A stretch of 64,000 bases of DNA. Origin: an uncultured virus (IMG/VR IMGVR_UViG_2643221571_000003). Taxonomy: Duplodnaviria > Heunggongvirae > Uroviricota > Caudoviricetes. The stretch's first letter is position 1. Each line of letters starts with the position of its first letter. The notes beneath the pieces are model-generated. The model was not told the origin of the DNA and did no database searches. It was given only the letters and a program-made list of their open reading frames with translations. The stretch is from positions 1-64,000 of IMG/VR virus record IMGVR_UViG_2643221571_000003; one strand, written 5' to 3'. Below, one piece after another: positions 1 through 64,000 of this stretch. The position numbers and the translations under genes were made by a program.

Positions 1-177
1 CTATTTGCCGAGTTTCTTACGCACATCTGCAACCATCGGGCCGACGGCTTTTACCGCATCCTTGAGCTGTTGCTCAGTCACGCCAAACTCCTTCGTCCAA
101 TACTTCAACTCCCAAGCTTCTGAAGTGTTCACTCGAGCACGGTCTTGAGGGCCACGGTTTTTCAGATCGTCAGACAT
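1..177 (-). CDS. DUF3606 family small protein (58 aa, not in ORF track)
   Basis: Hand translation MSDDLKNRGPQDRARVNTSEAWELKYWTKEFGVTEQQLKDAVKAVGPMVADVRKKLGK; GGAG RBS upstream. Confidence 0.85.
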   Translation of the reverse strand: MSDDLKNRGPQDRARVNTSEAWELKYWTKEFGVTEQQLKDAVKAVGPMVADVRKKLGK

Positions 178-541
178 AGTCCACTCCTGCGGGTTGGCCT
201 GGAGATGTTCAGGCGTCTTTCGGTAGAGCGTTTGAATGCGCGGGTAGTTCGGTTGAGATTTGAGGAGGGAGCATGGATTTGGCAGGACGCCGGACGAGGG
301 GGAGCTTCAAACCGATGACGCGGGTCGGAGTATTGCCTGCGGCCAGCTTACGTAACAGTGCTACATCCGCTGCACTCCATGCTGATCCGCCCTTTGGTGT
401 GCTCAGTTCCTTATGGGGTGGAGGTCAAAAGCTACAACTGATCAGATGTGCGCCACTGGCATTCCATCCACGCTGGATGCCTGGCGTGGAAGAAGGTAGA
501 TTCAGCCCCGAAAGGATGATGCATACCTGTGGAGTGGATCT

Positions 542-904
542 TTGCGCAAACTGATTGTTGTACTTATGCTCGGTTTTTCGTGCAGTTTTCCCGTAATCGC
601 TGGTGATGGCAGGCCGGTCAAGGTTTCGGCCTTTGGAGCGATTGTCTCATCGAGCCTTGCTGTGACCCTTTCCCCCGTTTCGCTTACCGAAGACAGTCAA
701 GAAAGTAGTCAGAATAGTTCAAAGAAGGGTGACCGAAAGGTACTTGCCGCACGCAATGATGCTGCAGCTTTTGTCGCGAGTGATGGAGTTATTAGAGGCG
801 TGGGCCTGGAGGCTGCATTCGAGGTTTTGCGTACTCAGAATGAAACGAGCTCAGTCAGCGACGTCGAACTAGCCCAAGCAGTTTTGGTTTACGAATTACG
901 CTAG
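542..904 (+). CDS. DUF2388 family exported protein
   Basis: Signal peptide; motif AARNDAAAFVASDG-IRG-LEAA typical of Pseudomonas DUF2388. Confidence 0.75.
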   Translation: MRKLIVVLMLGFSCSFPVIAGDGRPVKVSAFGAIVSSSLAVTLSPVSLTEDSQESSQNSSKKGDRKVLAARNDAAAFVASDGVIRGVGLEAAFEVLRTQNETSSVSDVELAQAVLVYELR

Positions 905-1074
905 AAAAATGGAGTTTCGACCACTTGTATCTCGCTTGGTGTAGCCCAGGCCTTTGAAGGGTGGACATGGTGTCCTCCGTCCGATGTATTGTGAAAGTCT
1001 TCCGCACATAGGCACCTCTCCATCTGTCGAAATCTCCTACAGAAAAATTGACCGCAAGCCGGCTTCAAAGTTAA

Positions 1075-1090
1075 CTGTACATTCGTACAG
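1075..1090. promoter_or_regulatory. LexA (SOS) box
   Basis: CTGTACATTCGTACAG = CTG-N10-CAG, 20 bp upstream of umuD. Confidence 0.85.
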
Positions 1091-1110
1091 TATATGTAGA
1101 AGGCTGCATC

Positions 1111-1536
1111 ATGAGCTTCACCATTTTAGGTCCTATATCCGAAGGCGGCACGAAGCTGCCTTTCTGCTCGTTTCGTGTGCCCGCTGGCTTCCCGTCACCG
1201 GCGGCCGATCACATCGAGCAGCATATCTCATTGGATGAGGTCCTAAATATCAGGGCGCCGCACGTCTATCTCATCGCTATTACTGGAGAAAGCATGCAAG
1301 GGGCGGGAATTTTTGAGGGAGACCTGGCAGTTGTTGACCGGTCAATTGAGCCGGCCCACGGGCACGTCGTTGTCGCTCTTTTGAACAATGATCCCGTCTG
1401 TAAGCGACTGTGCAAGCGCGGGAAGGAGGTGATTCTCCTGTCAGAAAATCCGAAATACCCAGCGAGGTATGTTTTGGAGGGTGACGAGCTATCAATTTGG
1501 GGCGTGATTACCAGCACGGTGCGCAGTCATGTCTGA
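1111..1536 (+). CDS. umuD: UmuD/RulA S24 peptidase, DNA polymerase V subunit
   Basis: VPAGFPSPA cleavage motif, GESM catalytic Ser, VCKRL Lys. Confidence 0.95.
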   Translation: MSFTILGPISEGGTKLPFCSFRVPAGFPSPAADHIEQHISLDEVLNIRAPHVYLIAITGESMQGAGIFEGDLAVVDRSIEPAHGHVVVALLNNDPVCKRLCKRGKEVILLSENPKYPARYVLEGDELSIWGVITSTVRSHV

Positions 1537-2803
1537 CGCGCCAGTCTTTGCACTGATTGACTGCAATAGCTTCTATGCAAGTTGCGAGCGGGTCTTTCGA
1601 CCGGATCTGGCTAAGGTGCCCATCGTTGTATTGAGCAATAACGACGGTTGCGTCATCGCTCGCAGTTACGACGCCAAGCCGTTTATCAAGATGGGCGAGC
1701 CGTATTTCCAAATCAAACACAAGCTGAAGCAGCATGGCATCGTTCCTTTTTCATCCAACTACGCGCTCTATGGTGACATGAGCGAGCGAGTGATGACTCT
1801 GATCGAATCGATGGTTCCTGCCGTCGAGATTTACAGTATCGATGAGGCGTTTGCTGACCTATCGGGTATTCCCGAGCTGGATGCTTTGGGTCGTCAGATC
1901 CGGGAGCGGGTGCTGCGCTGCACTGGCATCCCCGTGGGGGTTGGAATAGCGAGCACCAAAACCTTGGCCAAGCTGGCCAACCACACGGCAAAGCGACTGC
2001 AAGCTCAGACAGGTGGCGTGGTGAACATCACCGATCCGGTCAAGCGCGATTGGGTACTGCGCAATACTGACGTCTGCGAAGTGTGGGGCGTGGGCCGCAA
2101 AATGAAACTCCACCTTGACGCAATGGGCATAAAATCAGCGATGGACCTCGCCAAGGCGGATCCTTGGACGCTGCGCAAGAAATTCAGCGTAGTGATCGAA
2201 AAGACGGCGCGTGAACTGGCCGGCACGTCGTGCCTGGAGCTGGACGATCCCGATGTGCCGAAGCAAGAAATCTGCTGTAGCCGCATGTTTGGCATGCGGC
2301 TGACCGAGCTGTCACCGATTAGGGAAGCGGTGGCCACCTACATGTTGCGAGCCTCGGAAAAGCTGCGTGCGCAAAAGTCACTCTGCAAGAAGGTCCGTGT
2401 CTGCATCCGAACCGGGATGTTCAACCCGCAAGAGGCGAAGTACGCCAACGGCGTGGTAGTCGATATGCCTTATCCCACCGACGACGTGCGCTTGCTCACA
2501 AAGGCCGCGGTTGATGCTCTGGATAAGATCTTCCGGCCAGGTTTCAAGTACAGCAAGGCTGAAGTGATGCTGCTAAACCTGTGCCAGCCAGGCGAATACA
2601 CCGACAATCTTTTCGCAATATCGCAGCCGACCGAGGCGACCCAGGTTATGGCTGTACTCGACCAGATCAACGAACGGTGGGGAAGGGGGACGCTGCGATC
2701 TGCTAGCGTGCCGACGAATCCCCTCTGGGGGATGCGCCGGGAAATGATGAGTCAGAGCTATACGACAAGGTTGGATCAGCTATGGTCGGTGTCTTGCAAG
2801 TAG
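1529..2803 (+). CDS. umuC: UmuC/RulB Y-family DNA polymerase
   Basis: LIDCNSFYASCE, SNNDGC and YSIDE motifs; C-terminal W-MRREMMS-YTT. Confidence 0.95.
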   Translation: MSDAPVFALIDCNSFYASCERVFRPDLAKVPIVVLSNNDGCVIARSYDAKPFIKMGEPYFQIKHKLKQHGIVPFSSNYALYGDMSERVMTLIESMVPAVEIYSIDEAFADLSGIPELDALGRQIRERVLRCTGIPVGVGIASTKTLAKLANHTAKRLQAQTGGVVNITDPVKRDWVLRNTDVCEVWGVGRKMKLHLDAMGIKSAMDLAKADPWTLRKKFSVVIEKTARELAGTSCLELDDPDVPKQEICCSRMFGMRLTELSPIREAVATYMLRASEKLRAQKSLCKKVRVCIRTGMFNPQEAKYANGVVVDMPYPTDDVRLLTKAAVDALDKIFRPGFKYSKAEVMLLNLCQPGEYTDNLFAISQPTEATQVMAVLDQINERWGRGTLRSASVPTNPLWGMRREMMSQSYTTRLDQLWSVSCK

Positions 2804-2843
2804 GGGCAGGTATTTGTTCGGCAGAACACCGGTGGGAAGGGAG

Positions 2844-2875
2844 TTGCGGAACAGATCTAAGAATTGCGGAACAGA
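2844..2875. repeat. Direct repeat TTGCGGAACAGA x2, putative integrase arm sites
   Basis: Copies at 2844-2855 and 2864-2875. Confidence 0.55.
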
Positions 2876-2922
2876 AAAGATAAGGGCCTGCCCAGGTTTC
2901 CCTGGCAAGCCCTTGATATCTA

Positions 2923-2980
2923 TGGTGCCCGAACCCGGAATCGAACCGGGACGCCCTTACGAGCGGGGGATTTTAAGTCC
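2923..2980 (-). tRNA. 3' fragment of tRNA-Leu(TAA), prophage att core
   Basis: Minus strand GGACTTAAAATCC anticodon arm, long variable arm, GGTTCGATTCC T-loop, CACCA end; 5' half absent; hairpin downstream at 2882-2914. Confidence 0.9.
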
Positions 2981-3015
2981 ATAATGTATTTGTTTTAAAA
3001 CAATGAGATAGCGTC

Positions 3016-3098
3016 AATTCTGCACCGCTATGCGCTCTCTTAAGACACCTTGCAGCCCTTTGTTTTCAAGGGGGCGAAAATGATTGCGGTGCAGAATT
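3016..3098. repeat. 13-bp inverted repeat AATTCTGCACCGC, putative arm-type sites
   Basis: 3016-3028 and its reverse complement at 3086-3098, between att core and integrase. Confidence 0.6.
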
Positions 3099-4132
3099 CA
3101 CTTCGTCGGAGTGACCTTTTTGCCGATCCTTTTGCGGATGTAGTTCTCGGTCATGACCACGGTGGTGTGCCCGAGCTGATCACGTGCTTGCAAGATATCA
3201 CCGCTCGATTCTGCCTTGTCGGTACCGGCCTTAGCTCGCAAGTCGCGCATCTGAAAATCTCCTTTCTCAACACCGGCTGCTTCCCGGGCCGCGTCAAACC
3301 TCCCGCGCAACATGCTGCTGGTCATTGGCTGCCCGTTCTCCATAACGATGAGCCTGCTTGTCCTGATCTTGTGCCCATCCTTCCTGGCCATGATTCGATC
3401 AATCACAACCTTCAGCTCGCCCGTTATCTCAATCCTCCTTTTTGCATTCGTCTTACCTTGCTTCACGGACAGCCTGTTGTCGCGGATATCTCGCTCATCC
3501 ATTTTCAGGGTGTCAGCGATGCGCTGCCCGGTCAGGTAGAACAAATCGAGCGCGTCCCGTAGCGGTTGTTCAGCGTGCTGATAAACCAGGGCGAACATCT
3601 CGTCCTCGATGTACTGATCACGCCCGGACTCCTTGTGCCCCTTAACGCCGGCGCACGGGTTGGCCAGGGCCGTATAACCGCTGCTTCGGGCAAAGTTCCA
3701 GATGGCGCTGAGTAGAGCTTTCTCACGATTGGCGCGCACCGGAGCTGTCTTGCCGCGCTGCCGCAGGTATTGGACGACGTGTTGAGGCTCGATCGCCTCC
3801 AGCGGCGCGGGCGGATCATCGAAGAATTTCAGCAGCTGCTTCAGCTCCCGAGTGTTGTCCTTTTGAGTGGCCAAGCTCTTGGTAGGCACCACCTCATGCA
3901 TGTAGATGTTTGCCACGTAGGCAAAGGTCAGCACGTCTTGGGCCAGGGCCGAGGACGCGCGGCTCTTCTCAAGCTTTGCGTACTCCACGATAGCTATTCC
4001 ATAGTCGCTGCCCAGGGCAAGTTCCTTCCTCGGCGATCCCCCGAGGTCGTAGTAGTAATAGATAGTTCCGCTACGTTGCTTCCGCTTCCTTAAGCGCGTA
4101 ACGCTGTCAGGCTGTGTTGGTTTCCTTCCCAT
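3098..4132 (-). CDS. int: Tyrosine integrase
   Basis: TGQR, RDLRAK, LGH..MTENY catalytic motifs; adjacent to att. Confidence 0.95.
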   Translation of the reverse strand: MGRKPTQPDSVTRLRKRKQRSGTIYYYYDLGGSPRKELALGSDYGIAIVEYAKLEKSRASSALAQDVLTFAYVANIYMHEVVPTKSLATQKDNTRELKQLLKFFDDPPAPLEAIEPQHVVQYLRQRGKTAPVRANREKALLSAIWNFARSSGYTALANPCAGVKGHKESGRDQYIEDEMFALVYQHAEQPLRDALDLFYLTGQRIADTLKMDERDIRDNRLSVKQGKTNAKRRIEITGELKVVIDRIMARKDGHKIRTSRLIVMENGQPMTSSMLRGRFDAAREAAGVEKGDFQMRDLRAKAGTDKAESSGDILQARDQLGHTTVVMTENYIRKRIGKKVTPTK

Positions 4133-4342
4133 TTAACTCACCAGCCGCGGCTGCCATTTTGGTTTTGTCGTAGTTTCGATGATCGCCTCTCCGGTTAGCG
4201 CATTGGCTATGACGCAAGGCCAGCCGCTGCGCTTGATGGTGTGGCGAATCCCGTTTCGCCTGAGCACTTGCACCTGCCCGGCTTTTGTCCTTGCGCCGGT
4301 GAGCGTGCAAACCTCCTCATGTGACAGAAAGTGAATTTCCAT
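4133..4342 (-). CDS. DUF4224 excisionase-like protein
   Basis: FLSHEEVCTLTG...QVLRRNGI...GWP; directly upstream of int. Confidence 0.75.
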   Translation of the reverse strand: MEIHFLSHEEVCTLTGARTKAGQVQVLRRNGIRHTIKRSGWPCVIANALTGEAIIETTTKPKWQPRLVS

Positions 4343-4344
4343 AA

Positions 4345-4563
4345 TTACCTCCCGCCCACCGTGGGCCGCGCTGTCTTGATGATGTGGATGGCAATGGCGA
4401 AGCTGATCAGCAGCCAAGCGCAGGTGCCGACGAAGGCGTAGATCAGTGCACCGTTGGTGCCGGTGGCGACAAGGTCAGGGCCGAACCAGAAGAGCCAGCC
4501 GAGTGTTCCGACCAGGTACAGAAAAGCGCCCAGCAGTATCAGGGTGAGTTTCATAGCGAACAT
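4345..4563 (-). CDS. Small two-TM membrane protein
   Basis: Two hydrophobic helices; AGGA RBS. Confidence 0.6.
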   Translation of the reverse strand: MFAMKLTLILLGAFLYLVGTLGWLFWFGPDLVATGTNGALIYAFVGTCAWLLISFAIAIHIIKTARPTVGGR

Positions 4564-4682
4564 GGGGTGTGTCCTAGCCGCGCTGGGCGGCGTATAGGGG
4601 ATTGGAGTGATAGCTTTCTGCCTATATTTCAAACAGGACCGAAGCGGTGTACAAAAGGGTTCAACTAAGTTCGTGATGAGGC

Positions 4683-4931
4683 ATGGACGTGTCACACAAC
4701 TTCGATGCTCCGATAGCTCACGTTTACCGGGGCCACGTGATGGTTCTCAAGTTCGACTGGCGCCGCCCGAACGACGAGAGCCCTGTTGCCGCAAAGATCA
4801 TTGAACCAGCACCCATCAATGGGTTGGGTGAGGTTGCCGCAGAGTTAGAAGGCCCTTGGCCTGACTATCCGGCAGCGCTTGATGAAGCGATGGCGGCAGC
4901 TGAACGATGGATCGATAGTCAGTTGCCGTGA
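4683..4931 (+). CDS. Hypothetical moron protein (paralogue of 11291-11539)
   Basis: GAGG RBS; PVAA and AERWID motifs shared with the 11291 ORF. Confidence 0.7.
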   Translation: MDVSHNFDAPIAHVYRGHVMVLKFDWRRPNDESPVAAKIIEPAPINGLGEVAAELEGPWPDYPAALDEAMAAAERWIDSQLP

Positions 4932-4958
4932 ATCCGCCCAACGACAGGCATGTGGGGG

Positions 4959-5144
4959 TTACATCAACGCCACCAAGCACGCTGCTGCGATTTGCCGGCG
5001 CAGATCCTGGCGTTGTTGAAGGCTGATCAAATCCCGCCTGTATAGGCGGTTGGACCATCTGTCGCATTCACGGAGGAAACGATTCCTGGATTTGCGGTTG
5101 GTCACTGGTGCAATTGTGATAATTGCTTGTGCGAACGCTCTCAT
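4959..5144 (-). CDS. Hypothetical protein
   Basis: 61-aa ORF with AAGGAG RBS. Confidence 0.5.
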   Translation of the reverse strand: MRAFAQAIITIAPVTNRKSRNRFLRECDRWSNRLYRRDLISLQQRQDLRRQIAAACLVALM

Positions 5145-5275
5145 GTGGCTCTCCTTGTTTGGTGAGCCTTGATGGTCGGCGCGTTGAAGTGTCGGTTTCC
5201 CGACTATTTACAGTGGAAATTACTCACGGCCTGGGCCCTCGGTAGATGAAGACGTAGGCGAACCACAGGGGGCGA

Positions 5276-5605
5276 TCATGGCGTAACCTCTCGGCGTGCC
5301 CACCAGCAGACAGGACCGTCGTCTGTGTCGTGAATAGCCAGGCAGAACCAGCCTTCGCCATCAGGCCGATCCGGCTCCCAGTAACTGCAGTCAGGGTCGC
5401 CAGCTTCGAAATAGCGCTCAGAGACCGCTTCGTCGCTGTGGTATTCGAGGCTCACCATCTTCACCTGCAGGCCCTGTGCAGCGATCCAGGCCTTGCACTT
5501 ATCACCGTCGCCTTCGTCGAAGTCGGGCATATCGGGGTGAGCGAACATTCCGTATTCGTCGCGCACGACCGGGGCTGGCTGGATCAACGTGATTTCTTCA
5601 GGCAT
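5276..5605 (-). CDS. Phage hypothetical protein
   Basis: RDEYG-FAHP...W-P-RPDGEGWF-LAIHDTDDGP motif typical of lambdoid early genes; AAGGA RBS. Confidence 0.7.
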   Translation of the reverse strand: MPEEITLIQPAPVVRDEYGMFAHPDMPDFDEGDGDKCKAWIAAQGLQVKMVSLEYHSDEAVSERYFEAGDPDCSYWEPDRPDGEGWFCLAIHDTDDGPVCWWARREVTP

Positions 5606-5689
5606 GACTTCGTCCTTGGCCGTTTTGATGGCCGGTTTATGCTTAAATGGGTGGATATGGAATGGATAGTTTTTCAGGGAGGAGCGCAT

Positions 5690-5806
5690 ATGTTTGCTGT
5701 CGGTGTATCACTACTTGCAGTCGGCTTGGGGACATCTAACCCTGGCTTTTGGATACCCGGCATCGCCTTTATGGCTATCGGGCTCTCCCAACGAGCAAAG
5801 CGCTGA
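5690..5806 (+). CDS. 38-aa hydrophobic peptide
   Basis: GGAGGAG RBS then MFAVGVSLLAVGLGTSNPGFWIPGIAFMAIGLSQRAKR, filling an intergenic gap. Confidence 0.5.
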   Translation: MFAVGVSLLAVGLGTSNPGFWIPGIAFMAIGLSQRAKR

Positions 5807-5822
5807 TCTTCGTCAGTTTGCG

Positions 5823-6548
5823 CTACACCCGTTTGAACTCGACCACCCAGACCCACGGGTTGGCGCCCCAGTCGCCGCCGACCGAGTTCCACAGATTGCC
5901 GAAGGCGTTGCGGGCTGAGTCGAGGCATTGCTCTTGGCTGTTCGTCTTGTTCCACATCCAGCCTGGGCGTTGCTGGTGTTTGCTGGCGGGGTATTCGCAC
6001 TCGGTTGCGTCCCGGATCCCCCGTCCACCGTGGAAGCAGGCCTGCCCATAGTCGGTGAAGAAGCATCCCTCGGCCTTGGCCTGGTCTTCGCTGATGTCCT
6101 GCAACCGCTCGACGCGCACGTCGGTGATCTCCAGCAGGATGCGGCTGGCCCAGCGCGGCATGTGTATAGAGGGGCGGCCTTTGCCTGGCGCGATCATCGA
6201 GCATCCTGTCTGCCGGACCGCCCCATCTGCCGGGTACTGGATCGGCTCGCCTTGGCTCAGGTCTCGCGGCGCTACCGCATCAACCTGTGCGTCTGCCGCC
6301 CAGGTCTCGCGCACCCACAGCCGGTCGCCGGACTGACCGTATGGGCAGCAATGCTTGGAGAAGTTGCGAGCAGTCTCACGGTCATCGGAGCCACAACCGA
6401 ACAGATGGCCTTTCCACGCAAAGTCCGAACCGTCAGTTAGCCGCGGTTTAGAGTTCACCGCACGCCGTGTGACCGTCTTCCTGCCTTCCAGGATGGCGCG
6501 CACCATCGGCGCCGAGAACAGGATCGGCCGTTCCTTTACTTGAGACAT
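5823..6548 (-). CDS. ASCH-like phage protein
   Basis: ERPILFSAPMVRAILEGRKTVTRR, GDRLWVRETW, PSIHMPRWASRI, NPWVWVVEF. Confidence 0.8.
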   Translation of the reverse strand: MSQVKERPILFSAPMVRAILEGRKTVTRRAVNSKPRLTDGSDFAWKGHLFGCGSDDRETARNFSKHCCPYGQSGDRLWVRETWAADAQVDAVAPRDLSQGEPIQYPADGAVRQTGCSMIAPGKGRPSIHMPRWASRILLEITDVRVERLQDISEDQAKAEGCFFTDYGQACFHGGRGIRDATECEYPASKHQQRPGWMWNKTNSQEQCLDSARNAFGNLWNSVGGDWGANPWVWVVEFKRV

Positions 6549-6638
6549 GAGTCGTCCTTGCCGCTATAGCGGCTGACTTCGAAGGGGGAGGGGGGAGTTG
6601 GGGATGTTATGCTTGAGCGCATCTTAATGGGGGCGCTC

Positions 6639-7325
6639 ATGGAATTTCAGCTCAAAGACTTTATAACGATTGGTGTTTCTGTAGTCGCACTGCTCATTGC
6701 AGCGGCGGGTTTTTACTTCGCTAATGTTCATAAGCCAGCGGATTTAACGCTAACTATGTTAGAGCGCTCGCAAAGTGGTGAGGTGGTGTCGGTGAAAACT
6801 GATGAGCGTAATATCTATATTCAGCATCGTAAGTTCGTCAGCAGAGCTAAAACGAATTTGAGCTACAGTGTTAGTAATACCGGAAAGCAAGCCCTTTGTG
6901 TTAAAAGTGTAGATATTCTTCGCGGTCCAAGCTGTCATGGGAATCTGAGAGACCCTAGACCTTTTACCGTTGTGTCAGGTGGTCAAGTAACTAGTTTTGT
7001 AATTGAGCCGAGCGATATTAAGATACTCGAAGTTAGTTACGATATTGACAACAATCAGTCGGAGAGCACTAATGATAAATATCTTTTGTTTAGCTTGGAA
7101 GTAGTGTCTGCGTTCGGCTCTCGATATCAAGTTTGCCACGATATTACTAATGTTATGGCTGTGACCTCACTGCATGATCCGTTATGGGATGGTGTTTCGC
7201 TCGGCAACCCAGTCCGTTCTGATAGGTATGTTCAAAAACATTTGAGGCAAGTCAGGTGGTCGATGTCCGCTGTTTCTGGCGGAGGGCTGACTGGACTGCC
7301 TCGACCACTCGGCGAAGGTAGGTGA
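6639..7325 (+). CDS. AT-rich membrane-anchored moron protein
   Basis: N-terminal TM helix, low GC, antisense to the early operon. Confidence 0.6.
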   Translation: MEFQLKDFITIGVSVVALLIAAAGFYFANVHKPADLTLTMLERSQSGEVVSVKTDERNIYIQHRKFVSRAKTNLSYSVSNTGKQALCVKSVDILRGPSCHGNLRDPRPFTVVSGGQVTSFVIEPSDIKILEVSYDIDNNQSESTNDKYLLFSLEVVSAFGSRYQVCHDITNVMAVTSLHDPLWDGVSLGNPVRSDRYVQKHLRQVRWSMSAVSGGGLTGLPRPLGEGR

Positions 7326-7893
7326 ATTTGTGGTTCTCTTCGACCGCCTTACCGTCGAGCGGGTAATGCCATTCCTCGCCGAACAGTTCAGTCAGTAGCG
7401 CGCTTTGATGCCAGCATTCGCTCGGGCTCTCGATGCTGCGCAACACATCGATGCCATGCCAAAGCTCACGGGCTTCATATTTGCTCAACTCCCCAAGCTC
7501 CCAATCGTGTCGCCCGGCCTGTTGCCTGCGCCGCTGGGCGATGCACTTCTTGGCCAGGGTGTGAAGTGCGTCTCCACTGAATACAGTTGGGCTGATCCCA
7601 CGATCCAGGCAGTGCAAGACGTAGTCCCAGCCGCAGTCGGCGACGAACTCGGCGACGGTGCGCGGGCCCATCCCACCCCAGTAGGCGTTCCAGCTGTTGT
7701 CCCAGCAGTTGATGGTGATCTTGCCCTGGGCGGTCTGGTAATTCGGATCGGATTCGGTCGGGCAGTCGCGCCGACCGAAGTCCTCGAGGAAGACGGTGAT
7801 CGGGTCCAGCCGCGGCGCGCCGGTGATGACCAGCTTCGTGACTGTCGAGCGCTCAACCTTCAGCGGTGCGGCGAGTTTGTTTTCTGTAGGCAT
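7252..7893 (-). CDS. Phage hypothetical protein
   Basis: LDPITVFLED...GKITINCW...WGGMG; AAGGA RBS. Confidence 0.7.
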   Translation of the reverse strand: MPTENKLAAPLKVERSTVTKLVITGAPRLDPITVFLEDFGRRDCPTESDPNYQTAQGKITINCWDNSWNAYWGGMGPRTVAEFVADCGWDYVLHCLDRGISPTVFSGDALHTLAKKCIAQRRRQQAGRHDWELGELSKYEARELWHGIDVLRSIESPSECWHQSALLTELFGEEWHYPLDGKAVEENHKFTYLRRVVEAVQSALRQKQRTSTT

Positions 7894-8138
7894 GGGGAGT
7901 CCTTGCCGGGCCATGCTCGGGCGGTTTAGTGCTGTCAATGGGGTAGGCGTGAGAGAAAGTTGCGACTTGTAGGAAGGCTAACGACAGGTTTCAGGTATAC
8001 AGCCAGATCCGTCGTGACATCAGAATCAGTGGCACCTAAACGAAACGGTGCTGCAAACATGCAAACCCTGATTGATGTACTGGAACTGATTTCCCTGAGC
8101 CTAGCGATTATTTGTTCGCTCAAGGAGCTGGGATGGCT

Positions 8139-10304
8139 TTAAGCCGCTTCCGCCTGGCGTTCAGCCACTCGCCACGGGTCGTTGGCTCTGGCCAGCGCTG
8201 CCATAGGCGGAGGACTGACGCTGTTACCGCACATGTGCACCTGCTGGGTCTTGGTGAACGGCTTGCCGTCGGCGCCGTGGCTGATGATGTAGTCGGCCGG
8301 GAAGCCCTGGGCCTTGTACAGCTCGGCCGGCTTCAGCATCCGCAGGCAAATGTCGACGATAACGTAGGGCGTACCCTTCACCATCACGGTAACCATCGCC
8401 AGGCGGTCCTTGGTGGTGATGGTCGGCGCAGGCGAGTCGCAAGCGCTGATGTTCTCGGTGCCGTAGTAGCTGATCAGGAAGGCGGCGACGCGCAGGGCGC
8501 CCGCTTCATGCTCCGGCGACAGGGTGAGCGACACCAGCGAGCTCTTGCCACCGCCGCCGGCCGTGATCGTCGGCGCCGGATCATCCAAGCCCTGGCCAAC
8601 ACTGCCGCCGAATGCCCGCTCCATGAATGCGCAGACCAACCCGTGGTGCTGGCCGCCGGCGCTGACGGTGTGTAGCGGGTCGTTCACGTCCCGTGCATCA
8701 CAGTTGCCGCGCATGTGCACCAGGTGCGCTGTTGCCAGTTGCTGCTGGCTGCCGGTGTTGGTGACCGTGGTCATGGGTTCGTGCATGCCCTTGGCATGCG
8801 TGGTGTTGAATCCACCGTTCGCCTGGATCATCACCGCGGCGCTGACTGACTGTCCGCCGCCGCTGGCAGTGACGGTGCCGACCGGGCCGCAGATGTCGTT
8901 CACCCCGTGGGAGCGCCGCTTGTTTGCGCCGGAACCCTCACCATGCCCAGCTTGGACGATGCAGGCCGATGCGACCGCGCGGTGGCTATGGGTCATGAGC
9001 GTGCCGATGGGCTGATCTGCTGTTACCGGGTTTCCGGCGTACACCGGGCCACCGGCCCGCACCAAAATCGAGCTGGTCAGCGCATGCTTGACGCCGCCGG
9101 CGACCACGGTGCCTAGGGGTTGATCAAGGCCTGGCACCCGTGGTTCCTGTCCAGGGCGCTCGCCGTACCCCGACTGAATCAACGTAGGGCTGATCAAAGT
9201 TAGTTCACCGCGATTCGCGCAGGTCACCGTCGGCAGCGGCTCGAGCGGGTCATTGATGCGATCGCTGCCCTGGTGCGTCGCCGGGGCGATGGTCGGGCTC
9301 ACAACCGAGAAGGCGCCGCCCTTGGGGTAAGAGGTTACGGTGCGCTGCGGCTCGTCGGCCGACTGCACCGTTTCCCCTGACCAGTTGGCTATCGGCACAA
9401 TGAACGGCGCCGCGCTGTCGATGACAAACTTCTTCATGCCCTTGGCAACTCGGCGCAGGGTGGCCGGTGCCAGGTCCCTCTTGCGGCCAAAGATGCTTTT
9501 GCCCAGGTCGGTGAAGTCGATGCAGTCAGCGGCTGTTTTCCACTTCAGCTGTCCCTTGGCGGGGTTCTTGGCATGGGTTGGCTCGGGCCACACGATCGGC
9601 TGCCCGTCGCACCGGGCGATCATGAACAGGCGCTCCCGGCTGGTGGGCGCGCCGAAGTCGCATGCCCGAATCACTTTCCACTCAACGACATAGCCCATGC
9701 CTTCCAGCAAGGCCACGAATCGTCGCCAGGTCCGGCCGCGCTGCTTTGGATCAGGGATCAGGAATTGCTGGCCCACCGGCACGACTTCACCGGGTGCCGC
9801 AACGTCGCCGCCGAGTTTCACCACCCGGCCGGTGGCCTTGTCGCGCTTGGCGATCAGTCGGCCCCATTGCAGGATCTGCTTCACGTTCTCGAGGCTGATC
9901 ACCCGGGGCCGCTTCATGCCTGCCCACTTGAGCCCGATCCACGACAGGTTGCGGATCTCGCGCTTGCGCGGTTGACCACCGGCGGCCTGGGAGTGGTGCG
10001 TGCAGTCCGGCGACATGTGGAACCAGCCCACGGCCTTGCCGCCACACTCGGTGTCCGGGTCACCCTCGAAAACGTCGGTAGTGAAGTGCTGTGCGCCGGG
10101 GTGGTTCACTGTGTGCATGCTGATCGCTTGCGGGCTGTGGTTCTTCGCCACGTTCACCGTGCGGCCCAGGCCCATTTCCAGCCCGGTACCGGCGCCGCCG
10201 CCGCCACAAAAGAAGTCGACAACGATCTCATCGTCCTGAGGGTTGAAGCCGAGTCCGTATTGGGTTTTGAAATCGAAGGGCTGTGTTTTGTTTCGTGCGG
10301 ACAT
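8139..10304 (-). CDS. DNA cytosine-5 methyltransferase (orphan)
   Basis: DFFCGGGG motif I, SPDC motif IV, ENV motif VI, RERLF, GNSV motif X. Confidence 0.92.
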   Translation of the reverse strand: MSARNKTQPFDFKTQYGLGFNPQDDEIVVDFFCGGGGAGTGLEMGLGRTVNVAKNHSPQAISMHTVNHPGAQHFTTDVFEGDPDTECGGKAVGWFHMSPDCTHHSQAAGGQPRKREIRNLSWIGLKWAGMKRPRVISLENVKQILQWGRLIAKRDKATGRVVKLGGDVAAPGEVVPVGQQFLIPDPKQRGRTWRRFVALLEGMGYVVEWKVIRACDFGAPTSRERLFMIARCDGQPIVWPEPTHAKNPAKGQLKWKTAADCIDFTDLGKSIFGRKRDLAPATLRRVAKGMKKFVIDSAAPFIVPIANWSGETVQSADEPQRTVTSYPKGGAFSVVSPTIAPATHQGSDRINDPLEPLPTVTCANRGELTLISPTLIQSGYGERPGQEPRVPGLDQPLGTVVAGGVKHALTSSILVRAGGPVYAGNPVTADQPIGTLMTHSHRAVASACIVQAGHGEGSGANKRRSHGVNDICGPVGTVTASGGGQSVSAAVMIQANGGFNTTHAKGMHEPMTTVTNTGSQQQLATAHLVHMRGNCDARDVNDPLHTVSAGGQHHGLVCAFMERAFGGSVGQGLDDPAPTITAGGGGKSSLVSLTLSPEHEAGALRVAAFLISYYGTENISACDSPAPTITTKDRLAMVTVMVKGTPYVIVDICLRMLKPAELYKAQGFPADYIISHGADGKPFTKTQQVHMCGNSVSPPPMAALARANDPWRVAERQAEAA

Positions 10305-10371
10305 GGGGAATACTCGCCGGCGTAAAATAGCTACGGCATAATCATCTGGTGGATGAAGTCTGGAGAGTGCT

Positions 10372-11142
10372 TTGAAAAAAGATTGGGTAATCTGGGTTGG
10401 TTGTATTGGACTCTTTTTCGCTGGGGGCATTTATTTCAATATGCTCCCTCAATTGGTTTGGAAAAAAGACATTGGGATTAGTGATCTTGTAGCTGGAGCT
10501 TCAGCGGTAGCTGCTGCGTTCGCCGCGTTCGCGGCTTGGAAGTCTGCATTGATTTCAAGTGAAGCTGCGAGTGACAGTAGAGTGTTTTCTCGTATGCAGG
10601 CTTACATAATGCATAGACAACAGTTTGAGGCGTTGTTAACGCAAATGGAAAAGGAATTGTTGGTGCGATTTAAGGAGAAAGATAGATTGTATAATGATAT
10701 TTTTCCAAATAATCGTCACCTGAAACGTCCATTCAGCATGGAGGCTAATGGCGAAGAATTTAAGGCATGGTCAAGCTTTTTCAAAGAGTTGCTAGGTAAA
10801 ACGAATAAGTACCCTGCAATGGGCTTGAGAGAGCTAAAAACGTGGATGGTTGATCAGCTAATGCTTACGGGGAACTATCTGCGATTTGATTTTGATCTTG
10901 ATTCCGATATCGGCGTATTCATCATTGAAGGAATTAAAACTAGAGTGTCCATGGATGATCCGATGCTTTCGCTCAGGCTTGCGAGTAAAGTCATCAATCA
11001 CTTTTCTGTATTCGGAATGACGGATGCTTATCTAGGCATGTCATCGCCACCCGAGTACTTCGTCGACGCTCTCAAGGATCTTCAGCTCACAACATTTACA
11101 GGCGGAGGAGGATGTGAATATCGGGAGTTCGGCAAATCGTAG
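10372..11142 (+). CDS. Two-TM moron protein, candidate anti-phage membrane effector
   Basis: AT-rich; two N-terminal hydrophobic segments; Y-x2-H-x3-F...LY-x2-IFP-N motif. Confidence 0.65.
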   Translation: MKKDWVIWVGCIGLFFAGGIYFNMLPQLVWKKDIGISDLVAGASAVAAAFAAFAAWKSALISSEAASDSRVFSRMQAYIMHRQQFEALLTQMEKELLVRFKEKDRLYNDIFPNNRHLKRPFSMEANGEEFKAWSSFFKELLGKTNKYPAMGLRELKTWMVDQLMLTGNYLRFDFDLDSDIGVFIIEGIKTRVSMDDPMLSLRLASKVINHFSVFGMTDAYLGMSSPPEYFVDALKDLQLTTFTGGGGCEYREFGKS

Positions 11143-11219
11143 CAAATAGTGTTCTCCGTGCGACGCTGAGAGCACAAATTATTACTTTCATGACCTATAT
11201 CAGCACCAGCCTCTACCTT

Positions 11220-11279
11220 GCCGGCTGGCGTGATGCGTTGATATGGGGTATTACGGATGACCGGCATGGAGCCGGATCA
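11220..11279. repeat. ~60-bp early-region linker, copy 1
   Basis: Near-identical to 13202-13262 (GGCTGGCGTGAT-CGTTGA-ATGG-GTATTACGG-TGACCGGCATGGAGCCGGATCA). Confidence 0.8.
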
Positions 11280-11290
11280 AAGAGAGCGAA

Positions 11291-11539
11291 ATGTCACTAT
11301 CTGTTGATAGGCCACATCCCGTTGAATATCTGACAAAGAAGGTGGTTACCGTCCTGATAGATTTCAAATGGCGTGGCAACAGCGAAATTCCCGTTGCGGC
11401 CAGGCTTAGCATTCCAGGACAAGAAGCGGCAAAAACTCCAGTCGAAATAGTGGAAGGGCGGCACTGGGCAACCAAAGATCAAGCGTTGGCAGAGTGCCAA
11501 GAATCAGCCGAACGATGGATCGACTTGTCTCTTAGATAG
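11291..11539 (+). CDS. Hypothetical moron protein (paralogue of 4683-4931)
   Basis: F-x-WR, PVAA and AERWID motifs. Confidence 0.7.
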   Translation: MSLSVDRPHPVEYLTKKVVTVLIDFKWRGNSEIPVAARLSIPGQEAAKTPVEIVEGRHWATKDQALAECQESAERWIDLSLR

Positions 11540-11727
11540 CGGGTCAGCATGCCGCAAGGGCTATTTTGGAGCTTCAATTTGGTCGTCAGGCTCAGGCGGG
11601 TCATCGGCGAGCGACTTCAGGCCGCTGCCATGATGATCTGCGACACCTTTTCAGTAACGACAAAAGGTGTCGTTCCTGCCATTGCACCCGTCTAGCGATA
11701 CTGGATCTTCTGGAGCGGATGCGCAGG

Positions 11728-11979
11728 CTATATCGACAACTCCCTGAGCTTGCGCTCCGTTGCCCTGTCAAACTGAAGGATAAGTACCTCGCCTTGCTCT
11801 TCTGTGATTGCGCCTACGCATGTCAGGCCGATCACAAAGCCATGAGCTTTCGCACCGTATTTAACAGCCAATATCATTGATCCAGCAGTCTCTATCTCTC
11901 TAAGAATTTTTTCTGCAGGACGTAGCGCTGCGACTGGCAAGTCGAAACTGTCACTGGTCATCATCGACTCCACACACAA
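11728..11979 (-). CDS. Hypothetical protein
   Basis: Helical ~80-aa ORF; start uncertain. Confidence 0.5.
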   Translation of the reverse strand: MCVESMMTSDSFDLPVAALRPAEKILREIETAGSMILAVKYGAKAHGFVIGLTCVGAITEEQGEVLILQFDRATERKLRELSI

Positions 11980-12099
11980 GGTTCTGAGGCTTTATGCCAC
12001 GCGGGGCTTTTAGCCCTCTAAAAAATCATGACTGCCGCGGTAAGGCGGGGTTCAAAAAATGAAATGGTTCGGCTGACGAGCTCAGACCGGTAAAAAATA

Positions 12100-12527
12100 T
12101 TCGTCGCCCGCCAGTCGCTTCTGCGCAGCCTTGGCCGATCGTTCCTGAGCAGTCTTGACATGGACTACCTCTTCGATTCCATATGCTGGCAAATCAAGCC
12201 ATGTCTAACGGCGACGCTGTTGCATCTGGTTATTGATGCGCCACATGGGGTGTCGGCGAACTTGAAGCCGTTCTCCTGAGCGATCAACGTCACGCGCTTG
12301 ATGTGAATGCCCAGGTTCTTTGCTGCCATGCTCGTTGTAATGCCTTCGACCGCGTCTGCTCGTACATTAGCCGCCAGAATGGTCATGTCCTCGTTTGTGT
12401 TGGGCAACAACCGCCGAGGGGAACGGCTCGATCTCCGCGAACCAGGCGGTGCGCATGCCCAGCGGGTGCACGCTTGTGTCGCGGCCTTGATGCCGCTGCA
12501 CACAGAACCGTATGTGATATCGGACAT
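12100..12527 (-). pseudogene. Decayed early-gene remnants including a frameshifted C5-MTase N-terminus
   Basis: MSDITYGSVCSGIKAATQA/HPLGMRTAWFAEIEPFPSAV split across a frameshift; 12100-12200 resembles 15155-15240 (KTAQERSAK vs KTVQERSAK). Confidence 0.7.
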
Positions 12528-12737
12528 ATGGGAACCTCGTCGGCTGGCTTGATGTTGATTTTAGGAGTATNACCAGGCGGTGCGCATGCCCAGCGGGTGC
12601 ACGCTTGTGTCGCGGCCTTGATGCCGCTGCACACAGAACCGTATGTGATATCGGACATATGGGAACCTCGTCGGCTGGCTTGATGTTGATTTTAGGAGTA
12701 ATGGTATTTGAATAACTCATCCAGGCAGGAGGCCTAT

Positions 12738-12923
12738 ATGAGACTGCAAAGCGATATCGATGCACTTGCAGCAATCGAGGAAGACGCAGGCGAGATGCTC
12801 AAGTGGATTGGTCTTCCAGACGACAGGCAGAAACTGGAGATCGTAATTTGCTTGCGGCAAATAATTGATCTGGCGACTTATAGAAAGGAGGTTAGCGAGT
12901 ATTCGGAGCCATTGGCGCGATAG
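12738..12923 (+). CDS. Hypothetical protein
   Basis: AGGAGG RBS; 61 aa starting MRLQSDIDALAAIEED. Confidence 0.65.
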   Translation: MRLQSDIDALAAIEEDAGEMLKWIGLPDDRQKLEIVICLRQIIDLATYRKEVSEYSEPLAR

Positions 12924-12991
12924 TGCGTGGTTGGTTTGATTCGTTCAAGTGGGTGGTATGCTTTGCTGCTTATCAAACAGGGACAGTGGTA

Positions 12992-13186
12992 ATGGCCAGT
13001 AAAAAGCTTGAAGCGTTCCGCGAGTGGTTCATCCCCAAGCATCGGCGTCGAGTGGGTGGTGCTTTTGTGATTATATGGATCAGCGGACTTGTTTTGTATC
13101 CAAGCAACAACTGGATCTACGTATTGATTCCAGGAGTGATAATTTTCTTTAGTGCTTGGCCCTCGATAGTTCACGACAAGCGCTGA
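12992..13186 (+). CDS. Small two-TM membrane protein
   Basis: Basic N-terminus plus two hydrophobic helices. Confidence 0.55.
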   Translation: MASKKLEAFREWFIPKHRRRVGGAFVIIWISGLVLYPSNNWIYVLIPGVIIFFSAWPSIVHDKR

Positions 13187-13201
13187 GGCGCGCCCTGTCA
13201 T

Positions 13202-13262
13202 GCCTGGCTGGCGTGATTCGTTGACATGGAGTATTACGGGTGACCGGCATGGAGCCGGATCA
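13202..13262. repeat. ~60-bp early-region linker, copy 2
   Basis: See 11220-11279. Confidence 0.8.
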
Positions 13263-13976
13263 GGCGGCGGCGCTGGTCGCTTCTTTTATCGCCATGATGG
13301 CGTTAGCGGCGTGGCGCACGTAGTACAGGCGAGCCATCAGGCTTGGGCATGGCTTGCTGATCGTCGACTCCCAGAGGTCGCTGCCACCAATCAATTCTTC
13401 GTGCTCGCGCAGGAAGTCATAGGCCAGCACCACCTCGCTGTCGCGGCCATCGGCAAAGACCTCAACCTCCTCAACTACGTCAGCCAGTTCGGCGAACGGA
13501 AAGCGCTCGTCTTCTGCCTCATCGCGCTCACGCAGCCATTCAACAAGTTGTTCGGCCTGCTCCAGGGTGGCGCCCTTATTCGGGATGCCAGCTATCCACT
13601 CAGGCACTTCATCGCTCGGCAATTCGTAATCGATCCGGCCGGCGACGCACTCACACACCGTATCGCGGATCGCGTCGAAGTCGATCACCACGCGCTTGAT
13701 GTCGCCATCCAGCTTCTCATGCAGATACCCGTCGCTCTGATGGCGTAAAAAGTTGAGGCCGTAGCTGGAGCCGACGTGGAACACGAGCGGGCCGATATCG
13801 CCCATCATGCTCATGCCGAAGCGGGTAACACAGATGTCGAACCCGTAGCAGCTGCTGCCTGGTCGTGCGCAGCGCCAAACCTCGACGCCGTTTTCATTCA
13901 CCAGTTGGGTGTATTGGTGTTGGGCCAGGTCTTCTGCGACCCGGGCGGCGAGCGCGGTTCTTTCATGCTCTTTCAT
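13260..13976 (-). CDS. Phage hypothetical protein
   Basis: WRCARPGSS-YGFDI...GDIG-LVF...YLHEKL; GGAG RBS. Confidence 0.7.
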   Translation of the reverse strand: MKEHERTALAARVAEDLAQHQYTQLVNENGVEVWRCARPGSSCYGFDICVTRFGMSMMGDIGPLVFHVGSSYGLNFLRHQSDGYLHEKLDGDIKRVVIDFDAIRDTVCECVAGRIDYELPSDEVPEWIAGIPNKGATLEQAEQLVEWLRERDEAEDERFPFAELADVVEEVEVFADGRDSEVVLAYDFLREHEELIGGSDLWESTISKPCPSLMARLYYVRHAANAIMAIKEATSAAA

Positions 13977-14077
13977 GGATTATCTCCAGTCAGGCGCCGC
14001 CCTCCGTGACCGGTGGTGGCAATTTGGTTTGGGTTGGGATAGTTTTCTGAAAATTTAAATTCGAAGAGAGTTGGTTC

Positions 14078-14863
14078 ATGGACGAGAACACGTTGGATGG
14101 CGGCGCACAGGTTCTGGCCCAATTCCGGGATTTCATAGATGGGTGCTCGGGCAGAACCAAATGGGCGTCTGTAAATGCGGTTTCTCATATTGAGAAAGCG
14201 ATTGAGATATCTGCGATCGATCCAATGATGGCCGCGTTTCGGGCAATCTGTGCGGAAGAGGAAGCAGCTACAGCCCTAATATTTTCCCTAAAAGAGCAGA
14301 ATTATCCAGGATCTTCAAAGTTGTACTTTAGGCATCATGCGCACAAGCACGCGGTAATTTTATTTGTCAGTACAGTCATTCAATGGTTTGGTAATCGAAA
14401 AGCACAAGCAGGTGATAATTTCGGCCAGCACCGCATATTCTTCGATCAAGTGGACGGTCGTGTCGGACTGCACTTGGGATTACAGCTCGGAAATTTGGAT
14501 GTGCAGGTTCAGCCGACGCCTCCACTTCACATAATCATGCAGGGAGAAAGGACGCTTGCTGAAGAATTTCAAGATGAGATGAAGCTTCTCTTAGGATTTG
14601 AAAAGATCTCTGAAATTCGCACCCTCATTGAGCAACGTGCGAACTTCAGGAATACCATTCTGTACGCGACACCTGAGGGCGTGCCCAAACCGGCAGGGAA
14701 CGTAAATACCTTCATTCAAAACCAGGTCGGCATCGTCAACTCTTTGTTTACTGCGCTGGCCCTCATTGACCCGTGGAGGACTCCTAAGTATCCGAACTCT
14801 GGAATCGTCACCGTATCCATTGAGGTCTTTTCAGCGCTAATGGAAAGGGTCACGAAAGATTGA
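14078..14863 (+). CDS. AbiV/HEPN-like moron protein
   Basis: A-FRAICAEEEAA, H-x-HK and RNTILYA motifs; antisense orientation, lower GC. Confidence 0.6.
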   Translation: MDENTLDGGAQVLAQFRDFIDGCSGRTKWASVNAVSHIEKAIEISAIDPMMAAFRAICAEEEAATALIFSLKEQNYPGSSKLYFRHHAHKHAVILFVSTVIQWFGNRKAQAGDNFGQHRIFFDQVDGRVGLHLGLQLGNLDVQVQPTPPLHIIMQGERTLAEEFQDEMKLLLGFEKISEIRTLIEQRANFRNTILYATPEGVPKPAGNVNTFIQNQVGIVNSLFTALALIDPWRTPKYPNSGIVTVSIEVFSALMERVTKD

Positions 14864-15196
14864 TCACATGCGTGGCGGGTGTAGGATCACGTCGCCCGGG
14901 TCTTTCTGGATGGCGAGCAGGCTTTTATTTCGGAATTCCCGCGCCACGCTTTCCGTAGGTTCGAAAACGTGGCGCGGCGGATTCAGCAGTGGCTGGCACT
15001 TTGCCGAACCCAGCGCATGCAGGTGATGAATCATCAGCGTCATCGCCTCGCCTTGCTCAGTAATGCCTGACCACTCCATCAGCTCGGCCAGCGCCTGGCG
15101 GGTGCCGGGGCGAACCCTGAGCCTCAATTCCTCTTCGGCAAGTGCCACGCGCTTCCTGGCGGTTTTCGCCGAGCGCTCCTGCACAGTCTTGGCCAT
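14864..15196 (-). CDS. Phage hypothetical protein (possible ribbon-helix-helix)
   Basis: MAKTVQERSAK...ELRLRVRPGTRQAL; GAGG RBS. Confidence 0.7.
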   Translation of the reverse strand: MAKTVQERSAKTARKRVALAEEELRLRVRPGTRQALAELMEWSGITEQGEAMTLMIHHLHALGSAKCQPLLNPPRHVFEPTESVAREFRNKSLLAIQKDPGDVILHPPRM

Positions 15197-15265
15197 GGCC
15201 TACCTCTTCTATTCCGCTGGCCGGCAGTGCGAGCCAGGTTTGACGTTTGCGTTGGTGGATGCGAG

Positions 15266-15751
15266 CTATGCGGCGCATGAGTCGACCTTCACCTGGCGCC
15301 AAGCGCCGACCGCTTCGAAGATCCGCGCGGCATGTTCCTCGCCTAGCGACAGGGTGTCGGGGATAGCGATCCAGCCAGAAGCCACCATCTGGCTTTGATT
15401 GGCCTGGTCGCGCAGCTTCTTGTAGCAATGCTCGATCACGTCTTCCAGGTGGTCGGAGAGGTAGACGCCATCGGGCGCCACCTCCATCGACTTGCTGTAG
15501 CGGTCGCCGAGGGCGTCGATGCAGAGGGCGCTGAGGTAGATCGTCCACCGGTGGGGAATGCCGCACACGGCCTGGCCAGTCTTCCCCGGCGCGATGTTCT
15601 TCAGCGACTTGTAATTGATCATGCCCTGGCGGCCGCTGGGGTCGATGTTGACCACGGCGACGTGGTTGGAGACCAGCAGCGAGCGGCACGACCGGGCGAT
15701 GCGCGCCTGCAGGTTATACGGCTTGCACCGCTTTTTAGGTTTTCTAACCAT
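15266..15751 (-). CDS. Phage hypothetical protein
   Basis: Translationally coupled ORF in the early operon; GGAGG RBS. Confidence 0.65.
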   Translation of the reverse strand: MVRKPKKRCKPYNLQARIARSCRSLLVSNHVAVVNIDPSGRQGMINYKSLKNIAPGKTGQAVCGIPHRWTIYLSALCIDALGDRYSKSMEVAPDGVYLSDHLEDVIEHCYKKLRDQANQSQMVASGWIAIPDTLSLGEEHAARIFEAVGAWRQVKVDSCAA

Positions 15752-16253
15752 GACTACGCCTCCCACTATTTTCGTGGTATCCATGCTTCGCCTCGGCTGA
15801 TTTTCTAGCAGCGACTGCGCTAAGCAGGTCCTTGAAATACCCAAGATTTATGCGCTTGCCGCTGACCGTGATCCTTGCGACCCATCCGTCGGCGCGGGTA
15901 TGCCGGCGGACTCCGATACAGCCAGAAGCGCTGTCGCAACGAACAGCCCTGTTCCGGTCGTTTTCTTGTTTGGTCACCGCGCGAAGATTGCACCATCGAT
16001 TGTCGCCGCGAATACCATTTATATGGTCGATTTGATTCTCGGGAAAACTTCCTGTAACCATCAGCCAAGCCAGGCGATGAGCAAGATATTGCTTTACCCG
16101 AACCCTAATCATGCGGTAACCGTCACTCCTGACAAACCCGGCGACCTGGCCGATTTTCACTCGACCACACGTCTTAATCTTTCGGGTGAAAATACCGGTT
16201 TCAGGATCATAGTTAAGAGCTTCCAGAGCTTGATCCTTGATCAGATCGCTCAT
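15744..16253 (-). CDS. HNH endonuclease with AP2-like C-terminal domain
   Basis: YLAHRLAW, IDHINGIRGDNRWCNLR, GV...WVARI...LGYF. Confidence 0.9.
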   Translation of the reverse strand: MSDLIKDQALEALNYDPETGIFTRKIKTCGRVKIGQVAGFVRSDGYRMIRVRVKQYLAHRLAWLMVTGSFPENQIDHINGIRGDNRWCNLRAVTKQENDRNRAVRCDSASGCIGVRRHTRADGWVARITVSGKRINLGYFKDLLSAVAARKSAEAKHGYHENSGRRSHG

Positions 16254-16495
16254 AACGCCTCCGCAAGTTTGCGCAGCGCCTTACGCTCAGCCCTTGGAAT
16301 CGGGGGCTTGCGGCGCTTGAGGATGGTTTCGGGATCGATCTTGGTGGAGCGGGGCGGTGGCAGCGGTTTGCGTGGCGGGCTTGGTAACTGCGCTACGGTT
16401 CCGCCAGCGGCCAGGAACTGCGCTGTACGTTCCGCGATTGAATCAACGTGCTGTCGCTGATCCTCGACCAGGCTTAGGTGGTTGCTGACGTACAT
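16250..16495 (-). CDS. Phage hypothetical protein
   Basis: AQFLAAGGTV motif; GAGG RBS. Confidence 0.6.
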   Translation of the reverse strand: MYVSNHLSLVEDQRQHVDSIAERTAQFLAAGGTVAQLPSPPRKPLPPPRSTKIDPETILKRRKPPIPRAERKALRKLAEAL

Positions 16496-16502
16496 GGCGA
16501 CC

Positions 16503-17066
16503 TCACTTGATTCGGATCGAACTGTCGCCGCGCTCCAAGTGAGCCCAGGTAGGTTCGGGTAGAAGTTCGTGTTCAGCGTCTTCACCGGCTGCCACGCGCT
16601 TGCGCACCGCTTCGTTATGCTCGCGGATCTCCTTGAGCTTGGCGGCAATGGCCTTTTTGTCCGGAGCAATGCTCGACTTCACAGTGGTCAGCTCGTCCGG
16701 CACCGCATCTTCGTTGTCCACGATCACCCGTTCGCTGCCCATGGCCAGTGTGATGGTGAAGAGCGGACGCTTGATCGACTTGATGTTGGCTGCTTCCATG
16801 TTGCGGCGCAGGTAGTCGCTGATCTGCGACACGCTGTTGGATTTGATCCGCTTGAGTTCGGCCAAGCGCTCGATTTCGTTTTCGATGGCTGTCACGTCGC
16901 TTTCGATATTGCGGCGCAACATGACGATGTTGTCAGCCTTGATGTTGAAGTCGCCTTGGACCTCGTCCATTGCGTGCTGCAAGGCCTCCTTGAGCCCCTC
17001 ATCATCGGTGTCGGCCATGGCCTGAAGTTCGGCGAGTTTGCCGGTGAGTGCGTAGAGCTGAGTCAT
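16503..17066 (-). CDS. Siphovirus Gp157 family protein
   Basis: LYAL...KADNI...EIERL...DKKAI...SIRIK. Confidence 0.85.
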   Translation of the reverse strand: MTQLYALTGKLAELQAMADTDDEGLKEALQHAMDEVQGDFNIKADNIVMLRRNIESDVTAIENEIERLAELKRIKSNSVSQISDYLRRNMEAANIKSIKRPLFTITLAMGSERVIVDNEDAVPDELTTVKSSIAPDKKAIAAKLKEIREHNEAVRKRVAAGEDAEHELLPEPTWAHLERGDSSIRIK

Positions 17067-17806
17067 GCTGCTGCCTCCGTACCTTTTTCAAGGTCAACTT
17101 TGCGCTCTTCGAATGCTCGAGTGATTCGCGCTATGAAAGTGGGCTCATTGCGGCGAGTTGCCTCGCGAATGTATTTCACGTTCAGAAGCTTGAGTTCGTG
17201 TGTAGTGACAGCCTTGCCGATGGTCTCGACCGCGGAAGCAAGCCACTCGACACGCTCTTGTTTTTGGCGAAGTATCTCGGCGTCCTTGTCCTCGGCCTTT
17301 TCAAGCTTGAACTCTTCGGTGATGGTGTCGACGTAGGTCGGATCGTCGAACATGCCCATGTAGATGTCGGCGGCAAACCCCAGGGGCTGCAGGCATTTAC
17401 CGATAGCGTCGGTCAGCGATTTTTTCGCCGCGTCCCAGTCGGTAAGGATTTTTCCCTGCTGCAGGTAGATAAATGGCGTATGGCCGTAGTGCTGAACCGT
17501 GCATTTCTGCCCAGCGTTGCCCAAGTACCAAAGTTCGATTTTTACGGTGTGTAGCTTCGCGCAGATCATCGGAGCCTCTGGCCACTCTTTCGTGGGCCCC
17601 TGGAGCGGTGCACCTTCGTCAAATCGATCCTCAAGGACGTTCCAACCCCAACCCTCACCACATGGGCCGAAAATTTCGGTCGCCTTGCGCATGAGATAGG
17701 TTGGCCTGATCGCAGTGCCCTTAAAACCACCTGCGCCAGTGTATTTTTTAGTCGCATCAGGGTCGGTCGTGTCGACCTGGTCCCAAATTCGCGTGTTTGT
17801 GGCCAT
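17063..17806 (-). CDS. Rad52/Sak-like single-strand annealing recombinase
   Basis: ATEIFGPCGEGWGW, KKSLTDAIGK...GFAADIY. Confidence 0.75.
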   Translation of the reverse strand: MATNTRIWDQVDTTDPDATKKYTGAGGFKGTAIRPTYLMRKATEIFGPCGEGWGWNVLEDRFDEGAPLQGPTKEWPEAPMICAKLHTVKIELWYLGNAGQKCTVQHYGHTPFIYLQQGKILTDWDAAKKSLTDAIGKCLQPLGFAADIYMGMFDDPTYVDTITEEFKLEKAEDKDAEILRQKQERVEWLASAVETIGKAVTTHELKLLNVKYIREATRRNEPTFIARITRAFEERKVDLEKGTEAAA

Positions 17807-17856
17807 GAGAAATCCTTGCCGCGACGATCGCAGCAGTGAGTAGGGGGAGGGAAATA

Positions 17857-17905
17857 AAAGTTGATAAACATTCTTATTCGTATTTAAGATACGTAATAAC
17901 ATTTC
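17857..17905. promoter_or_regulatory. Putative Fur-like box and Zur half-site upstream of ykgO
   Basis: TTGATAAACATTCTTAT (Fur-like); AATAACATTTC matches 10/11 of the Zur half-site TATAACATTTC. Confidence 0.4.
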
Positions 17906-17929
17906 AACTCATCGCAAGGAGCCTCACCT

Positions 17930-18085
17930 ATGAAAGTGCTGTCCTCACTCAAAGAAGCTAAAAACCGTCACCGTGACTGCCAGATCGTTATGCGCCGGGG
18001 CCGGATCTACGTGATCTGCAAATCCAATCCAAAATTCAAAGCGCGGCAGGGCAGTGCGAAGAACAAGAACAAGGGGAAAGGCTGA
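17930..18085 (+). CDS. ykgO: 50S ribosomal protein L36, type B (zinc-independent)
   Basis: Hand translation [60 protein letters not shown]; below the ORF-track cutoff. Confidence 0.93.
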
Positions 18086-18097
18086 TCAGTTTGCTTG

Positions 18098-18289
18098 CTA
18101 ATCCTGCTGCTGAACCCGGTAGCGCAGGACCTGGAGCACTCGACCGCCGTAGCCAGGTTCTGCGAATTGCTCAACCGGTGGACCGAAGAAACCACGTCGT
18201 TCGGCCAGGCTGTAGGCCTCGCGCAGGTTGTGAGCGCTAATATCTTCGAGCTGCTCGTCGATCAGGGATTTAACCGGTGCGGTGCTCAT
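18098..18289 (-). CDS. Phage hypothetical protein
   Basis: MSTAPVKSLIDEQLEDI; coupled to upstream ORF. Confidence 0.6.
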   Translation of the reverse strand: MSTAPVKSLIDEQLEDISAHNLREAYSLAERRGFFGPPVEQFAEPGYGGRVLQVLRYRVQQQD

Positions 18290-18477
18290 TGAATCTCCTT
18301 ACGCCGCCGGCTGACATCCAGTAGACGGGCGCTATACCAGTGGAATTCTTCTGCGTTGATGGCGCCCGAAGTAAAGTGTCGGACGATCAAACCCTCGGCT
18401 AGGATCTCGTCGAGCGCTGGCTTGTCTGGATCTTCAAGCGCAAACAACGCTTTATCGATCTCAACGTAGGGGCTCAC
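18286..18477 (-). CDS. Phage hypothetical protein
   Basis: 4-bp overlaps with both neighbours. Confidence 0.6.
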   Translation of the reverse strand: MSPYVEIDKALFALEDPDKPALDEILAEGLIVRHFTSGAINAEEFHWYSARLLDVSRRRKEIQ

Positions 18478-18896
18478 AGTTCGTTGTCCTCGGCCTGGGC
18501 GATAAGAGCGTCATCAGCCAAAGGTTGAAGGAGGCGTTCGGCAATCTCGCCGAGCTTCCCAAGTTGGTGGTCACTCCGGCCAAGCAGCTCCAGTGCTTCC
18601 GATTTCACCCTCGAACCCGCCATCCCTGCGATCAGTAAGTAGCCCAGGACTGGAGTGTCGACGCCGCAGTCAGCAAGTAGGTTGTTGGCGTACTCATCGA
18701 CAGCCAGTGCGAACTGGTAGGCCGTGACGCCTTGCTGGGGGTGCAAGTGGCGCTTGAACATCACGCTTCCACCTCTGGCTAGCTCTTCGGCTGCGTTGTA
18801 CAGCCATTCGCTGCGAGCCAATTGCTGAGAGGTTTCGCTCACCGGAGGCGGCAGTTGTTCGTCGTGCTCAAACTGAGCCTTGCGTAGTGCTGACAT
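18474..18896 (-). CDS. Phage hypothetical protein
   Basis: GGAGG RBS; MSALRKAQFEHD. Confidence 0.65.
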   Translation of the reverse strand: MSALRKAQFEHDEQLPPPVSETSQQLARSEWLYNAAEELARGGSVMFKRHLHPQQGVTAYQFALAVDEYANNLLADCGVDTPVLGYLLIAGMAGSRVKSEALELLGRSDHQLGKLGEIAERLLQPLADDALIAQAEDNEL

Positions 18897-19372
18897 GGTC
18901 GCCTCCAAAATGGCGGGTTGTTCACCTGTATTCGTCAACACTCATGCCTCCCGCTGGTTGCCGATGGGCGCGGGGGAGGAGTGCTGACGGGTAGAGGCGG
19001 GATAAAGAAAGGCCAGTTGGACGCTGGCCTCTCGGATGCAGTAGTTGATTTTGGGGGCGGGACCGTCAGCGTCAGAACGCCGAGAGCCCCGGTCGAGAAC
19101 GCCAGCGCTCACGATGGAAGCGCAAGTGACCGGTTGGCAGGCCGTCATCAGGTGGCGGTTCTGGCCGCGCATGCCTGAGCGCTGCGCCGATCAGGAACAG
19201 TAGGAGCATGGTGATCTCCAGTTGGGGTGTGTGTCGGTCTTTCCCGACTGTCACGGCGCTTGTGCCAGATCAAGGTAGCTCGCCAATACCAGGTTGGCGC
19301 TGACCCTGCGCAATGCGGGTTGAACTATTCGCCGAGTGATGCAGGTGGGCGGTTATAGGCCGCAGTTTCGTC

Positions 19373-19530
19373 CGCATCGGGGTGTAATTTGGTAGGGATT
19401 CGAACCCAAAAGAATTACGTCGATTTCGGCAGCGCTACCTAGTCAACCCCACCCCGCACGCAGGGCGCCCCTGATCCGCCGAGGCAAACTCCAAATTACA
19501 CCCCGATGCGCTCTCATAGAGAGCATCGGG
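19373..19530 (-). ncRNA. Structured RNA candidate in the pL transcript
   Basis: Perfect 20-bp inverted repeat 19373-19392/19491-19510 enclosing a GGGTTCGAATCCC hairpin. Confidence 0.5.
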
Positions 19531-19563
19531 CAGTTAACGACAGGCTGTCGTGGCGTTGGTTGT

Positions 19564-19761
19564 TTAGACGGCACGTTCCAGCTCGCAGCATTGCTCATAA
19601 TGAGCCACCGCGATTGGCATGTGGGAGCTATCCAGAGGCCACTTGTTAACTTTGCAGCCTTGACCAGCGGGGCAATGAAACACAAACAGCTCACCCGCCT
19701 TTTTGTCCATCTGCATGCTCACTTGGGCGCCGCTTGTGAAGTCGTCTTCGATGATGATCAT
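19564..19761 (-). CDS. Phage hypothetical protein
   Basis: 65-aa ORF MIIIEDDFTSG; start uncertain. Confidence 0.5.
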   Translation of the reverse strand: MIIIEDDFTSGAQVSMQMDKKAGELFVFHCPAGQGCKVNKWPLDSSHMPIAVAHYEQCCELERAV

Positions 19762-19826
19762 CTCGTCTTGCTCCGGTTGTTTTCCCAATGACCACCGCTC
19801 TGGATGGGCATCAGTGAAAAGGTCCG

Positions 19827-20081
19827 TCATGCTGCGAACAGCTCTTGCTGGTGTGGTTGAGGCGAACAGCGCTGGAGTCCGGCGCGTATTGCTGACTCCA
19901 GCAGTTCGGCGTCTTTCTCAAGCTCAGGGAAGGCCCCGGCAAATTCGCTGACCGCGCTGCGCAGACCGGCGGCCTCACGCTGCATAGTTGGAATCACGAT
20001 GCTGATCATGTTGCCAATCGTGCGCAGATCAAGGCTGCATTCCCGGCAAAGCCGGATGTAGTCGAGCATGTACTTGGGCAT
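19827..20081 (-). CDS. Phage hypothetical protein
   Basis: AGGAGGAG RBS; MPKYMLDYIRLCREC. Confidence 0.65.
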   Translation of the reverse strand: MPKYMLDYIRLCRECSLDLRTIGNMISIVIPTMQREAAGLRSAVSEFAGAFPELEKDAELLESAIRAGLQRCSPQPHQQELFAA

Positions 20082-20093
20082 GTGCTTCTCCTC

Positions 20094-20255
20094 CTATCGG
20101 GACACTGCACGGATGGTCGACAGCGGCACCTTGGCGTCGATCATTCGAAACAGGCTGTAAGGAACCGTGCAACCGCTCTGCTTAGCAAGCCGGCATTGTT
20201 TGCGGCATTCCTTGTCGGCGGCTTCCTGGTTGTTTGCGCATCTGAACTTCGGCAT
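20094..20255 (-). CDS. Small Cys-containing protein, first gene after pL
   Basis: GGAG RBS; 53 aa. Confidence 0.45.
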   Translation of the reverse strand: MPKFRCANNQEAADKECRKQCRLAKQSGCTVPYSLFRMIDAKVPLSTIRAVSR

Positions 20256-20579
20256 TTCGTTTACTCCGTTGATTTTCCGGATGACCCTGTCGCCAAGGTC
20301 ATCGAGGAAATCTGTTCGCCGTGACCCGCTACTGGCGGCCGTCACCGGCTTGAATCAAATGTTCTTCCAACCGCGGGCCTTTCGGCTTGTTCTCCCGCTG
20401 GATAACTGTTCTTGGCGCTTTACGCTGCACGCCCGGGTCAGTTGCCAACCCTCTGAACCGTTTAGGCCGGTTCATCGCTGCCTTTGAATCTGGGCCGGTG
20501 GTGATCCGGCAAGGGGTATCGCTAAAGAGCGGCGCAGGTTTCGCTGCTGGCCGACATTCTTCATTGCTGGCTTGAGGCG

Positions 20580-20654
20580 ATAATCACAGAGTGTGTTTAT
20601 TGTGTCAACACGTGATGTGTTTGTATTTTTCATGATTGAATCACGATGTGTGGT
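20580..20654 (-). promoter_or_regulatory. pL promoter with three OL operators
   Basis: TTGACA-17-GATTAT on minus strand; 15-bp A(A/T)CAC-N5-GTG(T/G)T sites at 20583, 20607, 20640. Confidence 0.8.
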
Positions 20655-20702
20655 ATTGATTGGGACGGAGGTAGCAGGAAGCCCGCCTACCGGCGAGCTC
20701 AT

Positions 20703-20954
20703 TTAGGAATCGCAGTACTCGCGCCAGCCGATCCTGACAGCGCCGCCCTCCAAATGCTCGATCCTTATGCCAGCGGTGTCGCCGATATCCTGGATGACCT
20801 GGTGCCAGGCTTCAGGGCTTTCGTCGTCGCGCTTGGATACTTCGACCAGTTGAATCCTCTGTACCCGAGGAGAGGCGATCAAGCCTTGCAGGCGTCGGCC
20901 GACAAGCTCGTAGGAATTTCGTGGTTTTGATGGATAGTAGGGTGCCTGAATCAT
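20703..20954 (-). CDS. DUF1654 family protein
   Basis: SYELVGRRLQ-LIASPRVQ...G-VRIGW. Confidence 0.8.
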   Translation of the reverse strand: MIQAPYYPSKPRNSYELVGRRLQGLIASPRVQRIQLVEVSKRDDESPEAWHQVIQDIGDTAGIRIEHLEGGAVRIGWREYCDS

Positions 20955-20973
20955 GCTTCGCTCCTTGCGAAAT

Positions 20974-20989
20974 CTGTATGCATGTACAG
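20974..20989. promoter_or_regulatory. LexA (SOS) box
   Basis: CTGTATGCATGTACAG, 20 bp upstream of DUF1654. Confidence 0.8.
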
Positions 20990-21183
20990 TATTGTTGTTG
21001 GCATCTTATTGGCAATAGGGTGGCAAGGAGTTTCATGCATAAATGCATAAACCGCTTGGTTGGAGACGCCCTAAGCCCAGAAAAGCCCAGCTCTGTGGCG
21101 GGGTGTCTAACTGCCATCATTCGGATACAATGCGCGCCGGCCGAGCATCGGCCAAGCCAATGAAGGCGCTACGGAGTGATGGT

Positions 21184-21639
21184 ATGAAGATGGGAAAGGC
21201 GGCGGGAGTCGCAGTGCTTATTGCAATGATTGCCCTGGGCGGCTGCGCTAGCATTGTTAGCGATAGCAAGCCGAAGGTTGGGTTGTACAGCCTTCCGACG
21301 AATGCCAACTACGTAATCAAGGACAGTAGTGGAGGTGTGCTGCATAAGGGCGTCACTCCAGGTTCCGCGATTTTGGAGACGAGCAGGGGCTACTTTAAAA
21401 GCCAGAGCTACACCGTTACCTTCCAAAAAGACGGCTATGCAGAAACAACTGTCCCTCTAAAGTCGACTGTAAGCGGCTGGTACTGGGGCAACCTGCTTAT
21501 TGGCGGCTTGATAGGTATGTTGATCGTTGATCCGTTGACAGGTGCCATGTATACGCTTCCAGAAGACGCTACTGGCAAGCTGAGCGCTGTAAGCCTTCCA
21601 CCTTCTGCACAGCCGCAAGCCTCGGTGACGTCGCAATAA
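21184..21639 (+). CDS. Lipoprotein
   Basis: Lipobox LGGC; C-terminal GNLLIGGLIGMLIVDPLTGAMY. Confidence 0.75.
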   Translation: MKMGKAAGVAVLIAMIALGGCASIVSDSKPKVGLYSLPTNANYVIKDSSGGVLHKGVTPGSAILETSRGYFKSQSYTVTFQKDGYAETTVPLKSTVSGWYWGNLLIGGLIGMLIVDPLTGAMYTLPEDATGKLSAVSLPPSAQPQASVTSQ

Positions 21640-21651
21640 TCTACAGGCATG

Positions 21652-21679
21652 AAAAAGCCCGCGCGCGACGGGCTTCTTT
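21652..21679. terminator. Bidirectional intrinsic terminator
   Basis: AAAAAGCCCG...CGGGCTTCTTT between convergent lipoprotein genes. Confidence 0.7.
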
Positions 21680-21706
21680 ATTAAATTCTCAAGGGTTCGA
21701 CTTAGT

Positions 21707-22120
21707 TCAGCCTCTCAAGTTGAAGCCAACTTTTTCGCACTTCACCCGAGCAAATGCCTTTGGGTGTCCACCCACACGAGCGCTATTTGTCTCCATGACT
21801 TGATCGCCACGCAGCATGAAAAACCACAATTCTTGCCCCGCATAGCCGCCATAAATATTCTTTGCATTCACGATGACGCACATCCCATACCCGAATCGAA
21901 GCCCAAAGATGCCATTCCACATCGGAATAGGGTCACCCAGAAATTGAAACTTTGTTGAATCGGGATCCGGCTGAGTCCGCGCCATATATGCTTTGATCGT
22001 ACGATCGTAGTCGAATGGATAAGGTCCATAGTCCGGATTTTCAAGCTGCTCTGGAGTGGGCTTTACGCACCCGGTAAGAAGAAGCGAGGCGGCACAAGCA
22101 GCGAGCAATTTCTTAAGCAT
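21707..22120 (-). CDS. Lipoprotein
   Basis: Lipobox LTGC; DPDS-KF and VNAKNIYGGYAG motifs. Confidence 0.75.
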   Translation of the reverse strand: MLKKLLAACAASLLLTGCVKPTPEQLENPDYGPYPFDYDRTIKAYMARTQPDPDSTKFQFLGDPIPMWNGIFGLRFGYGMCVIVNAKNIYGGYAGQELWFFMLRGDQVMETNSARVGGHPKAFARVKCEKVGFNLRG

Positions 22121-22190
22121 GAGGGTCTCTCTCTGACTGAGCCAGCACCTTAACATTCGTGGCGTACAGCCACTACTGGTGGGCAGGTCA

Positions 22191-22407
22191 TCAATCAGGC
22201 CCTTGTGCCCTCACCCTAGCCAACCCCTGCTTGATATGCCCGGTGTTCTCCCCGATCGTCTTCAGCGCACCGCGAACATTGCCGCCAGCCTCGACACTGC
22301 CTTGGCTTTCGACGAGCAATGTCAGCTCCATATGTGCCCGCTTCCAGGGCGAGTTGATTCTCGTAGATGCGTTCGAGCATATCGGGAAGGGAGTAGGGGG
22401 AAAGCAT
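22191..22407 (-). pseudogene. Frameshifted small conserved gene
   Basis: MLSPYSLPDMLERIYENQLALEA continues in another frame as MELTLLVESQGS... Confidence 0.55.
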
Positions 22408-22607
22408 TGCGTCGTCTCCAATTGAGGGCCTAGATAGCGTAGACCACGGAATTGAAGGTAAAGAAAAGCCCGCGATGGGGGATAGCGGGCTTAAAGGATC
22501 TTCACAAGGAGCAGTGGCCACAATAGGCGCTCCCCTGTGAAAAGATCGTGAAAGCACAGATACAAGAAGCCCGGCGCTGAGCCGGGCTTGGGAGATTAAC
22601 GATGGTA

Positions 22608-22838
22608 TTAGTTATAGGCCCTGGGCAATTCGGCCACTTCACATAAAACCTTGAACCCCTCCCATTCGCTGGGAACTTTGTTTGCCAGATGTCGGAAGTC
22701 TTGGCGCAAAAATACTCGTAGAGCGAGGCTGCTCCCCGCGCAAGAAAAAGTGGAAACGCTCACCGCTCCGCTGGGTGCGTCGATCCGAGCGAGCAAATGC
22801 TTTGCTGCAGAATATGGATCACGTTCCAAGGTCCGCAT
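22608..22838 (-). CDS. 76-aa partner of the protease, resembling its N-terminal domain
   Basis: GGAGG RBS; overlaps the protease 3' end; LRVFL...VPSEWEGFKV; hairpin at 22564-22590. Confidence 0.7.
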   Translation of the reverse strand: MRTLERDPYSAAKHLLARIDAPSGAVSVSTFSCAGSSLALRVFLRQDFRHLANKVPSEWEGFKVLCEVAELPRAYN

Positions 22839-23943
22839 GATGTCCTCCTACAAGTTGAACTCCAAGCCTCTCTAGGATTGGACGTATAGGGAGGAAGAAG
22901 GTTCGCTGGTTACCAGGGGCAATAGCGTCCTGTCCGCCGGCGAATAGTAGACCAACTGCAGCTCGCTCGCCATTTTCCTTCACTGATACGATCAAGGATC
23001 CTGAGTCGCCCCCAGTGGAAAAGGCCTCGCCCTCACCGTGAACAATCCATGTGTTCTCGAACATGATGTGTCCGGTGAAGCTGAACTCCGCAGCGGAACA
23101 GGACACCGTGAGCGGGCCCAATTCTCTACCTACAATTTTTCCTCTGGTATGCCCTGTCGTTCTTCCAACTTTCTCGACCAGCATGCCCTCAGTAGGGTCT
23201 TCAACGAGCGTTGGCGTGTCGTAGAGCCCGCCCTGCAGCGATGAGACAACTGCGTCGTTCAATATTGTGAATAGGGCCGCATCGGAATTTCGCGCTATAT
23301 CAATATTGCCTTGGGTCCCTACGTTCATTTCAAGAACCGATTTATGAAGCCCTATAGTGAATGGATGAAGACGACCTGCATCCACGTCAAGCACTCCAGG
23401 TGCAAGAATTGGGACGCCAACGGATGAATGGTTGCACAGTCCCGTGACGTGGTTATTGGTCATACCATACATGGTTCCTCCCTCGTCTCTGACGAGGGCT
23501 CCAAGCGTCCCGGCCGAGCGCGAGTTACCCGGAGAAATCGATGAGCCGCATGCGTATCTTGACTGTCCTGCTGGGTCAGCTACCACACTGAAGGCTGCGC
23601 CCTGAGCCTGACTAGGCATCTTTCCGATCTCGTCCACATCTCCCTGCGTGTATGCAATTCCACAGCCGTGAATGGTTGTTGGGAGCGTCTTCAAGTCTTT
23701 GTTGTAAACCTTCTTTTTGGTGTAAAGATAAATGCACCGCGCGCGCTCGTTGTAAGCGATGGTTAAAAGCATCTTTTGCCTGAGTAGAGCTTCAATCTCT
23801 ACCGAGGCAATTATAGGCTCCACACCTCCGGTCAGGTTAGCCTCAATGGATCCAGGAAAAGCGGCAATTAGGCCTTTCTCGACAGCCCATTTTCGGATTG
23901 CACTTGCAACATAAAGTGTGGACGACGCATCTTTGACTTCCAT
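22819..23943 (-). CDS. Trypsin-like (S1, Nal1-like) serine protease
   Basis: GTLGALV, TNNHV (His), DAA (Asp), KVGRTTG, GDSGS (Ser); GGAGG RBS; no signal peptide. Confidence 0.85.
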   Translation of the reverse strand: MEVKDASSTLYVASAIRKWAVEKGLIAAFPGSIEANLTGGVEPIIASVEIEALLRQKMLLTIAYNERARCIYLYTKKKVYNKDLKTLPTTIHGCGIAYTQGDVDEIGKMPSQAQGAAFSVVADPAGQSRYACGSSISPGNSRSAGTLGALVRDEGGTMYGMTNNHVTGLCNHSSVGVPILAPGVLDVDAGRLHPFTIGLHKSVLEMNVGTQGNIDIARNSDAALFTILNDAVVSSLQGGLYDTPTLVEDPTEGMLVEKVGRTTGHTRGKIVGRELGPLTVSCSAAEFSFTGHIMFENTWIVHGEGEAFSTGGDSGSLIVSVKENGERAAVGLLFAGGQDAIAPGNQRTFFLPIRPILERLGVQLVGGHHADLGT

Positions 23944-24164
23944 GTTTCCTCCCCAGGAATGAATGCTCAATCCTTGTCGTAGACTCAGCTTAAGAGCCAA
24001 AGAAATTGGCTAACGATTTTTATATATTATTTATTCTATTACAGCGCTTTGAAGCATCCTCCGCACCAAACTACGCGCCTACTCGGGATTGCTTCGGCTT
24101 ATTTGCCCCCCATTTGTACCATCGGAATGACCTGAAATTCACTCAGGTGTTGCGCTGGCTGCGT

Positions 24165-24506
24165 TTAGGGCTCGTAGTGCAAGAACATTCCTTTACCGGC
24201 AGCGTTTTTTGCAGCGATCAGAGCCCTGGCTGCAAGAGCTGTGGTTTCACCATGACTGTACTCATAGCTTGGAGGCAGAACCAGTACGCTGGTCCACGAA
24301 GGATCTCCATCGATTAGCAGGGGTAGTTCGTGGCATTGCAGCTGATTTCCATCAGGTCTCGGGCCTAATACCTTTCTGAGCGAATCTGCAAGGGCTGAAG
24401 CCCCTGGACGATGATGGTGATTAGCTACGGCAATGCCATAAGCGCTCAAAGCGCTAGCTATCTGGGGCAGCCTTGACTCTTCATTCAATACCGCGACTAC
24501 AGGCAT
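24165..24506 (-). CDS. Hypothetical protein downstream of cI
   Basis: AAGGAG RBS; 113 aa. Confidence 0.55.
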   Translation of the reverse strand: MPVVAVLNEESRLPQIASALSAYGIAVANHHHRPGASALADSLRKVLGPRPDGNQLQCHELPLLIDGDPSWTSVLVLPPSYEYSHGETTALAARALIAAKNAAGKGMFLHYEP

Positions 24507-24568
24507 ATCGCACTCCTTGCAAAAAACTCGAAAATCTCTAAGTGCCGGACTCTAAATCGCGGACTTTC

Positions 24569-25213
24569 TCAGTAAAACTTCTGCAACGCCTGCACAACCA
24601 CGCCCACGATCCGGCAGTTCTCGTCGACAGCCTCGATGGGGTAGCTCGGGTTCAGCGGTTTCAGGAACAGCCGCCCGCCATCGCTGACCAGCTTCTTGAA
24701 TGTCGCTTCGTTGCTGTCTGGCAGCTTGGCAACGACCAGCTTACCTGGTGCAACTTCAGCCTCAGTGTCCACAAGGATCAGCGTGCCTTCGGTGATGCTC
24801 TGGCCGGCGGGTGCCGTCATCGAGTCACCTTTCACCTTCAGCCAAAACGCGGTGCCCTTGGAGTCGTACTCCGAGAACTCATAGCTGTCCGAGAATCCAG
24901 CTGGGTATGGCTCAACGGCCTCCGCCCAGGCGCCGGCGGCGACCCAGCTGATTACTGGGTAGCGGAATGATTTGGTGGGTTGGGCGGCGATTGAAATATT
25001 CGAGGGGCTTTCGCCAGGCAAAAGCAGCGCTGCCGGATCGATTTTCAGTTCATGGGCAATCTTGGCGATATCGTCAAGGTTTGGCTCCCGAGCATCTTTT
25101 TCATAGTTTCCTATGCGCGATTGGGATTTCCACCCGCACGCCTTTGCTAAGGCAGCCTGAGAAAGCCCTGCTTTTTCTCTGTAGTGAGCGATGCGCGATC
25201 CGAGTGTCTTCAT
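24569..25213 (-). CDS. cI: CI repressor (HTH + S24 peptidase)
   Basis: HTH SQAALAKACGW-SQSRIGNYE; VAAG cleavage site, GDSM, TFKKL. Confidence 0.95.
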   Translation of the reverse strand: MKTLGSRIAHYREKAGLSQAALAKACGWKSQSRIGNYEKDAREPNLDDIAKIAHELKIDPAALLLPGESPSNISIAAQPTKSFRYPVISWVAAGAWAEAVEPYPAGFSDSYEFSEYDSKGTAFWLKVKGDSMTAPAGQSITEGTLILVDTEAEVAPGKLVVAKLPDSNEATFKKLVSDGGRLFLKPLNPSYPIEAVDENCRIVGVVVQALQKFY

Positions 25214-25226
25214 GGATCGAATTTTA

Positions 25227-25292
25227 ATCACGGAGTGAAATAAATTCCGCACACTTATTGTGTTTGCCAATAACACGCTATGTGTTTATCCT
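25227..25292. promoter_or_regulatory. OR operators and pR
   Basis: 15-bp sites at 25227 (degenerate), 25250 and 25272 matching the OL consensus; TTGCCA-17-TATCCT. Confidence 0.8.
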
Positions 25293-25319
25293 TGGTTTAA
25301 TGACCGCAGGAGCAATGCA

Positions 25320-25547
25320 ATGAACCTCATAGCAGAGTTTCGTGAGGAGGCCGGAATCACCCAGGCAGCCTTGCACCGAAAGCTCAACTGGAAGCAGTCG
25401 CGGCTCGCTAACTACGAGTCGGGGGCACGCCCATTGAAGCTTGAAGATGCCCGGAAGATCGTCCAGGCGCTGAATGAATTAGGTGCGAAATGCACTTTGG
25501 ATCGCGTTTTTCCGCAGCAATCTTCTACGGATGTTCGGGCCGCCTAA
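25320..25547 (+). CDS. cro: Cro-like HTH regulator
   Basis: TQAAL...WKQSRLANYE, same recognition helix type as CI; divergent from cI. Confidence 0.85.
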   Translation: MNLIAEFREEAGITQAALHRKLNWKQSRLANYESGARPLKLEDARKIVQALNELGAKCTLDRVFPQQSSTDVRAA

Positions 25548-25601
25548 GCGACATCCCTGTCCGCCGTTCCATTGAAGCCAGATTAGAAGAGAGTAGTCCC
25601 C

Positions 25602-26216
25602 ATGCATACGTCCAGTTCCAGACACACCGTACAAACCCGTGATCAGGTACTGGTCGCCCACGCTGCAAATCAGATCGCGCGCACCAGCTTGAGCCAGGAC
25701 GACTTCGCTCAGGCTTTGAGCCGCGAACTGCACCTGTCGTGCCCGGATAAGGCCATCGCCAAAGAGGTGCCGGACTTCACCGCGCTTACCTTTCAGAACG
25801 ACGTGTCCGACTTTGTGAAGGCGACCGGCCGCTGGCTCAAGCGTGTTCAGCGCTGGCTGTCCGGCGATCAAGAAATGCCTTCCTGGCTGGAAGAGTCGTG
25901 GGTCAACGCCCTTGAGCCTGAGTTCCGCGACCACTGTGTGAACGAACTGGCGAGCCGCCATGGCCTCACCGGTGCCCGCCAGATGACTAGCGACCAATGC
26001 GCGAACAAAAGCTTCGGTGCGCTGATCCGCGCGCTGGGCGATGTGATCGACACCGGCAGCGAAGTGTTCGACGACCAGGTGATGTGCGAACTGGATTTGC
26101 CGCACTTGCCAGCATTCGCCAAGCAGTGCCGCCAGGTTGAAGCGAAGGCGGGGGAGCTGGGGCGTCGTGCGGAGCAGTTGCTCGCTGGGGCGCGGCCACT
26201 GAAATCCATCGCCTGA
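25602..26216 (+). CDS. CII-position regulatory protein
   Basis: Position after cro; long ORF. Confidence 0.55.
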   Translation: MHTSSSRHTVQTRDQVLVAHAANQIARTSLSQDDFAQALSRELHLSCPDKAIAKEVPDFTALTFQNDVSDFVKATGRWLKRVQRWLSGDQEMPSWLEESWVNALEPEFRDHCVNELASRHGLTGARQMTSDQCANKSFGALIRALGDVIDTGSEVFDDQVMCELDLPHLPAFAKQCRQVEAKAGELGRRAEQLLAGARPLKSIA

Positions 26217-26227
26217 ATTCCAGGCAC

Positions 26228-26257
26228 AAAAAAGCCGACGTACGAGGTCGGCTTTTT
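26228..26257 (+). terminator. tR-like terminator
   Basis: AAAAAAGCCGAC...GTCGGCTTTTT. Confidence 0.7.
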
Positions 26258-26285
26258 CTACAGCAGTAAACAACTGGAGCGAATC

Positions 26286-27077
26286 ATGCACCAACACACC
26301 GAATCGATCAATAGCCCCACCAATCTCGCGCCACGTTTTTCGCAATCGCAAAACGTGGCGCGGACAATGTCATCTCGGGAAATCGCCGATCTGGTCGAGG
26401 CCCGGCACAACGATGTCATCACCACCATCGAACGCCTTTTTGCCAAAGGGCTTTTACGATCAGATCGTAAAACTCGGCGTGAAGCCACCGGCGGCCGCCC
26501 GATCGATGTCTACGACCTGACCGAGCGTGACACGCATCTGGTTGTGGCTGGCTACAGCGACGAGCACCGCGCACGAGTTATCGACCGCTGGCAGGAACTG
26601 GAGGGGCAGGTTGCGCAACCACAACAGCTCTCCACCATGGACATCCTGCAGATCGCAATGGAGTCTGAAAAGGCCCGCTTGATGCTCACCGCCCAGGTCG
26701 AGCAGCAGGCCACGAAGATCCATTCCTTGGAAAACTTGTTCAAGGAAGGCATGACCCACACCCAGTTCTGCAAGGGCCTCAATGGGGTCAACGTCATGCA
26801 GGTGGGTAATTACCTGGAAGCCCGAAGCTGGCTCTATAACGAGAGCAAGTCCGGGACCCGTCACCGCGTTGGCTCGTACGCCCGCGACAAGTACATGACC
26901 GAGCACCAGGTCGAAGTCACCCCGCACGGCAAAGACCCGTTTATCTCCTACACGCCCGTTCTGCTGAAGAAGGGCGCCGCACGCCTGTACGACCTGTACC
27001 TGGCCGGCGAGCTGCCCATGAAGAAGACTTGGGATGGCCTGTTCACCCACGATAAAGCAGTGCGAGGTGCCGCGTGA
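26286..27077 (+). CDS. Rha family regulator / antirepressor
   Basis: MSSREIADLVEARH, GY-x3-HRARVIDRWQELE. Confidence 0.85.
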   Translation: MHQHTESINSPTNLAPRFSQSQNVARTMSSREIADLVEARHNDVITTIERLFAKGLLRSDRKTRREATGGRPIDVYDLTERDTHLVVAGYSDEHRARVIDRWQELEGQVAQPQQLSTMDILQIAMESEKARLMLTAQVEQQATKIHSLENLFKEGMTHTQFCKGLNGVNVMQVGNYLEARSWLYNESKSGTRHRVGSYARDKYMTEHQVEVTPHGKDPFISYTPVLLKKGAARLYDLYLAGELPMKKTWDGLFTHDKAVRGAA

Positions 27078-28003
27078 GCATGGGCCTTATGGTCGCCGCG
27101 ATGAAACTTCGCGTCGGCAATCCATTGCGCAAGCTTGTGCTGATCAAGCTGGCCGACAACGCCAGCGACGTAGGCGAGTGCTGGCCGTCTTATCAGCACA
27201 TCGCCGATCAGTGCGAGATCAGCAAGCGCTCTGTCATGAACCACATCACAGCCTTGTGTGACGCGGGATTGCTGCGCAAGGAAATCCGAAAGGGTGGCCC
27301 GAAGGGGAACTCATCGAACGTTTACTTCCTCACCCTCGACGGTGATGGTGCACCTCCTGCACCAGGGGTAGTGCAGAAGATTCACCCGGGTAGTGCAGCA
27401 TCTTCACCCCCTAGTGAATCTCCTGCACCAGGGGGTAGTGCAGCACCTGCACCCAGAATCAGTAACTCTCTTGAACCAGTCATAGAACCGATCATTGAAC
27501 CAATTGCACCCCCGGCTCCCGCCGAGGTCGTAGCGGCTCAGTCCCGCGGCTTAGTGCTGGTCGTTGATCGCACCGACACTCCACGGGTTGAAATCCCCGC
27601 CGACATGCCGGGCCCCAAAGACCAGGCCTGCAAAACCTTCAAGGTCTGGGCGAACTACGCCATGGCTTACCGCAAACGCTACAGCGCCTGGCCTGTGTGG
27701 AATGCCAAGGTAGGCGGCCAACTCGGCCAACTGGTCGACCGCCTGGGCGCTGACGTAGCCCACCACGTTGCCGCCCACTTCCTGAAAACCAGCGACGCCG
27801 CTGTGCTGCGCAAGTGCCACAGCCTCAACGAGCTGCTGGCCAACGCCGAGAGCTACCACACCCAGTGGGTGACCGGGCAGCGCATCAACGGCACGACAGC
27901 CCGCCAGATGGAGCGGACAGAGGCGAACCACTCCGCAGCGGAGCAGGCCGCCCAGATGGTTCTGGCCAAACGCCAAGCAGGTGACCGCAATGAATACCTC
28001 TGA
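27074..28003 (+). CDS. Replication initiator (HTH_36, O-like)
   Basis: KLVLIKLADNASD-GECWPSY. Confidence 0.85.
   Translation: MSMGLMVAAMKLRVGNPLRKLVLIKLADNASDVGECWPSYQHIADQCEISKRSVMNHITALCDAGLLRKEIRKGGPKGNSSNVYFLTLDGDGAPPAPGVVQKIHPGSAASSPPSESPAPGGSAAPAPRISNSLEPVIEPIIEPIAPPAPAEVVAAQSRGLVLVVDRTDTPRVEIPADMPGPKDQACKTFKVWANYAMAYRKRYSAWPVWNAKVGGQLGQLVDRLGADVAHHVAAHFLKTSDAAVLRKCHSLNELLANAESYHTQWVTGQRINGTTARQMERTEANHSAAEQAAQMVLAKRQAGDRNEYL
27347..27455. repeat. Iteron-like repeats (putative ori)
   Basis: Imperfect ~21-bp tandem units (T)GCACC..GGTAGTGCAG inside the initiator gene. Confidence 0.6.
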
Positions 28004-28787
28004 AATGAACGACCAGCAGGTCGCCGGGCTGGCCGCAGCCATCTGTGCGACGGCCGAGGCCATGGGGCAGGAAATGAACCCAGGCACTGCCGCAATGATG
28101 GCCGAAGATCTTTGCGCCTACCCGGTGCCGGTCGTCAAAGCCGCGTTGAAGGCCTGCCGCTTTGAGGTGAAGGGCAAGCTGGCTATGGCCGACATTCTGC
28201 AACGCGTCCAGTCCTCCGATGGCCGCCCCGGCAAGGACGAGGCCTGGGCCATCGCCATGACCACCAACGACGAATTTGAAACCGTGGTGCTGACCGATGA
28301 AATCCAACTGGCCCTGGCTGCTGCGAAACCCATCTTGGATGGCGGCGACAAGATCGGTGCGCGCATGGCGTTCATCGATGCCTACCAACGGTTCGTGGGC
28401 CAGGCCCGCGAGGATGCGAAGTCGGTCAACTGGCACGTGTCCGTGGGCTTCGACGCCAACCGCCGTATCCAGGCTGTCGCCAAGGCGGTGGAGTTGAAGC
28501 GTATCCCGCGCGAACACGGCCAGAAATATTTGGCTGACCTGAGCGTTGACCCGGTCACTGAGGACGGCCGCGCCATCGCTGGCTTGCTCACCGGAACCGT
28601 CACCCAGCCAAAGCCGCTGCTGCGCGCAAAGCTTGAGATCGTGAAGAGCTCGATGCTGGAAATGCGGAAGGTCAGCGAGGAGCGGAAGCTCGAAATTCGG
28701 ATTGACGCTGCCAATGATTTGGCGGATCGCCGGGCGCTACTGATCAAGCAGGCCCAGGAACTGGAAGCCAAGAGGGCGGCGCAATGA
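27990..28787 (+). CDS. Replication accessory protein (P-position)
   Basis: Follows initiator; DGRPG-DEAWA, IGARMAF. Confidence 0.6.
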   Translation: MNTSEMNDQQVAGLAAAICATAEAMGQEMNPGTAAMMAEDLCAYPVPVVKAALKACRFEVKGKLAMADILQRVQSSDGRPGKDEAWAIAMTTNDEFETVVLTDEIQLALAAAKPILDGGDKIGARMAFIDAYQRFVGQAREDAKSVNWHVSVGFDANRRIQAVAKAVELKRIPREHGQKYLADLSVDPVTEDGRAIAGLLTGTVTQPKPLLRAKLEIVKSSMLEMRKVSEERKLEIRIDAANDLADRRALLIKQAQELEAKRAAQ

Positions 28788-29299
28788 CCAAGCCAGCGAA
28801 GCCGCGCCCAATGCCCGTTTACCTAGTTCTGCGCCGCTTGGTAGATCCCGCCACCGGCAAGGAGGTGGCCGCGTTCGTGCCGTCCTCCGACGCGGACCGC
28901 TCGATCCTGCGAGAGCGTGATTTTCGGATCAACACGAAGATCCGCGCCGACCTCAAGCAGCCGCGCAACCCACGGTTCAACGGTTTGGTCCATGGACTGG
29001 GCCGGGTGCTGAGCCAGAACATCGATCGGTTTTCCGGCAAGCAGTCCCACGACGCCATCAAGGCCCTGCAACTGGAGTCAGGCGTGTACTGCGACGAGGA
29101 AGCGTTCGACATTCCTGGGCTGGGCCAGCTCACCCGCAAGACACCCCGCAGCCTTTCCTACGATTCGATGGGGGAGGAGACATTCCAAGACTTTTGGCGC
29201 CAGTGCTGCGCGTACCTGGTGCTGCATGACTGGCCGACGCTCACGGAAGAGCGCCTGACCGAAATGGCCGAGTTCGAAGCATTCAAGGAGGCCGCATGA
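28784..29299 (+). CDS. NinB/DUF1367-like protein
   Basis: RNPRFN...PRSLSYDSMGEETF. Confidence 0.6.
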   Translation: MTKPAKPRPMPVYLVLRRLVDPATGKEVAAFVPSSDADRSILRERDFRINTKIRADLKQPRNPRFNGLVHGLGRVLSQNIDRFSGKQSHDAIKALQLESGVYCDEEAFDIPGLGQLTRKTPRSLSYDSMGEETFQDFWRQCCAYLVLHDWPTLTEERLTEMAEFEAFKEAA

Positions 29300-29559
29300 G
29301 CCGTAACTTCAAGCCGGGCGACCTGGCCCTAACCCTTGCACCTATAGGCGATGAAGCCCCAGCTGGCTGCGAGGTCGAATTACTCAAATTTTTCCATGAA
29401 GGCTCTGACGCAAAATATCAGGGTATCGAGTTTGTGGCCGAGTGGGATCTTTGGGTGGTGAGGCTGCATGGGCGATTAGCTGCGTTTGGTGTCCACCACC
29501 TGATGCCCCTTCGCGGCGACTTCACCCATGAGCAGCAGAAAGCCAAGGAGGCTGTATGA
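29296..29559 (+). CDS. Phage hypothetical protein
   Basis: FKPGDLAL...LMPLRGDF. Confidence 0.65.
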   Translation: MSRNFKPGDLALTLAPIGDEAPAGCEVELLKFFHEGSDAKYQGIEFVAEWDLWVVRLHGRLAAFGVHHLMPLRGDFTHEQQKAKEAV

Positions 29560-30200
29560 CGATTGAGCGGAAGCAGCCCAAGCCGAAGAAATGCCGCGTT
29601 GCTACGTGCAGGGCCTTATTCGTCCCTTCGCGGATGGGGCAGGCGGTGTGCAGTCCGGCCTGCGCGATGGTCGACGCGCCCAGGCATGAGCCGAAGGCAC
29701 GCAAGGCGCTGGCCGACATCGAGCGCAAGGACATCAAGGTCCGCAAGGAGGCCCTGAAAAGTCGCGCCGACCACATGAAGGATTCCGAGAAGGCTGTGCG
29801 GGACTACCGGCGAACCTACGAGCTGAGCATCGGCAGCGGCTGTATGAGCTGCGGCCTGAGCCAGGAAGAAATCCGCGCAGCGCAGGGCTGGAAGACTGGC
29901 GGGGCATTCGACGCAGGTCATTTCCTCGGTAAGGGCGCCCGGCCAGAGCTGCGGCTGGTGCCGAACAACATCTGGTTGCAGTGCAAGAGTTGTAATGCCG
30001 GGTCGTCCAAGTACGCCCGAAAGGGCCAAACGGTTTCGCAGGCCTTCCGGGAAGGGCTGATCGCCCGCATAGGCCTGGAGGCTGTCGAGGCGCTCGAAGC
30101 CGACCACACGCCACGCAAAGAGACCGTAGAGCAACTGAAAGCCATCACCGCCGAATACCGGGCAAAGACCAGAGAACTCAAGAAGGGGCAGGCAGCATGA
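29556..30200 (+). CDS. ninG: NinG/Rap recombination endonuclease
   Basis: CxxxxC...CSxxC, CMSCG, DAGHF, QCKSCN. Confidence 0.9.
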   Translation: MTIERKQPKPKKCRVATCRALFVPSRMGQAVCSPACAMVDAPRHEPKARKALADIERKDIKVRKEALKSRADHMKDSEKAVRDYRRTYELSIGSGCMSCGLSQEEIRAAQGWKTGGAFDAGHFLGKGARPELRLVPNNIWLQCKSCNAGSSKYARKGQTVSQAFREGLIARIGLEAVEALEADHTPRKETVEQLKAITAEYRAKTRELKKGQAA

Positions 30201-30778
30201 AGATCAACTCAGCGCGCCAGGCTTGGCATGACTGCAATTACAACCCAGCCCCCGGCCAGACCTCTGATGTCGTCCAGCTCGGGGTGGTGGTGCAGAACAC
30301 CGAGCGCGGTCCAACGGCAAACCACGCGGTGCACGGGGCGTTGGCTGGGCATATCCAGTCTGCAATCGCCCGACTACACCCGCAGATCCGCGTATTCGGT
30401 GACTTCATGTACGCCGCCGAGCAGAGCGCCGACATCCGTGAGGCGGCGGAAGAGGTCGTGTTCCTGTTGGTGGAGAACCGGTCTCCGCGCATGACCGCGG
30501 CCAAGCGCGAGAAGCTGGAATTCGTGGTCAAGGGCGTGCTGCGTCGGTATCAGCATATGCACCAGGGCGGGCAGTCGTCCAACGAAGACCCGCTGGCCAA
30601 TGCCGAGAAGTTCCGGGCCTGGATGTGGCAGGTCTACGAAGTGCGCCTGGAGTCGTGTAACTGGGAGCGGGATTGGGGTGGCGTGCTGCAACTGATCTTC
30701 GAGTGCTGCGAGGATCTGGATCGGCGAGCATTGAGCCCCATTGCGGCGGTAATTTACGAAATGCGCGAGGCCGCATGA
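30197..30778 (+). CDS. Late antiterminator, Q-like
   Basis: INSARQAWHD; after ninG and before a terminator. Confidence 0.65.
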   Translation: MKINSARQAWHDCNYNPAPGQTSDVVQLGVVVQNTERGPTANHAVHGALAGHIQSAIARLHPQIRVFGDFMYAAEQSADIREAAEEVVFLLVENRSPRMTAAKREKLEFVVKGVLRRYQHMHQGGQSSNEDPLANAEKFRAWMWQVYEVRLESCNWERDWGGVLQLIFECCEDLDRRALSPIAAVIYEMREAA

Positions 30779-30867
30779 GGGCCTATTGCGTTCCCGTGCG
30801 GCTGGTGATACCTTATCGCCACTGTTAGAGTTTTGCCTTCGGCAACTTACTCCCAGATAATCCAACG

Positions 30868-30894
30868 AAACCCGGCCAATGTGCCGGGTTTTTT
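30868..30894 (+). terminator. tR'-like terminator
   Basis: AAACCCGGC...GCCGGGTTTTTT. Confidence 0.75.
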
Positions 30895-30934
30895 GTTTAT
30901 GGATTTTGTCTTTTAGGTAAGGCATCAAGCTTAA

Positions 30935-31360
30935 TTAATCATCGGGATCATCTTCAGGCTGTTCCTTTATTGGGAACAATATTGGTTGCGATGAAAACCA
31001 TTCCATCTCGGCGAGAGCGTCCGACTGATCTGGAAACTTAAGAATTGTGGTGGTAAGACCTTGGCGCTTGCCTTCTGAGTGATCTGGCTTGCTTGCTCTT
31101 TGCAGATATTCTATTACCGAACCGGCTTGTAAGGAGAAGTCATCGGCGTTGCTTAGACTGAATCCGGATTCGTGAACAAGCTTATTTCGCTCCGCTGCGA
31201 TCTTTTTGATTGACCAGGCGATCTCTGATGGCAAAAGGTGCTCGACAGATCGACATTTCTCGGTCAGCCCACGGCCTTCAGATCCGATAGCGTTGAGCAA
31301 ATTCTCTATTTTTTTAGTTGCTTCCAGAACCAGGGCGTACTGGTCACTCATGGTTTTCAT
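30935..31360 (-). CDS. HEPN/DUF4145-like moron protein
   Basis: GRGL-EK...ERNKLVHE (R-x4-H). Confidence 0.65.
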   Translation of the reverse strand: MKTMSDQYALVLEATKKIENLLNAIGSEGRGLTEKCRSVEHLLPSEIAWSIKKIAAERNKLVHESGFSLSNADDFSLQAGSVIEYLQRASKPDHSEGKRQGLTTTILKFPDQSDALAEMEWFSSQPILFPIKEQPEDDPDD

Positions 31361-31602
31361 CCGTATTAGCAAGGCGGAACGCATTGGCGTGTCTATCTAT
31401 GCAAGACTGATCGTGGGTAACATTCCACAATGCCATCACGCCCAGCATCTGTCAATTTCGCAGAATTCCGTTAAAACCTGACAACTACTACAAGGCCCGC
31501 CAATCCGCGGGCCTTTCCAGTTTTCGGCTCCACCACACCCATTGCTCCGAGCTGGGAGTGCTGCTGGGGCTGATTCAAATCCGCAAACTTCTGGAGTTGA
31601 GC

Positions 31603-31875
31603 ATGAAGAGCGAATATCGCCAGGCTGTCGAGGCTGTTATTGCGCAGGAGGCGAAGCTAGCAGAGGTTGCCAGGCTTCACACTGATGCAGCAGCTCGAGA
31701 GAAGCAGTTCTCTGAAGCATTGCGATTTAATCAGGAAACGCTCGAGCAGTACGAGCGTCGAGTAGCTGAACTGGAGCCTTCCAACAAAGGCACTGTTGAT
31801 CTGCAAAGCCAAATCAGTGAGATAAATTCTTCGCTGAAGTTTTTGTGCCGTGAACTGATGCGTCCAGAGTCTTAA
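31603..31875 (+). CDS. Coiled-coil hypothetical protein
   Basis: GGAG RBS; MKSEYRQAVEAVIAQE. Confidence 0.55.
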   Translation: MKSEYRQAVEAVIAQEAKLAEVARLHTDAAAREKQFSEALRFNQETLEQYERRVAELEPSNKGTVDLQSQISEINSSLKFLCRELMRPES

Positions 31876-32324
31876 AAGCCTGCGTGTTTGGTTATGAGTT
31901 GTGCGCCAATGGATAGGGCCTGATTAAGAATTTCTGATGCGGCGCTTTTGGTGCCCGCCTTGGTTGCGGCAGATAGCTTTTGTCCAAGAGTTTCGGTCCC
32001 AAGAGAAGGTTTCGGCACATGTTTGAGTGCTTGAAGGCCGTATGGGGTCAGTACATAGACTTGCCGGTTAACCGGGGCTGCTCTTTTCGCTATGAAACCT
32101 GCGTGCACCAGCCATTCAAGTGTGGCATCGAAGAATTCTGTTTCGGGATCGCGCTCGCCTTCTGTTACGGAATTTTCCGTGGAGGGGTCGTATTCGAGGT
32201 ATTTGAGAACGGTTAATCCAGCGACCTGCGGGCTCACGCTGGAGGGGATCGGGAAACCCTCGTATAGAAACGCCAAGATGTCAGCGCTCATCTCATCGAA
32301 GCGCTCAATGTTTGTTTTCGCCAT
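31872..32324 (-). CDS. Hypothetical moron protein (winged-helix-like)
   Basis: NIERFDE...LYE-FP...TLEWL...GFI...YVLT--GL. Confidence 0.65.
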   Translation of the reverse strand: MAKTNIERFDEMSADILAFLYEGFPIPSSVSPQVAGLTVLKYLEYDPSTENSVTEGERDPETEFFDATLEWLVHAGFIAKRAAPVNRQVYVLTPYGLQALKHVPKPSLGTETLGQKLSAATKAGTKSAASEILNQALSIGAQLITKHAGF

Positions 32325-32398
32325 GGCTCGGACCATCGTTTGCTATAAGGGCAATGACGATAGCACGTAGCCATATGCCCGCCACTGAGCGGGCTTTT

Positions 32399-32593
32399 TT
32401 ATTCCGCACGCCCAGCGGGGCCGGTCAGATCATTATCTGAAGGCCTCTCGTGCAGCTCAGATTTCACGAGAGGTAGGTGTTTTGGCGCCGTGATGCCGAG
32501 GGACACATACCCACGATCAACCTTGGTCACTTTGATTTGGATTTCATCGCCGATGTATAGGCGCTGATTGGGTGTTCTGGTCACGACTAGCAA
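32399..32593 (-). CDS. csrA: Diverged CsrA/RsmA family RNA-binding regulator
   Basis: TTG start after GAAGGA; LVVTR-x5-LYIGDEIQIKV...VSLGITAPK. Confidence 0.8.
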   Translation of the reverse strand: MLVVTRTPNQRLYIGDEIQIKVTKVDRGYVSLGITAPKHLPLVKSELHERPSDNDLTGPAGRAE

Positions 32594-32743
32594 TTGATAT
32601 TCCTTCTGATTAGGTCCTTTATCTGTGGGATTAATTGCATGAATTCTGCGCAAAAGACGCAGGACGGTTCTGACTTTTCTGCCGAAAATTCTTATTTAAT
32701 CCTTCATTCCCTGACCGGGAGAACAACAAGACATGGAGTGACG

Positions 32744-33115
32744 ATGGATCCTACTGACCTCGGCCCAGGCACAGCTACCTGGCTGGGCGGTAGCGCCACC
32801 GTAGTGCTTGGCGGCCTGCTATGGCTGCGCCGGTTCCTCTCAAAGGACGCAACTGACCGCGCCATGGATAGCGCTGATATCGGCACGTTAAAAAGACTGA
32901 ACGAGCTGCTGAACCAGGAACGAGCTGCCCGCAAAGAGGCCGAGGCACGCGCCGATCAGTTCGCGAAAGAGCGGAATGATCTGGCCGCCGCCGTTGGGCG
33001 TATGGAAGGCAAGATCGAAGCGCTGACCAGCCAGGTCGCCCAACTCACTGACCGCGTGACGCAACAGAGCGACGAGATCACTCGCCTGCGCACCAAGCTG
33101 GGAGGAATCGCCTAA
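32744..33115 (+). CDS. TM plus coiled-coil protein, putative holin
   Basis: N-terminal TM and coiled coil; lysis-gene position after Q. Confidence 0.5.
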   Translation: MDPTDLGPGTATWLGGSATVVLGGLLWLRRFLSKDATDRAMDSADIGTLKRLNELLNQERAARKEAEARADQFAKERNDLAAAVGRMEGKIEALTSQVAQLTDRVTQQSDEITRLRTKLGGIA

Positions 33116-33432
33116 TGGACAGATGCGCATTGGAATTCATCGCGCGCCGCTGGTGGCGCCGTGCTGAGGTCTGGGCCATAGCAGTCGTTCTGGTGGGTGG
33201 TGGTGCAGTTCTCGGTTATCAGGCCGCCTACTGGTCTCTTGCAGAGAACCAGAGCAACCAGGTGACCGATATTCGTAAGGCCTACGACACTGCCATGGGC
33301 GAACGAGACAAGCGCCTGGAAGAGTTGACACGCCAAACCGGTACCGCCGCCGACAAGGCCACCAAGGCTGCAACGACTGCGGCCCACGCTGCCGACAAAG
33401 CGGACGAAGCCCTCAATCGGGTATCGCAGTAA
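33115..33432 (+). CDS. Single-TM phage protein
   Basis: Coupled to the previous gene; one TM helix. Confidence 0.6.
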   Translation: MDRCALEFIARRWWRRAEVWAIAVVLVGGGAVLGYQAAYWSLAENQSNQVTDIRKAYDTAMGERDKRLEELTRQTGTAADKATKAATTAAHAADKADEALNRVSQ

Positions 33433-33498
33433 TCCGCGCCACGTTTTCGAATGCGCCAAATCGTGGCGCGTACAGAAACTTATAAAGGGAGCAGATGG

Positions 33499-34266
33499 TT
33501 ACTTCACCACATCAGCATAGCTCTTCGTCCACTTATGCTGACAGCTAAGGCAGTCCCAAAACTCAGTGACATCAACGTCGCTGACCGTGACAGTCCGCTG
33601 CTCTTCCTGTTTTGTCACGTGGTTCTGAACGATCTTCTGCACCGAGCGGACGCCAATCAACTTCTGCACCCGGTTGTAGCGTCGGGCTGCGGTGGAGTTG
33701 CACTTTGGGCAAGACGCGGGGCGGAGATTGCCGTAGTAGACTGCAAAGATTCCACTGAAAACTGCGGCGGCGATATATAAAATGGCCGCGCCTTTGTCTT
33801 TGTGGATCTCCGCCTGCCCCAGCACGCCCAAGATAATCGCTGCCCCAAAGAACGAAAACGTTCGCAGCTTATTAAAAAGCCGCCAGTATTCAGCCTTCTT
33901 TATTGCTCGCTGGGCTGCTGGGTTGACCGCGGCCTTGATGTTGTCCTGATCAACAACGTCGTCGCAGATTTTATTCTCAATCAGTCCAGCCATGCGTGCG
34001 TAATCTTCGGTCACGCCGATTTGCAGGCTGAACTTTCCATTTGGCATTGGCTTGATCTCGTCCGACCAAACTTTCTTTCCAGCGAGCAATACGACTGCCT
34101 GAACGGGTCGCTTAGTCTTGATGCTCGTACTTTCTCCATTTGAGATGCCTTCCGGGTAGCCATTGATCTCGACAGATAGCAATCTGTCTTCGAACCCAGG
34201 AAACGTGTCCTTTCGAGATACACGTACGTTTGGCATTCTTGTCCGCTCCTCATCGGTTGATCGCAT
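33499..34266 (-). CDS. Two-TM protein with C-terminal zinc ribbon (moron)
   Basis: Two TM helices followed by CPKC...CLSC; start uncertain. Confidence 0.6.
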   Translation of the reverse strand: MRSTDEERTRMPNVRVSRKDTFPGFEDRLLSVEINGYPEGISNGESTSIKTKRPVQAVVLLAGKKVWSDEIKPMPNGKFSLQIGVTEDYARMAGLIENKICDDVVDQDNIKAAVNPAAQRAIKKAEYWRLFNKLRTFSFFGAAIILGVLGQAEIHKDKGAAILYIAAAVFSGIFAVYYGNLRPASCPKCNSTAARRYNRVQKLIGVRSVQKIVQNHVTKQEEQRTVTVSDVDVTEFWDCLSCQHKWTKSYADVVK

Positions 34267-34333
34267 GTTATCGACCAGAACCCCTCGCTCTTGAGGTTTT
34301 GTAAAAGGGCTCACGATATTTGGGAGAGCAATA

Positions 34334-34942
34334 ATGGATCGTCCTCATCCACCACCGTGTCTGCATGAGGGCGCATTTGGGAGAGTTGTGCCAGCTCTAG
34401 GTGTTTGGGAATGGGTACAGGCCGAAATTCTCGCTGACACCGGCAGCCTCCAAAACGAAGACCATGCCCACCTACTGGATGCAGACATCCGCGTCATGTG
34501 GGCGTCGTCGAGCTTCGCCAAGCAGGGCCGCGCAGTCCTCGGTCAGGCCGAGCAGGTAGCGTTCCGTGCTGGCGGTTGGCAGAAAGCCCGGATGGAGCAA
34601 CAGATGCGTGATTGGTTCGGCGATGTGCCGGCCTTCATCATCACACTGGCGGCTGACTACTGCGCCCAGTGCAGCGACCTCGAGTTCTGCGCTTTGATCG
34701 AGCACGAGCTGTATCACCTGGCTCACGCGACCGACAAGTACGGTCAACCAGCATTCACCCAAGACGGTGCACCGAAGATCAAGCTGCAGGGCCACGACGT
34801 GGAAGAGTTCGTCGGTGTCGTCCGCCGCTATGGTGCAAGCCCTGACGTTCAAGCGTTGGTGGATGCTGCAAACAGTCCTGCCGAGGTGGGGAAATTGAAC
34901 ATTGCGAGGGCCTGCGGAACCTGTCTGCTCAAGTCGGCCTGA
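34334..34942 (+). CDS. Putative phage metallopeptidase
   Basis: ALIEHELYH, HDVEEF--VVRRYG. Confidence 0.8.
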   Translation: MDRPHPPPCLHEGAFGRVVPALGVWEWVQAEILADTGSLQNEDHAHLLDADIRVMWASSSFAKQGRAVLGQAEQVAFRAGGWQKARMEQQMRDWFGDVPAFIITLAADYCAQCSDLEFCALIEHELYHLAHATDKYGQPAFTQDGAPKIKLQGHDVEEFVGVVRRYGASPDVQALVDAANSPAEVGKLNIARACGTCLLKSA

Positions 34943-34972
34943 TTTTGGACAGGTTTGGACGGATGAACGCCT

Positions 34973-35434
34973 ATGGCAGCTCTAAGCAGTGAGGTGAAGA
35001 CCTTTGTAGTACAGGCTCTCGCTTGCTTCGATACGCCTTCTCAGGTGGTTGAGGCGGTCCAGAAAGAATTCAGCTTGAGCATCACCCGCCAGCAGGTCGA
35101 ATCACACGACCCGACGAAGGTTTCAGGTAAGAAACTTGCGGACAGATGGAAGACCCTTTTTGAACAGACCAGAAAGCGTTTCCGCGAAGAGACTGAAGAC
35201 ATACCCATTGCCAACCGCGCCTTTCGCCTCCGCGCGATGAACCGCTTTGTGGAGAAGGCTGAGTCGATGAAGAACATCGGCCTGGCCATGCAGATCCTCG
35301 AACAGGCCGCGAAGGAAGCCGGCGACATCTACGTCAACCGGGCCCGGAAGGAAGAGGTTGGCGATGAACCGGTGATCCCGACCCGCATCCAGGTCGACGT
35401 GGTGGATGCGAGGAAGCCGAATGCCGAGCCTTAA
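34973..35434 (+). CDS. Terminase small subunit (DUF2280)
   Basis: LACFDTPSQV, HDPTK, IPIANRAFRL. Confidence 0.85.
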   Translation: MAALSSEVKTFVVQALACFDTPSQVVEAVQKEFSLSITRQQVESHDPTKVSGKKLADRWKTLFEQTRKRFREETEDIPIANRAFRLRAMNRFVEKAESMKNIGLAMQILEQAAKEAGDIYVNRARKEEVGDEPVIPTRIQVDVVDARKPNAEP

Positions 35435-36722
35435 CGTTCCCCAGGCTCAGTTCCTCACACTGCCCCACAAGTTTCGTGCATTCGTTGCCGGGTTCGGCTC
35501 AGGTAAGACCTGGGTAGGCTGCTCGGCACTGAGCAAGCACTTCATGGAGTGGCCCGGCGTCAACGCTGGTTACTTCGCACCGACTTACCCGCAGATCCGA
35601 GACATCTTCTATCCGACCATGGATGAGGTGGCCTACGACTGGGGATTGAAGACCAAGATCAACCAGGCGAACCACGAAGTTCACATTTACAGCGGCCGGC
35701 AGTACCGCGGCACTGTGATATGCCGCTCGATGGAGAAGCCCCAGACCATCGTCGGCTTCAAGATCGGTCAGGCCCTGGTAGATGAGCTGGACGTGATGAG
35801 CTTGCTGAAGGCTCAGCAGGCCTGGCGCAAAATCATTGCCCGGATGCGTTACAACCTGCCCGGACTGAAGAACGGGGTGGACGTCACTACTACGCCTGAG
35901 GGCTTCAAGTTCGTTTATCAGCAGTTCGTGAAGCAGTTGCGCGACAAGCCAGTGCTTAACGACATGTACGGCCTGGTGCAGGCCAGCACGTTCGACAACG
36001 AGCTGAACCTGCCGGACGACTACATCGCCTCCCTGATGGAGTCGTATCCGCCGCAACTGATCCAGGCCTATCTCCGTGGTCAGTTCGTCAACCTGACGTC
36101 CGGCACGATCTACACGGCCTATGACCGAAAGCTCAACGGATGCTTCGACACCGTGCAGCCCGGCGAACCACTGTTCATTGGGATGGACTTCAACGTCGGC
36201 AAGATGGCAGCGATCACCCACGTTAAGCGCGACCAGGGGTTGCCCAGGGCTGTGGATGAGCTGATCGACGGCTACGACACGCCCGACATGATCCGTCGCA
36301 TCAAAGAGCGCTACTGGCAGCACGACGGCAACGACTTCAAGAAGACGTGCGAGATCAGGATCTACCCGGATGCCTCTGGCGATTCGCGCAAGTCTGTGAA
36401 CGCGAGCATCACCGACCTTGCCATGCTCAAGCAGGCCGGGTTCGCGGTCATCGCTCCAGCGGTAAACCCGCCGGTGAAGGACCGAATCAACGCAATGAAC
36501 GCCGTCTTCTGCAATGCGCAGGGCGAGCGCCGCTACCTGGTCAACCCGCTCACCTGCCCAACCTATGCCGACGGCCTGGAGCAGCAGGTGTGGGGCGCGA
36601 ACGGAGAGCCAGACAAAACCGTCGGCATCGATCACGCGAACGACGCCGGCGGCTACTTCATCCACCGCGAGTACCCGATCATCAAACCGGTCACCGCCAT
36701 CAAAATGGGATACGCCCGATGA
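35421..36722 (+). CDS. Terminase large subunit
   Basis: GFGSGKT Walker A, VDELD Walker B, TTTPEG, GMDFN, DHANDA. Confidence 0.95.
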   Translation: MPSLNVPQAQFLTLPHKFRAFVAGFGSGKTWVGCSALSKHFMEWPGVNAGYFAPTYPQIRDIFYPTMDEVAYDWGLKTKINQANHEVHIYSGRQYRGTVICRSMEKPQTIVGFKIGQALVDELDVMSLLKAQQAWRKIIARMRYNLPGLKNGVDVTTTPEGFKFVYQQFVKQLRDKPVLNDMYGLVQASTFDNELNLPDDYIASLMESYPPQLIQAYLRGQFVNLTSGTIYTAYDRKLNGCFDTVQPGEPLFIGMDFNVGKMAAITHVKRDQGLPRAVDELIDGYDTPDMIRRIKERYWQHDGNDFKKTCEIRIYPDASGDSRKSVNASITDLAMLKQAGFAVIAPAVNPPVKDRINAMNAVFCNAQGERRYLVNPLTCPTYADGLEQQVWGANGEPDKTVGIDHANDAGGYFIHREYPIIKPVTAIKMGYAR

Positions 36723-38137
36723 GCAACGACGTCTCCTTCAAGCGGGCGGAATACACGGCAGTGCTGGACCGCTGGGCGACAGTTCGCGACGTCTGCGCGG
36801 GCCAGCACCGGGTTGTAGATCGGCTGCCGTATATCAACGCACACGACAAGTCGCCGGAAAATCAGGACCGGAACCGAGCCTACCGCGAGCGCGCCGTATT
36901 CAAGAATGCCACTGGGCATACTCGTAACGGTTTGCTCGGCTTGGCCTTCCACAAAGATCCGACACTTAAGGTGCCGAAGAAGCTGGAGTACCTGCAAGAC
37001 AACGCCAACGGCTCTGGCGTGAGCATTTATCAGCACTCCCAGGGCACGCTGGAGAAGGTGCTCGAGGCTGGCCGGCATGGTTTGTATGTCGACTATCACC
37101 AGGACGACGATATCGGCGGGCATGCGGTGATCCTCACTTACTGCGCCGAAGAAGTCATCAACTGGCGCACCGGCATGGTGAACGGTCATAGCGTGCTGAC
37201 CCTGGTGGTGCTGAAGGAATCGCCGGAAATTCCTGATGGCTTCGGCTTCAAGACGGTTGAGCAGTACCGGGAGCTGGCCTTGGAGGAAGACGGCTTCGTT
37301 TGTCGAGTATGGCGCCGGTCAGGACCTGAGACTGGCGGGCCACTGGCGGTTACGGAAGAATTCCGCCCGACAGGTGCTGGCGGCCGACTGAGGGAGATCC
37401 CGTTTACCTTTGTTGGTGCACAGAACAACGACCCGAGCATTGACGAGTCGCCTCTCTACGACATCGCCATGATCAACCTGGGCCACTACCGGAACAGCGC
37501 TGACTACGAAGACAGCGTGTTCTGGTGCGGCCAGGCACAGCCGTGGATCAGTGGGCTCGACGAGTCCTGGCGCGACTGGATGGAGAAAAACGGCATCTAT
37601 GTAGGCTCAAGAGCCCCAATGATGCTGCCCGTTGGGGGCGCATTCGGGTACGCGCAGCCCACGCCCAACACCCTGGTCAAGGAGGCCATGGCCGATAAGA
37701 ACCAGATGATGATCGAGCTGGGCGCCCGGATGGTGGTGGCTTCGCTTGCGACCAAGACCGCAACCGAGTCCCGTGGCGATCAATCAGCATCTACATCGGT
37801 TCTTGCTGGATGCGTGGCCAACGTGAGTGAGGCCTATACGCGAGCCATCATGTGGTGTTGCACCTACATGGGTATTGCCGACAAGAAGGTCGCCTACCAA
37901 GTTAATCAGGAATTCGTCGAGCTCACTGCTGATCCGCAAATGATCACGGCCTTGGTTGGCTTGTGGCAAAACGGCGGATTCGCCAAGGCTGACTTGCGGG
38001 CTTACCTGCGCAAGCTTGGATTGATCGCACCAGAGCGCACTGACGTGCAAATCGACGGCGAGCTGGAAGAGCAGGGCGATGGTCTGGGGCTGGACGATGA
38101 GGACAAAGTAGATGGCAGCGAACCAGGCAATACTTGA
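36719..38137 (+). CDS. Portal protein (DUF4055)
   Basis: Follows TerL; IPFTFVG, PLYDIA-INLGHY-NSADYE. Confidence 0.85.
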   Translation: MSNDVSFKRAEYTAVLDRWATVRDVCAGQHRVVDRLPYINAHDKSPENQDRNRAYRERAVFKNATGHTRNGLLGLAFHKDPTLKVPKKLEYLQDNANGSGVSIYQHSQGTLEKVLEAGRHGLYVDYHQDDDIGGHAVILTYCAEEVINWRTGMVNGHSVLTLVVLKESPEIPDGFGFKTVEQYRELALEEDGFVCRVWRRSGPETGGPLAVTEEFRPTGAGGRLREIPFTFVGAQNNDPSIDESPLYDIAMINLGHYRNSADYEDSVFWCGQAQPWISGLDESWRDWMEKNGIYVGSRAPMMLPVGGAFGYAQPTPNTLVKEAMADKNQMMIELGARMVVASLATKTATESRGDQSASTSVLAGCVANVSEAYTRAIMWCCTYMGIADKKVAYQVNQEFVELTADPQMITALVGLWQNGGFAKADLRAYLRKLGLIAPERTDVQIDGELEEQGDGLGLDDEDKVDGSEPGNT

Positions 38138-39197
38138 CGCCACCATCCGGCACGCGGTGTTCCTCGAAAAGCTCAAGGCCGGGGAGGTGGGCAAGTTCGC
38201 TCCCTTCCTCAAGGAGATTGACCGCTCTATCCGCGACCGGCTCACCCAGTCGGACCTGACCGAGTACAACGTCAAGCGCCTGGAAGCGCTGCTGAAGGAG
38301 GTCGACAGCCTGTTACTGGGCATCTTCGACCGGTACAGCGCCCAACTAAACCTCGACTTGGTGGATATCGCCAATTACGAGGCTGAATTCGAGGCGACCA
38401 GCCTTGCCAGGTCGGCGCCGGTTGGCGTTTCGCTGGATGTGGTCGCGCCGACCGCCGCTGCAATCCGTACCGCGGTACTGACCAGCCCGCTCAGCGTGCG
38501 CGGTACCGGTGGCGGCAAGCTGTTGAAAGCCTTCATCAAGGGCTGGACCGGCGCCGAACGTGAGCGCGTCACCGGCACCATACGGCAGAGTTTCTTCGAA
38601 GGGCAGACGAACTTCCATATCATCCGCAACATTCGCGGCACCAAGGCGGCAGGGTACAAAGACGGCATCCTGGCTATCACCAACCGCAACGCCAGTACGG
38701 TCGTGCATACCGCGATCCAGCATGTGTCGTCACAGGCGCGAATGGAAGTGGCCAAGGCGAACACGGACATCGTGTCCGAGATCCAAATCGTTGCAACGCT
38801 GGACAGCAAGACCAGCCAGCAATGCCGCTCACTGGATGGCCGCAGGTTCCCTGTTGAGTCTGGCCCAAGGCCGCCATTTCACCCGAATTGCCGAACCACG
38901 TTCATCATGCTGACCAGGCTCAGCGAACTTTTCGCCAAGGACGCCACACGGGCATCTGTAGGCGCTGACGGAGGTAGGCAGGTAAACGCCAGTCTCGACT
39001 ACTACCACTGGCTACAGCAGCAGCCAGCAGCGTTTCAGGATTCCGCAATCGGTCCTGTTCGAGCAAAGCTGTTCCGGGAGGGTGGATTAACCGTCGAGCG
39101 ATTCACCGAACTGCAGCTTGATCGCAACTTTGCGCCGTTAACACTCGCCCAGATGAAGGTTTTGGAGCCTCTGGCATTTGAGCAGGCGGGCGTGTGA
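38112..39197 (+). CDS. Head morphogenesis protein (Mu gpF/SPP1 gp7-like)
   Basis: ATLDSKTS--CRSLDG...PPFHPNCRT. Confidence 0.9.
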   Translation: MAANQAILDATIRHAVFLEKLKAGEVGKFAPFLKEIDRSIRDRLTQSDLTEYNVKRLEALLKEVDSLLLGIFDRYSAQLNLDLVDIANYEAEFEATSLARSAPVGVSLDVVAPTAAAIRTAVLTSPLSVRGTGGGKLLKAFIKGWTGAERERVTGTIRQSFFEGQTNFHIIRNIRGTKAAGYKDGILAITNRNASTVVHTAIQHVSSQARMEVAKANTDIVSEIQIVATLDSKTSQQCRSLDGRRFPVESGPRPPFHPNCRTTFIMLTRLSELFAKDATRASVGADGGRQVNASLDYYHWLQQQPAAFQDSAIGPVRAKLFREGGLTVERFTELQLDRNFAPLTLAQMKVLEPLAFEQAGV

Positions 39198-39275
39198 AAA
39201 GCATGCAAACCCCTGCAAAAATGATGCTTTTTGTGATGTTAGCCTTTCGTAAACCCAAAACGAGAGGTGGCAACC

Positions 39276-39515
39276 ATGCATTCACAGTCCCAACAGGATT
39301 TTGATCACACCGTTGACTTTGTGCTCAACACTCTGCGCCTTGCGCGAGATCCCCGGTGGTTAACCAGTAGTGTCCCTGTAATCGGTGATGCTGCAAAAGA
39401 TCCTGAAAAGCTGCTCAAGAGAGTTAGGGAGGTAGCCGAAGCTAACGGATTTGGTTACGTGGGGTTAGCGATTCTAGGGGGAGATCGCATCGCGTTTAAC
39501 GGATCAAAAGACTGA
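39276..39515 (+). CDS. Small moron protein
   Basis: GAGG RBS; followed by a terminator near 39552-39577. Confidence 0.5.
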   Translation: MHSQSQQDFDHTVDFVLNTLRLARDPRWLTSSVPVIGDAAKDPEKLLKRVREVAEANGFGYVGLAILGGDRIAFNGSKD

Positions 39516-39621
39516 CAGGGATAGCTCTATACCGACATTCGATTCAATCACAGCCTCGGCATATGTCGGGGCTTTTTGTTGCCTGCAAAGCGGGCGAAAC
39601 ATACCCGAGGGGTGCATCAAC

Positions 39622-40350
39622 GTGGCAGAAGAAAACGAAATCGACCTGGAAAACCCGGCAATCAAGGCCGCTATCGCGACTGCCGTTGAAGCATCCGTTT
39701 CCGGTTTGAAGACCAAGAACTCGGAACTGCTGGGCAAGCTGAAGGAAACCTCCGGCAAGCTGACCCAGTTCGAAACCCAGTTTGAGGGCATCGACATCGA
39801 CGCCGTCAAAGGCCTGCTCAGCCGTGCTGGCCAGGACGAAGAAACCAAGCTGCTGACCGAGGGCAAGGTGGACGAAGTGTTCAACCGCCGCACTGAGCGC
39901 CTGCGCGGTGACTACGACAAGCAACTGAAGGCCATCAGCGAGCGTGCCGAGAAGGCTGAGTCCTTCGCTGCGAAGTTCCAGGGCAAAGTCCTGGGCGACT
40001 CGGTGCGCGGTGCAGCACTGAAGGCTGGTGCGCTCCCCGAAGCAACAGACGACATCATCCTGCGCGCCAAAGGAGTGTTCACCCTCAACGAAGATGGCGA
40101 TGCAGTCGCCGTTGATGAATCCGGCCAGGTCATCCTCGGTAAAGACGGCAAGACCCCTCTGACTCCGCTCGAATGGGCCGAGTCTCTGCGCGAAAGCGCA
40201 CCTCATCTGTGGCCAAGGGCTTCAGGGACATTTGCCCCGGGCGGGGGTGGCGGCAAGGCTGCATTCAAGCGCTCCGAAATGACCTCCGAGCAGAAGCGCG
40301 ACTTTCAGCGCAAGCACGGCCAAACCGCATATCTCGCATTGCCCAAGTAA
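39622..40350 (+). CDS. Capsid scaffolding protein
   Basis: Coiled coil upstream of the capsid gene; GLKTKNSELL. Confidence 0.8.
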   Translation: MAEENEIDLENPAIKAAIATAVEASVSGLKTKNSELLGKLKETSGKLTQFETQFEGIDIDAVKGLLSRAGQDEETKLLTEGKVDEVFNRRTERLRGDYDKQLKAISERAEKAESFAAKFQGKVLGDSVRGAALKAGALPEATDDIILRAKGVFTLNEDGDAVAVDESGQVILGKDGKTPLTPLEWAESLRESAPHLWPRASGTFAPGGGGGKAAFKRSEMTSEQKRDFQRKHGQTAYLALPK

Positions 40351-40362
40351 GGGGATTGACCC

Positions 40363-41328
40363 ATGGCTACAACCGTTAACAGCGACCTGATCATCTACAA
40401 CGATGAGGCGCAAACCGCATACCTGGAGCGTGTCCAGGACAACCTGGATGTATTCAACGCATCGTCCAACGGCGCAATGGTGCTGGACAATGAACTGATT
40501 GAAGGCGACTTCCGCAAGCGCGCCCTCTACAAGCTGAACGGCTCTCTGGAGCACCGCGACGTCAACTCGGACGGCAAGGTAACAGCCAAGAAGATCAGCG
40601 CCGGCGAAGCTGTCGGCGTCAAGGCTCCATGGAAGTACGGCCCGTACCAGACCACCGAAGAGGCGTTCAAGCGCCGCGGTCGTCCGGTCGAGGAGTTCTC
40701 CCAGATCGTCGGTGCCGACGTTGCTGACGCGACCCTGGAAGGCTTCATCCAGTACGCAACTGCTGGCCTGCGTGCTGCGATCGGCTCCAACGCTGACATG
40801 GTAGTTTCGGCCAACATCGAAACCGATGGCAAGAAGACGCTGACTCGCGGCATGCGCAAGTTCGGCGACAAGTTCGGCCGTATTGCTCTGTGGGTCATGC
40901 ACTCCAGCGCCTACTTCGACATCGTCGACGAAGCCATCACCAACAAGATCTACGAAGAAGCTGGCGTTGTGATCTACGGTGGCCTGCCGGGCACTCTGGG
41001 CAAGCCTGTACTGGTGACCGACACCGCGCCGGCGGACGTGATCTTCGGCTTGCTGCCAAACGCGGTAACCATCACCGAGTCGCAGGCGCCAGGCTTCCGT
41101 TCCTACGAAGTGAACGACGAAGAAAACCTGAGCATCGGCTACCGGGCCGAAGGCACCGTGAATATCGATGTGCTGGGTTACAGCTGGAAAGCCACCACTG
41201 GCGGTTCCAACCCAACCCTGGCCGCCGTCGGCTCCGCTGCCAACTGGGTCAAACACGCGGGAAGCAACAAGGTCACCGCTGGCGTGATGATCACGCTGAC
41301 CGCAACGCCTCCAGTTACTGGCGGTTAA
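40363..41328 (+). CDS. Major capsid protein
   Basis: Size, position, strong codon bias; TLGKPVLVTD. Confidence 0.85.
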   Translation: MATTVNSDLIIYNDEAQTAYLERVQDNLDVFNASSNGAMVLDNELIEGDFRKRALYKLNGSLEHRDVNSDGKVTAKKISAGEAVGVKAPWKYGPYQTTEEAFKRRGRPVEEFSQIVGADVADATLEGFIQYATAGLRAAIGSNADMVVSANIETDGKKTLTRGMRKFGDKFGRIALWVMHSSAYFDIVDEAITNKIYEEAGVVIYGGLPGTLGKPVLVTDTAPADVIFGLLPNAVTITESQAPGFRSYEVNDEENLSIGYRAEGTVNIDVLGYSWKATTGGSNPTLAAVGSAANWVKHAGSNKVTAGVMITLTATPPVTGG

Positions 41329-41375
41329 GCCCCAAACTCAACGCGCGGTCAGCGATGGCCGCCTTGGAGAAACAC

Positions 41376-41960
41376 ATGGAACTGACTTACAGCAACCAGC
41401 TGAGCGGCTTCGATCCGGAGAAGCGTTACCGCAATCCGGAACATTTCGATAAGCCTGAAGCTGGTGTGACCAGCGTGCTGGTGATTGGCGATTGGCCGAG
41501 CGTGGTCGATGCGTATGAAGCGGCCGGTATCGACGTGTCGGTGAAAGAGGCTAAACGGGTGCAAATTGTTGGCGCGGGCAATCAAGCCGAACTGGAAAAG
41601 GTGATCGCGGCTTTGCGTGCTGAGCATGGATCAATCCAGATCCTTGTTGACGGCCTGGAAGCTGGCGAAATCCATCGTCCAGAGTCCGGCGACCTGGCGT
41701 TGCGCTTGTTTGACGTGCTGGGCACCATCCATGCTTCGGTTGATGAGTTGACCACTGAACGTGACGGCCTGGCCTTGACTGTCGACGCACTTCGCGGAGA
41801 GGTTGAAGCGCTCAAGAAGTCTGCCCTCACGCCGCCGGCTGACGAGGCCGGTGAAATCGCGGCGCTGAAAGCAACGCTCGACGAAGCCAAGGTCCAGTAT
41901 CGGGCAAACGCCTCCAAAGAATCCTTGGAAAAGCTCGTCGCTGAGCTGCCCAAGGCGTAA
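41376..41960 (+). CDS. Head-associated protein with HeH/LEM-like C-terminus
   Basis: C-terminal LKATLDEAKVQY-ANASKE-L. Confidence 0.65.
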   Translation: MELTYSNQLSGFDPEKRYRNPEHFDKPEAGVTSVLVIGDWPSVVDAYEAAGIDVSVKEAKRVQIVGAGNQAELEKVIAALRAEHGSIQILVDGLEAGEIHRPESGDLALRLFDVLGTIHASVDELTTERDGLALTVDALRGEVEALKKSALTPPADEAGEIAALKATLDEAKVQYRANASKESLEKLVAELPKA

Positions 41961-42019
41961 TACTGCTGGCTGCCGGCGACCCGGTGGCCAATTTTCAAAC
42001 CATTCCAGCGAGTTGACGC

Positions 42020-42523
42020 ATGACACTCATCATCGAGGACGGTACCGGCAAGCCTGACGCCGAAAGCTACGCGAGCGCCGAGGATCTGGCCATGTATGCC
42101 GTGAAGTTCGGCACGGTCATCCCCGAAGGTGTTCCAGCGCAGGAAGCGTTGCTGCGACGGGCCGCGCTAGCGATGGATGGCATGACCTGGAAGGGGCGCA
42201 AGACACACAGCGAGCAGGGGCTGGCCTGGCCGCGCCGGGAAGTGTCGCTGGATCATGAAATTAAGCCGAACAACTACCTTCCTGCGCGGATCCAGTACGG
42301 TCAAATGGCCCTGGCCGCCGAAATCCATCAGGACGACATAGACCCAATCGACAAGCGCAAGGGCGCTGTGACGCTAGAGCGCGTCGAAGGAGCGGTAACC
42401 CGCGAATACGCGACGATCTCCAACACCAGCGGCCGATTATTGCCGGCGGCGCCGGATCGTCCCAGTGCTACGCAGTTTGCCGACTATCTACAAAAGCGCG
42501 GGCTGTTTGCTGTTAGGGCTTAG
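42020..42523 (+). CDS. Head-tail adaptor (DnaT-like annotated family)
   Basis: IIEDGTG-PDAESY, Q-LAWPR. Confidence 0.75.
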   Translation: MTLIIEDGTGKPDAESYASAEDLAMYAVKFGTVIPEGVPAQEALLRRAALAMDGMTWKGRKTHSEQGLAWPRREVSLDHEIKPNNYLPARIQYGQMALAAEIHQDDIDPIDKRKGAVTLERVEGAVTREYATISNTSGRLLPAAPDRPSATQFADYLQKRGLFAVRA

Positions 42524-42826
42524 TCAGTCGTTGGATAATTCATACATGTCCAGAAACGGATACGCATTTCTGATGGCCTGATCTCCATCTTTAATAGTCC
42601 TCACAGCCTTATCTAATTTATCGAAAGACACGGGCTGGTCTAAAGGGAAGTCTCGCTCTGCCATTTCCTTAGAAGCTTTGGCGCCAAACCCTGTCTTTTC
42701 AAAGGCAGTTTGATAGGAATTTCTCGCCTTGAACTTGTCTTCAAGGCTTTTCCCTGTGCCGCTGGTATTTTCACGAATCTCTCGCGAAGCGCGGTTTAGG
42801 TCGTCACTTATTGTTCCGTAATTCAT
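42524..42826 (-). CDS. Antisense moron, hypothetical
   Basis: AAGGAGG RBS; AT-rich; inserted between connector genes. Confidence 0.6.
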   Translation of the reverse strand: MNYGTISDDLNRASREIRENTSGTGKSLEDKFKARNSYQTAFEKTGFGAKASKEMAERDFPLDQPVSFDKLDKAVRTIKDGDQAIRNAYPFLDMYELSND

Positions 42827-42849
42827 ATTTCCTCCTTGGACAATTGAGC

Positions 42850-43218
42850 ATGGCATTCTACGATGAAATGGCCGTGATGGCTCTGGAGATGATCACAGAG
42901 CTCGGTCAGGCCGTGACTATAAGCAAGACGGAACCCGGTGAGTATGATCCGGAGACGGGCGGCGAAGCGCCAGGCGCAACCGTCGAGCAAATCGCCCAAG
43001 GCATCCTGCTCGACTTCACCGGCCAAGAATTCCAAAACAACGGCCTCATCAAGCAGGGCGACAAGAAGCTCAAGATCGCCGCGCAAGGATTGGCTTGGGT
43101 ACCGGGTCTGCTCGACAAAGTCGTAGCCCAAGGCCGCACCTGGTCGATCGTCCCGCCGCTGAAAGAGGTTAACCCCGCCGGCACCCCGATCCTGTATGAA
43201 CTGCAGGTGCGGTCGTGA
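42850..43218 (+). CDS. Head closure protein
   Basis: YDPETG, IKQGDKKL, LYELQVR. Confidence 0.75.
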   Translation: MAFYDEMAVMALEMITELGQAVTISKTEPGEYDPETGGEAPGATVEQIAQGILLDFTGQEFQNNGLIKQGDKKLKIAAQGLAWVPGLLDKVVAQGRTWSIVPPLKEVNPAGTPILYELQVRS

Positions 43219-43811
43219 GCCGGGCAGGCGCCGGCCAGTCCGGTAGCTTCGCCCTGAGCCTTGCCGAGTTCGCCGCCCAGGCCAGCGAAGCCATCGACGC
43301 TAGCTTGCGAGAAATCATCATCGAGATTGGCAGCAGCCTGATCCGCATGTCTCCCGTGGGCAACCCGGAGATCTGGGCGCAGAACGCTGTGGCGACCCAA
43401 TACAACAAGGCCGTCGACGATCACAACAGCGCGCTGCGTAGCGACCCGGCCAACCTTACAAAGGCCGGCAGGCTAAGGCCAGGGCGCAAGGTGCACGACG
43501 GCATGGACATCGTCGCACCGGCGGGCTACGTCGGCGGCAGGTTTCGCGGTAACTGGATGTTCAGTATTGGTACACCGAACAACGCCACGACCGAAGAGGT
43601 TGACCCGACAGGCACCAAGTCAACGGCGCGTATCACTGCTGGAGCTATCGAATTCAAGGCAGGCGACACCTGCTACATCACCAACAGCCTCGGTTATGCC
43701 ATCCCGCTGGAGTTCGGACACTCGACCCAGGCGCCCGGCGGTATGGTCCGGGTCACCGTGGCTCGCTTCCAGCAGATCGTGCTTGAGGCCATCAGGAACA
43801 ACCGGGTATGA
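43215..43811 (+). CDS. HK97 gp10-like neck protein
   Basis: SPVG, GRFRGNW, YA-PLEFGHS-QAP-GMVR. Confidence 0.8.
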   Translation: MSRAGAGQSGSFALSLAEFAAQASEAIDASLREIIIEIGSSLIRMSPVGNPEIWAQNAVATQYNKAVDDHNSALRSDPANLTKAGRLRPGRKVHDGMDIVAPAGYVGGRFRGNWMFSIGTPNNATTEEVDPTGTKSTARITAGAIEFKAGDTCYITNSLGYAIPLEFGHSTQAPGGMVRVTVARFQQIVLEAIRNNRV

Positions 43812-44227
43812 GTCACGCCATAATTTCCTCGATATACGAGGCCAAGCTCATCTCCTGGAACGCCGCCAGGCCAGAGAAATTGAAGATCGTTTTTGAAAAC
43901 ACGCCTTACACGCCGGCGGCAGATGAGACTTACCTTCGTGCGTTCACGATCCCCGGTGATACAGCGAGCAACACTCTGGGCGGCGATCACCGGCTGTTCA
44001 CCGGAGTATTTCAGGTGAGCATCATCGCGCCGGCGGGCACCGGCAAGACCAAAACGAATCCGATTATGGCTGAGTTGACCGGCCTGTTCCCACTGTACGT
44101 GCGAGACACGAAGAACGACTTTGTTGTCACGCCGATGACGCCGGTAGATCAGGGGCCTGGTATCACCGGCGACTCCACCTACACCGTCCCGCTGTCGTTC
44201 TCGTACCGGTCCGACACCACACCATAA
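43808..44227 (+). CDS. Tail terminator
   Basis: GVFQVSI-APAGTG; position. Confidence 0.75.
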   Translation: MSHAIISSIYEAKLISWNAARPEKLKIVFENTPYTPAADETYLRAFTIPGDTASNTLGGDHRLFTGVFQVSIIAPAGTGKTKTNPIMAELTGLFPLYVRDTKNDFVVTPMTPVDQGPGITGDSTYTVPLSFSYRSDTTP

Positions 44228-44295
44228 TCCGCCCGTTGGGCAAATCCTGAACCCGCCAAGTGCGGGTTTTGTCATTTCTGCAAAGAGGAAAACCC

Positions 44296-44967
44296 ATGTC
44301 TGTTTATTTCCCCAACGGGGCAACACTTTCGATCTCCAGCGGGTTCGCCGCCGCCAAGCTGATTTCCGCAATCAGCAACGCAAACCCGGGTGTCGCTACC
44401 AGCGCCGCGAACGGTTTTGCCAATGGCGATATTCTGCTGATCACCTCTGGCTGGGAGGACATCAACGAGCGCGCCGTGCGTGTATCCAACGCTGCCGCTG
44501 GCGCATTTACCCTGGAAGGCATCGACACATCCAATGTTGCTTTCTTCCCGGACGGCATCAGCGGCGGTACTGCCAAGAAAGTTACCGGCTGGGTAGCCGT
44601 CAATCAGGTGATCGGCAACTCCATGTCCGGCGGCGAGCAGCAGTACTGGACTTATACGCCGCTCGAGGCTCGTCGCGACAAGCAGATCCCAACCACCAAA
44701 AACGCACAGGCTTTCGCCTTCCAATTGGCTGACGATGACAGCCTGGCTTGGTACGAAGAGCTCGATAAGGCTGACCGCGAGAAGGAAGTCCGCATCCTGC
44801 GTATGTCGCTGCCCAACGGCAAAACGATTTACTACGCTGGCTACGCATCGTTCAACAAGACGCCGACCCTGGTGCGTAACGAAGGCGCCGCTGTCTCCTT
44901 CGGGTTCACCATCAACGCGGAAATCACTGCGTATCGCGCGCCTGTTGCTGCTGGCGGCGGAGCTTAA
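44296..44967 (+). CDS. Major tail tube protein
   Basis: PNGAT, ISNANP, SGGEQQY. Confidence 0.85.
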   Translation: MSVYFPNGATLSISSGFAAAKLISAISNANPGVATSAANGFANGDILLITSGWEDINERAVRVSNAAAGAFTLEGIDTSNVAFFPDGISGGTAKKVTGWVAVNQVIGNSMSGGEQQYWTYTPLEARRDKQIPTTKNAQAFAFQLADDDSLAWYEELDKADREKEVRILRMSLPNGKTIYYAGYASFNKTPTLVRNEGAAVSFGFTINAEITAYRAPVAAGGGA

Positions 44968-44969
44968 TC

Positions 44970-45350
44970 ATGGCGAAATTCAAGATTGCCCAGGCGCCGA
45001 CGTTTCTGGGCGCGGTGATGATCCCCGTCGTTGGACAGGCGCCAGTGAAGGTTGAATTCACGTTCAGGTATCGAAGCCGTATCGAATTGGCGGCCCTGTT
45101 CGATGAGTGGAATCAGCGGCGCAAGGACGGCCAAGAGCGCTTTGGTGAAAATCCAACGGTATCGGAAATTATTGCCGTGGATACCGAAAACCAGATGCAG
45201 CAAATCAAGGATCTGGTCGTAGGCTGGGAGTTCGACGACAAGTTCGATGACGAGAGCATCAAGGCTTTGGTGACTTCGTGTCATGGGACGACCGAGGCCG
45301 TCGTGGATGCGTACCAGACAGCTTTCGCCAAGGCTCGCACGGGAAACTGA
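44970..45350 (+). CDS. Tail assembly chaperone (gpG)
   Basis: Follows tail tube; ends at GGGAAAC slippery site. Confidence 0.85.
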   Translation: MAKFKIAQAPTFLGAVMIPVVGQAPVKVEFTFRYRSRIELAALFDEWNQRRKDGQERFGENPTVSEIIAVDTENQMQQIKDLVVGWEFDDKFDDESIKALVTSCHGTTEAVVDAYQTAFAKARTGN

Positions 45351-45670
45351 TCCGCGCCGCCCGCGCCCTGTATGAGTCCCCGCCGGATGCCGAGCAGATC
45401 GCGGCTTTCGGCTGGGACGCAGAGGACATGGAAGAAGAGTTCGAGGTTTGGCCGTGCCTTTGGTCTGCCTTCGTCCTATTCAACCGAATGTCCACCCAGT
45501 GGCGAGCAGGCGCCGGCGGCGCGATAGGTCTCGACTACAGCTGCATCCGCGACGTGGCCGGCTTCCTCGGCATTAAGAAAAAGAAACTCGCTGAAATATT
45601 CCCAGACCTCCAGGTGCTGGAAGGCGAGGCCCTGCGCGTCATGGCGGAGGAGAGGGAAAACAGCCCGTAA
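45341..45670 (+). CDS. gpGT -1 frameshift extension (DUF1799-like)
   Basis: G GGA AAC at 45341-45347; the -1 frame reads GKLIRAAR...TQWR...GLDY. Confidence 0.8.
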   Translation, partial: GKLIRAARALYESPPDAEQIAAFGWDAEDMEEEFEVWPCLWSAFVLFNRMSTQWRAGAGGAIGLDYSCIRDVAGFLGIKKKKLAEIFPDLQVLEGEALRVMAEERENSP

Positions 45671-45697
45671 CCGCGGGCACTTATTCAAGGTGAGTCG

Positions 45698-48600
45698 ATG
45701 AATATTGCAGAACTCGGCGTCAAGATCGACTCGGCCGATGCAATCCAGGCGAAAACGAGTCTGGATGAAATGGCGAAGGCCGGCGGCCGGGCCGAGCAGT
45801 CCGCCGTTTCGCTGATGAACGAAATGCAGGCGCTGGAAAAGTCGCTGTCCACCAGCGCCAAAACCACCCAGGATTTGGCAAAGCAGCGTGACGCTCTCAC
45901 CAAGCTGACCAAGACCGGCGCCTATGGCGAGGCCGAGGCGGCGAAGATCTCGGCCCAGCTCGACAAGCAGCAGGTGGCCTTGGCCAAGTCCGCTATGGAC
46001 GAGCAGAAGGCCCTCAACAGCCTGCTGGGGGCTATTGACCCTGCCCGTGCCGCGCTGGCTAAGCTGGACACGCAGGTCGAGCAACTGGGCAAGCACCTCG
46101 ACGAGGGCCGAATCAGCCAGGACCAGTACAACAGCGCCCTGAGCAAGATCGACAAGGATTACGCAAAGCTCGAAAAAACCACCACTGGTTTCGACAAGCT
46201 GAAGCTAGGCACACGTCAGGCACAGGAAAATGTCGTTCAACTCGGGAACGCCCTGTCTACTGGTGATTGGGGTAGCGGTGCACGGGCCATAGCTCAGATT
46301 GGAGTGGGGGCGGGTGCCTCTATGGGCAGTATGTTGGCACTGGCTGCCCCCATCGGGTTGGTAGCCGCCGCCATTGGAGGCCTGGCTGTTGCCTACTACA
46401 AGGGTAGCGAGGAGCAGGACCGCTATAACAAATCACTGATCCTAACCGGCAATTACGCAGGAGCAACATCCTCAGCGCTAGGGGGTATGGCGCGACAGGT
46501 CAGCGACACCGTAGGCACCACTGGAGCGGCAGCGGCGGTTCTGGCGCAGTTGGCTGGCTCCGGCAAGATCGTAAGCAGTAGCTTTGAGCAGATTGCTGTT
46601 GCAGCCCTATCGTTCGAAAAAGCTACCGGCAAAGCGGCATCAGAAACCGTGGATGAATTCGCCAGGCTGGCGGATGACCCGGTGAAGGCTGTCGTTGCGC
46701 TCAATGACAAGTACAACTTTCTCACTGCTGCCGTGTACACCCAGATTCGGGCGTTGCAGGAACAAGGCGACACCCTGGGCGCCCAGCAGTTGGCGGAGAG
46801 CGCCTACGCCGATGCTTTGATTCTGCGTGCCGATATCATCACGAGCAACTTGGGCACAGTAGAAAGCGCTTGGAACTCGGTTAAGGGCGCAGCCAAAGGT
46901 GCCTGGGACGCAATACTTGATATCGGGCGCGAAGAGACATTCGATCAAAAGTTCGACAAGCTTGCAGATCGCCTAAATACGCTGCGCAACGCCCAATCGA
47001 ATCCGATGATCTTGGGTGACAACCCCGACATGATGATGCTTAGTCGCGGTGAGTCAGGCGCCCAAGGCGACATCACCGCACTGCTACAGAAGGAGGTGGA
47101 TGACCAGGCAAAAGCGCGCCGGGAAATGTTCCAGGCTCAGGATATGCAGGAGGGCACGAAGGCCTATGAAACCCTGCAGAACAACCTAGACGCTACGGCA
47201 TCAAAGTCCACGAAACTGACGAAAGCGCTTGAGGAAAATCAAAGGCGTATCGCTGCTGCGCGGCGGGCAGGCTACGCATTCACCGCTGCGGATGAAGCGG
47301 CTCTAGAAAAACAGACTCGTGACAAGTTCAAGGAGTCGAAAACGGGCGGATCTTCACCGGTCGACCTTACTAGCTTCAACAATGCCAAAAACGACCTGGC
47401 GGCGATCACCGACACCTACAAGAACTACCAGAAGGAACTGGAGGCGGCGCAAAAGGCCGGGCTGATATCTGAGGCTGACTACCTTCTGCGTCGCCAGGCC
47501 CTTATCGGCAACGAGCGTGACCAGGTGACGGCAGCCTACGAGGCCGAGATCAGCGCGCTAGAAGTTGCCAAGGGTAAGAAGACCACCTCAGCCGCGCAAA
47601 GCATCCAGCTCGACCAAAAGATCGCCGACGCACGCGCTGGCATGGTCAAGGCACAGAAGGATGCCGACAGCCAGCTTGAAGTGCTGGCGACAAACGAGAG
47701 CGGGCGGCTTGCCAAGCAGGAGAGGGCGATTAGCTCGTACGTGCAGGCGTTGGGTCAGCAACAGCGCGCCTTGGAGCTTGCCGGGCAGCGTGCCGTATTG
47801 GGCGTCGGCCAAGGTGACCGACAAAATGCACTGAGCGGGCAGTTGAACAGCCAGCAAGACAGGTTTGCTCAGCAGTCGCTTGAGCTGGAAAACCAGCGCT
47901 CCGACCCATCGCGGAATATGTCGGAGGAAGAGTTCAAGCGGAAGTCACAGGCGCTCGCAGACGCGAACAAGGCCGCCACTGACCAGATCCGGCAGAACTA
48001 TGCGGATGTGGAGGCAGCTCAAGGTGATTGGACGAAGGGTGCTACCTCGGCCTGGGCCAACTACCTGGATTCGGCGCAGAACGTCGCAGGGCAGACCAAG
48101 AGTCTATTCGGCAATGCGTTCAGCTCGATGGAGGACTCAATCGTCAACTTCGCCATGACCGGTAAGGCGTCGTTCTCGGACTTCGCCAAATCGATCCTGG
48201 CCGACATGGCACGCATTGCCACCCGTCAGGCTAGCTCGGCGCTGCTGGGTAGCCTGGTCGGAGCGGCTGCCAGCTACTTTGGTGGCAGCGCTGCTGGAGG
48301 TAACGGCCTGGCCGCGGGCTCCGCTGGTGCGGCATCGTCGAATCTTGGCGCATCGGCTGGCGGCTACTCGGGCTCGTACTTTCCCCAGGCGATGGGTGGC
48401 GCCTGGTCGGGCGGTGTGCAGATGTTCGCCGACGGCGGCGCCTTCACCAACTCGATCGTAAGCAAGCCAACAGCGTTCGGTATGGCCAACGGCAAAACCG
48501 GTGTCATGGGCGAGGCCGGGGAAGAGGCGATTATGCCGTTGACCCGAACGTCGAGCGGCAAGCTGGGCGTGATGGCTATGGGCGGCGGCGGGGCGGGTGC

Positions 48601-48784
48601 GACTCAGATCAACGTCGAGGTGCATATCGACGGTGATGGAAACGCATCGTCCACCGCTGACGCACCTGGCTACGACCTGTTCGGCAAGGAGTTGGCGACC
48701 TTCGTAGAGCAGAAGTATCAAGAGCTGCGCTCGAAGGACATGCGCCAGGGCGGAGTCATCAACAAAGCAATTAAGGGGCGCTGA
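45698..48784 (+). CDS. Tape measure protein
   Basis: 1028 aa, Ala/Gln-rich; LILTGNYAG, GEAGEEAIMPL. Confidence 0.95.
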   Translation: MNIAELGVKIDSADAIQAKTSLDEMAKAGGRAEQSAVSLMNEMQALEKSLSTSAKTTQDLAKQRDALTKLTKTGAYGEAEAAKISAQLDKQQVALAKSAMDEQKALNSLLGAIDPARAALAKLDTQVEQLGKHLDEGRISQDQYNSALSKIDKDYAKLEKTTTGFDKLKLGTRQAQENVVQLGNALSTGDWGSGARAIAQIGVGAGASMGSMLALAAPIGLVAAAIGGLAVAYYKGSEEQDRYNKSLILTGNYAGATSSALGGMARQVSDTVGTTGAAAAVLAQLAGSGKIVSSSFEQIAVAALSFEKATGKAASETVDEFARLADDPVKAVVALNDKYNFLTAAVYTQIRALQEQGDTLGAQQLAESAYADALILRADIITSNLGTVESAWNSVKGAAKGAWDAILDIGREETFDQKFDKLADRLNTLRNAQSNPMILGDNPDMMMLSRGESGAQGDITALLQKEVDDQAKARREMFQAQDMQEGTKAYETLQNNLDATASKSTKLTKALEENQRRIAAARRAGYAFTAADEAALEKQTRDKFKESKTGGSSPVDLTSFNNAKNDLAAITDTYKNYQKELEAAQKAGLISEADYLLRRQALIGNERDQVTAAYEAEISALEVAKGKKTTSAAQSIQLDQKIADARAGMVKAQKDADSQLEVLATNESGRLAKQERAISSYVQALGQQQRALELAGQRAVLGVGQGDRQNALSGQLNSQQDRFAQQSLELENQRSDPSRNMSEEEFKRKSQALADANKAATDQIRQNYADVEAAQGDWTKGATSAWANYLDSAQNVAGQTKSLFGNAFSSMEDSIVNFAMTGKASFSDFAKSILADMARIATRQASSALLGSLVGAAASYFGGSAAGGNGLAAGSAGAASSNLGASAGGYSGSYFPQAMGGAWSGGVQMFADGGAFTNSIVSKPTAFGMANGKTGVMGEAGEEAIMPLTRTSSGKLGVMAMGGGGAGATQINVEVHIDGDGNASSTADAPGYDLFGKELATFVEQKYQELRSKDMRQGGVINKAIKGR

Positions 48785-49122
48785 TGGCCATCGAACGATT
48801 TACCTGGGCAACGGAGAAGGGCGCGGAGGGTGATATTGCCCAGCGTGCTCGCTCCAAGAAGTTCGGCCAAGGGTACGAGCAGTCAGTCGAGGATGGGATC
48901 AACAATCGGTGGCAATCCTGGCCGGTGACCTTTACCGGCCTGAAGCCGCGTATTAAGCAAATCATGGACTTCATCGACCGACACAAGGGGACGAAGGGCT
49001 TCCTCTGGGAGCCGCCCCTGGGTGAGCTTGGTCTCTACAAATGCAACGGCTACAAGCCGATTCACCGCGGCGGCCAGGTCTACGCCATCACCGCGACTTT
49101 CCAACAAACCTTTCATCCCTGA
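48784..49122 (+). CDS. Minor tail protein gpM
   Basis: FGQGYEQ...GINN, FLW-PP. Confidence 0.85.
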   Translation: MAIERFTWATEKGAEGDIAQRARSKKFGQGYEQSVEDGINNRWQSWPVTFTGLKPRIKQIMDFIDRHKGTKGFLWEPPLGELGLYKCNGYKPIHRGGQVYAITATFQQTFHP

Positions 49123-49133
49123 GATAACCGCCT

Positions 49134-49886
49134 ATGGCACTGATCACGGACATCCAGAAACTGGAGCCCGGCGGCGAGATTCGCCTTTTCGAAATTGACG
49201 GGACCGAGTACGGCGCCGATTACTTGCGCTTCCACGGTCACGCCATCCCGCACACGCCCGAGGAACTACTTCTCTACGAACACTCCGAAGATGAATTGCC
49301 AGCGAAGTCGATCTGGTGGCAGGGCGAAGAGTACGCGGCCTGGCCAGTGCAGATTGAGGGTATTTCCTCGAGCAGCGACGGCACTGCCTCTCGGCCGACG
49401 TTCGCCGCCGGCAACGTCAACGGGCGTGTCACCGCGCTGTGCCTGGCTTTCGAGGACATGCTCAAGTTCAAGCTGACGGTTCGCGAGACCCTGGCCCAGT
49501 ACTTGGATGCGGCCAACTTCTCCGATGGCAACCCAACTGCTGACCCGACACAGGAGGCGCTGGAGATTTGGTACATCGATCAGAAAACCAGCGAGGACGG
49601 CGAGGCGGTGGTCTGGGAACTGTCCTCTCCGGGCGAAATCGATAACCACGGGCTGCCAGGGCGCCAAATGACGACGTTCTGCCACTGGGCCATGACCAAT
49701 GGCTATCGGGGGCCGAACTGCGGCTACACCGGCGCGGCCATGTTCGACGATGAGGACAACCCTACCGATGATCCAGCCCTGGACCAGTGCAAGGGCTGCC
49801 TGTCGTCCTGCAAGTTGCGTTTCGGCGAGAACAACGAATTGTCCTTCGGTGGATTCCCTGCCGTCAGCTTGATCGCGAGGAGCTGA
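49134..49886 (+). CDS. Minor tail protein gpL
   Basis: CHW..YRGPNCGY, CKLRFG, FGGFP. Confidence 0.9.
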   Translation: MALITDIQKLEPGGEIRLFEIDGTEYGADYLRFHGHAIPHTPEELLLYEHSEDELPAKSIWWQGEEYAAWPVQIEGISSSSDGTASRPTFAAGNVNGRVTALCLAFEDMLKFKLTVRETLAQYLDAANFSDGNPTADPTQEALEIWYIDQKTSEDGEAVVWELSSPGEIDNHGLPGRQMTTFCHWAMTNGYRGPNCGYTGAAMFDDEDNPTDDPALDQCKGCLSSCKLRFGENNELSFGGFPAVSLIARS

Positions 49887-49888
49887 CC

Positions 49889-50665
49889 ATGCGCAAGCAC
49901 ATCATTGTTGCCATCCAGGCGCATGCGGCAGCCCAGTACCCGAAAGAGTGCTGCGGCCTGTTGCTGGCCGTTGGCCGCGCGCAGAAGTACTTTCCGTGCA
50001 GGAACATCGCCACGGAGGCGAACGAAGAGTTCCGACTCGATCCCGAGGACTACGCCGCGGCAGAAGACTTGGGCGAAGTGATCGGCATCGTTCACTCCCA
50101 CCCGGACGCCACCAGCCGGCCGTCACCGCAAGACCTGGCCATGTGCGAGGCCACGGCCTTGCCCTGGCACATTTTGTCGTGGCCTGAAGGCGATCTGCGC
50201 ACGATTACGCCGACCGGCAGCACCCCGCTACTGAAGCGTCCTTTTGTGCACGGCGCCTGGGATTGCTGGCAGGTATGCGCAGATTGGTATCAGCGTGAGT
50301 GGGGGCTTGAGTTCGAAGCCTTCCAGCGCACTGATGGCTGGTGGGAGAGTGAGGAAAACGCCAGTCTGTACGAGGAGCAATACGAGGCTGCTGGCTTTGT
50401 TCGCGTGGACAGGCCACAACGTGGAGACCTAATCGTCATGCAGGTCGGCCGTACTGCTCACCCTAATCACGCCGGGGTATACTTGGGCATCGATCCGGCA
50501 CTGCCTGGCGAAGACTCTGGGGTGTTTGGCCCGGGCCCGTTCCTGCTGCATCACCTATACGGTAGGCCTTCCGAGATAATTATCTACGGGGGCCCTTGGC
50601 ATAATCGAACACGGCTGATATTGAGGCAAAAAAAACCAAGTTCGGGAAACCATGGTTCGGACTGA
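49889..50665 (+). CDS. Tail assembly protein gpK (JAB + NlpC/P60)
   Basis: ECCG, HSHPD, DCW, NHAG. Confidence 0.9.
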   Translation: MRKHIIVAIQAHAAAQYPKECCGLLLAVGRAQKYFPCRNIATEANEEFRLDPEDYAAAEDLGEVIGIVHSHPDATSRPSPQDLAMCEATALPWHILSWPEGDLRTITPTGSTPLLKRPFVHGAWDCWQVCADWYQREWGLEFEAFQRTDGWWESEENASLYEEQYEAAGFVRVDRPQRGDLIVMQVGRTAHPNHAGVYLGIDPALPGEDSGVFGPGPFLLHHLYGRPSEIIIYGGPWHNRTRLILRQKKPSSGNHGSD

Positions 50666-50667
50666 TT

Positions 50668-51165
50668 TTAAGCGTCACTTGGTACCATCGCGGCGCATCT
50701 TCTAACCTGTGTTGCAAGAGCACCTACAATGACGCTGTTATCGAGCGTCTTGGAGCTTTTGGTTTGCTTTGTATAGTTTTCGGAAATAGAATTATCTAGA
50801 TAGGCAAGTGCTTGAATTGAAAGTTTTGATACTAGTTTCGATGCGGCGGCTTGTACCGCAAAATTGCTATCCTTAGAATTAACCACCGCATCACCGAGTT
50901 CTTTATATATAGATTTCGCTTCATTGCAGTACTGTGTGCGAACTTCGAGCTTTTTCGTTTGTAAAAAAGTTTCTCGCTCGCGAGCGGATTTTGCATTTTC
51001 TAGAGATATTAAATTGTCTTGTTTGGTCTTCTCCACTGAAAGCACGTGTTCTTGTTTTGCGTTTTCCAAGTCCGTATTGGATTTGTTGTTAGAATAAGTA
51101 GAGTAGCCCGTAGCTAGGGAAGTGGCGACTACAGAAACGATTGCGACCCAGTTAGAACTGCTCAT
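50668..51165 (-). CDS. AT-rich antisense moron with N-terminal TM
   Basis: WVAIVSVVATSLATG anchor plus coiled coil. Confidence 0.55.
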   Translation of the reverse strand: MSSSNWVAIVSVVATSLATGYSTYSNNKSNTDLENAKQEHVLSVEKTKQDNLISLENAKSARERETFLQTKKLEVRTQYCNEAKSIYKELGDAVVNSKDSNFAVQAAASKLVSKLSIQALAYLDNSISENYTKQTKSSKTLDNSVIVGALATQVRRCAAMVPSDA

Positions 51166-51311
51166 TTTTTTATTTCGCACCCTTGAAGTAAAAGGGCAGT
51201 ATAATAGCGAATAGCTATGTTCAATGCACCTGCCACACGCTATTAACTTCATGTGATTTCTGCTTTCGGTGCCTCATTGCTACAGTCCCGTCAAACCATA
51301 GAGGGTACGGC

Positions 51312-51734
51312 ATGCGGATTTTGATAGCGGCGGTAGCGGTGGCGATGCTGGCGGGATGCGCCTCATCGGCGATATCGGTTAGGGACGCGAAGCCGGTACT
51401 ACTGGATGAACTTTACGCCTTCCAGTCAAAGCCCTCCGGGGAAAGCGGAAGAATCACAGTTGTGCGCGACTCCGGCGCTATGGGCTCGGGTTGCGACATC
51501 GTTGTCTATGTTGACGGCCGAAGGGCTGCAAAAATCGGCACCGGGCAGCGGGCAACATTCTACCTTCCGCCAGGCTCGCCCAATCTCGGCACTGGCCTGG
51601 CGGGCTCTGGCTTGTGCGCAGGCGCCGCAATTCGAACGATAGCGGCGACGGTGCAGCCTGGAAAGGAAAGCCTGTACCGTATCAGTGGCGACATGGCCGG
51701 CTTCTACATTGGCCCCTATGTCGATTACAACTGA
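51312..51734 (+). CDS. Lipoprotein moron
   Basis: Lipobox LAGC; VVRDSG-MGSGC...VDG. Confidence 0.75.
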   Translation: MRILIAAVAVAMLAGCASSAISVRDAKPVLLDELYAFQSKPSGESGRITVVRDSGAMGSGCDIVVYVDGRRAAKIGTGQRATFYLPPGSPNLGTGLAGSGLCAGAAIRTIAATVQPGKESLYRISGDMAGFYIGPYVDYN

Positions 51735-51789
51735 ACCAAGAAAGCCATGAAGCCGCCTCCGGGCGGTTTTTTATTGTCCGGAGAAAGTG

Positions 51790-52383
51790 ATGCAGGCATC
51801 AGCGATCAATTACCAACCTATGACAACGATTCGACTTCACGGGCAACTCCGTCAGTTCGGGAAGTCCTTCAGGCTCGCGGTAAAGTCGCCCGCCGAGGCC
51901 ATCAAGGCACTATGTGTGCAAATCCCGGGGTTCGAGCGGTTCCTGTCTAACGCCAAGTCGCGCGGGCTTGAGTTCGCTGTGTTCCGCGATAAGCGCAATA
52001 TAGGCGAGAGGGAGTTGAGCTATAACGGCGCCGGTGACATCCGCATTGCCCCCGTGGTTGTAGGCAGCAAGCGCGGCGGTATTCTTCAAACCATCGTCGG
52101 AGCAATTTTGATTGTTGTGGGTGTGATTTTTTCAGCAACGCCTTTCGGCACACCGCTTATCGGCGCAGGTATCGGGCTCGTCGCCGGCGGCGTAATTCAA
52201 ATGCTCAGCCCGCAGGCAGGCGGACTCAAGACCAGCGCGGCCCCAGAGAATACCCCTGGCTACGCCTTCGGTAGCGCCAAGAACACCACGGCATCCGGCA
52301 ACCCGGTCCCGCTCTGCTACGGCAAGCGTCGAGTCGGTGGGGCAATTATCAGCGCTGCGATTTATGCCGAGGATGAAGTATGA
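51790..52383 (+). CDS. Tail assembly protein gpI
   Basis: AEAIKALC, GNPVPLCYG. Confidence 0.9.
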   Translation: MQASAINYQPMTTIRLHGQLRQFGKSFRLAVKSPAEAIKALCVQIPGFERFLSNAKSRGLEFAVFRDKRNIGERELSYNGAGDIRIAPVVVGSKRGGILQTIVGAILIVVGVIFSATPFGTPLIGAGIGLVAGGVIQMLSPQAGGLKTSAAPENTPGYAFGSAKNTTASGNPVPLCYGKRRVGGAIISAAIYAEDEV

Positions 52384-52410
52384 TTTCGTCTTTTTCCATA
52401 TGAGGTCGAC

Positions 52411-53022
52411 ATGGAAGCTGGCGATTTTTTCAGAGGCTCGGTGAATCACCTCAGTCGAGCAAAGGCTCTTTATACTCAAGGAAAGCTAAAGCCGGAGTAC
52501 TATTTCTATAGTGCTTTAGAACTTAGGTTCGGGATTGAATCTCGGCTCAGAGAATATCTTCAGCACCAAGAGCACGTCGCGGAAAAAAAGAAGCGCGGTT
52601 GGCAAATTGCTGCACTGGGAAGAGATGTTGAACAAGCCTTTTATGGGTGCGTGCAGGAGGTAAGGATTGATGTCTGGTCTGGCGGTTATCCAATGATAAG
52701 GTGTAAATATACTCCCGTAACTCCAGAGCTCCGCAGTATTGGTGAGCGGTTGGGAAACTATCTTCACGCGCCCAAGAAAGATGATCTTCGACAGTTGGAG
52801 CAGTGGAGGGACTTTGAATCAATGCTTGATCAAGGGATCTCCTTATTAGATTACGCATGTAGTGGGAATCTGCTCGGAGTACCATTGGTGCAGTCCGGTA
52901 ACAAACGAGGTAGTTTAAATTTAAGCGTACCAGATGAGCAAAACGCATTGCTTAAAGAGCTTCTAAAGTGCGGTGCGGAGTTGGAGTTAAACGTCAGCTA
53001 CTGTAAGCCAGCAGGGCTCTAA
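52411..53022 (+). CDS. AT-rich moron, HEPN-like hypothetical
   Basis: YSALELRFGIE and RLGNYLH motifs. Confidence 0.6.
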   Translation: MEAGDFFRGSVNHLSRAKALYTQGKLKPEYYFYSALELRFGIESRLREYLQHQEHVAEKKKRGWQIAALGRDVEQAFYGCVQEVRIDVWSGGYPMIRCKYTPVTPELRSIGERLGNYLHAPKKDDLRQLEQWRDFESMLDQGISLLDYACSGNLLGVPLVQSGNKRGSLNLSVPDEQNALLKELLKCGAELELNVSYCKPAGL

Positions 53023-53079
53023 AAGCCCAAAAGAACTATGCCCGCCAACTGAGCGGGTTTTTTTCGCCTGGAGGAAAGC

Positions 53080-56000
53080 ATGGGCGCAGTACGCAAGATC
53101 GACATCCACGGCGCTAAGGGCGGCGAAGAGAAACCAAAAACGCCGACAGAAGCCCCGGACAGTCTGCGCTCGGTTGCCGTCGCCAAAATGCTGATCGCCG
53201 TGGGCGAGGGTGAATTCGAAGGGACGCCAACGGCCAGGGATATCTACCTCGATAACACTCCGCTGCAAGACCCTCAAGGGAACATGAACTTCCCGAACGT
53301 GAAGTGGGAGTGGCGCACCGGGGCCGTGGACCAGACCTATATCCAGGGGATCCCGTCGGTCGAGAACGAGACCACCATCAGCACCGAACTGCGCAGCGGC
53401 ACCCCGTGGGTTAGGGCGATCAACAACACTCAGCTTTCCGCTGTGCGCGTGCGTTTTGCCTGGCCGGCACTCCAGTCCGTGGACGCTGGGGGCAACATCA
53501 ATGGGTACAGGATCGAATACAAGGTTGAGCTGGCCACTGATGGGGGCGCCTATCAGCCGGTGCTGAGCGAGGCTGTCGATGGCAAGACCACCAGCGTGTA
53601 CGAGCGCACCCGCCGTATCGATTTGCCCAAAGCCACGACCGGCTGGTTGATGCGAATCACCCGCATCACACCAAACCAGAACAACAATAAAATTTCGGAC
53701 ACCATGCAGATTGCCGGATTTACCGAGGTGATTGACGCGAAGATCCGCTACCCAAACACGGCACTGCTCTACATCGAGTTTTCTGCCGAGCAGTTCCGTA
53801 GCATCCCTGCCGTGACGGTCGAGACCAAGCTGAAAAAAATGCAGGTGCCGAGCAACTACGACCCTGTGTCGCGCTCGTACAGTGGCGTTTGGGACGGTAC
53901 CTTCAAGCAGGCCTGGACCGACAACCCTGTCTGGATGACCTACGACATAACCACCGCCGATCGTTTCGGCCTGGGCCGTCGCATCAAGCCGTGGATGGTG
54001 GACAAGTGGGAACTGTACCGAATCTCGCAATACTGCGACCAACTGGTGCCGGACGGAAAGGGTGACCAGGAACCGCGCTTCATCTGCAACTTGAACCTGC
54101 AGAGCAAAGCTGATGCCTGGTCACTGCTGCGCGATATTTCGGCGATCTACCGAGGTATGATGTACTGGGCCCAGGGCCAGGTGTTCACTCTCTCGGATAT
54201 GCCGCGCGCAACGGACTTCGACTTTGCCTACACCCGGGCAAACGTCATCGACGGCAAGTTCACCTACTCGAGCGCGTCTGAGCGCACCCGCTACACCCGT
54301 GCACTGGTCAGCTACGACAACCCGCTGAACAACTACGACACCGACGTCACGGCTGTCACCGATCAGAAGCTACAGCGGCGCTACGGCGACAACCCGCTGG
54401 AGATCAGCGCTATCGGCTGCACTCGCGAATCGGAGGCCCAGCGCCGCGGTAAGTGGGCGCTGCTGACCAACTCCAAGGATCGGGCCGTAACCTTCAAGGT
54501 TGGTTTGGATGGCCGTATCCCGCTGCCTGGCTACGTGATCCCGATTGCTGACGAACTGCTGGCCGGCCGTGCCATTGGCGGGCGTATCTCAGCGGTAAAA
54601 GGCAAGGTCATCAAGCTGGACCGCGACACCCAGGCCAAGCCCGGCGACCGACTGATCCTCAACCTGCCTGACGGTAAGTGCGAGGGGCGCACCGTGCAAC
54701 TGGTCAGTGGCCGGCAGGTTACGGTTACCGTGGCTTACTCCGTGACGCCTGAGCCGGAACTGGTCTGGGCATTGGATACTGACGACTTGGCCGTCCCACT
54801 ATACCGGGTGGTCAGCGTGGCCCGGCCAGAGCCTGGGGTCTTCGAAATATCGGCTGTTCAGTACGATCCGAGCAAGTTTGCGCACATCGACACAGGCGCT
54901 CGCCTGGAAGATCGCCCGATCAGCGTTATCCCGATCACCGTGGTACCGGCGCCGCCCAGTGTCACGCTGACGTCGAGCTACGCGGTTAGCCAGGGTATTG
55001 CCATCAGCACCATGAACATCTCGTGGCCTGCCGTAACTGGTGCCGTCGCTTATGAGGTGGAGTGGCGTAAGGACAACGGCAACTGGATCAAGGTACAGCG
55101 CACAGGCTCAACGAGCGTGGACGTCACCGGGATCTACTCGGGTGCGTACCTGGCCCGGGTGCGGTCGGTAAGCGCATTCGAAATCTCGTCGATCTGGAAA
55201 AACTCCAGCCTGACCAACCTGGAAGGGAAGGTTGGCCTGCCGCCGGCGGTGTCGTTCCTGACCACCACCAGCTTGATCTATGGCATCGGCATCCAGTGGG
55301 GATTCCCACCAGGTGCGGAGGACACCCAACGGACGGAACTCTGGTACAGCGAGTCGCCCGACTTGACGACGGCGGTCAAGCTGAGCGACTTCAGCTACCC
55401 GCAGGCCTCGCACGAAATGTACAGCCTGTTGGCGGGGGCAAGTCTGTTCTTCTGGGCGCGCTTGGTCGACCGGACCGGCAACGTAGGCCCGTTCTGGCCT
55501 GTACCTGGTGCAGTCCATGGCCAGGCCAGCACCAAGCAGAGCGACTATGAGGCCTACTACGCCGAGAAGATCGGCAAGGGCGCCCTGTACCAGAGTCTGC
55601 GCGAAGAAATCGAACTGATTACAGGCGATGGGCCTGGCTCAGTAAATGAGCGCCTCGAGGAAGCCAAGCAGGAGCTGGAAGATCTGATCAAGCAAGTGAG
55701 CGATGCCCTCGCTTACGACCCGGAAAAGCCCTATCTGAAGGGCGACATCGTGCGTCTGGATCAGCGTCTCTACCAAGCGAAAGGCCCTGTGCCTGTGGGA
55801 GCAACGCCGCCCGACGTCACGTACTGGATCGATATCGGCACCATCCTTGAGACCACTGATGCACTGGTGTCCCAGGTGCAGATCATCGAAACCAAGATCG
55901 AGGAAATCGACGGCAAGGTGTTGGCCACCGCCACCTCAGTTGAGGCGTTGCGCTCAGCTGCCCGTGGTGACGACGGCGCCGGCGATCTGGCCGACGCAAT

Positions 56001-56946
56001 CAAAGGCTGGACGTCTACGGCTGATCTTGCTGTAGAGCGTAAAACCCGAGCCAGCGAATACGATGCGATGGCTCAGCAGCTGCTTACCCTGGGTGCCCAG
56101 GTAGGCGACAACAAGTCGTCGCTGACTGTCCTGGAACAGGTTGTTGCATCGAACCGCGAGACGTCCGCAGCGCAGATCAACAAACTGAATAGCGATCTGT
56201 CTGCAGTCGATCAAAAGGCATCCGGTACCGCTCAGGCGCTCACCAGCCTCGACACAAAAGTCACCAACCTGGACGGGAAAATCACCTCTCAGGCGTCTAG
56301 CAATGAGGCGCTTCGGGCTTCTGTGCGCGGCGATAACGGTTCTGGCGAACTGGCGGGAGCAATTAAGGCGTGGGAGTCAACGGCCAGCTTTGCGGCCGAG
56401 AAGGTTGTGCAGGCGAGTGCAAACGAGGCTTTGACCAAAACTACGGAAACGCTGCAGTCGAGCATCGGACAGACAAGCGCGTCGGTTCAAACGGTGAGCG
56501 AGACAGTGGTACGGCTCGACGGCAAGGTTTCGGCACAGACCACCATGAAGGCTCAGACCATCGTGGATGGTAGGAGGGTGGTGTCTGGTCTGGCCTTTGG
56601 TTCGAACGGAGAGCAATCGGAATTTCTGATCTTCGCTCAGCGCTTTGCGGTGGTGAACGAGGTGGACGGAAAGGTTGATCCGATGTTCGTCCTTGAGAAC
56701 GGCCAGGCCGTATTCAACACCGCGATCATCAGCAAGGCGATCATCCAGGAAATCATCTTGGGGATGGTGCTTCGTTCGCCGACGGTGGACTCGAAAGGGC
56801 GGCCACTGCTGGAAATCAATATCCCGGCAGGCACGCTCACTCTTCGTGGTGAAGGCACGGACGGCGCGAGCTTGCTCGATAACAGCGGCCTCTCGGTGTT
56901 CGACGCGAATGAGAAACGTCGCGGCAAGTTCGGGAGGCTTAACTGA
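53080..56946 (+). CDS. Tail tip / host specificity protein gpJ
   Basis: GEGE, WTDNPVW, EPRF-CN, FnIII repeats, DUF1983-like C-terminus. Confidence 0.93.
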   Translation: MGAVRKIDIHGAKGGEEKPKTPTEAPDSLRSVAVAKMLIAVGEGEFEGTPTARDIYLDNTPLQDPQGNMNFPNVKWEWRTGAVDQTYIQGIPSVENETTISTELRSGTPWVRAINNTQLSAVRVRFAWPALQSVDAGGNINGYRIEYKVELATDGGAYQPVLSEAVDGKTTSVYERTRRIDLPKATTGWLMRITRITPNQNNNKISDTMQIAGFTEVIDAKIRYPNTALLYIEFSAEQFRSIPAVTVETKLKKMQVPSNYDPVSRSYSGVWDGTFKQAWTDNPVWMTYDITTADRFGLGRRIKPWMVDKWELYRISQYCDQLVPDGKGDQEPRFICNLNLQSKADAWSLLRDISAIYRGMMYWAQGQVFTLSDMPRATDFDFAYTRANVIDGKFTYSSASERTRYTRALVSYDNPLNNYDTDVTAVTDQKLQRRYGDNPLEISAIGCTRESEAQRRGKWALLTNSKDRAVTFKVGLDGRIPLPGYVIPIADELLAGRAIGGRISAVKGKVIKLDRDTQAKPGDRLILNLPDGKCEGRTVQLVSGRQVTVTVAYSVTPEPELVWALDTDDLAVPLYRVVSVARPEPGVFEISAVQYDPSKFAHIDTGARLEDRPISVIPITVVPAPPSVTLTSSYAVSQGIAISTMNISWPAVTGAVAYEVEWRKDNGNWIKVQRTGSTSVDVTGIYSGAYLARVRSVSAFEISSIWKNSSLTNLEGKVGLPPAVSFLTTTSLIYGIGIQWGFPPGAEDTQRTELWYSESPDLTTAVKLSDFSYPQASHEMYSLLAGASLFFWARLVDRTGNVGPFWPVPGAVHGQASTKQSDYEAYYAEKIGKGALYQSLREEIELITGDGPGSVNERLEEAKQELEDLIKQVSDALAYDPEKPYLKGDIVRLDQRLYQAKGPVPVGATPPDVTYWIDIGTILETTDALVSQVQIIETKIEEIDGKVLATATSVEALRSAARGDDGAGDLADAIKGWTSTADLAVERKTRASEYDAMAQQLLTLGAQVGDNKSSLTVLEQVVASNRETSAAQINKLNSDLSAVDQKASGTAQALTSLDTKVTNLDGKITSQASSNEALRASVRGDNGSGELAGAIKAWESTASFAAEKVVQASANEALTKTTETLQSSIGQTSASVQTVSETVVRLDGKVSAQTTMKAQTIVDGRRVVSGLAFGSNGEQSEFLIFAQRFAVVNEVDGKVDPMFVLENGQAVFNTAIISKAIIQEIILGMVLRSPTVDSKGRPLLEINIPAGTLTLRGEGTDGASLLDNSGLSVFDANEKRRGKFGRLN

Positions 56947-57287
56947 TGGCTGAATACGGGCTGGCTACCTGGGACGAGAACGAGGTTCAGCAACTTGGCC
57001 CCGCATCTTTCACGCTACGCACCGTTTTCTCAACGCTGGTCACCTTCTCTGGACCGGTCACTGGCGCCGGCGCTGCGCAGGTCTTCTCTGTGCCAGGGGT
57101 GACCCCACTAAACTGCATCGCTATCGTTGTGCCGATTGGGCCATATACAACCGGGTTACACACAGTAGTTCAATACGAACCTGAAATACTTACCGACCAA
57201 ATCAGGGTGTGGAGGGGGCACAGGACCGCTGTTGATGGACGGTTTGGGACTGGGACCCAGCGCCTTATAGTGTCGAGGTACAAATAA
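56946..57287 (+). CDS. Tail tip accessory protein
   Basis: YGLATWDEN; coupled to J. Confidence 0.6.
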   Translation: MAEYGLATWDENEVQQLGPASFTLRTVFSTLVTFSGPVTGAGAAQVFSVPGVTPLNCIAIVVPIGPYTTGLHTVVQYEPEILTDQIRVWRGHRTAVDGRFGTGTQRLIVSRYK

Positions 57288-57967
57288 TGAGCTGGGGGTT
57301 TGAGTTCAAGAATAATGACGATGTCGTTATTCTCGATTCTGAATATGCGCGTCTTTCAATTCTCTCTAAAGGGCGTTTTGTCCCTACACAAGAGTCTGGT
57401 CTTGGCTCTTCGACAAACTTTGAGAGGGTTATAACCACTCAAGAACCACCGCTGGTATTTGTCAAGCCTGACAATGTTGGAATAATTGCTGGTCTCTGTA
57501 GGGTCCTCATACTTGGGTCGCCGGGCAACTGGAAAGGCTTTTACGTTCGAGCATATGACGTGAACACGGCTCAGCCCAGGGGTAACTACTTTGCAGCAGC
57601 ATTCTCAGCAAGCCCTACAGCTCTATGGGGAGGCCGACTTTATGATCAGAATGAGTCTTTGATTTTTGACACGGGAACTCCCAGCGCAGTGTTCAGCAAA
57701 TCTTTGGCCTCTTGGAGTTACGTGACATCAGGAAGTGACGCGCAAGGCCAGACTATGGTTTATTTTAGTGTCCCTTTTGTCTTCTCTAGTAATGAGTACA
57801 TGCTGATTAATAACTTCGGCATGGATGTTGCCGGGAGTTCATTTCGAGCTTCAGCTTTGTATTGTTGGTGGGATTTCCCCGCGAATCGGTTATGGGCGAT
57901 TACTGTAGGGGTAACACCACAAAACACTCTTTATATACCTGCTGTGTTCGCGAAAATGCAAGCGTGA
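57287..57967 (+). CDS. Tail tip accessory protein
   Basis: WGFEFKNN-D-VILDS; lower GC. Confidence 0.6.
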   Translation: MSWGFEFKNNDDVVILDSEYARLSILSKGRFVPTQESGLGSSTNFERVITTQEPPLVFVKPDNVGIIAGLCRVLILGSPGNWKGFYVRAYDVNTAQPRGNYFAAAFSASPTALWGGRLYDQNESLIFDTGTPSAVFSKSLASWSYVTSGSDAQGQTMVYFSVPFVFSSNEYMLINNFGMDVAGSSFRASALYCWWDFPANRLWAITVGVTPQNTLYIPAVFAKMQA

Positions 57968-58013
57968 CTCTTGAGGTTAATCCTTCTGTTATAAATTTTG
58001 ATTGGAGAAAAAC

Positions 58014-58775
58014 ATGGCTTCTTGGTTTTCAGAAGGGACCGTTACCGTTACGAACGGCAACGCCGTTGTAACTGGTGTCGGTACAAAGTTTTCTAACTGC
58101 CGATCCGGCGACATGTTTGTCGGTCCAGATAACGGCATCTATCAGGTGATCAATCCTTCGAGCGACACATCCATCTCGATCTCGCCTGCATATCGTGGCG
58201 CCACCTCCGCAGGCGCCGCCTACGGCATCGTGCCTGTTAATGGCTACCCAAAGGCTTTGGCTGATGCGGTTAATCTGATGGTTCAGCAGTGGGGCTCTAC
58301 GCTGGCCGGCCTGGGCACCGTCTCAACCGAGAACGTGGTGCCAGTTGCAAAGGGCGGCACTGGCGCCACAACTCAGGCAGCCGCAAGAACGGGACTTGGT
58401 TTGGGTACGGTGGCACCACTAAACACGGGCCGGGCGCCAGGTAATGTACCGACAACGGAAATGATTGGCTTCGTCGGAAGTCAGTCAACTGTGTCATGGA
58501 CGGCTGAGGTCAACCCCGGCATCGATAATAAGGTTTTCGCATCGGCTGATTTTGCTGGAAACCCTCAAGGAGGCACGGGGCTTTACTACCGTCAAACCAT
58601 TCAGTTTGGCATCACTGGTAACCGGCTGATGATTGCCTGGCCGTATGGCGTTGCGGGCAACACTGGCACTATCAAGCTGCGATCGATCTACAACGGGGGC
58701 TTCACTCCTGAAATTGAGTTGTATCACACCGGCAATACCACTCGTGCCCAAGACGGCACTTTGAAGGCGATATGA
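58014..58775 (+). CDS. Short tail fibre
   Basis: GTVTVTNG-VTG-GT-F, VPVAKGGTGAT, YHTGNTT. Confidence 0.8.
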   Translation: MASWFSEGTVTVTNGNAVVTGVGTKFSNCRSGDMFVGPDNGIYQVINPSSDTSISISPAYRGATSAGAAYGIVPVNGYPKALADAVNLMVQQWGSTLAGLGTVSTENVVPVAKGGTGATTQAAARTGLGLGTVAPLNTGRAPGNVPTTEMIGFVGSQSTVSWTAEVNPGIDNKVFASADFAGNPQGGTGLYYRQTIQFGITGNRLMIAWPYGVAGNTGTIKLRSIYNGGFTPEIELYHTGNTTRAQDGTLKAI

Positions 58776-58777
58776 CT

Positions 58778-59338
58778 ATGGCAAGAGCAGCAATCAATAT
58801 CGTGGGCCAGACAGGTGCTTTGTTTGATATCACGTCGCTGGGCGGCAAGGACGTCGACAGTTACCGAGAAAGCGTGGGCGTGTATTGCGTCACCGGCACC
58901 GAAGGGATGGTCCCATTTCCGCCAGTGGATCAGGGGTGGGGATACTCGTTACACCCATCGGAGAATACTGCCCAGGTGGATGTCGTTTTCAGTGATGGTC
59001 TATTGACTGTCACGGTCACAATGGATGGTGAGCCCTACGACATGAACACGATGATCACACTGCACATTTTAGTGCCAGATCTGCCACACGAAGATATACC
59101 CCCGACGCCGCCGATCACGACCAATCCACTGGGCGTTGCTCAGGCCGAGATTCAGCGTCTGCGGGCCATCGCGGATTACGCCGTTGCACCCCTACAAGAT
59201 GCGGTGGATGGCGACGAGGCCACGGATGCAGAGGTTGTCCTGCTCAAAGGCTGGAAGAAATACCGCGTTGCGCTGAACCGAGTCCCCGAACAGGAGCAGT
59301 ACCCGGACGCTATCGAGTGGCCAAGTGCCCCGGCGTGA
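58778..59338 (+). CDS. Tail fibre assembly chaperone
   Basis: APLQDAVD...WKKYRVALNR...WP. Confidence 0.85.
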   Translation: MARAAINIVGQTGALFDITSLGGKDVDSYRESVGVYCVTGTEGMVPFPPVDQGWGYSLHPSENTAQVDVVFSDGLLTVTVTMDGEPYDMNTMITLHILVPDLPHEDIPPTPPITTNPLGVAQAEIQRLRAIADYAVAPLQDAVDGDEATDAEVVLLKGWKKYRVALNRVPEQEQYPDAIEWPSAPA

Positions 59339-59396
59339 TTGCCATTAGCTGACCGATGCCCGCCTTGAGCGGGTTTTTTTTCGCCTGGAGAAAAGC

Positions 59397-59822
59397 ATGA
59401 CCACTACCGAAAAAGACCGAGACATCCTGGCGCGCACGCTGTGGGGCGAGGCCCGTGGCGAGGGACTTGAAGGTCAGATCGCCGTGGCCTGGACCATCCG
59501 CAACCGTGTGTTTGATGGTAAGTCCAAGTCGTGGTGGGGGGAAGGCTATGCCGGTGTGTGCTTGAAGCCCTGGCAGTTCAGCTGCTGGAACCAGAACGAT
59601 CCCAACTACGCCTATCTGAGTGGCGACAAGCCGATCCCTGCCGGTCAGTTCGCTCAGGCTCAACGTGCAGCTGACCAGGTGATGTCGGGTGCGGTACCCG
59701 ATCCAACTGGCGGCGCCACGCACTACTACGCAACCACCATGCCGAAGCCCCCGGCCTGGGCGGCAAAGGCCACACAGACGCTGCGCCTTGGTCAACACGT
59801 TTTTTTCAAGGAAGTGCCGTAA
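59397..59822 (+). CDS. Endolysin, SleB/Hydrolase_2 family
   Basis: LARTLWGEARGE, QFSCWN, DPTGGATHY. Confidence 0.9.
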   Translation: MTTTEKDRDILARTLWGEARGEGLEGQIAVAWTIRNRVFDGKSKSWWGEGYAGVCLKPWQFSCWNQNDPNYAYLSGDKPIPAGQFAQAQRAADQVMSGAVPDPTGGATHYYATTMPKPPAWAAKATQTLRLGQHVFFKEVP

Positions 59823-60328
59823 TGACGCCCGGGCAGATCCTTTGCGCGATCCTGCTGGCGCTGGCCATCGGGTTCGGCGGGGCGTGGCAGGTACAAGATT
59901 GGCGCATGGGCGAAAAGCTCGCCGAGCAGGGCGGGCAGTTCGAGAAGGAACTGGCCGCGATAAGCAATGCGGCCGCCTCCCAGGTCCAGGCCGAGCAAGG
60001 CAAGCGCCTGGCCCTGGAGCAGCAGCTCGTCGGCCAGGACCAACAACACTCCAAGGAATTATCCTATGCCCAACGCAACCAGGCTCGCCTACGTGACCAG
60101 CTTGCTACTGCTGATGTCCGGCTGTCAGTCCTCATCGAGGATTCAGCCAGTAGCTGCAACGTGCCTACCACCACCGGCGCCGTCGGCGTGGTTCATGCGG
60201 CCCGTCGAGCCCAACTTGACCCAGCGCATGCTCAACGAATTATCGCCATAACTGATGAAGGTGATAACGGATTGATAGCGTTACGAGCATGCCAAGATTA
60301 CGTCCGAGCTATCAACCACTCGCATTGA
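59822..60328 (+). CDS. rz: i-spanin Rz
   Basis: N-terminal TM; C-terminal ALRACQDYV. Confidence 0.85.
   Translation: MTPGQILCAILLALAIGFGGAWQVQDWRMGEKLAEQGGQFEKELAAISNAAASQVQAEQGKRLALEQQLVGQDQQHSKELSYAQRNQARLRDQLATADVRLSVLIEDSASSCNVPTTTGAVGVVHAARRAQLDPAHAQRIIAITDEGDNGLIALRACQDYVRAINHSH
60066..60251 (+). CDS. rz1: o-spanin Rz1, embedded in Rz
   Basis: +1 frame lipobox MSGC; Pro-rich CLPPPAPSAW. Confidence 0.75.
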   Translation: MPNATRLAYVTSLLLLMSGCQSSSRIQPVAATCLPPPAPSAWFMRPVEPNLTQRMLNELSP

Positions 60329-60360
60329 AACTCAAAAATCCGAATGTGAGATAAGGCATA

Positions 60361-60870
60361 TCATTCGGATTCATTCAGCAGCGGGATCGTGAAAAAAACG
60401 CATCCGATCAACGTTGCAAATAAAGCTAACGTCTCTTCCAACTCCGGGTCTTCAAATAATATCGAGCGCGAATCTAGGGCGCATAGAGCACCATATAGCT
60501 GCCCATCAGGAAGGAAGATGGGAACACCTGCATAGCTTTCTATCGCATACCGTTTAACCACCGCACGACTCGAGTATCTACCGTCTTCACTGATTTTAGG
60601 AATAAAAAGCGCCTTAGGATCTCTGCGGAGCTCGCTGCAAAGCGTGATTTCCAGCTCTAGTGTGTCACCTGCCTCTATCCCCATATGCATCGTGTCGTAA
60701 GCTGAGCAGACGATCCAGTCTGTTTCGGTGAACTTCGCGATCCCGGCAAATCGCATTCCAGTAAGGCGTGTTACAAGTTTTAAAATACTAGTGATAGCTT
60801 CCATCTCAGCCAACGCTGAACGCTCGTTTAAATTCAGCACAGAGTGCAAGCTGATTTCGGGCCTATTCAT
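60361..60870 (-). CDS. Stand-alone GAF domain protein
   Basis: TGMRFA, TLC, IESYAGVPI-LPDG-LYGALCALD. Confidence 0.85.
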   Translation of the reverse strand: MNRPEISLHSVLNLNERSALAEMEAITSILKLVTRLTGMRFAGIAKFTETDWIVCSAYDTMHMGIEAGDTLELEITLCSELRRDPKALFIPKISEDGRYSSRAVVKRYAIESYAGVPIFLPDGQLYGALCALDSRSILFEDPELEETLALFATLIGCVFFTIPLLNESE

Positions 60871-60956
60871 ATTCCACCTGTGCTGTTTTTAATTGGGCGC
60901 GCCGCGTTGGCGTCTGAGATCCTACGATCAGCCGAAAATTGCGTTTGGCCGATTTA

Positions 60957-62582
60957 CTACGTCCTGAATCGAAGAACCAAATCGTTTAGGTTAACGGCCA
61001 AGCGAGAAAGCTCGTTGCTCGCTGTAAGTGTCTGGCGGGTGCCTTCACTACTCTGCACTGCAAGGTCGCGGATGCTTATCAGACTACGATCAACATCCCG
61101 CGCGACGTGAGCTTGTTCCTCGGATGCGGTTGCAATTTGGATATTCCGATCGTTAATTTCGAGCACGGAATTAATAATTTGCCGCAGTGACTGGCCCGCT
61201 TGTTCTGCAGTATCTCGCGTGCTGTAGACCTCGGATGTGCTCTTTTGCATAGATTCAACCGCGGCAGAAGAACCGGCTTGAATCGTGGATATCATCTGTT
61301 CAATTTCTTGCGTCGATGTTTGTGTTCGGTGTGCCAGCGCACGAACTTCGTCTGCGACTACTGCGAAACCGCGACCCTGTTCTCCTGCACGAGCCGCTTC
61401 TATCGCGGCGTTCAAAGCGAGTAGGTTGGTTTGCTCAGCAATCGCCCTGATCACGCTCAAAACTTTAGTAATGTCTTGAGCCTGGCCCGCGAGTTCTTTC
61501 ACCTGATCTGATGATACCTCTACCAAGCCTGTCAGGCCGCGCATCGCTGTCAAGGTCTCAGTGACTTTTTGATTCCCGAGATCTGCAGATATGCTTGATT
61601 GCATCGCTGCTTCAGATGTGGAATTGGCGTTCCGTGCAACCTCTTCAACAGCCGCGCTCATTTCAGTTACTGCGGTAGCAGCTTGCTCGATTTCGCTATT
61701 TTGCTGCTGAAGTGTGCGATCAGCGCTTTCAGTGATCGAAGTCATTTCGACGGCCGCGGTACTTAGCTGGGTTGAAGCTCCCGAGATTTCTAAAATTGTG
61801 CGTCGCAAATTTTTCTGCATAAGATTCAGCGCATGCATCAATCGCGAAGCTTCATCTGAACCTGTTATATCAAGATCATGGGTAAGGTCGCCAGCAGCGA
61901 TATTTTCCGCCAATTTAAGTGATGAACTGATTGGACTTACGATGCTCCTAGTGAACAAGATCGCCAGTGCTATGGTTAACACAAATGCAACAATCAGTAC
62001 TGCTACCAGGACTTTTACACTATGGTTATATACGTCGGTCGCGTCTACTCCAGACACCACGGCCTGGCGTGCATTTTGCTCTCGCAGTAGTGTCAGCTGC
62101 TCTTGATAAGCCGTAGCTCTTTGTGCCTGCTCTGTGTTGGCAAAATTCACAGCCTGATCATGATCAGATGAATACAAAGCGATTACTTTTTTGAGGCCGT
62201 CGACGTAAGCACCCATAGCCTGATTCGCCTTCGCAAACTGGATTTCGTCCTGCTCTCCAGACATCAAATGTGCACGATAGAAATCAGTTTTCACCTGAAG
62301 TGTCTGTATAGCTTCTTCGACCTTTGACAGCGAGAAATCATGCACCTCTGCCGTGGTGCTTGAGAGCATGCGGATACTTTCAAGGCGGGCGTGAAGGAGG
62401 GCGATCTGAATATCGTCAATGACCTGAATGCTTGGGAGGGAGTTTTGCTCAATGTCCTGTTCTGCAGCGCGCAGCCGATCAATTTGCAGATAAGAGAAGC
62501 CTGCCAAGCTGATCAGTAGGAGGGTGATTAAGCCAAAACAGACGAAAGCTCGTCGCGCGATACTTAAGGATCTTAATTTCAT
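60957..62582 (-). CDS. Methyl-accepting chemotaxis protein
   Basis: TM-4[42 protein letters not shown]. Confidence 0.95.
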
Positions 62583-63092
62583 TTAGGCCTCCGAGGGCCG
62601 GATTTAGTAGCGTGGCTTTTCCACGTCATTTCAAGGATCACGAACGAAGGCAGCATTTTCATGCGGCACAGTGACTTCCAGCTGCAGCTTGCAGGCATAT
62701 ACCTAAAACGCGGTATGCAAAAAAATGTATTGGAATGATAGACGTGCTAAATAATTGCGCGCTAAATAATATTGTGTGCGCTCGCTACGTACGGCTCACC
62801 AGTTTTGGCTGCGGGACGTCCGGGACGTGCCATGCTATAGGCGAGCAGTACAAGCACAGCACATAGCAGGACTCTCCAGACATGCTTTCGTATGGAGGTC
62901 ATTTTCGGATATGGACAGAGCACTATGGACAAGCGGCTTGCAGGTCTTTCATTTCTGCTTACCCTGGGATGGGTGGTTGCGGTCATAGGGGTGATGTTTT
63001 TTTTTGGCGCTTAACCCGTCTCACCTGATGACTGAACTTATTGAATGCCCTTTGCCTCTGAAATACTACATCCACTCATTTGGATAGGTATT

Positions 63093-63380
63093 ATGAGCCT
63101 TGGCGCGAGATTGAAGTCAGAGCGATTGAGGTTAGGGTTGTCACAATCTGCTGTTGGTAGCATCGGCGGAATTGAGGTAAATGCGCAGGGGCGCTACGAA
63201 AGCGGCATTCGTGTTCCTCGGGCAGATTATTTAGCTGCAGTCGCGAAAGCCGGCGTAGACATATTGTTTGTCATCACCGGGGAGCGTAGTCAAAACGGCA
63301 ACGCAGATTCTGCAAAAGCTGTGGAGGCTCTCGATAGTGCGACGGAATGTCTTGAGAAAGCTAAGGAACTGATCCACTAA
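63093..63380 (+). CDS. XRE family HTH regulator
   Basis: LGARLKSERLRLGLSQ...QGRYESG-R-P-ADYL. Confidence 0.85.
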   Translation: MSLGARLKSERLRLGLSQSAVGSIGGIEVNAQGRYESGIRVPRADYLAAVAKAGVDILFVITGERSQNGNADSAKAVEALDSATECLEKAKELIH

Positions 63381-64000
63381 ATTTTGTACCCGTTTCGGCT
63401 AGTAGACTGGATCAGCTCTGGTCCCTTGTTCCGTGCATTATCCACGGCCGTATCGACCTTGAACCACTCGAACACCTCGGACGGTTCACCCTGGTGAAGC
63501 ACCATTTGCTCGGCTCGCTCCATGGGTGTGGCTGGATCCAACCATTCCCGGGCCAGGTCTGGCGTCAGCACCACGGGCCGCCGGTCGTGAATGTCCACCA
63601 TGCCCCCGGCGCTGTCGGCTGTGATGATGACGAAGCCGTCATGCTCACCCGGGCCTTCGTCTGCATCAGGTAGCTGGCCGATGGCAGCACAGAATATCGG
63701 TGCACTATCCCGCCGGCGGATGAGGTAAGGCTGCTTCTTCGGTCCGCCTTCGTCGACCCATTCAAACCAGTTATTGATCGGCGTTATTGCACGGTGAGGC
63801 CAGATCGCCCGGAAGAACGGGCCGTGGGCGACTTTCTCGACGCGGGCGTTGATCGGCGCAGCGTGATCCTTGGCCCAGTGCGGTCGCCATCCCCAGCGCA
63901 CCGGGTCGGCGTGTAGAAGATCGCCCTGCAGGTGTAGCAGCGCAACCGCTGTTGTCGGTGCCACGTTATACCGTTCAATTGGTTGATCGCCCACAGAGTT
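63377..64000 (-). CDS. SOS response-associated peptidase (SRAP/YedK); 5' end outside window
   Basis: RYNVAPT, INARVE, WFEW, IHDRRPVVL. Confidence 0.9.
   Translation of the reverse strand, partial: NSVGDQPIERYNVAPTTAVALLHLQGDLLHADPVRWGWRPHWAKDHAAPINARVEKVAHGPFFRAIWPHRAITPINNWFEWVDEGGPKKQPYLIRRRDSAPIFCAAIGQLPDADEGPGEHDGFVIITADSAGGMVDIHDRRPVVLTPDLAREWLDPATPMERAEQMVLHQGEPSEVFEWFKVDTAVDNARNKGPELIQSTSRNGYKI

Follow-up and report, generated by a model that had tools for sequence, protein, structure and literature searches.

The locus described here raises the question of what a gene for a zinc-independent ribosomal protein, standing alone and antisense to the early genes of a temperate phage, contributes to its host, and which signal would switch it on. 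It lies in a provirus from IMG/VR (IMGVR_UViG_2643221571_000003; 70,260 b, rated complete), the first 64 kb of which form the window, that is, the whole stretch of 64,000 nt that was analysed. By PHROG annotation the layout is lambdoid, with an integrase gene at 3098-4132 (-), a CI-like repressor gene at 24569-25273 (-) and an early-left leftward block that includes genes for a DNA methyltransferase, an HNH nuclease, a Gam-like protein (16503-17066) and an exonuclease, as well as small genes at 18098-18941; further PHROG calls comprise CII-like, Ant-like, O-like, NinB and NinG proteins, terminase, portal and head proteins, a tape measure protein, a J-type fibre, an endolysin and a spanin. The methyltransferase gene of the early-left block (8139-10430, -) encodes 763 aa; genes for UmuD-like and DNA-polymerase (UmuC-type, phrog_1268) proteins at 1111-2803 (+), immediately beyond the integrase gene, belong either to the host flank or to the cargo of the phage, and the record has a single N at 12571.

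The ribosomal protein gene is found on the plus strand, and the genes on both sides of it are on the minus strand (Table 1), as a sequence-only reading had proposed when it placed the gene antisense within the early operon. We consider it reasonably probable that this gene, with its control region, is a moron-like L36-B cassette that is repressed by Zur, de-repressed on zinc starvation and active in lysogenic conversion.

Table 1. Positions in the window of the L36-B cassette, its predicted elements and the two adjoining genes.
Feature	Position	Strand	Basis
Left neighbour, phrog_7838 'exonuclease', first gene of the recombination module	17063..17806	-	PHROG
Whole L36-B cassette (promoter, operator, RBS, gene), ~226 bp	17860..18085	+	alignment of copies, GC
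-35-like hexamer TTGATA	17861..17866	+	promoter scan
-10-like hexamer TAAGAT	17885..17890	+	promoter scan
Predicted Zur box 1, AAGATACGTAATAACAT, overlaps the -10 hexamer	17886..17902	.	Zur matrix, 15.3 bits
Predicted Zur box 2, ACGTAATAACATTTCAA, 5 bp downstream of box 1	17891..17907	.	Zur matrix, 16.2 bits
RBS AAGGAG, 8 nt before the ATG	17916..17921	+	read off the sequence
Type-B (zinc-independent) bL36, 51 aa	17930..18085	+	open frame; Pfam and NCBIfam matches
Right neighbour, phrog_9431, small early gene, convergent with L36-B, 12-bp gap	18098..18289	-	PHROG

The L36-B gene is a 51-codon open reading frame that is present in the mechanical ORF listing of the window. Its product scored 65.9 bits against the Pfam model Ribosomal_L36 (cut-off 26.1) and 87.6 bits against NCBIfam NF002021, 'type B 50S ribosomal protein L36' (cut-off 70), where the match spans model positions 1-41 of 41, and just 36 bits against the general L36 model TIGR01022. 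When aligned to the zinc-ribbon (C+) L36 of the host genome G266, the phage protein has a 3-residue insertion and carries H14, C17, C30 and F36 at the zinc-ligand positions; two of the four ligands are therefore retained, and the CxxC...C...H zinc ribbon of the C+ form is lost. The family matches and the ligand alignment thus bear out the earlier call of an intact 51-aa YkgO-type L36, and the good ribosome binding site assigned to it is indeed present. Residues 1-44 align to 'L36 2' of the solved E. coli ribosome (6i7v chain C5, E 2.9e-17), a similarity which suggests that the phage protein may be a constituent of the 50S subunit. No PHROGs family was found for the protein at E ≤ 1e-5, and the exact 51-aa sequence is on record from 253 contigs.

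A scan of IMG/VR returned 22 L36-B loci. In 21 of these the setting is the same and the protein at least 96% identical; the remaining one, at 63% identity, is on a 328-kb contig. All 21 close phage copies are open, 19 of them at 51 aa, one at 53 aa with an extra KN repeat and one with a replaced C-terminal tail. Over the 41-codon core the 22 phage copies comprise 21 distinct DNA sequences, with 28 of the 34 variable sites at third codon positions. The mean dN is 0.012 and the mean dS 0.376, and a dN/dS of only ∼0.03 means that selection acts on the protein sequence itself; purifying selection on the phage L36-B is strong, and the concern that phage homologues might mostly be decaying proved unfounded. 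Among 50,697 GenBank phage records a relative (61% identity) was found in two only, both of which belong to one 735-kb uncultured phage. The Lys/Asn-rich tail of the protein (window 18062-18082) differs by short repeats, as in L020, where the 53 aa result from one further KN unit, and this variation suggests slippage.

The extent of the cassette was read from an alignment with 15 phage and chromosomal copies, in which similarity begins at GTTGATAA, in the -35 region, and ends at the stop codon, with unrelated flanks. These bounds indicate that the mobile unit consists of promoter, operator, RBS and gene, ∼226 bp in all. Base composition changes in the same region, with a GC content of 0.46-0.505 over 17700-18099 compared with 0.55-0.60 in both flanks, and the sign of the AT skew is reversed there. 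A single sigma-70-like site was detected in 17600-18400, formed by the two hexamers of Table 1 with an 18-nt spacer (9 of 12 matches; shuffles average 0.4), and its -35-like TTGATA is common to the aligned phage and chromosomal copies. No terminator-like site was found in 17600-18400, the gap between L36-B and the phrog_9431 gene included, and the RNA fold of 18060-18140, downstream of L36-B, was not above shuffles (z = 0.99). Between the exonuclease start codon and the cassette an inverted-repeat-like GCCGCGA..TCGCAGC was seen by eye at 17818-17834; it is kept in nearly all cassette-bearing proviruses, regardless of the family of the left neighbour.

Left neighbours were compared for 23 copies, namely that of the window, those of 20 of the 21 IMG/VR proviruses (L010 begins too near the cassette) and two from species genomes; PHROGs were run on the window's neighbour and on five representatives, and the others were grouped by length and N-terminal sequence. 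On this basis the neighbour is the phrog_7838 'exonuclease' in 11 copies, the phrog_2449 single-strand annealing protein in eight and phrog_1376, of unknown function, in four, so the cassette persists beside three unrelated families and at the same module boundary each time. Conversely, 41 IMG/VR loci with a relative of the window's exonuclease-like protein include four with an intact cassette, four with a decayed 3′ remnant and 33 with nothing recognisable. The remnants (L121, L126, L130 and L142) are without the promoter and about the first third to half of the gene, and indicate that this junction once held the cassette and later lost it. Four remnants and 33 loci without the cassette indicate that it is dispensable for the phage and is optional cargo.

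Other features of the junction were observed in the same loci. The four remnants sit between exonuclease-like and phrog_9431-like genes and are ∼75% identical, with indels and stops. Where the exonuclease relatives are closest (97% protein identity), the junction holds ∼1.4 kb of other DNA (L104-L115 and others, e.g. L107 1054-2501), including a 364-aa ORF that has no Pfam match and directly adjoins the exonuclease gene. The junction between the exonuclease and phrog_9431 genes looks like a hot spot of module exchange.

Lambdoid morons are independently transcribed cargo genes that are expressed from the prophage. The cassette resembles them in having its own promoter, in lying between conserved phage genes, in its patchy presence at a fixed junction among close relatives and in its lower GC content. 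It differs in that no terminator of its own was detected and in that it is placed convergently inside the early-left operon and not in the late region.

Control by Zur was assessed with a symmetrised weight matrix made from nine P. aeruginosa PAO1 Zur sites (Pederick et al. 2015, Suppl. Table S1, PMC4542158). The two boxes listed in Table 1 are the two best matches in the 64-kb window and the only ones of at least 10 bits, the next best, elsewhere, reaching 9.4 bits. True PAO1 Zur sites, scored by leave-one-out, gave 13.0-27.3 bits, with the boxes of the window in the lower half of this range. First-order Markov simulations of 64 kb produced on average 0.073 matches of at least 15 bits, and 3% of the simulations reached 16.2 bits; when the AT-rich 123-bp intergenic region was shuffled, 15.3 bits was reached in 36 of 20,000 cases. 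What had earlier been taken for a near-perfect Zur half-site is upheld as a Zur element, but as two overlapping full 17-bp boxes and not as a half-site. The boxes overlap the -10 hexamer, as expected of the Pseudomonas Zur regulon, whose boxes are described in a review (PMC10393844) as 17-bp palindromes that often overlap this hexamer. A degenerate Pseudomonas Zur consensus, GWWAYWNNNTWHCR, was rejected as sole evidence: it matches 17893-17906, but has 4 matches in the window against 2.05 expected, and at least 4 were found in 16 of 100 shuffles. Since this consensus is uninformative alone, the matrix test was used instead.

The operator is conserved by position. In all 21 related proviruses the best Zur-matrix match of the ∼6-kb locus, at 16.2-19.4 bits, lies at -39 or -44 from the ATG, and this position is kept while the spelling of the operator varies and even includes the central 12-mer as its reverse complement. 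As a control, ykgM-ykgO operons were taken from Vibrio, Photobacterium, Alteromonas, Ferrimonas, Rheinheimera and Ectopseudomonas, and 11 of 11 had a match of 15.0-27.8 bits upstream of the L31-B gene (ykgM); double boxes 5 bp apart also occur at the ykgM promoters of Vibrio, Alteromonas and Photobacterium. No match above 11 bits was found for the L36 genes of Xanthomonadales-type and Verrucomicrobia genomes. Judging from the matrix matches, Zur probably binds the two boxes of the phage cassette and releases the promoter under low zinc.

The nearest chromosomal genes encode stand-alone Pseudomonas L36-B proteins of 49 aa that are 91-94% identical to the phage protein. At three such loci (L024, L026 and L030) the neighbourhood is not that of a phage, and L36-B is found among genes for a TPM-domain protein, a LysR regulator and a cupin. 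The group includes the C- L36 of Pseudomonas protegens/fluorescens Pf-5 (RL36_PSEF5, PFL_3806; P0136), which is 92% identical to the phage protein and itself identical to the proteins of L148 and L149, two loci that share the promoter architecture of the phage cassette. Pf-5 and its 49-aa relatives have the same TTGATAA, TAAGAT and AAGGAG elements and a Zur box at -41 to -46. They differ in being chromosomal and shorter, since a 6-nt duplication has added KG to the phage form (KGKG), and the synonymous divergence of the Pf-5 type from the window is at least 0.76. In a maximum-likelihood tree of the 123-nt core, 24 of the 25 phage-type alleles form one clade (98/96), with L019 just outside; the tree indicated neither a donor lineage nor a direction of transfer, its deeper forks being open. 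Nested inside the phage clade is the copy of G217 (L160), which lies between genes for an ABC-F ATPase and an MFS transporter and not in a prophage, and the cassette is therefore not strictly phage-specific.

The distribution of both type-B proteins was surveyed in 401 species-representative genomes, one per species, of the genus that holds P. morbosilactucae. A type-B L36 above the family cut-off was present in 28 of them and a type-B L31 (L31-B query, E ≤ 1e-20) in 119; 27 of the 28 genomes with L36-B also have L31-B, the exception being G399, compared with 92 of the other 373 (Fisher p = 1.2e-14). L36-B is rare in the genus, and its co-occurrence with L31-B is near-obligate. A review (PMC10393844) describes RpmJ2 as mostly confined to the aeruginosa group and the syringae group as having RpmE2 only. 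The 27 L36-B loci fetched from the genus, which comprise the 49-aa type, an MQV type of 42-48 aa, three classical L31-B/L36-B operons and three copies of the phage allele, all have an upstream Zur-matrix match of 14.2-24.1 bits.

Two of the phage-allele copies, in G121 and G266, have phage genes alongside, and the third is that of G217, without a prophage. In all three genomes the phage allele is the only type-B L36, and each carries a gene for a cysteine-free 90-aa L31-B that is followed by hairpins with no L36 gene behind it. A Zur box accompanies this L31-B gene in G266 (17.8 bits) and G217 (21.1 bits), and in G121 the same box is cut by the chosen start codon. The earlier statement that the phage gene is not paired with ykgM is accurate in cis, no L31 gene adjoining L36-B in the window, whereas in a ykgM-ykgO operon L36-B lies directly behind L31-B; it does not extend to trans, as an orphan L31-B is present in all three sampled genomes that have the phage allele. 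Thirty-one genomes have an L31-B with at least 93% identity to the G266 protein, and of these only G121, G266 and G217 have L36-B. The zinc-ribbon L36 is also present in G266 and G217, and no C+ L36 gene was found in G121, a fragmented assembly.

From the gene identity, the cassette boundaries, the conserved promoter and operator matches, the purifying selection and the genome distribution, all of which are observed, we infer Zur binding, induction, entry into the ribosome and a fitness benefit as parts of one mechanism. A moron-like cassette of ∼226 bp in the early-left region of a temperate lambdoid Pseudomonas phage would encode a functional type-B bL36. In a zinc-replete lysogen the zinc-loaded Zur dimer of the host would occupy the two overlapping boxes, over the -10 hexamer and start region, and keep the gene off; when zinc is scarce Zur would leave, the sigma-70 promoter would fire and L36-B would be made. 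The new protein would then replace the zinc-ribbon L36 in new 50S subunits, a replacement that might spare zinc or sustain ribosome assembly; that C- ribosomal paralogues serve to spare zinc is described as a matter of debate in a review (PMC10393844). As most species of the genus are without L36-B and many have an orphan L31-B, the prophage would supply the missing half of the zinc-independent L31/L36 pair, a form of lysogenic conversion. Lysogens thus probably acquire a back-up ribosomal component whose expression starts once zinc is exhausted.

Iron, acting through Fur, might control the cassette together with zinc or in its place; the conserved TTGATAA...TTC at the -35 hexamer would then be a Fur site. 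We hold such dual metal control to be possible but on balance doubtful. Its appeal derives from the Pf-5 gene PFL_3806, which is reported to be induced under iron limitation (log2 3.20 and 2.67) and to have a putative Fur site upstream (Lim et al. 2012, PMC3377617), and whose product is also that of L148 and L149, with their phage-like promoter architecture. Fur control is thus possible, with this report as its only support. The sequence-only reading had likewise named a Fur-like box, and the best matches to the classical 19-bp Fur consensus, at 17857 and 17863, agree at 12 of 19 positions; this level is reached by 26 19-mers of the window and by 7 of 2,179 AT-rich 19-mers, so the match is no better than chance and no box stands clearly above background. 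The conserved letters are those of the -35 hexamer, moreover, and the right half of the palindrome differs among copies. Since iron salts can bring trace zinc, the Pf-5 iron response may be an indirect effect of Zur.

L36 is a buried ribosomal protein of late assembly, and it seems very unlikely that L36-B is made in infection to modify host ribosomes for phage translation, a role proposed for other ribosomal proteins of viruses. There are documented cases of viral ribosomal proteins that evolve under purifying selection, and bS21 and bL12 have been shown to enter ribosomes, but L36 is not among the readily exchangeable proteins that are stressed in the same study (PMC6375957). The phage L36-B is under purifying selection as well, and yet its gene is antisense to the early operon, with its own promoter under what is predicted to be a host repressor site, and the identical cassette serves as a chromosomal gene. 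That the cassette is mainly a regulatory device, with a Zur-gated promoter firing into the early-left genes to tune induction or excision when metals are scarce and with the protein secondary, is also quite unlikely. Its constant place at one module boundary would suit such a device, and as just 12 bp separate L36-B from the convergent gene and no terminator was found, read-through would be antisense to the genes at 18098-18941 and beyond; the dN/dS value, however, points to selection on the protein sequence, and the chromosomal copies have no phage genes to control. A combined metal-sensing switch, in which zinc (perhaps iron) starvation would lead both to an L36-B that completes the host's L31-B set and to antisense transcription into the early-left genes, thereby coupling metal status to the prophage/induction decision, is an unlikely extension. 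The view that the cassette is a neutral passenger, acquired by illegitimate recombination and now decaying, is disfavoured and in our judgement most improbable: the four remnants without promoter and 5′ part of the gene, and the 33 cassette-free proviruses among the 41 whose left-neighbour gene is related, would fit it, but every one of the 21 close phage copies is open, with dS far above dN, and the operator is kept in all 21 proviruses.

The preferred reading, of a Zur-repressed cargo cassette, was compared with known systems. The rpmE2-rpmJ2 genes of P. aeruginosa (PA3601-PA3600) and the ykgM-ykgO operons also have a type-B L36 under a Zur box, and PA3600 is reported to rise 89-fold under zinc depletion (PMC4542158). 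There, however, L36-B follows L31-B as second gene, with the box upstream of L31-B, whereas the phage L36-B is alone, with its own promoter, in a prophage. Like the phage gene, the virus-encoded ribosomal protein genes described by Mizuno et al. (2019, PMC6375957) are host-acquired, reside in viral genomes and are under purifying selection; those genes are thought to be active in infection, whereas the predicted operator for a host metal sensor fits expression of L36-B from the prophage. The main text of PMC6375957 does not mention bL36, whose Pfam model appears solely among the profiles searched. No report of a phage-borne bL36 or of a Zur-controlled prophage cargo gene was found in the searchable full-text literature, outside which most subscription journals lie. 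The cassette unites three kinds of element that are known separately, namely a ribosomal paralogue of the C- form, a predicted member of the Zur regulon and a phage moron.

Viral ribosomal proteins have so far been discussed as tools of the lytic cycle, and the cassette points to a different logic, in which a temperate phage would bring a stress-specific ribosomal paralogue, wired to the host's zinc sensor, to hosts that are mostly without L36-B and often have L31-B. If confirmed, this would be a clear and easily tested case in which lysogenic conversion acts on metal economy and on the composition of the ribosome. A lysogen compared with its cassette deletion, in a host whose L31-B is an orphan, would moreover serve as a natural system for the contribution of type-B L36 itself, which is debated in the literature.

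Contigs that cover the locus were found in a few public libraries. In RNA libraries X1 and X2, from one sample, one 4,158-nt contig, which belongs to a relative, extends from the exonuclease gene across L36-B into early genes; the contig may be DNA-derived and gives neither strand nor level. A wastewater cDNA run (X7) has a higher summed contig depth over L36-B, a sum that includes some contigs from other contexts and likewise carries no strand or level, and one loose contig end lies at 17927 with different upstream sequence.

Several other L36-B loci were seen in the course of this work. A second stand-alone type, present in Pseudomonas genomes (L154-L158, L161-L167 and L171), begins with MQV and comprises 42-48 aa. 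Its promoter, an unrelated one, includes a conserved GAATGATT..GCGTTA element, and its Zur-matrix matches score 14.2-24.1 bits, most of them no more than 40 nt from the start codon. Two copies of this type are present on one contig of G200, one with an altered C-terminus. In Thauera butanivorans (L027) an L36-B, also unpaired, is part of a zinc-economy cluster with genes for a Fur-family domain protein, a CobW/COG0523 protein and a TonB-dependent receptor. The L31-B match at L181, in the P. morbosilactucae genome G002, covers model positions 1-47 of 65 within a 192-aa frame whose translation diverges from the family beyond about residue 85; the gene, in a genome that has a stand-alone L36-B, may represent a frameshift or a fusion of L31-B.
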